From Perkinsus chesapeaki ATCC PRA-425 (lineage: Eukaryota > Protista > Perkinsozoa), in contig JAAPAO010000271.1 of NCBI GenBank assembly GCA_013115145.1, positions 1-44,309 on the forward strand: a DNA stretch of 44,309 bases, in the 5' to 3' direction. Positions 1-44,309 of the stretch are shown here, in pieces; the stretch's first letter is position 1; every line of letters starts with the position of its first letter. Position numbers and translations under genes: made by a program. Below the pieces are notes generated by a model. The model saw only the letters and a list, made by a program, of their open reading frames with translations, made no database searches and was not told the origin of the DNA.

Positions 1-725
1 CTTTTAACAACTTCATCAACCTTGGCACGGTTTGTTTCACGGCGAAGGAATGCATATTCATGTGATGCTCCAGTTGTATTCCGCACAGCATTAGTCTTAA
101 CGATTCCGATAGTTCTCGGTTCACGTGCTTCAGTATAGACGGGAGCAAAGATCACATTCCCACTACTCTCAAGTGTCTTATAACCCATTTCAGTCGTAGA
201 ACTGCGATCAAGCCGTCCCCAATAACCGTTGTCTTGCACCCACAAAACCCCACTCTCGTCTTTCGGATTCAACACAGTTATTTTCGGTTTGTTACTGGAC
301 GTCACTCTGTCTTGCTTCGCCTCAGCTTTCGTGAACTTCTTCCAGTGTTCACAATTGTCTTCTAAGGCCTTGATGCGTTCCGTCGGATATGTGATGCTAT
401 CGACGATGAGGTTCCTTTCATGATCGAAAACGAACTCATTATCTTTATTAGCTTGGTTCGTATAATAAAAACAATTAGAACTCTCAGCCTTGTACTTGTA
501 ACCACCAATGTGGCTGACCTTGCAATTTGTAGTACTACGATCCTTGGGGCGATGCAATAGTAGCCTATCAATTGGGGCATCAGTCGCATCACCCGGGGGC
601 GGGGCAACTGCACATAAAACAGGACTAGTAGTGCTCATAATATGGCACCATAGTGTTTCCTCAAAGGAGGCACTACTACAATACAAAGAGAACACCAAAC
701 CAGCCACAGTACGCGTGAGGGTCAT
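1..725 (-). CDS. Secreted Cys-containing family, paralog 1 (intronless; 3' end runs off the window)
   Basis: Manual translation from ATG at 725 is open to the window edge (~241 codons): MTLTRTVAGLVFSLYCSSASFEETLWCHIMSTTSPVLCAV...RLLLHRPKDRSTTNC...SSNCFYY. It has a hydrophobic leader and the same ETxxC-x~10-LCxV...LLLH...C...C pattern as 8242 and 9443. Confidence 0.8.
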   Translation of the reverse strand, partial: MTLTRTVAGLVFSLYCSSASFEETLWCHIMSTTSPVLCAVAPPPGDATDAPIDRLLLHRPKDRSTTNCKVSHIGGYKYKAESSNCFYYTNQANKDNEFVFDHERNLIVDSITYPTERIKALEDNCEHWKKFTKAEAKQDRVTSSNKPKITVLNPKDESGVLWVQDNGYWGRLDRSSTTEMGYKTLESSGNVIFAPVYTEAREPRTIGIVKTNAVRNTTGASHEYAFLRRETNRAKVDEVVK

Positions 726-1077
726 GAAGGAAGTGACCGAAACTGAGGCGAAGTGAAATCGTTCGTAGAAGTGATCTTCTGCCGAAACGAGTGATACACC
801 GAGGCCCAAGACAATGTCGAACACAAAACGCGTTAAATAAGAAAGAAAGCCTTTATATGAATCTCACTATCAAGACAGGTAGCGTATGTACATATTTGAT
901 AAATTATGTAATAACGATCCGGTGGATCAACATACAGCCATCATAGGTGTCATGTTAAGCCTTTGGGTAATATGATAAAGTCATCTCACGTTATTTAGGT
1001 TTACCTCGAAACATGAGTATCTCATTGATGGGAGCCATTATGGAAGGGGTCATAATGCTACCTCATGAAACCATATA

Positions 1078-1111
1078 AAAATACGACCTGACACTTGTCT
1101 GGTCGTATTTT
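1078..1111. other. Intergenic hairpin / inverted repeat
   Basis: AAAATACGACC-T-GAC-ACTT-GTC-T-GGTCGTATTTT: 11-bp perfect arms plus 3 inner bp. A further TACGACCTG copy lies at 1119-1127. Confidence 0.6.
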
Positions 1112-1829
1112 ACGTCACTACGACCTGTCTGAAAATAACATTATTCTCATAAATGTTAATGAGAAGGATTTCACACTCTTCTACTGAAGCGGATGACACA
1201 GGTTCTTGACACACACACTTCCAACGGTCTTGCATCGATATCATCAAGGCAACTTTTAGTCTGGTAAAGCAGTTTTGGCTCATGAAGGACATCGGCGGCG
1301 GGAACATGGCATGCAAAGTCGTCCCTGAAGCCAGAGACAAGTGCCAAGATAGAGTTTACCCTCAGTAAAGCCAAAATACGCATTTGAGAAACGAGCTGTC
1401 AAGAATCTTCTTAATCCTGTTGAATTGTTAAACATACCAATGTAGAGTACTATGATGAGCCAATGTAAGCGTAAAGGTTAAAAAATCACTTCGGAAAATA
1501 ATAGTTCCATTGGAGGCTCGAATGAGAGCGAGACGGGAGAGCGGGAATCGAATAAGTGTAGGCCATGATTCAATTAGCAAAGTAATTAGCCAAAAAGGTT
1601 GCCGTATAATAGTGTATCGTTCCCCTTTCACCATGGTTCTACGCTGTCACGTTCACCTCACCTGGAACGGAGAGAATATTCTAACATGCGCTGTTAGTGC
1701 AATTATCATGCATTTTATCGCCCGGCGTCGGCGACGGCGCAGAACTGGAAAACTGGAAAGCGTTCCACACTTGATAAAGTATATCTTATGCTTTGCTCCT
1801 TAGTATGAGCGAATGAACCTGAAATACGT

Positions 1830-2657
1830 TACTTCGCTCACAGATCTGTCCTTGGTTGTGGGACTTATGCTAGATTAAGGGTTGTGTACGTAGGATGACA
1901 TAAAGGGGATCTCATGATGAAATTATTGATTTCACCAGCGACGATATGAATCGGCCTGTTGAAGAAATCGTTGTAAATAGCCGAAGACGCGTTATCATTA
2001 CAGCATTTATTAATGAAGTATGTCATATTCTCTTTCTACTCCTGATCTAGTTACCTCACCTTACTCTGAGATACATCCTATAGTGGGAGACCACGGCTCT
2101 GGACCACCCTTTAAAAGCGACCACCATGCTGCCGGCGCCGATGACGCCCTTGCCGATAATAAGCAAGAAAAGGGTCTTGAAGAGGTGTTTAGAATACGAC
2201 CTTCTGACCCCTTGAACGTCAATATAGATGATCTTGAGTAATACAGGTTCACCTTATCTACCGGAACTTGCTGCTGCTCAGATATCTCACCGAGATGCTT
2301 TGGAGCCCTAAGCTTATTATAGACCTCGACGGTGCACAGATTCGGCACAGTGACCTACTAAGGCTTGTAAGCCCTCTTATTGGTCATTATTAAACCTATT
2401 ATCATCAGATCAAGGGTTGGGCCTCACTGATGCTCAAAACGGGGACAGCTGCCAAAGAAATAATTCTCACATCACTTGGACAAGGTATATCATCGCTTCA
2501 GCAAGTGAGTCTCAATAACCCTTATCATCTCCCATTACATCCGGTTCAGTTTGAGAATGTATATACATTATACAATGAGACAGTCTCTGCTGCTGCTGTT
2601 GCGGCTGGCAAGGCCGAGTCATCTCGCTTGTTATGCCAGACCATCTTTATAGAGTAA
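1830..2657 (+). CDS. Hypothetical spliced protein (5' end uncertain)
   Basis: Exon-like frames joined by GT-AG introns: HDEIIDFTSDDMNRPVEEIVV..., LIYRNLLLLRYLTEMLWSPKLIIDLDGAQIRHSDLLRL|gtaagc, IKGWASLMLKTG...SLQQ|gtgagt, FENVYTLYNE...CQTIFIE*. No recognised domain. Confidence 0.4.
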
Positions 2658-2666
2658 GTTGATATT

Positions 2667-3024
2667 TTACCGCCTGTCCCAGTTGAAATTTTGAGTAACT
2701 TCCCAAGGTGAAAATTGTTGCACCAACTCTTGGGGGGCTTTCTCATAACCTTTATCGAGCTCTCTTTTGTTCCGCTCATTTTCGGACAGGTCTGACCTCT
2801 CTTTTGTAACTTTACAAGTTGAGGGAAGTTTCTAGTTTGCACCATAACAAATATCGTACGATTAGGAAATCCTTAAGAGTTCTCGAGCGCCATCCGCGTC
2901 GCTGAAATATTCGCCTGCTGAATGCGTTGTTTAAAAAAGCACATTTTTCTGTATAATCATCCTGTGTGTGCCCAGCCTTTCCGTAAAACCGCCTCCACCG
3001 GGTGTGGCGTTCTGCCGAGTCCAT
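2667..3024 (-). CDS. Small hypothetical protein (~110 aa, probably 2 exons)
   Basis: MDSAERHTRWRRFYGK...KDFLI|gtacga..ctag|KLPSTCKVTKERSDLSENERNKRELDKGYEKAPQELVQQFSPWEVTQNFNWDRR*. The splice is in frame; no homology recognised. Confidence 0.4.
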
Positions 3025-3154
3025 AGGCGGACATCGAATGTTAACAGCGAGGACGTGCATTGCATTCCTTTTCCCTTCACGGGAATCTTTCCTATCCTTT
3101 CATGCCGTGCTTGACCACCTTCCTAGTTGGTCTATCGAAGGGTCCCTCCCTTTG

Positions 3155-5307
3155 ATGGATAGTTCTCAACCTTCCGTTCCCGACGCACCCTGCTGCTGCT
3201 GTTGCTCAGATTTCCAGGTGTGCAAGAGTCCTCTACTGACGTTGCTTTACAGTATCTTGGCATGGCCAATGAAGTGGTTATTCCCAATGAGAGCTTACAT
3301 GGCTTGATAGTTCTCTCTAGACCATCTCTGCGAATCTTCCAAGATGCACCAATGTCGATGCGTGCAAGATACGCCGGGCTCAAGCAGACTATTAAAGCTT
3401 GTCCTAAATCTAAGGATGCGGATGGCTCCGGAAAGCGGTCTCCCGGGGGGTTCATCAAATGCGACTCCTGCGGCAAAAGACGGCTCGTCGACTCCCTGAC
3501 AATTTCCCTACTCTCCCGAGTGGATTGCAGATTCACCTGCGGCATGCTGGAGGACACTAGTTGTACGGAGCCAGATGAATGGCAAGGGAAGTTCACTTTA
3601 ACTTTATCGGCGGGCTCGGAGGGCACTAGCGGAGGGCAACCTGAAGCACCTTTGAAGGCTACAAAGAAAAATACGAAGCGAACTGCAAGTGACGCGGAGC
3701 TCGGGACTCGGGACCAAGGGAAGCCTGGAAGAAAGAAACGGAATAAAGATACGGAGAATACTGGAAGAACTGCGAATGGCAGTATTGCTCCAAATAAAGG
3801 GGACAACTCGGAAGGCAGTACGAAAAGTGAAATGACGATAGAGGGCGCTGCTGCTGCTTCTCCCAAAGGAAAGCGCCGGAGAAGGTCCAGTATTGATAGC
3901 AAGGCTGCCGACACCTTAACAACAACGGAGGGCACTGTCAATGAGAATAAACCTAATAAAGCGCCCACGGCAAAGACAAAGAAGAATGGGGAAGCTGGAT
4001 GGTTTAGGGTGGGTAGTGGGTGGCCTGGTGAAGGACAGATGAGAGCTATTATTGATGTTTTTCAGTGTAATAGATGTCGCAAATGGAGGAGGGTTCATGT
4101 CGATGACATGCCTACTATAGAGGGTAAAAGCACCTTCATCTGCTCGGATTTATATCAAGGGGCGTGTGATAAGCCTGATGACTGGGCACAGGCTCGAAGA
4201 GTAAGGACTCAAAGGCACGACGACCATCATCATAGACCTCTCATCTGTAGGAGTTGCTCTATGCGAATCCCCAAAGAAATGAAGGAAGGAAGGTACCATC
4301 ACAGCATCATCCTGGACACTTACATGTCATCTAGCAGAGCCGGTCGAGAAGTCGTCGAGGTTCCTTAAAGAGCCCCAAAGGTAAAGGAGCTGATGCGCTG
4401 CAGGCAGCGATGCATACTGATGTAATATTCGATAACATATCTTCATTGATTATTCATCAGTCTCAGCCTTCCGCCGGGCTCGCGTCGATATCGCAGCCTC
4501 CGCCTCGGCTTCGGTATGCTGCTGCCGAATACGAGCCGCCACCGCCAAGCAAGACAAGGAGGACGCTCAATCCGCCTGAGGTCGATGAAGCACTGAATCG
4601 ATTGATGGCAGATGATGAAGGGAAGATTACTATGCTTTATATAGGAGAGAAGGCAGTTGACGGAGGGGAAGGGAAAGAAGATACTGTCTTTATACCAGAG
4701 AAGGTGAGAGATTAAGTGTCAAGTGCCGGGTTCGAACCTGCGTCTCTTGTCCTCAGGTCCTTGGCGATGAGGCTTCGATACGAACATTTCTATACGCTTT
4801 AAGAGGAGCAAGGAACTTCTTAAGGTGCAGTCGTTATCGCCCCGTCTTTTCATGTGCCATGCAGATACATACGATTCCCAGAATCCCCGACCTCGCCCTT
4901 CACCGATGCATTCACTCAAGAACATCTTGATATGTTCGCTGACATACCTGTTAGGTGGAAAAGTATAACTCACATTGACTTTGGAGCTTTGGGCTGCGCC
5001 GGCAATAACGGCAACAAGAGCAAAATGAACATATTGTATTATTGGCCCTTTGCAGGCTTTTATACTATTTTCCGTCTTAGACGCCCCATTCTCCGTATGA
5101 TGGGCAATTCAGGACTTACTCATATCAATGTTGACACTACCAACTGCACCGATAAAGTACCCTGATGGATACTGTTGAGGGCTGCTTAGAGCTTAATTGT
5201 GTCAGGCTTTGCAATTGCTACAAGAGAAAACTGCACGCAATCGTGAAAAGTATTGGAAAGGCTTCGAACAAGACCTTAGCGATTTCACGGAGGCAACTAA
5301 GAAGTGA
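3155..5307 (+). CDS. Tandem CW-type zinc finger protein (multi-exon)
   Basis: Two zf-CW-like motifs: FIKCDSCGKRRLV...FTCGMLEDTSCTEPDEW and VFQCNRCRKWRRV...FICSDLYQGACDKPDDW, separated by a K/R/S-rich linker. Exon 1 MDSSQPSVPDAPCCCCCSDFQ splices in frame into ORF 3202. Further exons run to ...FEQDLSDFTEATKK* at 5307. Confidence 0.8.
4717..4746 (-). other. tRNA 3'-half-like fragment, antisense within a 53-nt intron (4704-4756)
   Basis: GAGAC GCAGG TTCGAAC CCGGC ACTTGAC A: T-arm with 4/5 pairs, canonical T-loop, 7 nt plus discriminator. No D or anticodon arm. Confidence 0.35.
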
Positions 5308-5580
5308 TGACCAAATCTGAGAATTCTTGGGACGTCTCGCTCATTGTTACAGGTTCACTCCGAACTGGTCTTCTGAAGGGTGAATGAGCAAAATGCACGT
5401 GGCTGTATCATTTTTAATCTTATTAATATCAATTATGATGCTTCTAGACTTCATTATATTTTCTAAACTATAAAGTCGCTTTGCCTTGTCACATAGTTGG
5501 GTCGATTCACTTGAAGAGCAGTACTGATCAGCACGAAGCACCGCTCAGGAAAGTTAATACTGTCATTATTACACGACAAG

Positions 5581-6754
5581 ATGTCCCGAAGTGCAAAACT
5601 CGAAAGGAGTTGTAGCGAATCAAGCCTAACACGGAGCAAAAGATCAAGTTTGAGAAAAGGTTCGTTGGAACATCCAGCCCTGTGGAGCTCCTCACCGTCA
5701 GAGCCAGGGATTCCTAAAAGCAGAAGTCTCAGCGAAATAGCACCTCTGCAGCAACGACCATCTCACCTGAGAGCCTCCCCGGCTTATAGTTTTGGTGCAC
5801 CGCGGCACGGAACTGGAAAGTTCAAAGTGAATCCTCAATGAGAAGCTTGACTTAGAGTATCCAGGTACCATATCCTTTAGCATACTCAAGAGCATCATAT
5901 GTCGAAACGCTGCATAGTGTCGTAGGCTGATGAAATCGCATAGCGTATAAGATACCCCTGTCACAGGCATGCAACATACCTGGACCTGGCGCATACGAGC
6001 GGGCTACGGCCATTGGCTTGGAAGATTCTCAGATCGATAAGGTCGCTTCCCGATTTAGGTTAGGACACTTGAGAGGCTCCACACATGCTTTCTGAATAGT
6101 TTCGGTAACTCCCGACTGCCGCGATTTTATCATCAATCCAGACGACATTCCCTTCTGTACCATTGCCAAGCGTACGTCTTTTACTGGCAAGTATGTATGT
6201 ATTCTAAGATGGCAGATATCCCATGGGACAAGACACGTCAGCCGAGGGTCCTGGTGTTGGCCATTACTTCGGCGGTGACAAGCATCTGCCGGTCCAGTGC
6301 AAGACATCACCAGCATATTCGCTGGGTGATCGACGAATCAATTACCATATGAATTGTAAGGGTTACTGGTGGCGGCCAACCCCAGGCGCCAACGCCTACA
6401 ATGTTGAAGACAAACGGTAAGATAAACCACTCGACTCCAAGTGCAGTATTAATCATTTCGCGTTGTATTAATCGATGCCCTTGTGGATGCCTTAGCAGAA
6501 TCCTTTCTTCTCAATGGAGCTAACTCAGTTACTTAGAAGACTTCAATAATCTTCTGAAGTCACCCTCCTTTACTATTGGCAAAGAAAAGGGGCGAGAAAA
6601 AGCTGAAGCGTTGATCAATAGCACTGCTACTAATGCTGATGTTGGGCCTGGAAAGTATGACATTTTGCCTATCTCCCCCTCCGAATTCATTCTACTCCTC
6701 AGGTACACCCAAGCGACGTCCCTCATAGCTGCTTCGGGCGGCAAGTCTTACTAG
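5581..6754 (+). CDS. ODF3/SHIPPO-repeat (STPG-type) axonemal protein
   Basis: Repeated motifs across exons: SPAYSFG, IPGPGAYE, GPGVGHY, TSPAYSLG, PTPGANAY, KSPSFTIG, VGPGKY. Last exon ...TSLIAASGGKSY* ends at 6754. Confidence 0.75.
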
Positions 6755-6838
6755 CAATTTGATTTGTATGTTTGTTGTTTTGTTGTGGACTATCTATATC
6801 TCTTGAACCCCTCAATTGATCCCAAGTATTTCGTTATT

Positions 6839-7648
6839 ATGTCCCGTCTCCTGCGCTCGCTTATCTGCATCACAATTCTATGTCATCACGGTGAAGCACA
6901 TAGATATCGGCTGTATTGCAGTTCTTTCATTAAAGACCCGACCTTCTGTGTTGTCGAAGAACCGGATCTACTTGGTCATTGGAAAGCCACGCATCTCGTA
7001 TATCATCGGGCAGAGGTCGTACTGAACATCGCTACGGAGAAGGCGGTTACGAACCAGCGAAGAGCAAAAGTCCGAGATGAGCACGATTTTGCCTCTCTCG
7101 CACCTGAACAGAAGTCTCGATTCCGCAGCGCCACATGCTCGGTAAAACATGACGAAGAGACATCGACCGCGAGACTAAACGACTACTATGTGTGGATGCT
7201 CGATTTGCTTACGAATATCCGTAGAACAGTCACATTGAATAAACTAAGCAACTCGCAAAGTTACGCATTCGAACCCCTCCCTGGTAAAAGAATGATACTT
7301 AAGCTGATGAAAGCCGTTATTCCAACGAATGAAAACATAGGGTTTGTGAGCCATAAGCCGGATATTGAAGCATTGGCCAAACCACGCATAATGAGTGGGA
7401 GAGTGATCGTCACAGAAGGTCGAGCGAAACAAGATCAGTACGCCGTAGCAAGCAGAGAAGTGAAGTTCCATGGCTCCTGGTCCCCGCAGAGCCTTAATTA
7501 CCACCTTGAATTTATTGATCCTCATTCAAGCTCTACCGAAGGAGCGGCATATTTATATACTGTCAGTGGAACACCACTCGAGAAAGAATATGTCGTGATC
7601 CTGGAGCGCGATATGAGATTCAATGTCTTACGACAGACCGACAGGTAG
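6839..7648 (+). CDS. Secreted Cys-containing family, divergent paralog 2 (intronless)
   Basis: Likely start MSRLLRSLICITILCHHGEA (signal peptide), then LYCSSFIKDPTFCVVE...LVYH. The C-terminus (GAAYLYTV...EYVVILERDMRFNVLRQ) parallels SGYAFFV...EAVLIVRWNNMGIILRQ of 8242. Confidence 0.75.
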   Translation: MSRLLRSLICITILCHHGEAHRYRLYCSSFIKDPTFCVVEEPDLLGHWKATHLVYHRAEVVLNIATEKAVTNQRRAKVRDEHDFASLAPEQKSRFRSATCSVKHDEETSTARLNDYYVWMLDLLTNIRRTVTLNKLSNSQSYAFEPLPGKRMILKLMKAVIPTNENIGFVSHKPDIEALAKPRIMSGRVIVTEGRAKQDQYAVASREVKFHGSWSPQSLNYHLEFIDPHSSSTEGAAYLYTVSGTPLEKEYVVILERDMRFNVLRQTDR

Positions 7649-8241
7649 GCCCCTAAGTTTCATTTCGGAATGAAGTGGATTTTGTTCTCTTCAGTAAATT
7701 TGGCGAACAGTACGGCTGGGAGATGCAAGCACAAGGAGGCTCGACCTCTGCAACGGCTCTGCTAATATATTTTGCTCAGACTGCAAAGTGATGATTTTGC
7801 GTCTCCTCCAACAGTCGAAGATGTCGTTGCAGCGAGCAAGTAGGTTTGTAACTTACATAGTGACCTAACGCCTTCCTTCGTTCCTTCCGTTATTATATCT
7901 TTCCTTAGCGGGAGTGGCACTGAGCATGACGAGTCCATAAGCAATGAGTCTTGGGAATTTATGTATGCCCAATACGAAGATTTACAATTGCTATGTTCGC
8001 CTAATTTGTGTTAGGACGTCAGATGACCTACACCAGCACTGAGACATCACCGAAGAAGATTATTAACTCTTACACAGTGCATCGCTGTATCTCTCTCGCT
8101 GTCCGACCGCCTGTATGTTGTTATGAAATGCCATCACTAAAAGTTGTGTTTTGACCATCATCTCGGGAAAGGATTATCGTCGGTCCTCTTCCAGGTTATC
8201 TCGTCTATCGGTTTGGATATATCAGTTTCGTGTGAGCTTCA

Positions 8242-9093
8242 ATGCCTGTACGTCTCCTCGGCGCCACTTTTTTGCTTTCCCATCTCTCGAAAGCATCTTG
8301 CAGTATAAGTGATGAAACTTTCTATTGCAGCACTCTCGAGAGAGAAGAGGTTCTTTGTACGGTAGAAGGTCCGCGTGGATTGAGGCGGATGAGGCGTGCA
8401 CGTCCCGGTTCAGTGTTGCCCAAGCAGTATTTATTACTCCATTGGCCATCAAAGGAGGTTAATGGCATTTCTCTGAAGTCGAAGATGTGTCCCCTGAGGT
8501 ACTCGGTTTTCAATGGTATAGCGGAGCTCACCGATGCATGCATCTTCGGCAAACTTTTGATAAAGACCGGTCCTGGCCCGCTTCAATTGGTGAAACAACA
8601 TGGACAGTATCACTACATATTTAACAGAACATTATTTCCGAACGAGCTTTCTGACGACACCACTTACCATCCAGGAGAGGAGTTCGGCTCTGTGCTGTTG
8701 ACGAAGCTAAACCCCGCCCCTCCGCCATGGCATTGTCATTTGAACGAATACGAGTATGTTAGTGACGATCCGCTGCTTATCATGTACTTCCGATCGAGAC
8801 GAGTTAATGAGCTTGCTGATTGTTCTGTCATAGATGGAAGTATGCATGTTTCGACCGACGATGAGCGCACAATGTTTATGCCCCCTTCAACCAGCGCTAT
8901 CGTGGGGAAGTATGACGAACGTATTAAAGCATTCAACCTAACGCAGAGTCGAGGTGGAAGCGGTTACGCTTTCTTTGTTGAAGGAAAGAACTCGAATGGG
9001 AAAATAGATCTTACCAGGGAAGCTGTCCTCATAGTCCGCTGGAATAATATGGGGATAATATTACGGCAGAGAAAAAGAAAGCAACAGCCCTGA
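8242..9093 (+). CDS. Secreted Cys-containing family, paralog 3 (intronless, 283 aa)
   Basis: Signal peptide-like N-terminus; SCSISDETFYCST..LCTVEGPR, YEYVSDDPLL, ADCSVIDG and SGYAFFV align with 9443. Confidence 0.85.
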   Translation: MPVRLLGATFLLSHLSKASCSISDETFYCSTLEREEVLCTVEGPRGLRRMRRARPGSVLPKQYLLLHWPSKEVNGISLKSKMCPLRYSVFNGIAELTDACIFGKLLIKTGPGPLQLVKQHGQYHYIFNRTLFPNELSDDTTYHPGEEFGSVLLTKLNPAPPPWHCHLNEYEYVSDDPLLIMYFRSRRVNELADCSVIDGSMHVSTDDERTMFMPPSTSAIVGKYDERIKAFNLTQSRGGSGYAFFVEGKNSNGKIDLTREAVLIVRWNNMGIILRQRKRKQQP

Positions 9094-9442
9094 GAACCTA
9101 CAAGTGAGAGTGCCGCTGTTGTATCCAATCACAACCGTGTGTGGAGGATAGTTGGGTTTTTTATGACGATGTTGTTGTTGTTATCGCTGTTGTTAATTTC
9201 GTATTGGACTTGAGTTACTATGTAGGTGGGCTTGGCCTCTGCTTGTAACCTCGCCTCAGCCTCGATATTTCCAACCTACGCAGGTGGGATATGCCAAGTG
9301 TTCAAAGCAAAGGTGTGTATGTAATTACGACGTTCGGTGTTGTGTCGTGTTTGTCTGCCGATGAGCATCTCTCTCGTTGAGGACGGCTCATCAACCAGTT
9401 GATTTATTTTTTCGATCAAAAGGCGTTTGTTAACCTTCTTCA

Positions 9443-10261
9443 ATGAAGCTTACTATGTCTGCACTTCGCTTTGGTATCCTATATTCCCTCCACATCCTAT
9501 CAAAAGTCTCTTGCAGTATACTGGGGGAGACATTCTACTGCAGCACTTTTGAACCAGAGACGAGCCTTTGCATGATAGAAGGTCCGCGTAGCCACCACCT
9601 GCTGCTACATCAGTCAAAGCCCGAGGGCCCTATCGATTCAGAGATGTGTCGAGGTCAATACTCGTTAAAAGAGCGTGAGATGAAGCTCATCAAAGACTGC
9701 GAGTTTGAGGATCTTCTGACTAAGTTCGGTTCTGGTTCGATCAAGATAGAAAAACGGCTTGAGGAGTACAGGTACACTTTCGGCAAGACCACACTCCTAG
9801 ATGAGATTGCCGATAGAATCACTCGTTATGAGCGGAAGGAGATAGGCCCTCTGATCCTCTCAAGGCTTGATCCAACTTCTCCTCCGTCCTTCTGCGATAC
9901 GAACAAGTACGAGTTTGTCAGCGACTCTCCGCTACTCAGCATGAACTTCTTTTTTGATAAGGACGATAAGATCGCTGATTGTTCTGTAATAGAAGGGACT
10001 CTCCAACTTCCGCCGGTCGGAAAGCACTCGAAGACCTTGGCTACGTCTACTGCCACCATCACCACTATCGTGGGGAACTGGGTAGATCGGACTAAGGCAT
10101 TCGTACTCACTCAAGGACAGGGGTCAAGTGGTTATGCTTTCTTCGTTCAAATACCGAAGACAGGAGACCCGGGTATCGAGGCTGTATTGATAGTTCACTG
10201 GAAGGACATGCGAATGATTTTGAGGCAGAAGGAAAGGAGGCAACAGGACGCCACCGCTTAA
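9443..10261 (+). CDS. Secreted Cys-containing family, paralog 4 (intronless, 272 aa)
   Basis: Tandem paralog of 8242: SCSILGETFYCST..LCMIEGPR, YEFVSDSPLL, ADCSVIEG, SGYAFFV, EAVLIVHW..MILRQ. Confidence 0.85.
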   Translation: MKLTMSALRFGILYSLHILSKVSCSILGETFYCSTFEPETSLCMIEGPRSHHLLLHQSKPEGPIDSEMCRGQYSLKEREMKLIKDCEFEDLLTKFGSGSIKIEKRLEEYRYTFGKTTLLDEIADRITRYERKEIGPLILSRLDPTSPPSFCDTNKYEFVSDSPLLSMNFFFDKDDKIADCSVIEGTLQLPPVGKHSKTLATSTATITTIVGNWVDRTKAFVLTQGQGSSGYAFFVQIPKTGDPGIEAVLIVHWKDMRMILRQKERRQQDATA

Positions 10262-10512
10262 TCCGATCATAACCACCTTGTATGACGAATGTTTTGCATG
10301 ACGATGTTACTGTTGTTATCGTGGCTGTTGTTAATTGTGAGTTAGACTTGAGTGCTTATATAGGCGGGCTTGGTTTGCACACAGCCAACTACAGTACTCA
10401 ACACTTCACCACAATAATCCACGGCTGGTTTAATTTTGCAGCAATCGAGCAACATGCACTGGTAACAATAATAGTAACACTTCATCTTCCTGCGGTAGGT
10501 GTGGGGTTGGGG

Positions 10513-13500
10513 CTAATCCTGGGCTCCTCCGTCAGCAGTAGGACTGCAAGTGGAGACGGCAACCTTGGTACCTCTGGCAATAAGACAGCTTACTCCTCCT
10601 TAGTCGCTGAGTTGGATCCAGTCGCACCACTTTCTTGGTTCCCCTTCTCCATATCAGGATGAGGCCGAGGGGGCGGTAGTGGCGGGGCCTGAGTGTAGCA
10701 ACTGTAACACTGCCATTAGCTCCTCTCTCTACCGCTCCCTTCTCATGCTGACCGGTTGATAATGCCCCAAGGGGTTTTCGAGTGGGAAGTGGAAGATGGT
10801 CGGAATCATCGTCCGAGGTGTTGTCGTCATCGTCGTTGGATGCTTCGTTATTCTGCTCCATGATATCGCTCGATGATGAGTCGCTGAAATCGTCATTGGT
10901 GATGAGGCTCAGTTAGTGACGACACACCTATCATCCGAGGAGATGGCCGAAACTTTCGACGCTAATTCGTTCTTCTTTTGTTTCGCCTCTGAAATACCAA
11001 AGTATTGGGCACATTCTGGCTATCTGCCTACGTCTGGCATGCTGCGCCTTGTCCCGCAGAGACATCTTCACAGGGCCACCACCCGATTGATGAGGTGACG
11101 ATGCTCCAACAGTGACATCAGCAGCAGCAGCACCGTCTTCATCTTCATTATCAACGTTGCTTTCCACAACCTTCGGTGATGGCATGCTGTTGTTATCCTC
11201 TATAGCCATCATTGGTGATCCAGGTACAACACTGAGGCAGTACTCTGGAAGCACGTATCCCTTCACCAATTACTACTTCGGCAAGGACTCTCCTCCCTCC
11301 CTGTTGTTCACTATTTTTGACAAAACCACAACTCTAGCAGCCTCTCTATGTACTTCGACAGTTCCTTAATAATAGTGCATTTAAGCCGTTATTATACTAC
11401 TGCTCCTATTACTGGGACTATCGAGCACAGTGGGGCCGGGCAAAGCTTTGAGACCCTTCTTAGGGGTCTTCTTAGGTTCATCCTGATCACTTATCAAAAA
11501 TATCAACCCGCATCATGGTTGCTACGGTAGTGATATCAATGACCGATAAGTCATGAAGAGTTTTGCGTTTGAAGTCGCTCATCGGTAGAGGTGCTGTGCT
11601 CACTGCACTCCCTGCCTCAGACTCGGCTTCGTATTTAGCATCGGCCAACGCTTTCTTCAGCTGACGACCCTCAATAATCCTAAAACCACAGCCGAGCTAA
11701 ACTTTAAAGGATAAGCAGCAGCTATCTTACGCTCCTATAATAGTGAAGACTACCGTGCCGACCACAAGGCCTATCAGCGGGCCAAAGCTTACGACAGTAA
11801 CCGAGGACGCTGTCAATCCAGCGATGGCTGACGGAGAATACTTCTATGCTTTGTTGAAAATCGTTGAGGTGGATACTGCTGCTGCTTACCAGACCAGAGT
11901 AGAGCCGGGTTCTTGATGAGGGCCAGGATGGACATGATAAACGATATCCCTAGCGTTATTGAGAGGGCCTGTGGAGGCAACGATGATACCAACTGAAGAG
12001 GTTAGCACTTACTGTGTGGCAAATCCAAGTAGTGATAAAACCACCAATATTGGATATAATAGTGCTACCAAATACAAAACCCATATTGACGCCTGAACAT
12101 CGAAAGTAGTGATGAAAATCTGAGAGTAGGAGTAGTAGTACCGAGAAGGCTGCAAAGAATATGTCTGTTGATTATGCCTGATACCAACACTAAGAGACTC
12201 TCCTTTGGTGAACCTGTTTATAAGGCTCATGATGAAACAAAGGAGAATGGTAAAGGACGCGTACTGTCGTATATCCTAAAGGCAATGAGGTTGAGAGATA
12301 TCATCACCACAGAGCTGATGAATGCAACAATGAAGCCGGGTCCCTTGGCGAGGAAGATCTATGGAGGAAGTGTGAGGGGTTAAACATTACACCACTCACT
12401 TACCAATAAAGCTATACAGATACCAATACTGAACACCAACTGATACCCAAGGAAGGCCGGCGTTGATTGATGCCGGAGCTGTGGATGATGATATGTGTTG
12501 AAGGGATGGTGGCATCCAACAACAACTCACCAATAGGATGGCGCGATTGAGAGTGAGGCCGAGGAATGTGCAAATTCCAAGCCCTATTAGGAGACTTTCC
12601 CCTTCGGTGGTGAATCCTCCTTCTTTAGAAGCTAACCCGATGCCACAAGCTATCTGTGAGGCAAGCATACAGTATCTGCTCATGACAGTGTTAATGAAGG
12701 TATAAGGATGACGCTGTTGCTGCTTCTGCTGCTAACCCGAAGTGTGGCTTAAGATCCGCCTCTGGTTTATAGGAGGCTTCACGCCTTTTAACGGTTTCGG
12801 CAGCCATAGTAGCGGCCAACGCCGACGAACATGCCTCCTTCTGACCACAGGTGACGATGATCGAGAGGATGAAAGCCGCCTTCGATCTCACCTCATCTTT
12901 GACTCGTTGCTGCTTAGCTGCGTAGGCCAGCACCCCAGCTACCAATGCTAGTAGGAGTATCTACCAACGTGCAGTGGCACAGCAGGGCAGCTGCTGCTGC
13001 TACTACTACCGGTATTAAGGCATCAAACAAGGCTTTGCCCAGTCCAAGGAGCATAGCGATAAGGAACATTGGATTGGCCAAGGTGCTGAGGTTGTCCTTA
13101 GTTATGATGAATGGGAGCAGTACAACCAAGAATAATAAAAGTATAGCAAACAAGCGTTTAACATATATTATCTGAAGGGGAGGGATTATTATGATTATGA
13201 CTAGATGGCATGGTGTCATACGCCCCTTCTCATGAACCATTTAGTGAAGAGTGTAAAGTTATAATATATCTTATCTTTGGTGCTGGCATTAGGATCTAAA
13301 CCCTCTTGTGGAGGTGGGGGAGGCTGCCTTCCCATTAGGCAGGGTAATGCAGTGCCCTTGTAATATAATGGTGGGTTATTGAGGTATCTAATCACCAACA
13401 ACAACAGCAATTGTTCATTCTCTCCACCTAAGTGCCATACTCAGCAGCCTTGCCAATGAGGATACCCAAAGGTAGCAGCTGCCAGCACAAGCTGACCATA

Positions 13501-16500
13501 CGGCCAGTCTCCCTTATCAGCTCATCATACGGCGTGTGTATCTCACCACAGCTTTGACCTGATTATATCACTAATAAGTGCCGGCGGCGGCGGCAATGTT
13601 GATGGATGAGTTCGTACATGGTTGAGGATCCCTCAATTTCTTAGAGTATAAATGAGCTCGTTCTTTGATTAGATATGCCTTCACGTTCCAATTGTCATAC
13701 CATAGCCCAAACGATGTAGGCAGCATTGATAGAGCTACATCCCAACGGATAACCTATCAATAGGAGGTGAAGGGAAGAGCAATGGAAAGCTGAGTCTGCC
13801 CTACAGACTCAGGCCCGTCCGGATCCAGCTCCTGAATATCAAGTTTGATCCAGTCGGCTAGAGGCGCGACCTAACACAGATTCAAGGAGGGCGGCGGGGG
13901 GCCAGGCGTGGATGCTTACGACATAATCTTGACCCATGAAGTGACCATTAGCACAGAGGAAGAAGATTATTAAGGAGCCGCCAGCTATAACTATAATCAT
14001 ACCACGACCAAGGAACCTATGTTGAAGATTTATAAGAAGTGTGGTATGAAATCGTACACAGTGAGAGAGTCATCCCACGGACACATCCAGTTCTTGGCAC
14101 TAAATGGATCTGTGATGATGAGGGAACGGTAGAATAGCAGCATCATACACTGTGCGGCGGCGAACACAGCGGCACGGCACCCGCTCAATATGCCTAGGGT
14201 AATAACACAGATATAGTGATAATGAGGCAGGGGGCTGAGCACCCAGCATGAGTAGCTTCTGGCATCTTGGACGAGTTGGCTTTACTGAGTACTTCGCCGC
14301 AACATACAAACCAAAGAAGTCATAGTTGATCCATCGAATGAGAACAATACTGACCTAATACAGTAAGGTGCTACGAGAGGGTTGTAGTGAGTACCTTACA
14401 ATCGAGAGGCATACGGCCGCGAAGAGTACTGCAGGCCCCTCACAACGGGGCACACCCACCGCCATAGTCAGGAACTACAAAGATGAACAACATTGGCAGG
14501 TAGGATGGTGAGTAGGCGAGTAGGGATACTTGAGAGAAGACCTCGGTGGCTGCTTGGACCCAACGCCAGGCCACTTCAGCCAGCTCTCTGATGCCAGAGA
14601 ATACATCTGGTATTTCAACAACAAGGGCTTCAATACGGATGGAGACGTCGAAGTTGAGAGAGCCTAGGGATGCTCGGACCTGACCAGGCGGAGGTGGCGG
14701 CGGTGGGGCTAGGAGGGTTCTGCAGGACCAATAGGAAGTCGAAGAAGAACTTAATGAAGGTGGAGACCGCCCGGAGGATGGTATCAATGGCAGAGGCAAC
14801 GACCTCTCCCAAACCGGGAAGATCTGCATCAGTTTTGATAGGAATGCCAATGACCAATAATCTGTGCCGCATCTCTGTAGGTTTATCCGGATCAAACGGT
14901 GATACCGATGCTCTGAGAATCGACAGGTCTAGCACAAGACCATCATAAGAGCACACTTACCGTATAATGAGGGCAAGCAGCATCAGAAGGGCCATGATTA
15001 GCTCACCAAACATTAGGGCTAGGAGGAGCCTGGAAAGGTGGATAAGTGAAAGGGCTAGTAGTATAGAATGCCGTGATCATCACCATATGGCTATCCCACC
15101 ACCAAAGAAGCCTATGAGAATAAGGCCTATGACGCGAAGAGTTCGACGGAGCGTAGTCCCTGCTGGATTTATGAGCAGACGGAACAACCTCATAGGGACC
15201 TGAGGAGGGAGCAGATGGTGATGATAGATTATTATAATGAGGGTGTTCTTACGGAAGTATTCTTCTTAACAAATCCTCGAGCGCGTGAAACATAACTGAT
15301 CAGTCTCGGATGCTTTATAGGATCGGGGCCGGTGGTACGATCGAGAGCATACCTTAAAGCGGTCCAAATAGTGTATAAGCGGAGGAGGATGTGGGGAGCC
15401 TTTACATGACTGCAAGTATTAGCAGACATATCCACGGGGTGATGTTGCTGACCCATATGGCCACCAACTCGAGAGAGATGCCCTCTCCGGTCACTTCATC
15501 ATCAAACACTGACTGAGCCTTCAGAAAAGAGCAACAACATCGCGAGTATCTGAGGTTGACGCTAGTAAGATACGCCAAAGGTTGATATATACTCTTCTTC
15601 CAACGGGCAGCATTCTCCTGTAAAGCCTGCCGTGGCGCAAGCATCATGCTTCGAGCAGGCTGCGTCACCCAGGAGGTTGACAGCACCAGAAAGCGGTATA
15701 GCACACTCGTCACTGCTCCTTCTGTTTCGTTTCATCGTACCAGAAATGCAGTCGTTGATAAGACCAGCAAAGACGGCAGTGATCGGCATGACTGCTCCAC
15801 GAGATGTCACACCTGAGAGAGTGATAAAGTAGGTAGCCCAGACTTAGGCACGTACCAGAGGCAGGAGATCCTCTTCCTTCAACATTTGACGTTACGTTTG
15901 GTATCGATGAGCCTGCTGTATGGTCCCATACTGCTGGCTGCCATGCTTCACCGTCCCATCGCTCCAGTCGTATCTAGCAACATAATACGGCCCTATAATT
16001 ACGAACTGCTGCTGCTGCTACTTACTTCATCAGCTTTATCGCAGCAATGGGCAGTGTCCCTCCCTGCGTGCCTCATTGAGATGCATCTGACATCCACTTG
16101 ACTTGACCTAAGCAAAGCAATCGTCGGTGATCTCTCGGCAACTTCAAGGGGCATGACAGCAGTAACAGAAGGACAACATATGTCCCTACCTTCCCTTTCT
16201 GATAGCTGGTGTACCAGAGAAATCCATACCAACCCACTCCTCTCCTGGTCGACACATGGCAGCAACACCCGCCTTAGACACCTAAGAAACCAATGACATA
16301 ATATGGAAGGAATAGTCCAAGCAAGGGGCGCCGCCTCACCGCGCAGAATGCTGCCCATTCAGTGCCGGTGTCGTCGCTGAAAGCTGATTCTGGTCCGTAC
16401 CTATTGAGCTGTCGAGAAGCCGGTAATAGGAGGCGTGAGGGTACATGTAAGGGTCATCCAGGGCATAGGCGGGAGGGAGAACAGTCGAGGATATGGGCTC

Positions 16501-19411
16501 ACCGAAACCTGTTACCTCATTAGTGCCTGAAATGGCATCGCTGGGATTCGAACCCACGACCCTCTCTCTGTGGGGGCTTACAATCATCATCAGAATAAAA
16601 GTGTAGTCGGCCTACTCCCCATGCTCGCTGTCGGACCCGCACAATACTGGGACATTGGCCGTACTGACCCTCGCCAAGATACGAGACACGCCACATAGAA
16701 TTAAAAAGGGACGGTCTTTTTTGCCATCCTCCACCACCGAGGCCTTTAAGACTGAATGAAGGCAATGCTCGGTACATTAGTAGCGGAACGCCAATGCTGC
16801 GTACGCCATGGTGGTCTCCCAGGCCTCGCCCGTCCACATTTGAAGGTCGACTGAGCGTGCCATCTGTGTAGCCACACCAGACTGCTTCAACCGAACACAC
16901 CTAGTAGAAATGATTAATATTGGCCTCATTACTCTTTATTCCTTACTTCACTGTGCTCGGCCTCGAGGCGCCAAAGTCAAAGCCCGTCCACGCCTCCACG
17001 CCAACACACGGGGCACAGTCGGCATGCCACAGAGTAGTGGTATCATTATCCGAAGCTCTACTTGGGGAGTTCACCCCAGTTGATGCCATCGGCTGAAATA
17101 AGGCATCAATCATAATCCAGGCGGCGTAGTTGTCCTCTGCTATCCTCACCTCACCACCCTCAAGGAAGTTATCTGGATGACATGCTGTATCAGAATACAT
17201 TTCAAGCTCGGCAATTCTCCAACCATCCCTGACATAATCACTGAGGACTATCCGCCATTGAGTTCCCAGTGCAGCGGGGTACCGTGACCATGTCCCACCG
17301 CCGACCTGATAATCATCATCATCACAATGATATTTACGATTATCGTCATTGTTGTCTGCCTACCTCAGTTAGTCTGCCCGTAATGGTCCAGACCGCAAAG
17401 TCGTTGACAATATGAGAGGTAGGGCCCTCAGTAGTGTTCCTATTCCACCATTCAAGTGTAATACTAGTAGCTTGACGATTAACCTCCTTGGCCTGGAATA
17501 TCCTAATACATCGAACCTGTCATCACCACCAACATCAACATCATCATCACTCAACCATATACTGGGCTCCTCACCTCATGAGGGGCATCGATGCCTACAT
17601 CCAGTCCTACCCAAGCGCGGAGCTGCTGCTGGAGGCTTCCGCTACCATCCACACTTTCGGTCATAACTGGTTTTCCTTGTCCAATCCATCCGGTCTTGAT
17701 ATCCCCATCAAATGCTCGGGCGGGGCCGGCAACCTGACAGCAATATTTTACCAAGATATGTCGCCCTCTCCTCCTCGTCCACCTCGGCACCATCGATGCC
17801 CGATGAGCTTGCTAATGGTGTTATACCACCTCTCACTGTAATAGCCTCGGTACCTGATAGCAACACCTTCCCTATGTATCGATGATGCTGCTGCTGCTAG
17901 CAGATGGTTTACAATCGCTATCGGTGTGCATGATAAACTCCTCTATCTCCCATTCATTGGGGGCCTCACCAGCGGCATGCTCTCTAAGTTGACCTACTTA
18001 CACCATATACCCCAACCTCGTCTGGGAAGGCAATACCGGATATCCTCCACAATGTGGCTGCCAAGGCAGGTCTTCTGTCCCATGCTCCACCACCTATCTC
18101 ACTGCAAGAAGCACCAGCATCATGGCCATGGTAAGTGTTCCCTACTTCAATGTTATCCAGCTTTCCCATTCCGATCCAGACCACCGCTGGATCCATGCCA
18201 CAGTGGCCTGCTCCTCCACCAGACGGCTTTGATATATCTTTACACACTTCACATCAAACTCCCCCAACCTCTGCACACCAATCCAAGCCGCACCAGCGTC
18301 AGCATACGAATGTACGGCCTTCCAGCCCGAGAACACGTCCCCATCAAATGCCAGGCGGCTTCTTTGGTGCTGTGATGCGTCCCCACTTGTAATGTATCTA
18401 GGAGGGTCTTGCCAGTCCTCCTCCACCGGGTCAACACTGGCTGCAGAGCACATAGTGTCAGAGTACAGGCTGAGCTCTTGGACCTGCATTCGCACTACAA
18501 ACAAGGGTGCGATGGGGCACGTTGTTATCACATTCCATGTCGTCTTTGGTCTGGCCCATTGCTCCTCGCTATGGATCATCCTCCACATTGAAGCAGCCAA
18601 TGCTGGACGCTGGTTCCAGGTACCTGAATAGACACAATATAACTAGCCATCATATCCTTAACCATTGAATACTCCCTCCGATGGCATCTTGAAAATCTGC
18701 AACTTCCCATCCTAGCCCGATCCACTTCACAATTTCCACAGAGGATGCCTGTCTTGAAGGGTCTGGTGACTGTATAAGCTTGAAGCAGGCGACCTAGAAC
18801 AATAGGATGTGCCCTTGCTCCAACACACATACAATGAGATATGACCTCTTTTGGTGCAGTAAAGAGCAGGGCTAGTGTGGCCTGACCCGAATGGCATCCT
18901 CTATTTGGATTAGCTTCATCGCTGCAATCGGCCACCCAAGCCGTGAACTCATCCTGGTCGAATGCCAATGCAGCCTCCCCTCTGATGATGACCAAACCAT
19001 CCACGCTCTTGTCCATAACAATACTTACATGCTTGCTGTTGCAGTTGGCTCGCCGTCAAGTGCATCGCCGCCGGAGCAATCTTGTTCAGAGTAGAATCTC
19101 AATTCTGACACTTCCCATTTATCCTCAACACTTGCAAAATTTCGTATACCCCACAAGTATCTGACACCTCTAGCCATGAACTAGCCATCGTTGAGCCCGC
19201 CTCACCCCGTTTGTGGTTTATTATGTTCCCACTGACCACCTTGAAAGGTCGGATTTGATATAGTAAGGGTGGTTTCCCACGTATAGCCACTCCATCGCTG
19301 TAGCAACCTAAGGTGATTACCATCGCAGGTAGTCTTCTTCTTGAAAGCAGACAATTATTTCTACGAGTGCAAAAGGATTCGAAGGAGGGTAGTAGAATGG
19401 AACCTTGCCGA

Positions 19412-19443
<32 letters not shown>

Positions 19444-20816
19444 AATACATGCTTTGTGCTGCTGTTGAGGGTGAACTTGTTGCTCTATATCCATCAGATT
19501 GCCATACCATAACGCATCTTATATCATTTACCGGACTATCTAACACACCACCAAAGCTGATACAGTAATAACAACACACCACGACGGCTCTCACTAAATT
19601 CCTGACCGATCCATGCCGACTCGGCCGGGCAGCCTGTTGGCTGGGTCGATGAGCATGATGCCATCCACGCTGTGTCCGTGTTATAATCCACAGTATCTAA
19701 TCAAACACTGCACCTGGAGCCATTGGGCAGCAGCAATCAGCCTACTAGCTGCCAGTAGAGGGTCTCCTGAAGTCCACGTCATCTCTGCTGGCGATGCGAT
19801 GACGGTGTTAATGTCAGTTAGTTCGAACCTCTCGTCACAGATAAAGTCAGAATAGAAGTGCACCTCAGCAACGGTCCATCGGTCTTCGAGCTGAAAACAA
19901 GCAGGCAATACAACTGCATCACCATGTCATGAGATGCTTCCGACATCGTCAGCGTTGGTGAGCCTCCAGAGTGTCCTAGGTGGCGCAGGCCTCTGCTGCC
20001 ATACCCCTCCCGAGAGCGCATCCAATCTGAACTCGGGCATGTACGCATGTCCTGTCCACTTTTCGACTTCAATCATTTGCCTAAACACATCATCCATCTT
20101 GTACGACTATCTATTACTGCTGCTACGTTCGCCTGGACCATATAGGCGACTGGTATATCTTCATACACTTTATACTTGGTATCGGTACTATTTGAGGATT
20201 CGGCGACTGACTCGCTGTAAGAATATACCTGAAACCAATCGATATACTAGACACTAAACCAAGGAGGGAGCTGACGTATTCCAAGCCGGATCGTTGGCAA
20301 TTGATGCGCCTATCCATTGGGTTCCTGAAACACTAGTAGATGAGCGCATCGACACCAACGGTGTACCTATGGCGCAGCCTCCTGTAGCCAGACGGCAGTC
20401 CGCTGACCATGCTGTGGTAAGGATAGAATCGAATGCTCTCACTGCGGTGTTAACTGAAGTACTCCTATTATTATATTTATTATTATCATTCACCTGTATA
20501 TTCAGTCGAATGGGAGCTCTCTGTTATGTCAGATAGTTGAACTAACTTATCATCCGCACAGTCCCTATCCAGGTACATCTTAACTTCATGGATTTCCCAG
20601 AAGTCATGCACCGGACCACCGTTAATCAGCCCTACCAAGACAGTATCAATAAAAAGCAAGTCCATCTACATCCGCACTATAAAGCTGATTCGCTGCAGTC
20701 TGTTGGCCCGTAACATTATACAGTATGATGATCCCGGCCAGGACCACTCTACGCAAGGAGGCCCCCTCCCCCCGCCCTTGCCGCTGCTGCTGCAAGTGGA
20801 GTGCTTGTAGGTGCAT
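10513..20816 (-). CDS. Giant membrane protein: signal peptide + 7 discoidin/F5-8C-like modules + Cys-rich module + >=15 hydrophobic segments + acidic/Pro-rich tail (dozens of exons)
   Basis: ATG at 20816, then RRVVLAGIIILYNVTG. Seven repeats of W-x-I/V-x-E-L/V-x-F/M-Y-x-D-x-x-C ... AFD...T-x-W ... AWIG ... V-x-C-V/I-x-I-x-Q ... W-x-G-x-x-W. Then DAACSKHDACATAGFTGECCP..RCCC. Hydrophobic exons could be chained with GT-AG introns from ~15500 to ~11650; last exon ...PTADGGAQD* at 10513. The single-gene model is inferred. Confidence 0.65.
16533..16563 (-). other. tRNA 3'-half-like fragment inside a 55-nt intron (16527-16581)
   Basis: AGGGTC GTGGG TTCGAAT CCCAG CGATGCC A: variable loop, T-arm (4/5 pairs), 7 nt plus discriminator. 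Splicing GTAAGC..TTTCAG restores YSDDDC-TNEVTGFGEPISS. Confidence 0.45.
19412..19443. repeat. (GTT)n microsatellite in an intron
   Basis: ttgttgttgtcgttgttgttgttgttgttgtt read directly. Confidence 0.85.
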
Positions 20817-20961
20817 GTTAAGAGCGAAGCATGCCTGTGTTCACTAGTGTCTGGTATTAACCACTCAACACGCCTCCAAAGTATGAATGAAATAAAAAGG
20901 ATAACAGGAAAGGTTAATACTCTTTACAAATTCTTCTTGTTATTTATAGTAGGAAATGACG

Positions 20962-23449
20962 TTACATAGGAGCTGACACCCTAGTAGCTGGAGTGGTAGT
21001 CTCGGAGGTGGTAGTGTCCTTGGTCCTTGTACGTTGCTTCTGAATCACTAACGTCTTATAATCGCTACTGTGATGATGCTCCTCCATAGCGTCCAGTAGC
21101 CCAATGTCACCTGTTGGCTTAGGCCTGAAATGCTTGGTGATAACAATATAGTACGGTTGTCTGTCGCTACTACCTGGCAGTGTATTTAGCAAGGCCAATG
21201 AAAAGGCCCTTCAATGGCGAGTTGGCCAGTAGCACTCCTGCGCCAGCAGGCATAACCAGTATCCAGAACGGTAGGAAACACAGCACTACACCAGCGGCAA
21301 GCAAACCATAGAAGACCTTCTTGGATAACTCATGCCTGCATAAATTCTACATGCCTTAACGAATTAAAGCTACTATTACTTCCAGAGGATGATGTTCCGA
21401 GCCAGAGCCACACCTTCAACGATGTTCTTGACTGTAGGCTGGAAACCCGCTGCCATCTCCTTAACCCAACCAGGTGACATTCTCGTGAAGGTCTTAATAA
21501 GGCCACCAAACTCTTGTTGATCCACATCATCTGCGAAGGAGGAGTATGCCTAGACTGCAAGATACGTATTATAAGCAGATACTCAAACCAGACAAGTGAA
21601 CCATGAGAGAGTCCTAATAGGATTATCTAGCTTGTGGGCGAACTGCCCACTATTGCAGTAGCGGACTACGTACTATACCACTGGAAACGATATTTCCCTT
21701 AGGTATTATTATTATTACTATCATTATCATTTTCCTCCACCTCCAACAGCACTAACTTCCCTGTCTTATCGAAACCGCTGGTCATCGACTTATTAGCCAT
21801 AAACCTCTCATAGCTGATGACAATGATGATGACAACATCATCCACTACCATACCGACACTTACCCTTTAAGGGTCTTATTGCGTACCATAAAGGCAGCGG
21901 TTATCCAACAGGCAAATGCAGGCCAGTAGGCGGCATAGTAACTAAACGCGGCCAAGTACTTACACTGAGCCAGACCTCAACGACCTTACCTGGCTATCAC
22001 ATAGCCAATAAGGGCACCGAAGGACTTGAACCAATTCTGCCACATAAGGATAGGGAGTAGCTGATTCATTACAATAGGCTCGAGCCATCCAAACCATAGA
22101 ACGTCGGCCAGCCACCTAAAAGACTATAATATTACATTATAATATAATCACTACATTCCTGGCCCGTAAAGAGCATTAATATCAAACTTGGGTTTGGGTT
22201 TCGGTCTTGGTACCATCTCCTCTTGAACGAATGCTATCTTTTCTGACCATGGTGTGAACATTATTTCCATGGCCAGATGCACAGCACCTGCTGGTTCACC
22301 TAAAATAAGGGAACTGAGACGGAGCGACGTGGTTAATACTACCCTCGTGCGTAAGGGGTACCCACCCATCGGTCCTATGACCCGGGGCAAGATGTGTTAG
22401 GTCTATAACAGCTTCACCGATGAGATCATCATCAGATGTGGCATCCCAGTCCCATCTGATAAAGATACATTCAAGGTCGGCTTGCACACCTCTCCTCTAT
22501 TACACTTGGACCTTCATCTTTTGGCATGGCACGTTTACTACTATAGTCGTGCACTCGTGGTTCCATACTGGGGACAGAGTCTTCTTACATGTTGGGGTGC
22601 GGCGAGAGGTCTATTCGGTCAATTCACAGCGGAAATGTGGTATATATTACTTTATCGCTCAAAAGAGTAACCACACAGTAAGGATCAGATCCTGTAGCCT
22701 TGCCTATTATGTTAGTATCAGCTGCCTTCAGACCAGATGCCTCTATAAGAGTAACATTTAATAATGCATACAGTTCCCAGCCGAACTTCACTAATAATAG
22801 AGACATTCAAACACTCCATGACATTATCCTTATTACATGTAGCATCGCTCATATCCAACATGCCTCCACCACTACCGGCATCAAAGGTCCCACCAAATTT
22901 GGCGAATTGCCCGACCTTGCCTAGTCCAGCTCCAGCCATGTGGGCAGCCCCTCCGACAGCGTGGGTGCCGGCACCAACTGCACCGGTTGCTACGGAACCA
23001 ACTGCTCCAGCGGTGCCCTTAACAGCGGTTTTACCAGCATGCCCGACAGCTGAAAAGGTGCCAAGGTTCCGCACTGTGAAGAATTTAAAGATACCTTTAG
23101 CTGCCCCGGTTATTTTCGAGAAAGGCGCACCAATTCCCTTTTTATTTTTATCCGAGCCTGAATCTGTCTTCTCCATCTTGGGGCTAGGTGTCCTTGTGGG
23201 GGAGGATGAATCACCAGTACAACTAACGGCAACGTGGGGGAATCTTTAGGTCGGATTGACCTTACCTTCTGCATTTCTTAGTCCCAATGAACCTTCCACT
23301 GGCTAGACAATCGCTGCATACTGTCTTCCCACAAGGTTTGCAAACATATGACCTATAAGTGTCCGGCACTCCACGCTAGCCCCTCCCGTCTATTACTTAG
23401 CCGTCTCCGCTCCACAGAGCTCACATTTGGTAGATATAGCAACGGTCAT
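20962..23449 (-). CDS. MCTP-like protein: N-terminal 8-Cys zinc finger + Gly/Ala-rich region + C2 domain + PRT_C-like membrane region
   Basis: Spliced start MTVAISTKCELCGAETAKSYVCKPCGKTVCSDCLASGRFIGTKKCRSC. C2 motifs LNVTLIEASGLKAAD..GSDPYCVVTL and WDWDATSDDDLIGEAVIDL..W. C-terminal FQPTVKNIVEGVALARNIILWKHELSKKVFYGLLAAGVVLCFLPFWILV resembles PRT_C. Confidence 0.75.
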
Positions 23450-23668
23450 GAAAGTAAGAGGAATATGAACTATTAGGATCGAATAAACACTCCTACAGCC
23501 GCCCAGAGGCGAAAGAGTAGGCCATCCGTCTACTAGCCTATGTCGCGCTGTCTACAAATAAATCGATTACCAGGGCGCGCGCTAATGACGCTCGTTTTTC
23601 GTAGCCCCGTTGATTGAGGGATCATTGAACCGATTTTGAAATTCTGCCCCTGTCCATTTGACCATTTA

Positions 23669-23740
23669 TGGGATTCAGAATCGATTACAGAACTGATTTT
23701 TACACGTAAATTGCGATGCTAGAATCGATTCTGAATCCCA
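23669..23740. repeat. Perfect 18-bp inverted repeat with 36-nt spacer
   Basis: TGGGATTCAGAATCGATT (23669-23686) and AATCGATTCTGAATCCCA (23723-23740). Confidence 0.85.
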
Positions 23741-24432
23741 GAATTGATTTCATGAACAGGGGGTGAATCCAGCACATGTGGGGGGCTTTATAGTGCTCCA
23801 GAAACTTTCTGCCGATCCGGCATCCAACTGCCAGACCTTTCTGGCGGAAAGGCTCACTCCTTCGTGAGCACCTCCTCAGGCATATATAACGATTGTGTAG
23901 GCCCTTGTATGCTGGCATCAATAGTTGTTATGTCGGAAGGGACATCCTGAAGTAACCTTTAAAATCAGGGCACAATTCTATATAAATTGATGGTATCCTT
24001 CCCACTGGCTCCCTCTTCACCCTCACACTTCAGGTGGCACTGCTTACCTTTATGACTCTTTAGCTTCTCTTGTGTTTGAGTATCCTCAGGTGGTCGCCAT
24101 CATATCTTCCACCGCCTTGGCTGCCGTACGTTGTTTCGATTGAGTTTCCTATTACTAATGTTGATTTGTCTATCGAGTGGTTCATTCCCCTTTCAAGACT
24201 GTGCCATCATCATCCTCTTTTGTGGCCTTTATTTCTGCATGTAAATGATAGTTTCCCATATGTTGCCGGTTGGAGTGCTTTGTTGCGCTAGTCCCTGTGG
24301 GGAGTGAGTGGGTAACAGTAATAATACCACATTTCCGCTTAATCGTGATAGTGTTGTGTGGGTTAAGGCCAATAACAATAAGACGATTACCAGCGTAACA
24401 ACCCATCTTAACTTAGTGAGCGGTTTTGCAGT

Positions 24433-27400
24433 ATGGCGACAACAGCGACGCCGCCATCCCCGCCGACATCTTGGGCGGCGAGTGAGGAGGTAGAATCTGC
24501 ACCACCACCACCACCAGCGCGGCAACCAGAGCAAGGCAAGGAAACGGAGGGACAGCAGCAGAAGACGATGCGATGTGGGGGGATATTGGAGGCGGTGAAG
24601 TTCCTATCGGCAGCGGCACCATTGCCGACAGCCTCATCAGCGTCATCCAGTAGCTCATCAAGCAGCCAACGGAGATCGGCAGTGCAAGGCGGAGGAGGGC
24701 AGCAGCAGCCATTGTTGCGGCTGCTGCCCCAGGATGCCTGTGTGGGTATGATGGAAGCATATGATGCCTGGGCCGCCACCGCAGAGAGGGGTAATGGTGA
24801 GGTTAATGAGGCAATATCGGAGGAGGTAGTTGATGACTTGTTGGACAAGCATATTGAGCTTACGGGGGAGGCAGTCGATGGGTATTGGGAGCAGAGAGAT
24901 AAGGAGCGTGGTGTGCTCAGAACGCATCATCATAGGCCTGCAACACGGAAGAGGCCCACAACCAAGGCGACTACGTCTAGCTCGGCGACTGGGTCTGACA
25001 GTGGGGCGAGGAAAAGACGGAAGGTTAAAAGCGATGATGAAGCCAGTAGTGTAACGGCTACAAGCTCAGTGACAGCAGAGACCCATAGGAGGGGAAGGCA
25101 TTCTATAGCACTTATTGACCACACTTTACCGGAGGAAGAGGAGCAACAGCAGCAGGAGGAGGAGGAGGAGGGAGATGAGCACCATCATCACAAACGAGGT
25201 GGAGGTCGACGGGATGGAAAGGAGCTTGATGGAGCTAAGGTGGTGAAGGTTAAGAAAAAAGCACCATCAGCAGGATTTAAAGTTACAGATGCTTCACAGG
25301 TAGGTGATGATGGCGGCAGGGGAGTGATGTGGGTTATGTAGGTTACTAGGAAGTTTGTGAAGTCGATGAAGTCGGAGTGTTTGACAGTATCGGATAAGCA
25401 GAAGGCATTGAGAGGGGTGTTTATGGGTACATCACCTCAACTAAGAGAAGATGCTATTGCCAAGTAAGAAGAAGAAGATGCCACATTTATACCATACTTC
25501 CTTCAGTTTTGTATCCCATAAAGGCCTGGAGCTCATTGGTAACTGGATGAAGGATGTGAATAAAGATAAGGACCCTGAAGTTGGGCCAATGCTCGTCTAT
25601 CTTGGATGCCTCGACCGTGTGGTGATGACTGTAGATCTCCTAAGGGCGACCGGCATCGGCAAGGTAAAGAGCAGCTGCAGTCGACGATGGTGGTGGTCCT
25701 GCTGTTACTCACTCTTGTTAGGTTGTTACGGCAAGCGTGAAGGCATTCAGTGGGAAGTCGGAGATGGTGGTTACTAATGGTAGACGATTGATCGAGAAAT
25801 GGAAGAAGATTGCCTGTTCGAGTGGCATATCCCCTTCGAGACGCCCGCCGCCCTCATCAGACCATCCCGACCACCACCACGCCCCTCCTCATCCACCCCC
25901 GCCAGCTTCGGATGCAACCTTTAAACCTGTCATTGCGGCCAAGTCTACTGCACCCCCGCTGGAGCAGCAGCAGCACCATCATCCTCACAGTGTGACAACT
26001 CCTGTGGTGGCATCTAAATCCAGCGCTCCTCCTCCTCCTCCACCTCCACTAGTCCCATTACCTAGCATGGGAAGGCAGCAGGCTATGCCAGTAGTTGCAG
26101 CCAAGTCACCCTCCCCTCCAGCACCTCCAACAACAACAACAGCAGCAGTCCCTGTTGCTGCCTGGAAGTAACCCTTCCATTTCGTCATACTGTGTGTTGT
26201 AAGTTCATCAGGTCATCCTCAAGCCCTCCTCCTCCTCCCGGCCGACCACAGGGACCCTCACCACAGCCTCTTACCATCCCCATAGGGAAGGCTGCCACGG
26301 ACAACGCCAACAATATTTCCCCTCGATCAACATCAGATGTCAGAGGGTCCCCTATAGGGTCTCCGCACTTCTCACCACCACCGGCCTCTGCGGAGGGGGA
26401 TAAGACTCCCTCAGAAGCCAAGAAGGATATTGGTGAGTTGCTGGTGTGGTGTAGTCTCGAACACGATGATAATGCTGATGCTGCAGGTGGTGGTGGCACC
26501 CCTAGTGGCACCACATCGAGGAGAGGCTCCACGGACGACCTAGAGGGTCTGATGGATCTCATGAGCCCTGGTGATGATCAAGAAGAGGATGATGACAGTG
26601 GGGAGCAGCATTTAAAGGATTTGACCACCATGCTGCCTGAAGGGGAGGATGAAGATACTTCCTTTGGAGCTGCCCCTACTAATATGGAGGAGGATGATGA
26701 TGATGATGACGAAGCCGATATCATGAGGTGGGCTAATGACAAGGAGGAGGAGGTATCTTACGGTTTCATGTCTCAGACTAATGGACCTTCCTGGCACCAA
26801 CCCTGGTGATTTCGAGGATGATGAGATCATCACCAGCCCCAATGCTGAAGAGGGTGGCGCCTCTCCTGCCAATGCAGATGTTCGTGATGGAGCTGGTGGA
26901 GTAGGAGCCGGCCTTCGTAATAAGCGAAGACTGCAATGGAAGAAAGATGAGGAACTGGTTAATATGGTTGTCTTTGTTAAGAATGAGCCATTGTGGGACA
27001 CAGTGAGGTAGGTGGTGGTTGTTGTTATCTTGGGGCCATTGCCCCTGACTACTACTACTTTAGTGCCATCAATGATGCCAGAGGAACTCACGTTACCTAT
27101 GTCGAGCATGGACATACCACTAAGTTTATGGAACAAAGAAAGAAGGAGGATGCAATGGTGAGTGCTAATCCCTACTACCAGAGGCTTACAGTCCCCAACA
27201 ACAACAACAACAACAACATTTGAACCTGTTTAGGGCGGCACACAGCTGCGGCATCAATACGGTCACTTTGGCGCTGGTGGCGGCGGGGCTCCTCCATCAG
27301 CTACTAACTCCCCGTCCCGAGGGAAACGTTCCATGGCATCAAACCTGTTGGCTGGCCTTGGTGGCCATTCCTCTCCATCCACTTCATCATCTATATTTGA

Positions 27401-29054
27401 AGAGTCTATTTATGCCACGTCGGATACTATAGAGGATGATGTCATTTGGCTGGACCAGCTGCCTATGGTCATCCTGACCAGCGATTGCACTCGAATAATA
27501 GGACAGCTTAAGAGCTACGAACGGCAGGATCTTGCTGACCTGCACGGCGGTCGTTGTGAAGTTTTTTATCCCCCCGAAGCTGGTGTTCGCATACCCGACT
27601 CCCCGGCAGAGCCCAATCCTGGTCGCTCGGTTTTCTTAATGGCACCAGACGCCATGGACAACGAGACCGTGGAGGTTAAATTGAAGATTAAAGATGCTAG
27701 TAAAGGTCGAAAGAAGGCAGCTGCGGCACCACCGCCGTCATCCTCCCCAAGGGTTGACCAGGAGACAGGCGTTGTGTTGCTAGATGAAGGGCCAGAAGTC
27801 CCTACAGGCCCTGGTCGGCTGCTGACCGAGGCATCCCCCCCGAGCAGTGATGAGAGCGCGGCATCTTTAGTTCAAGAACAAGAGCACCAGATACTGGCTG
27901 CATTAATAGCAGCTTCATCGGGGAGAGAGGGGATGATGTCTGAGCATAAGATGGGTAGCCCCGAGTCCCCTGGCGAGGTCCGGTTCGAAAGCGAGTTTGT
28001 GAAGCTGGACTTGGAGCTGCAGGAGGCGATAATTAAGAATGAACAGTTCCTGAAGCTATTCCAGGAGCAGCCGTGGCTAATGACGCATCTCACCAAGGAG
28101 TCATTGGGGCGAATAGGGAAGATGATGGAGTTGTATAGGGTAAAGGCAAGGGAGGAGGCAGATGAGGAGGCCAGGAGGAAACAAAGGGAGCTGGAGGTTC
28201 AAGCACAACAGGCACAGATGGCAGCGGAAATGCAGGCTAGTCTAGGCCACAGTCCATCGCCAACTGATGATAATGGTAGTAGTTCGACGACAGAGCCTAT
28301 AGGAGGGGTACGAGGGGAGAGCTATGAGAAGCGTGGTTGGGGGGTAACGTCCATATTAACCAGTTTAAAGGAGCAGGTTAGAACACATGTTCGAAGTGAA
28401 GTAGCAGCTGCCGCATCCCACAGTGCAGCAGCACCACGAGCAGCAGCAGCGGCAGCCGCTGCAGCAGCGGCAGCTGGGTGGTTTGGTGGGGGTACTGGTG
28501 GCTATGGACGTGGAGGGAAATGGTATGGTGGAAAGGGTGCATCAAGTGCGAGCTCTGGATACTCATCACATGGTGATTGGAAAGGTGCCAATCAGTCTTG
28601 GGTTGGAGGAGGAGGCAAGGAAGGCGGGTACCATACAGGTGACCAGCCTTCAGCTTCGTCTAGCGTCGGCGGTGGCCTACCATATGGTGACCAAGGGGGA
28701 CGGTATACCGAGAGCAGTAGTGGCCTTCCTCGTCCTGCTGGCGCTGCCTCAGCTCCTTCCGCTGGGTCCGCAGTATCATCGTCAGGGTATAATGAAAGGT
28801 ATATGAGCAGTAGTAGCGGCAGCCGGTCGCATGGGTATGCAGGTCGAGGGAAAGGTTCTTATGGTGGTGGTGGAGGAAGCGGGTATAAAGGATATGGTAA
28901 AGGGTGGAGTGGAGGGGGAAACAGTAGCAGTTATCAAGGAGGAGGTTGGGGGACTAAGCGAGGAGGGGGCCAACAGCAGCAGCAATGGGTGCCTAATGAT
29001 AGATCTGCTAATAAACATCCAAGAACGACTGGTTACCCTGGTTCATGGAAATGA
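24433..29054 (+). CDS. PPP1R10: PNUTS-like PP1 nuclear regulatory subunit (TFIIS-N domain, RVxW motif, Gly-rich tail)
   Basis: TFIIS-N/LW domain FVSHKGLELIGNWM..VDLLRATGIGKVV..LIEKWKKI; PP1-docking-like KRRLQWKKDEELVNMVVF; SYERQ..VFYPP..IPDSPAEPNP parallels the PNUTS xPDSPxEPxP block; long Gly/Tyr/Lys-rich C-terminus. Confidence 0.7.
27196..27218. repeat. (AAC)n microsatellite in an intron
   Basis: caacaacaacaacaacaacaaca read directly. Confidence 0.85.
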
Positions 29055-29418
29055 TGATGAAGCTACCATTACCTCAACGTGCTCTACTACTACTACGTGA
29101 ATAGTATCTGCCGTATTCTGTCATTATTCCATTTCTGCCGTGTACCATTGATAAGGACCACCACCACCGCCAACAGCAGCAGCGGCAGCGGCAGCAGGTG
29201 CAGCTTATTTATGATGCGTCCACTACTCCTATTAATACTTGTAATATGTACCAATTGGTCAGCGAGGCCCTTGCCGCCGCCGTCGCCTCCGACTGCTGCT
29301 GCTGCTGCTGTACCAAAGCAACGTAGTTGTATTGTTAAATAAGAATAAGCGAGTTGAGTTTGTCACATTAGTGGAGGAATCTTTACTACGTCCGAATAGC
29401 ACGCTTCGAGCTCAAATC

Positions 29419-32400
29419 ATGGGTAAGAAAGGGGGAGCTCCTAAGAAGTCTAAGAAGCAGCTAGAGGAGGAAGCATTGAAGGCGAAGGAGGACGCGAGAA
29501 AAGGTGACTGCTACCAGTCAATAGTAGCATAGCAGTAGCGATGCTGTGTAGAGGCCGATGCTGCCAAGTTTAAAGAGATGGCAGAAAGGTTGAATGCGGA
29601 CGCAGTGGTGCGGGGGGAAATAGATAAAGAACGGGAGAAGGCAAAGGAGGACGCGGTGAGTTAGTGTGGGGAGGATGAGGGTTCATGGTGGTGATGTTAG
29701 GCGAGACTCGAGATGGAGGCAGAGATGGTCGAGAAGGGAAAGAGTAAACGATGGCGCATCCTGGGCGGAATAAAGCAGACTGCTAAGGATAGGGTGGAAT
29801 GGGAGAGATTCTTATCCTGTACTGGTAGGCCTAATGTTAATAAGGAAGCTGAAATAAATACGTAAGAGATACGTTGATAGGACAAATAGGAATGGATAAG
29901 AGTTAGGTTTGAGGATTGGCTTAATAGTGATGCTGAGGAAGGAAGACAATATAGTATATCACAGTGTAAACCTGGTATAGGTAAAGGAGGATATAATGAA
30001 GGAAGTAACTAGATATCATTATACCATTATAAACATTATTACCCTCTACTAGTCTACCATTATTACCCTCTACTAGTCTACCATTATTACCCTCTACTAG
30101 TCTACCATTATTACCCTCTACTAGTCTACCATTATTACCCTCTACTAGTCTACCATTCTATATAACTATAACTAATACTACGGTACCTATCAGGTTATCC
30201 CTTTACAGTTGCCCCTCTGGGCCCAGCTGCTGCCACCACATCTCTATCAGCCGTACTAGAATCCTTTCCACCCTGTACAATAGAGCGTGCTCTAGCTCTT
30301 GGACATCTCACTGAGTTCACCGTAGATGATTTCAAGAAAGGGTAGGTAAACCTGCTAGGAAACCTTCGAGAAGGGCATGCTGCTGTTCTATACGCTGAGC
30401 TCTTTGAGTTGCCCACCAAATCACTCAAGTACACATATTGGAATGGCCTCGAAACTTTTAAACGTATGTAGGCGGATGCATGCATGCATTTCGCCAACGA
30501 CTGCCTGTGACTGGATAGAAAGGGTCGAAATATCCGCCACCATGCGATCATGTTGCCGATGTGCTTATACGGTACCTCATGGATGTATCAGATACATTAA
30601 AGCAGTGGCTGATGCGGACTTGAGTATGATGTGTTGGTGCCTTAACCATATTCAACGTATCAGAACACTTGGTAGGCTGCGGCGGCGGCGGCTGCTGCTG
30701 GTAGGCAATAGCTCCTCTTAGTCCTTGCCAAGCACTTAGACTACGCTACAGGGCACCTGTTCCAGTTCATAGAGGATGTCGGAGTATCCAATCGTAATGA
30801 AGTCCAAGCTACATGGGGACAGGTGAGGGCTACTACACAGAGATGACCTAGGTTTCTCTCATTAGGCTGGTGATGTTGTCTTTCTGGCCTTTTGGGCATT
30901 CCTACAGAACAGTGGCTTTCGAGCTAAACTCATAGACCTGCCCAAATTCAAGATGGTAAGCTCGTGATGTCTCTAGGTTCTCAGCAAGCTACTTTTATGT
31001 TTCACGTTATCGTTCTCGCCTTCGGACTTATTCCTTTACTCTCAATTCTCTTATTTCTTTCAATGTATTACTACTAGTAATAGTCTTCACCACGTAAGAT
31101 TCATTGCTTGGATGCTTCCTTGGTTCCTCAGACCATCGAGCTCCCTAAGAGTGTTGCGACCCACAACCTTGGTCATTGCCTTGGGGTGAGTATCTTATAT
31201 AAGCGCCGCACTCCATCATTTCCATTATCAGGCTCGTATAGTCTACACACGCTACGACTCCAGCGGGTGCTTTGTTGAGCCTGTGCTGCAGTCAGAGTCC
31301 AGAACCCGTTACGGCTCGACAACAGTGACGGGCGACGAGGATGATGATGATGACCAGAAGCGAAGGCATGACTCCGGTGAGGAAGAGTGGGTCCGCCAGG
31401 ACTGTATGGGACGTCGCCCACACGAACGTGGTTATGGACGCGCGGTGAGCAGCAATTTTGCGGCGCGCGGTCGCAAGTGTCAATGTCAGAGTCTACCGCC
31501 AAGATACGCCGTTGGTGGGGTAGTTCACGTTGACGTAGTGTCCCTTCCTCGCATGCGATATAAACAGCAAGGATGGCTCATCAGAAGCCTACCACCAGAC
31601 ACCGAATCTAATTATATTGTAGCTACATTACAGTAGCTCATACCGCTCTCGCCACTAATTTGTGTCAGAGACTACCCTATCCCGGCGGTGGAGGTATGGG
31701 GAGTAGCAGTCAGATACAACCATGCAGGGTAGAGTATCGCATCCCCAAGGATGTTGTTATTGTAGACAAGCCGCAGGTGAGTGACGACGCTTGCACAACT
31801 TCCGGATTCCTGACAAGTGCTTGTTATGAATGCTACCGTTTGTATGCGTGCAGTCTGCGAGCATGACTATCCGGTTTGGGCCGCACAAAGGTTGATGACG
31901 CCGCTTCGCCAACGTTATCGAGCACGACTTTAACGTGTTCTATAATTGTATTACGTATATCCTTCTTTTTCTGGATGTGTTGGTCTTCGTTGTTGTGCTA
32001 CTGTTGTTGTGGCTTATTCAGATAGCATGGAGGAACCTGCATACCATGTGTTGGTGTGATGACGGTATTGCCGATATACAGTGGGATCCATCAACCCGGA
32101 AGGTTAACTTCTCTGCCAGACTATTGGCACCATTTGCCGCCACCGTTCTACGGTATGAGCATTTCCCCTACATGAACTGGTAAAGAATGCCCTATGGCCA
32201 TATCAGCTGCTGTAGCTTGTGCCCGACAGGAGCATTCACATCCTTCCTCCAGTGAATAAGTCGGTTGATATGGCGTCTGATTCAGTGCTGTCCAGATCAA
32301 TGCTGACGCTTGAGACTGGTACAAATGGTATCATCATTTCCTTCAGCCTTGTCCTCTTCAGCTTTGGGCCTGGAGGTTAAACTGGAGCTCACCTCTGACG

Positions 32401-33730
32401 GCGTGCATCTAGTAGCGCCAGAGTTAACTGAGCTTCATCACCTACGGTTGGATGAAAATAGTGAAGGTAGATACTATGTTACCATTCTATCGATTCTGGT
32501 CTACACTCAATTTCATAATACAGCTCAAAAACTACCTCTCGATCGCCGACTTACTAGTGATAGTTCACGGCAAGGCTTCATATGACCATATTGCCGCTCC
32601 AAGGCTGACAACCGCCGTAATTCCTGAAATATAGCGCACGCGGCATCTGGAGCGTGAGTTAAATAGCTTCACGCCAATAGCTTGGGCTCAACCAGACGAT
32701 ATGTCGAAGCCCTGCCTAAGCTTAGCCTAGACACTTTCCTACTAAATCGTTAATATACTCAACCGGCTAACACTGCTGCCGGTTTAATATTTTCCTATAA
32801 TCGTTGCAGTACCTTAACATCTCGGATACGTTATCTCACCTACCAGGTATCTACTGGCCTCCTGCTGTGCTATTGACGAACCTAAGGGAAGCTGGTATTA
32901 ACCTCATGCCCGTTGATGAAGATGCTCAATGGCTATCTGGCTCAATGTGTGTAGCACCCCCTACAGCAAAAGTGGTGATCCTTGAATAGGTCGCGGAGAG
33001 TGAAGGAGGCCTCACTGGAATTGCAGACCTGCACTGACCTCGCTGAAGCAGTTGTCCTCATGTACACACCGGGCTCCGATTGCGGTGCGCTAGCTCATGT
33101 CAGGCGACATGACTTGGTATTATCGAAGCACAACCGTGAGTGTGGTAGGGAGCGTATAGTTGTGAAAGCCAGAGCCAATCCTAGTGGAGCAGCTGATTTG
33201 GACGATAATGAAGGAGAAGATGATGATGAGAATAAGAAGGCGAAGGAATACAAGTAACGTCGCGTATCACCATCTGTTGCTGCTGTAATGCTAAATACGT
33301 ATTTGACCGCCTCCAACTGAAGGTGCTGTCATATTGTATGCTGCGAATGCTGTGGAGCTGTCCAGAGTGCTCTTCCGCATGTTCACTCAGTTTACCATTC
33401 TTCTTCTTCTTTTTAGAGTTGTTATGGTATGTCCCAATAAATGTGGTGTTATTGAGGACGACGATGCTAAGTAAGATACAACTGTCAACTCTGTTTATAA
33501 CTATTATTAGACGATCATATGACAGCCTTGACAGCTCTAATACTCATTACAGTGTATCAATGGCCCTCGGCAGGACTATGGAAGAGGATGATGATGATGA
33601 TGATTTTGACATTGATAACAGTGTGAGGTAGGAAGCCTACTGTGACTGTGCCCGCAGTGCCCATGTTCTCAGATATATAGACTGTGTAGCGGAGACTATA
33701 CGATTAACTCGCCTACTGTCATTCGCCTGA
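29419..33730 (+). CDS. DNAI7: CASC1/DNAI7 (IC97-like) axonemal inner-arm dynein subunit
   Basis: Charged coiled N-terminus MGKKGGAPKKSKKQLEEE; EWERFLSCTGRPNVNKEAEINT; VGGVVHVDVVSLP; WCDDGIADIQWDP..FPYMNW; AGINLMP; C-terminal YIDCVAETIRLTRLLSFA* at 33730, which extends past the ORF-track stop at 33257 via three further exons. Confidence 0.8.
30035..30157. repeat. Minisatellite, 24 bp x5 perfect copies, intronic
   Basis: Unit ATTATTACCCTCTACTAGTCTACC head-to-tail at 30035, 30059, 30083, 30107 and 30131, inside a CASC1 intron. Confidence 0.95.
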
Positions 33731-33910
33731 TGTTACACGATCATTCATGCAACACTATAACTGCTGATGTCACTGTATTCCTCCACTTGGGTTGTCATGG
33801 CCGTTTTAGTCTGCTCCAAAAATTCCGACTCTGTGAAGTTTTCACACGTGTATAATCGTCGTATTATAGTCCTTGCATTCGGTATCTTTCTTCTCAGTCT
33901 GTTACTTCTC

Positions 33911-36900
33911 ATGGCATCTATCGATCCCCCACGATTCATTCTCATCCTCAGTAGTGGCAGCACCCAATCAACATCAAAGCCTCTCACTAAGCCTGGTGAT
34001 GTCCTCACCATGGGCCGTCTGCCCCATTGTGATATTGTCTTCAAGAGCAATGCTATAAGTGGATCGCATTGCTCCTTTACCTATATGGATAAAGGGAATG
34101 TTAAGCTGGCAGATACGAGCTTTAATGGTAGTAAGATTAAGTAGAGGTGTGGAATATGGCGGTGGTTAAGGTACCTATGTAAATGGTGAACTTATTGGTA
34201 AAGGGAAATCAGTGTACATTAAATCAGGGGATAGGATAGGCCTCGGTAGACCAATGATCAACACAACAGCAGCAGCAGCTGGCAAAGCAGCTCAGTCAGC
34301 TGTCAGCTTTCTAGCTGAATATACAGCGAAGGTGGGAAGGCATATGGGGAAGGTAGATAAAGATGATAGCAGTTCATTGAGCCTCCTCAAGTTGGTGCAG
34401 CACCATCCCCATCAAGACTTAGAGCAGCTAGTGCCCCGCCGATGCCTAATGAGAAGACTCCTCATCGTAGTGACCACATAGATCGGCCGAAGAGTGCTGT
34501 AGTGGCGAGTGGACAACAGCAGCAGCTGGACGGAAAGGCCGCCGCTGGATGCAAGCCTGTAGGCAGAATAGGTAGTGGAACGGGGAAAGGTGGCGTCGAT
34601 AATAAGCTGTAGATACAGGAGAAGCTACTACAAGCGCGAAGTCGAAGGGAGAAGCTCCCCGTAGGGGTGTGAGGGGAGCGTCTGGTCGGGGGTCTATAAT
34701 GGGGCATCCTCCACCTCCTCAAGGGCAGAGTGTAGGGGTGGGTGGGGAGGAGTGTTAGACTTGATTGCGACAGGGCCAACATCAGATGAAGGTTGAACGG
34801 TCGAGTACGCAGAATGGAATGGAACTGCAGGCCACGCAAAAGCACGCATCATCACCTACTGGGGGCGATATAAGGTGATGAGGGAAGGAGGGTAAGGAAC
34901 AGTGGGTTGGATAGGTCTACAGCAAAGGGGGGCAGGCAGCAGGCAGCGAGAAAACATAGTGCTAGGTCTATAGGCAACGAATCTGAAAGGAGCAGGATAT
35001 TCGGATTGAGTAGTAACGGGGTTTGCCGGCCACGATGATGATGATAAGCCACAATCAGACTCGGCGACGGCAACTGCTTCTTCTTCCTCTGGGTCCTGTT
35101 GGTTATGTCCCAAGAGGAAGGAAAGGGAGGAGTCATTGGTGACCGAGACGAAGGCTTTGAGGGCTCGGTTGGCTAGTAGGGAGGGTGAGCTGGCCACACT
35201 GGAGGAGAGGCTACAGGAGAGTGAACTTACCATGACACTTAAGAAAAGGAAACTGGCAACGGTCGAGGAAAAATACAAAGAAGTTGGTGGGGGCGGCGGG
35301 GCTGTAATGATGGCAGGTGTGTAGGCCCAAAGTGAAGTTACGTCAACAAGGGAGACATTGTCGACCCTACAGGAATCTTACGCCGAGCTGAAGGCGAGAT
35401 GTGAAGGGCTTGTTAATGCAGGAAAGAAGGGGAAGGCTGAGAGGGAGGACCTGGTCGAAAGGGTGATACAACTGGCAGGGATTCGGGCGGACTCAGATGA
35501 CACAATATCTGTCTCCCTGTCTACCTTGACAGCTACCTTTGAGATTTCTTTTAGTTGAATAGTGCAGAAGCCAGAGCAAACACAGCAGAGAGTGAACTGA
35601 TATATAGCCAGGAGAGGGTACATGAGCTGCAACAGAAGCTGGATGAGGAATGTAGGGGCGGGTGGAGGGATGGCAGGGAGAAGAGTTCAGGCCGGCAATC
35701 TAACAGTCTGATGGCTGAGCTACAGGAAGCTCGTCAACACTGTTCGGCGCTAGGGGAGGATCTGAAGGAGGCTATGGTGAAGCTGGAACAGGTAGTGTAG
35801 AAGAGGGGGTGGGAATAGTGGCGGGCATAGGTACTAGGTGATAGCAAAAACCTGGAGGGTGAGGTGGAAAGGTTAAGGGAAGATACTGCCACTGCTTGCT
35901 CAAGTGAGAGGGTGCTGAGATTGAACTCCAGATGGGGAGCTTATCAGTTGCTGCTGCTCGAGAGGGGGCTGGCAAGGACCTGGTAAAGGCGCTATTGGAT
36001 AGTATAAAGAAGTGGGAGATGGAGGGTGGCTGATGGAGGCTGGTGGGTGAGCAGGTTCGAAGATCATGGCAGCTTTGGTGAGCTGCCACCATCGAGGCCA
36101 CCGGTGGAAGTGACTGATATATCACCAGTAAAGATGAGAAGTAAAGGGTTGAATGAAGTAGTAGAGGGATAGTAGTACCGACGGGATTTGGTGAGCAGCA
36201 GGAGGAGGAGGAGGAGGCCATGGACCCTAGGGGAGGAGGAGGAGGAGGAGGCAGCAGGTGTACATCTATGACCCAGGAAGTGGTGTCAGAGCTAGCACAG
36301 GTGCCATCCATCTTCTCGATGCTCGGTATGCTGTCGTCATTCAGTCCCTGCCTAAACCATCGAGTGGCGGGCAGGCCTTAGCATCAATGACGCAATGCTC
36401 GGTAATGGCCCAAATGGGTAACAGTACATCTTCTATCGATGGGTGGGGTGGATACAGCCTCGCCCCCCGTCTCACTGGTCCTTAGGGTGTCTCTGGCTTC
36501 GGCTGATATGTCCAATGCCACACAAAACGACGAGAGCATCGATGCTGTAGGTGAGCTACTCTCTATGGCATCGATTGGTGTTGGTTAGGGGGTTGATGGG
36601 GCAACTCAGGGAAAGGAGAACCATACAGCAGAGGAGCCAACCGCCAGGGTTGAGGAGGTTCACACTTGTTGCTTTTGGTACGGTGTAAGGCAGCTTCAGG
36701 TCCCACAGAGTGAAGAAGGTGTAATGGCGACACAGATGCAGCTGCCAGCGACCATGGGAATGATGCCACCGCCGCCGACAGTAACGGGACAACAGCACTT
36801 TGATGATGATTTCATGGACGAAGAAGAAGTGTCACCGCGCCAGGAAATTGGTGAGGATTGTCCTCCTCTGGAAGCTCCTCAATCCTTGTGTAGCTGTCCA

Positions 36901-37231
36901 AGGTGGAACTTTCGATGACTTGGCAGAGTTTGATATCGATGGCCTTGAGGGAGGACAGCAGCAGCAGCAGGCGGAGGACTTCTCCGAGTACTAATGGCGG
37001 TGCGGGCACCACTCTGCAGTCTACCTCAGTGATTTTGCCGATTTCGATAACTTGTCTCCTCCGCCGCCCCAGGAGGCTCCTAATAATGATGACCTCCTTG
37101 CCGACTTCGACCTCGACGGCTTCTCACCCCTCTCCTTGGGGGGCAAGGCCCGAGGAGGAGGAGGAGCTTCACCCAATGGAGGGGGTATCGACGATGACGA
37201 CTTGGATGCCATCGACTTTGATGATTTCTAG
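33911..37231 (+). CDS. FHA-domain coiled-coil protein with acidic C-terminal motifs
   Basis: FHA signature MGRLPHCDIVFKSNAISGSHC..LADTSFNGTYVNGELIGKG..GDRIGLG; heptad-rich exons ~35130-35800; tail ending DDDDLDAIDFDDF* at 37231. Confidence 0.75.
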
Positions 37232-37416
37232 TATCGTATTGTTCCTTCCATGTTGATTACTTGTACAGTAAATTATATTCAAAGTCACTAGTGGCTTACA
37301 TCAACCATGCATGGCCATTCCTCCCTCACTTTAAGTGTTTCTCTATGTCACCTTACTATATTGTGTTACTAAGTTGACTACACCACCGCGTACTTCACCA
37401 CAGTCATGAGGGCTCT

Positions 37417-37787
37417 ATGGCACCACTGCCTTCGCCGATGCCCCCACCGCCGCCCGAGGCACCTGGGCCAGATGATTGCTGTGGTAGTGGATGCTGCCCT
37501 TGCATTTGGGACACGTAAGCCTGTACGGGTGTTGATGATGTGAGGTCAATATCAGTTATTATGATAAAGTAGAGCGATGGGAGGTAGATAATGGATGCAC
37601 TTTACAGGAGTATTATACGGCGATCAAGGAGCAGGCGAGAGCAGAGCAAGAAGAAGAAGAAGAAGTGTCGAAGTCAGAGGGAAGGTTAATGACTGCAAGG
37701 CACGCCCATGATGCCATTGGCCTCTATTGGAGGCTACGTATGTTGGTAGGTTATCCTTCCCTGGTCCTCCTACCTATCCCTCTATAG
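37417..37787 (+). CDS. Small protein with Oxidoreductase-like N-terminal domain (PF09791-type; 3' end uncertain)
   Basis: Spliced PPPEAPGPDDCCGSGCCPCIWDTYYDKVERWEEY matches the P-x-P-x-D-C-C-x-S-G-C-x-x-C-V/I-W-D-x-Y pattern. Confidence 0.65.
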
Positions 37788-38008
37788 TTCCTCCTTCCTC
37801 CGAGGATGGCTCGGTCCTTGGCTGCCAACGCCCCGATGATGTAGATGACTGCATGCGTTGTGTTTTTCTGATGCAGAATCACCATCTCCATCAGCTCCTC
37901 TGAGAATTCAGAAATGCCAAAGAACCCTCTTAAAAGCTGTGCGGTTTCTTCTTTACCCTTCACTGCTGTTTCGTTTGATACCATTACATCCCCTATAAAG
38001 CCCTCACC

Positions 38009-39757
38009 ATGCCGCCGTCCGCCGCCACCGCCGGTTATGATGATGATCTTGTTCGCCAACTGTCCACCTCAGTCGCTTCCCTTCTCGAGTGGAAAGAGTG
38101 TGCGCGACCAGCCATGAGACATGCCCTACTTGAGCACCTCGAGGACTATGGCCTTCATAGCTTAACCGATGTTAAGTTCGAAGAGGAAAGGCAGGCTCTA
38201 ATGGCAGAGCTCTTCCGCAGCCAAGCCCCTCAGCTAGAGGCACTTCGTAATGCTATTGACACCCTTATTGAGAAGAAGCTCACGGCTATCCTATTGAATG
38301 GGTCCTCGGATAAGTCCGCGTTGGTCCATGCAACCGATCTCGCTGCTAACGCTGCCGTTGCTCTCCTCTATAAGCTCAAGCGCGTCGGCGTAAAGATATT
38401 CCTACCTCGCCTTGCTGCCGCTCGGCCTAACTCCAGACTGCGTAGAATCCTGTGGGACAGGGTGCTTCTTGATGACAACAACAATGCCGGCCAGAAGCAA
38501 ATTCTTAAAGGTCGGCCAGTGGATATCACCACTGTCGATGACGCCATTAAGTCCTCTGGGGTGGCCTTATCGCAAAGGGACATCGCCGAGGTCAAGACCT
38601 TGGTGATGGAGGGCGGGCATGGTTCTGAACCATCCACCATCTACACTGCTATCGTACTGGTGTTGGTTTACGGTATTCATCCACTTAATCATGAAAGGTA
38701 TAAGAAGCTTGCCATAGTCACCGATAGGTGGGACAGAGCATTGAAGTCGACATCGCAGCGTGATGGTGACTCTGGACATGATGGACGCTCTTGGTTGAGT
38801 AGACGCTTCCTCGACGGCAGGCTCGGCAAGGAGTGCACTGAGCTTATTTGGGACCAGCTCATCTTAGCGACACATTCATCAGAGCAAGTATTGGCTAACC
38901 TTACTAGCTTGTGCATGTCATGTCTCTTGCCCCTCCTCAATACGGCCAATGGAGCTCTGAGCGGTGAGGCCCTCCATGCCTCGCTGCGGGCCCGAAGAAC
39001 CGATATTATTAAGCTTGTCTGTGGCGCAGGTGTAGAGCTACAAGGTCCTTCAAGATCTCTCCCAGCTCGGCTGCCCACCCTCGGCCAGCAGCCTCCACAG
39101 CGTCCTCCTCCTGTCCACGTCGATGCTGCCATCCAGTCCGCGGAGGAAGTCCCACTGAAGCCTCCTTGTCTATCGGATGACTCTTTGCGATATGCTGAGG
39201 AACTAATAAAGCGGAAAAAGGCTTCTAACCGTATTGGGCTTGAACTAGAGCTTCATCAAGGCCAGTGCATTGGACTTCCACTAGTGAACCCTTTTGGTCT
39301 GCAGGACTCAGTCGCCGAGGTATGCCCAACCCTGCGCTTCGGGCGGAAGGTTCCGCTCAGATAGCTGACTCTTGCCTTGTAAATGAGGGCGCTGCCCTAC
39401 TGGCCTCATCGACCGTGTCCTCTCTCCGGCATGAGCTGCTGGAGGCTGTTGCCGTGAAGTTCGAAGGCGACAGTAGAGTAGTCGATGATAGAAGCACGAG
39501 TGCCTCGGTGGCGAGAGTGAAGGTGAAGATCGGTAGCATTCTTGGGGGTTGCATTGTCTATAACTCCATCAATTTTAGGATTCGTTGAGACCACGCTGTC
39601 GGTGAATTCCTCAGCAGCGCCGCCAGACTCCAAGACCCTCCTCGATGTGTGCATGCGTGCAGTCGGTAGAGCCGAACTCGGTGATGAAGGGCTTATGATG
39701 GAAGCTTTCAAACAGCTCTACTCCAAACTATCTGTCAAGTCTCCTCATGCTACATAG
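38009..39757 (+). CDS. Hypothetical helical protein (weak TBC-like motif)
   Basis: 451-codon first exon plus short downstream exons; LPRLAAARPNSRLRRILWDRVLL only loosely recalls the start of TBC domains. Confidence 0.6.
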
Positions 39758-39832
39758 GTGTCTCATTCTTATGACTTTGTTGCGTTATCGAGTCGGGGAA
39801 GCGTGCAACTCTGTCGAAGTCTCCGCCAAGTT

Positions 39833-41186
39833 ATGGCTTCTGCCGGATTCGCTGGCCTGCAGGGCAAAAGCGTGCCCTGGGCTGACTGGCGTGAGTGGCT
39901 CTCCTGTTACCAAGGGCTATCGGGGCAAACGATCGAGGAAAAACTCAAGGCTGTCGCCCTAATCGACTTCTGGCGCATCCGAGGGAGAGTAGGTTCGTGT
40001 ATTCCCCGCACTGGTCTTACGGTAGTGCTGTCAGGTACCAGTGGCTGTTGACTGTACTGGTATGATACTACAGATAATGTGCCATGACCCATACTTCTAC
40101 CCAACAACAACAGCCCAAGTGTCTGTTAATGAGTAATTCCGTGGACGCTTTCCCTTATGAAATCCTTTCTATTAGGCTCCAACAGCTGTACAGTCTCGCT
40201 GTTATCCGCTTATGCAACGGGGTGATTGATACAGAGCAGAGGGGGCAGGTTGCCGAGAGCCAGGTAAGGCGCTCTCATCAGGGCAGCTGGTCGTTACCGT
40301 CCCCTCAGGATGCGATCGCCAGGCGAATAGGTTTCCCTACATGGCTCGTAGAGCTCCGTCACGAAGCCACACACGGCAGCACTTTGCCGACCATTCATAT
40401 CCTTCGAATGGCTGCTGAGAGCATCCTGAGGTGCCGCTTGCATCTATCGGTAACATCTAGTGATCCTATCACAGATATCTGGATACTAACTACTGGTCTC
40501 GGCAATACGCTGAACTGGAGTCTCATGGTGTGTTCTCGGCAAACGATACAGACGGTGATTATGGTGTCGTACGATTGTCACGCTCCGACTTCCAGGAGCA
40601 TTGCACGATGCTCCGGAAAAAGCTTGCCTCTCTTGGACGAGGTGTTGGCGTTACGGAAGCCGTAAGCTTATCACGTGAGGAAGGCTTATCTTTTGCGGCT
40701 TAGGTGAAGTATTTCAACTCTGTCTTGAAGAAGGTTGCGTCTAAGGATGATATACGGGACATGTTCTTGGACATCGCGAGGAACATAGCACCCACTACCG
40801 ACAAAGGTGAGGAACCATCGCTATTTCATTGCTCATCCGTTCAATCAGGCGGCTCGGCTGTGGACGTCGCCGCCGGCTCCTTGCAGTATCTCGAGCTAAA
40901 GCGCCCGGGTTTGGGGCAGAGCTTGGTTCATTCCCTTCTAACACGCGCCGATGACAGCGTCGACGGAAAGAGGTTTATGGAATGGTTTGAAGCCCTAAGC
41001 GATAGATCTGCTATCAGTTGTGCTAGAGATGTCTGCTTTAAGATGATGAACGTTAATCCTTTCCTGGTAACAGGACTGGGGAACCCCGACATCGCAGCAG
41101 CCTTCAGCTCTAATGAGCGGCTGGCTGATGACGCTACCCTTAATGAGATCGAGGATTTCGTCAATGGGCTTGAAAACGTATCGTAA
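39833..41186 (+). CDS. LAS1: Las1-like pre-rRNA ITS2 endoribonuclease (HEPN)
   Basis: VPWADWREW..LIDFWRIRGRVPVAVDCT..LYSLAVIRLCNGVID..IGFPTWLVELRHEATHGSTLP, including the HEPN RHEATH motif. Confidence 0.85.
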
Positions 41187-41270
41187 CTTACCGACAGGAG
41201 AGTGTTGAGTTGTCAGTCGGAAGGACTATCGAACAAAACAAGATGCATAATAAAGAAAGTGTTTCAAATA

Positions 41271-44017
41271 TTATACGAATCTTGACCTTGATTTGAGGCC
41301 AAGAAGTAACGATTGTTGATGTTCTGCTGTTGGCGGTGCCATAACGAAAGTGCTCTCAGAACGAAGTGACAAGCAATCAGTTGGGACTGTACTCTTCGGT
41401 GAGATAATGGACTCATTGGGGCTGCAGAGGAGAGATCGTGCTTGAGGGGAATAGGTTGTCGAGAGTCTATGAGCCGGAGTGAACCTGATCAATTAACGGT
41501 GGTGGGCCACTTTCGGTCATCCCTACTTTCTAACGCCTCGCCTTCTTCTGAGGGTATCGGCTCGTTTGGCGTCCGATAGGCAAACGTCCGCCCACGCCCC
41601 AAAGACACGCAATGCTATATCAAGATCATGCTGTATTCGCAACACTCGAACGGTTTCCCGTCGCTTTTGCACCAACTGGGCGAGAGCTAGCCAGGTTTTG
41701 AAATGGCCCGTCAGTATTGAGGAGTGCTCTCGGATCGCGCGGCGCTCATCGAACGCCATTCGAAGGATCCTCCCAATCTGCTCGGTCTCTCTCACATGGA
41801 CTCTCCAGCCTGCCAGAGTAAACCTCGCTAAAGTGGAATTACGCTGCACGACGGCGAGGCGATATTGTTCTCTAGCATGGCGGCATCTCTTCACGCCCCA
41901 CTGCCAGCGACGGAGCCAGCAGGTGACTATGAGGCGCACACCAGCCTCGACTCTTGCACGAGCGACAGAGCACCAATCATGGCAGTGGTTACGCAGTTGT
42001 GTAGCTCGGCGACGATTGAGAAAGTCCCGGATGGAATGGCGGAGAGTTGAGTGGTTCAAGGCCAGTATGAGCCATTTGCGTAGCGCCGATCGAAGCATCT
42101 GAGTACCCCAGTTCCCCAGTATGCCGGGGATACATCTCACCTTATCTCGCGTATCTATGAAATTGTCATCAGCCACACGGTAGAGGTTGAAGACCATGGC
42201 CCATGCCCTCAAAGTTCTTCCCTTTACTCGGGTCTCCACTGTCGACTGAGCAATGGAGTACAGTTCACTGGTGACGTGCCTGAAGGCTGTATGCTACAAC
42301 GACGCTAAGCTATGGGCCATCGAGTTCACCTTAGTCTCACTCTCGCCATCCACCATCTCATCGCTCGCTTACCCAGCGTGCCTCTTCGTCGCTTCGCCAT
42401 TTCCCGAGCGGTCTCTTCCCTTCGGTCTCTCCCCTCCTTCTCCAACATCACCCCTCGTTGATAGCCTGCCCATCCTCGCCTCAACAGCTGCCGATAGCGC
42501 AACTCTCTCACGACCCGGCCATTCCGTCTAACTCGGCCAACCCATCCCTCGAGGAGGACCTTCAAGCAATCTTCAATACGCCGCCGTCGGTGCCTCACAG
42601 CCCGGGCCAGCAACGCCCATTGGCCCACGAGCGACCGAGCATGTGACAGCTTCCGTCGGGCTTCGGCTGCTCTCCCGAGGAGTGTCACCACTGACCAAGC
42701 ACGCCAGCCTGTCAACGCTCGCTGCACTAGTCCAAGGCTCCGGCGAGCAATAAGCCCACCGCAGAGGCGAAGAGTTCGTATCTCCGAAACTCGAGCTCTC
42801 CAGGCGACGAGAAGCCCTCTGAACCTCCTCCTCTCTTTGCTGTTGATAACCCTATTAATAACAACATCCCTCCTCCACAGAATCCATGCAAGACGTCCAA
42901 GTCTTGCCTCACCAGCGGCCTTCCGAGCCAACAACTTCCACCGTATGAACGCCTTTTGCTTGGTTGTGATACGCAGCCATGCCAGTTCAGCGACAATCTG
43001 CCGCCAGCTACATATAGCCCTCCTGAGGATCCAAGATCGGCGGAACTCCTCACGGCGAGCTCGCTCCGTTCTTGTTATCCGGCCAAGTTCCCTTAGGCTC
43101 CGCCCGAGTACGACGCACTTATGATGGAGCTGCGCCAGCTGCCACGTCCTCTGGAGCGCTTCCTTGGTCTTAGTCTTCCATATGCAGATAGCTGCTTGTA
43201 GCATCTTGGCTTGCCAATGGCTTTTGCTGAATGCAACGCTGGCCAGTGTGACCGAAACAAGACGCCTCCAAGAAGCGAAAAACAGCGGGAAAAGGGCTGA
43301 TTTCCATCTACAGTTGAATCGCCATCGCGCCCATGACTCAAGGAACGCTAGGAAGGACTTCTGCTCATACCACCGCTCGAGCCGACGCAGACCTAGGCAG
43401 CGCCGCTTCAAAGCGAGGAACACACAACGTTGAGCGCGCAGGCGGGCGAGGTCCAGTGCTACTGTAAGGGTGTACCACTTAGTGAAGACGCCAGTGAGGA
43501 CTCTAAGACTGACTTTAGTTCTTATCGCGGTCCAGACCAAAGCCTCCTCTCTCCGAACCGTGGCGAGGTAAGACCAAGCGTCCATCACCGACATGAGCAA
43601 GCTGAGCTGATTACGGTGATAAATGCCTTTGATGAGGGCTCGGAGATGTCGGCGTCTCGAAGCGTACGAGCGCAGGCGATTGAGCGCTGGTTGCAGCGCG
43701 TAAAGTAGGTCATCAATTCTTTCAACTCGTTGATGAAGTTCATCTTGTCGGGCAGCGACGCAAAGAGTCAGAGCCCCAGAGCCTAGAGGTGTGTAGTCGT
43801 CTAGTGTCGGCATGAGCGCCACTAGGACAGGTCGCAGTCGCGAACAGACGAGGTTGTTGAGAACCCGAGGGAGCCTCTTCAGCCGAGAGGGCGGCTGGCG
43901 TGGACCTCTTGAACCGCTACGGGGAATCGACACCGTGGAAACTGCCCAAACCGAGTGAACCGAATTAACAACGCGGAGGATGCATGTTGGAGTAACAACA
44001 ACGGTTAACAGAATCAA
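41271..44017 (-). CDS. SFI1: SFI1-like centrin-binding repeat protein (5' end uncertain)
   Basis: More than 20 Trp-anchored basic helical repeats (VMDAWSY, VFTKWYT, FFASWRR, AICSWRQ, AFIRWKL, ALTGWRA, HFKTWLA, VFGAWAD) across ORFs 42326-44017 and 41523-42239; last exon ends at 41271. Confidence 0.7.
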
Positions 44018-44184
44018 ATGTGATGTAAAATGGCTCTCTTGTGGATATCAGCAGCGGAATGTTGAGCTGCCAGAGCCTGGGCCTGCTCTAGCGGGAGCTT
44101 CTCGCTGGGGGGCAACATGCGCCTCTCCTTGCCTGAATACATATAATCTATGTCGTAGATAATATACAGTTGAAGTATTTATTA

Positions 44185-44308
44185 TAATGAGGAAGTGGAG
44201 GCATAAAGATAATATATAAATGTAATGAGGAAGTGGAGGCATAAAGATAATATATAAATGTAATGAGGAAGTGGAGGCATAAAGATAATATATAAATGTA
44301 ATGAGGAA
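44185..44308. repeat. Minisatellite, 38 bp x ~3.3
   Basis: Unit TAATGAGGAAGTGGAGGCATAAAGATAATATATAAATG at 44185, 44223, 44261, partial at 44299. Confidence 0.95.
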
Positions 44309-44309
44309 T

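What the first reader, a model, noticed from the sequence alone, without database searches (positions are those of the whole stretch)
10513..20816. Giant lectin-repeat polytopic membrane protein: candidate novel receptor/channel system
Hand splicing gives one continuous ~10.3 kb gene: signal peptide, seven discoidin/galactose-binding-like modules, a Cys knot-like module, at least 15 hydrophobic segments with loops (e.g. IRWINYDFFGLYVAA, CQSCGEIHTP), and an acidic Ser/Pro-rich cytosolic tail. F5/8C-type domains bind glycans, lipids or collagen (established). I know of no described protein joining a 7-repeat array to such a large membrane domain. Inference: a ligand-sensing channel, transporter or adhesion receptor at the cell surface, possibly for host recognition. 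The ORF track shows it only as dozens of fragments.
Basis: partly seen in the sequence, partly recalled or inferred. Interest (0 to 1): 0.78.

Follow-up and report, generated by a model that had tools for sequence, protein, structure and literature searches.

The report
Lectin-repeat multi-pass membrane protein gene
A Perkinsus (clam parasite) gene of about 50 tiny exons most likely encodes one very large surface protein, with seven sugar-binding-type repeats outside the cell joined to roughly nineteen membrane-crossing helices. The gene is real and conserved in a sister species, but its membrane part matches no known family and no transcript data could be checked.

Summary
The finding lies on the MINUS strand (ATG 20816, running down to at least 11490). 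It is a real, intron-dense gene.

- **Gene model:** an anchored splice model gives about 55 exons. 46 of 54 introns are 36-62 nt long. Shuffled controls give no comparable model.
- **Repeats:** leave-one-out HMMs confirm six complete and two partial copies of a ~150-170 aa module.
- **Repeat fold:** protein-language-model features place it with F5/8 type C (discoidin) at 0.95. No Pfam model reaches threshold and the structure predictions were too poor to use, so I call it discoidin-like, not a proven member.
- **Conservation:** two partial Perkinsus olseni proteins are orthologous to exons 8-13. They agree with four of my splice junctions and show strong purifying selection.
- **Membrane part:** a Cys-rich module and about 18-20 hydrophobic helices follow through ordinary 43-55 nt introns. 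One gene is therefore more likely than two (about 0.8).
- **Tail:** the acidic tail is doubtful. An in-frame TGA sits at 11489-11487 and is avoided only by an atypical 145 or 259 nt intron.
- **Membrane family:** unassigned.

Function (adhesion or sensing receptor) is inference.

The parts
20678..20816 (-). Exon 1: start codon at 20816, basic n-region, and a 10-residue hydrophobic core (20747-20718). Putative signal peptide or signal anchor.
   Evidence: First ATG after an in-frame stop. The upstream gene's last stop-free stretch ends at about 20965. Hydrophobic core coordinates. No signal-peptide predictor was available.
20549..20631 (-). R0: an N-terminal remnant holding only the last strand motif (W-x-I-x-E-V-x-x-Y-x-D-x-D-C) of the repeat.
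   Evidence: Leave-one-out HMM, iE 4e-5.
15857..20463 (-). Seven tandem discoidin-like modules, each split over 2-5 exons. Approximate spans: R1 20463-19825, R2 19696-19067, R3 18981-18436, R4 18396-17914, R5 17733-17171, R6 17074-16571, R7 16408-15857. R7 lacks the last two motifs.
   Evidence: Leave-one-out HMMs and alignments A1, A2 and A8. Atlas features give F5_F8_type_C at 0.95 for 18148-18396. P. olseni orthologous fragments cover exons 8-13 with pN 0.19 against pS 0.85.
15574..15708 (-). Juxtamembrane Cys-rich module (C-x17-C-x5-C-x9-CC-P) in exon 27.
   Evidence: Read directly from the sequence. No Pfam or PDB sequence match.
11731..15479 (-). Polytopic membrane region: about 18-20 hydrophobic helices in exons 28-48 (model residues ~1288-2175). 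The longest loops are ~110, ~95 and ~60 aa. It ends in a tightly packed block of about 8 helices.
   Evidence: Kyte-Doolittle scans of the model. Exon structure. The + strand is A-rich here, so the coding strand is T-rich. No family match per exon.
11487..11730 (-). First cytosolic segment after the last helix (exon 49, 62 aa, ...MMRVDIFDK), followed at once by an in-frame TGA at 11489-11487. This is a possible true stop.
10401..11345 (-). Candidate acidic Ser/Pro/Asp-rich tail exons (stop-free stretches 10934-11269 and 10535-10912). Whether they attach to the gene is uncertain, and the terminal exon and stop (10515-10513 or 10400-10398) are ambiguous.
   Evidence: Stop-free stretches of 112 and 126 aa. 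The donor at 11490 scores as average (3.94). The acceptor at 11346 is poor (-1.08). The alternative acceptor at 11232 is good (3.87) but gives a 259-nt intron. Composition.

Best explanation
**What it is.** One minus-strand gene of a Perkinsus species, running from ATG 20816 to at least the TGA at 11489-11487, in about 49-55 exons. It encodes a membrane protein of ~2240-2450 residues.

**Layout (read from the sequence).**
- A signal sequence puts a ~1250-residue N-terminal ectodomain outside the cell.
- The ectodomain is a string of seven divergent beta-sandwich modules of the discoidin (F5/8 type C, galactose-binding-like) kind.
- A small Cys-rich module follows.
- Next comes a large domain of about 18-20 membrane helices, with a strongly basic first cytosolic loop (12 K/R).
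- The protein ends in a cytosolic C-terminus, possibly extended by a ~210-residue acidic disordered tail.

**How it probably works (inferred).**
- The repeat array binds a repetitive glycan or lipid ligand multivalently. Candidates are the host cell surface, the parasite's own wall, or prey.
- The polytopic domain anchors this array and converts binding into a membrane event. The most likely event is signalling or adhesion, in the manner of the alveolate CRMPs, adhesion GPCRs or polycystin-1. Less likely is gated transport.

**Shown versus inferred.** Shown: gene reality, the repeats, conservation in P. olseni, and the hydrophobic architecture. Inferred: the single transcript, the topology, ligand binding and all function.
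For: **Gene model**
- Score is 261, against 3-24 for shuffles and 145 for the opposite strand.
- 46 of 54 introns are 36-62 nt.
- Only 10 of 54 introns are multiples of three, and all of those carry in-frame stops.

**Repeats and their kind**
- Repeats are validated by leave-one-out HMMs.
- Discoidin-like assignment: Atlas features 0.95 to PF00754 clusters, with 173 shared features. The best PDB profile hit is an F5/8 type C protein through the A-x-D-G-D-x-x-T-x-W motif. Weak Pfam hits go to two families: a carbohydrate-binding module (CBM_AftD, E 0.026) and DUF2961 (E 0.01).

**Orthology**
- P. olseni KAF4734102.1 and KAF4738544.1 align to exons 8-13 at 58-77% identity.
- They reproduce junctions 8/9, 9/10, 10/11 and 11/12.
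- Exons are conserved while introns diverge in sequence and length.
- pN is 0.19 against a saturated pS of 0.85.

**Link between ectodomain and membrane region**
- Exons 25-30 are joined by introns of 52, 43, 55, 53 and 53 nt, four of them with a GTA-type donor start (GTAAGT, GTACGT, GTAAAG, GTAAGA).
- There is no gap that could hold a stop, an intergenic spacer and a new start.

**Topology**
- The K/R-rich loop after helix 1 is consistent with an N-terminus outside the cell.
Against:
- No full-length orthologue could be retrieved. The word search sees only proteins of 0.55-1.75x the query length, and the one exhaustive search, on the 89-aa stretch holding membrane exon 42, gave only spurious repeat hits. 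Two other exon searches were blank.
- PF00754 is not detected, even in the multi-exon P. olseni fragments.
- The membrane domain matches nothing per exon, so nothing supports any particular activity.
- Exon boundaries in the membrane half rest on my own model only.
- Seven introns are atypically long (82-145 nt).
- The tail needs an atypical intron that skips an in-frame TGA.
Confidence: 0.6

Rival explanations
1. The acidic tail is not part of this protein. The gene ends at the TGA at 11489-11487, leaving a 62-residue cytosolic end. The region 11345-10401 is then a separate small gene for a disordered acidic protein (a possible start is the ATG near 11212), or a 3' untranslated region.
For: - The TGA follows ...DIFDK in frame.
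- Skipping it needs a 145-nt intron with a poor acceptor (-1.08) or a 259-nt intron, whereas 46 of 54 introns are 36-62 nt.
- Genes here can sit ~150 nt apart, as with the upstream gene's stop and this ATG.
Against: - The donor overlapping the stop scores as an average donor (3.94) and the acceptor at 11232 is good (3.87) and in frame.
- Two long stop-free stretches (112 and 126 aa) lie on the same strand.
- A domain-free acidic protein on its own is less usual than a receptor tail.
Confidence: 0.45
2. Hand splicing merged two genes. One is a secreted or single-pass lectin-repeat protein ending near 15.2-15.9 kb, for example by retention of the intron after exon 29, which gives a stop within 8 codons. 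The other is a separate polytopic membrane protein starting at the ATG at about 15193 (MRLFRLL...). The two might be processed from one precursor by spliced-leader trans-splicing, which is reported for Perkinsus (from memory).
For: - 48 of 54 introns give a stop soon after if retained.
- An in-frame ATG lies three codons into exon 30.
- No transcript data exist here.
- The exhaustive search with a membrane exon found no annotated Perkinsus protein.
Against: - The supposed spacer is a 53-nt sequence with a GTAAGA donor and a pyrimidine-rich CAG acceptor, like the other introns.
- The stop and the new ATG would be only ~30 nt apart.
- About three of 55 exons are expected to have a Met in their first three residues by chance (my estimate).
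- Coding signal is continuous on both sides.
Confidence: 0.12
3. It is one gene, but the membrane domain is a glycan-handling machine (glycosyltransferase, flippase or exporter) rather than a receptor. The lectin-like array would hold the polymer of the parasite wall, as the carbohydrate-binding modules of the mycobacterial AftD and Emb enzymes do.
For: - A polytopic domain of ~19 helices with short loops looks more like an enzyme or transporter than a receptor.
- One repeat gives a weak Pfam hit to CBM_AftD (E 0.026, below threshold).
Against: - No GT-C or transporter family matches any exon.
- With the N-terminus outside, the loop after helix 1 is cytosolic and basic. GT-C enzymes carry their catalytic acidic motif in the first outside loop (established knowledge, from memory).
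- Nothing here tests this reading directly.
Confidence: 0.12

Closest known systems
F5/8 type C (discoidin, CBM32-type) domains, Pfam PF00754
   Same: - Module size of ~150-170 aa.
- An N-terminal A-F-D-G-D-x-x-T-x-W motif, a middle V-x-C-[VI]-x-I-x-Q ... W-x-G-x-x-W stretch, and a terminal W-x-[IV]-x-E-[LV]-x-[FM]-Y strand followed by Cys.
- Language-model features at 0.95.
- The best PDB profile hit is an F5/8 type C protein.
   Different: - No Pfam hit reaches threshold, even for multi-exon fragments.
- There is an extra conserved G-G-x-W-x-x-R-P-A...L-W-R motif.
- Fold not verified.
Alveolate cysteine repeat modular proteins (CRMPs) of Toxoplasma, Plasmodium and Tetrahymena (PMC9670195)
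   Same: - A signal peptide, then a large adhesive or lectin-containing ectodomain, then several C-terminal membrane helices and a cytosolic C-terminus.
- Alveolate lineage.
- Proposed host- or environment-sensing role.
   Different: - CRMPs have EGF-receptor-type Cys repeats, Kringle or MAR domains, and 5-9 helices.
- Here there are discoidin-like repeats, about 18-20 helices, and no such Pfam hits.
- No sequence comparison could be run.
Plasmodium CCp/LCCL multidomain adhesion proteins (PMC2211786)
   Same: Alveolate (apicomplexan) extracellular proteins; the paper's full text mentions discoidin 8 times (title, abstract start and term counts seen).
   Different: As I recall, they are soluble or secreted, with no polytopic membrane region.
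Polycystin-1 / REJ receptors and adhesion GPCRs
   Same: The design: a long modular lectin or adhesion ectodomain fused to a multi-pass membrane domain.
   Different: No GPS/GAIN, PLAT, REJ, PKD-channel or 7TM family hit on any exon. The helix count differs (11 or 7 against ~19).
Single-pass discoidin receptors (DDR1/2, neuropilins, Caspr)
   Same: A discoidin-type ligand-binding ectodomain at the cell surface.
   Different: They have one membrane helix, one or two discoidin domains, and kinase or other cytosolic domains.

Membership tests
F5/8 type C (discoidin) domain, PF00754 | Match to the Pfam model at or above its gathering score. | tested here: not met
   There was no PF00754 hit at E<=1-10 for any exon-level piece or for the multi-exon P. 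olseni fragments P0003 and P0004. No whole repeat could be given by reference, so the test was weakened.
F5/8 type C (discoidin) domain, PF00754 | Characteristic sequence motifs in order: A-x-D-G-x-x-x-T-x-W near the start, and a hydrophobic W/I-x-E-x-x-x-Y last strand. | tested here: met
   Alignments A1, A2 and A8. A PDB profile search puts an F5/8 type C protein (8ayr_A) first, through this motif, but at E=0.2.
F5/8 type C (discoidin) domain, PF00754 | Eight-stranded galactose-binding-like beta-sandwich fold. | tested here: inconclusive
F5/8 type C (discoidin) domain, PF00754 | Recognised as the family by an independent sequence-feature method. | tested here: met
   ESM Atlas features for 18148-18396: 27 of 30 hits are PF00754 or PF22633 clusters at 0.93-0.95, with recognition 2657 and 173 shared features. 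This is a lead-grade method.
CRMP (cysteine repeat modular protein) family | EGF-receptor-type / GCC2_GCC3 cysteine repeats in the ectodomain, and 5-9 C-terminal helices (PMC9670195). | tested here: not met
   No such Pfam hit on any exon. About 18-20 hydrophobic segments are present.
Polycystin-1 / PKD channel | GPS/REJ and PLAT domains, and the PKD_channel membrane domain. | tested here: not met
   No Pfam hit per exon. The loop after helix 1 is ~55 aa, too short for a PLAT domain. This is an exon-level test only.
OSCA/TMEM63 (RSN1_TM, PHM7_cyt, RSN1_7TM) | Pfam matches to the three family models, and 11 helices. | tested here: not met
   The lead came only from a remembered resemblance: three helices followed by R-L-L-V-I-G-I-P. 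There was no Pfam hit on exons 28-36, and too many helices are present.
Any described membrane-protein fold (channels, transporters, GT-C) | Structural similarity of the whole membrane domain. | not testable with these tools
   This needs the joined spliced sequence, which has no reference.

The most novel reading that the evidence does not exclude
Perkinsus carries a lineage-specific class of surface proteins in which an array of discoidin-like lectin modules is fused to a ~19-helix membrane domain of a fold not yet described. Multivalent ligand binding outside would directly gate or drive a membrane activity (a ligand-operated channel or transporter, or an exocytosis trigger). Earlier unchecked notes of this scan on other discoidin plus multi-pass genes in the same genome would then be further members.
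Probability: 0.25. Interest if true: 0.7.

Novelty: new variant of a known kind. Interest (0 to 1): 0.45.

Why it matters
**For Perkinsus biology.** Perkinsus species are major pathogens of oysters and clams. As I recall, how they recognise host cells from the parasite side is poorly known. A conserved giant surface protein with a multivalent lectin-type ectodomain wired to a large membrane domain is a concrete candidate for recognition, adhesion or triggering of secretion. CRMPs in Toxoplasma show that this design can control invasion.

**For gene finding.** In this genome, dozens of 36-62 nt introns hide very large genes from ORF-based views.

**Limits.** The architecture is predicted, not observed. 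The membrane domain's nature is open, and no function has been tested.

Tried and rejected
**Closed or exhausted tools**
- Exhaustive protein search with the 89-aa stretch holding membrane exon 42: only two spurious repeat or low-complexity hits. The query was short and Ala-rich, so the blank is not evidence that relatives are absent.
- Word searches with the exon 13 stretch and with exon 33: blank. Full-length proteins were outside the allowed length range.
- Metagenome locus scans with exon 19 and exon 33: no relatives.

**Family and structure searches with no usable result**
- Pfam per exon over the whole gene: nothing at threshold. The weak hits (GP41, DUF6341, DUF2721, DUF6087) were rejected as chance.
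- PDB sequence searches of membrane exons and the Cys module: chance-level only. The C/D repeat profile gave nothing relevant.
- Atlas on exon 33: no usable hit.
- Two AlphaFold runs, on exon 13 and on the P. olseni fragment with paralogue alignments: too weak. The fold searches were uninformative.
- Rfam on the region and on the P. olseni contigs: nothing.

**Ideas dropped**
- An OSCA/TMEM63 resemblance from memory had no Pfam support.
- No internal duplication was found in the membrane domain; the best off-diagonal score only equals the 95th percentile of the null distribution.
- A plus-strand gene was rejected: its model scores lower and only 5 of 42 introns have typical length.
- Naive maximum-length splicing over-read frames and was replaced by an anchored model.

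**Left out on instruction**
- Searching or folding the joined spliced protein was left out. It has no reference.
Full report
**Where and what**

The window is eukaryotic, at about 45-55% G+C, with fragmented ORFs. Stop-free stretches show that the coding signal between 20.8 and 10.5 kb is on the minus strand.

Earlier notes of this scan name the genome Perkinsus chesapeaki. I checked only that the nearest database proteins are from Perkinsus olseni, at 58-77% identity. Introns are tiny, as three-frame reading shows.

**Gene model**

A naive longest-ORF splicer over-reads. I therefore anchored a dynamic-programming model on peptides that I could justify by repeat homology or hydrophobicity, and trained splice matrices iteratively.

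- The result is 55 exons and about 2449 residues, starting at ATG 20816.
- 46 of 54 introns are 36-62 nt, although any length from 24 to 200 nt was allowed.
- Only 10 of 54 introns are multiples of three, and all ten carry in-frame stops. This is partly by construction.
- Controls run without anchors: the real strand scores 261, five dinucleotide shuffles score 3-24, and the opposite strand scores 145 with only 5 of 42 introns of typical size.

The continuity is therefore not an artefact of permissive splicing.

**Repeats**

Each module has four parts:
- A: A-F-D-G-D-x-x-T-x-W ... W-I-G-x-x-F
- B: V-x-C-[VI]-x-I-x-Q ... W-x-G-x-x-W
- C: G-G-x-W-x-x-R-P-A ... L-W-R
- D: W-x-[IV]-x-E-[LV]-x-[FM]-Y-x-D-x-x-C

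HMMs built without one copy recover that copy as the top or near-top non-training hit among all 2009 six-frame stretches of the window. Most have iE between 1e-9 and 1e-2. This gives six complete copies, an N-terminal D-only remnant, and a last copy that lacks C and D.

**What kind of module**

- Pfam finds nothing at threshold. There are only weak hits to CBM_AftD (E 0.026) and DUF2961 (E 0.01). It also finds nothing in the multi-exon P. olseni fragments.
- A profile of part A puts an F5/8 type C protein first in the PDB, but at E=0.2.
- ESM Atlas features of the 83-residue A+B piece of R4 match F5_F8_type_C clusters at 0.95 for 27 of 30 hits.

My reading is a divergent galactose-binding-like (discoidin-type) module, at about 0.8, with family membership not established.

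**Conservation**

The profile search returned KAF4734102.1, a partial P. olseni protein. Its 90% cluster holds KAF4738544.1.

- These independently annotated fragments align to my exons 8-13 and reproduce junctions 8/9 (so the 141-nt intron is real), 9/10, 10/11 and 11/12.
- On their contigs, aligned exon bases are 64-65% identical against 43-53% for intron bases, and the introns differ in length.
- Over 219 codons, pN is 0.19 while pS is saturated at 0.85.
- The end of contig L002 also shows that the 22-residue insertion in exon 13 is coding.

**Membrane half**

After R7 comes a Cys-rich module (15708-15574), followed by about 18-20 hydrophobic segments from 15479 to 11731. The first loop after helix 1 has 12 K/R, which fits an N-terminus outside the cell.

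Exons 25-30, which bridge the ectodomain and the membrane region, are joined by introns of 52, 43, 55, 53 and 53 nt with ordinary splice sites. I therefore put a single gene at about 0.8.

The family of the membrane domain is unknown:
- No Pfam, PDB-sequence or Atlas signal per exon.
- No internal duplication.

**C-terminus**

Exon 49 runs into an in-frame TGA at 11489-11487. The acidic Ser/Pro/Asp-rich stretches downstream can be reached only from a donor that overlaps this stop. That donor scores as average (3.94). It pairs either with a poor acceptor at 11346 (145-nt intron) or with a good one at 11232 (259-nt intron). I treat the tail as roughly even odds.

**What could not be done**

- The joined spliced protein has no reference.
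- The length window of the word search hid any full-length Perkinsus protein.
- My single exhaustive search used a short, low-complexity exon and returned only spurious hits. Absence of relatives is therefore not shown.
- Metagenome scans were blank.

**Comparison with known systems, and verdict**

The design recalls the alveolate CRMPs, which are adhesive or lectin ectodomains on 5-9 helices proposed to sense host contact (PMC9670195). It also recalls polycystin-1 and adhesion GPCRs. None of their defining domains is detected.

Unchecked notes of this scan list other discoidin-repeat genes in this genome, one of them with multi-pass helices.

I rate this a new variant of a known kind: a real, conserved, very large lectin-repeat polytopic protein gene with unproven transcript structure and unknown membrane-domain function.

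Noticed in passing
window 20965-23245 (minus strand): The upstream neighbour is a separate multi-exon gene with a C2 domain (Pfam C2, E 5e-5 and 1e-3 on two exons) and hydrophobic segments. Its last stop-free stretch ends only ~150 nt above the ATG at 20816, so intergenic spacers here are very short.
   Followed up: partly
L002 about 150-215 (P. olseni contig JABANO010014444.1): The intron orthologous to my 36-nt intron 9/10 is far longer in P. olseni (a 52-nt insertion in the pairwise alignment). It contains CCCGAGGATCGAACCAGGGACC, which reads like the T-arm of a tRNA in antisense. This would fit earlier notes on tRNA-derived introns in this genome. Rfam gave no hit.
   Followed up: partly
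window 19308-19448 (minus strand): The 141-nt intron inside repeat R2, confirmed by the P. olseni annotation, holds an AAT-rich run that would read as poly-Asn. It is one of only eight introns in the gene outside 36-62 nt.
   Followed up: partly
whole gene, 54 introns: Only 10 of 54 introns have a length divisible by three, and all ten carry in-frame stops. 48 of 54 give a stop within intron+60 nt if retained. This fits selection against translatable retained introns, but my splice model partly forces the pattern.
   Followed up: partly
P0004 (KAF4738544.1) C-terminus; L002 end: The last 13 residues of the deposited P. olseni protein (TRRPGPGQAPSGT) look like annotation read-through into an intron. 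The contig itself continues with the conserved TWNQRPALAGSMW... exon in another frame.
   Followed up: partly
window 18490-18560 and 16630-16680 (minus strand): Repeats R3 and R6 share a ~16-22 residue insertion containing C-P between the L-W-R and W-x-V-x-E motifs. In R3 it is conserved in P. olseni.
   Followed up: partly
window 12000-23000: Strand composition flips at about 16 kb inside the gene. The + strand is A- and G-rich over the membrane exons, and has negative GC skew over the repeat exons. This reflects the amino-acid composition of the two halves, not a gene boundary.
   Followed up: no
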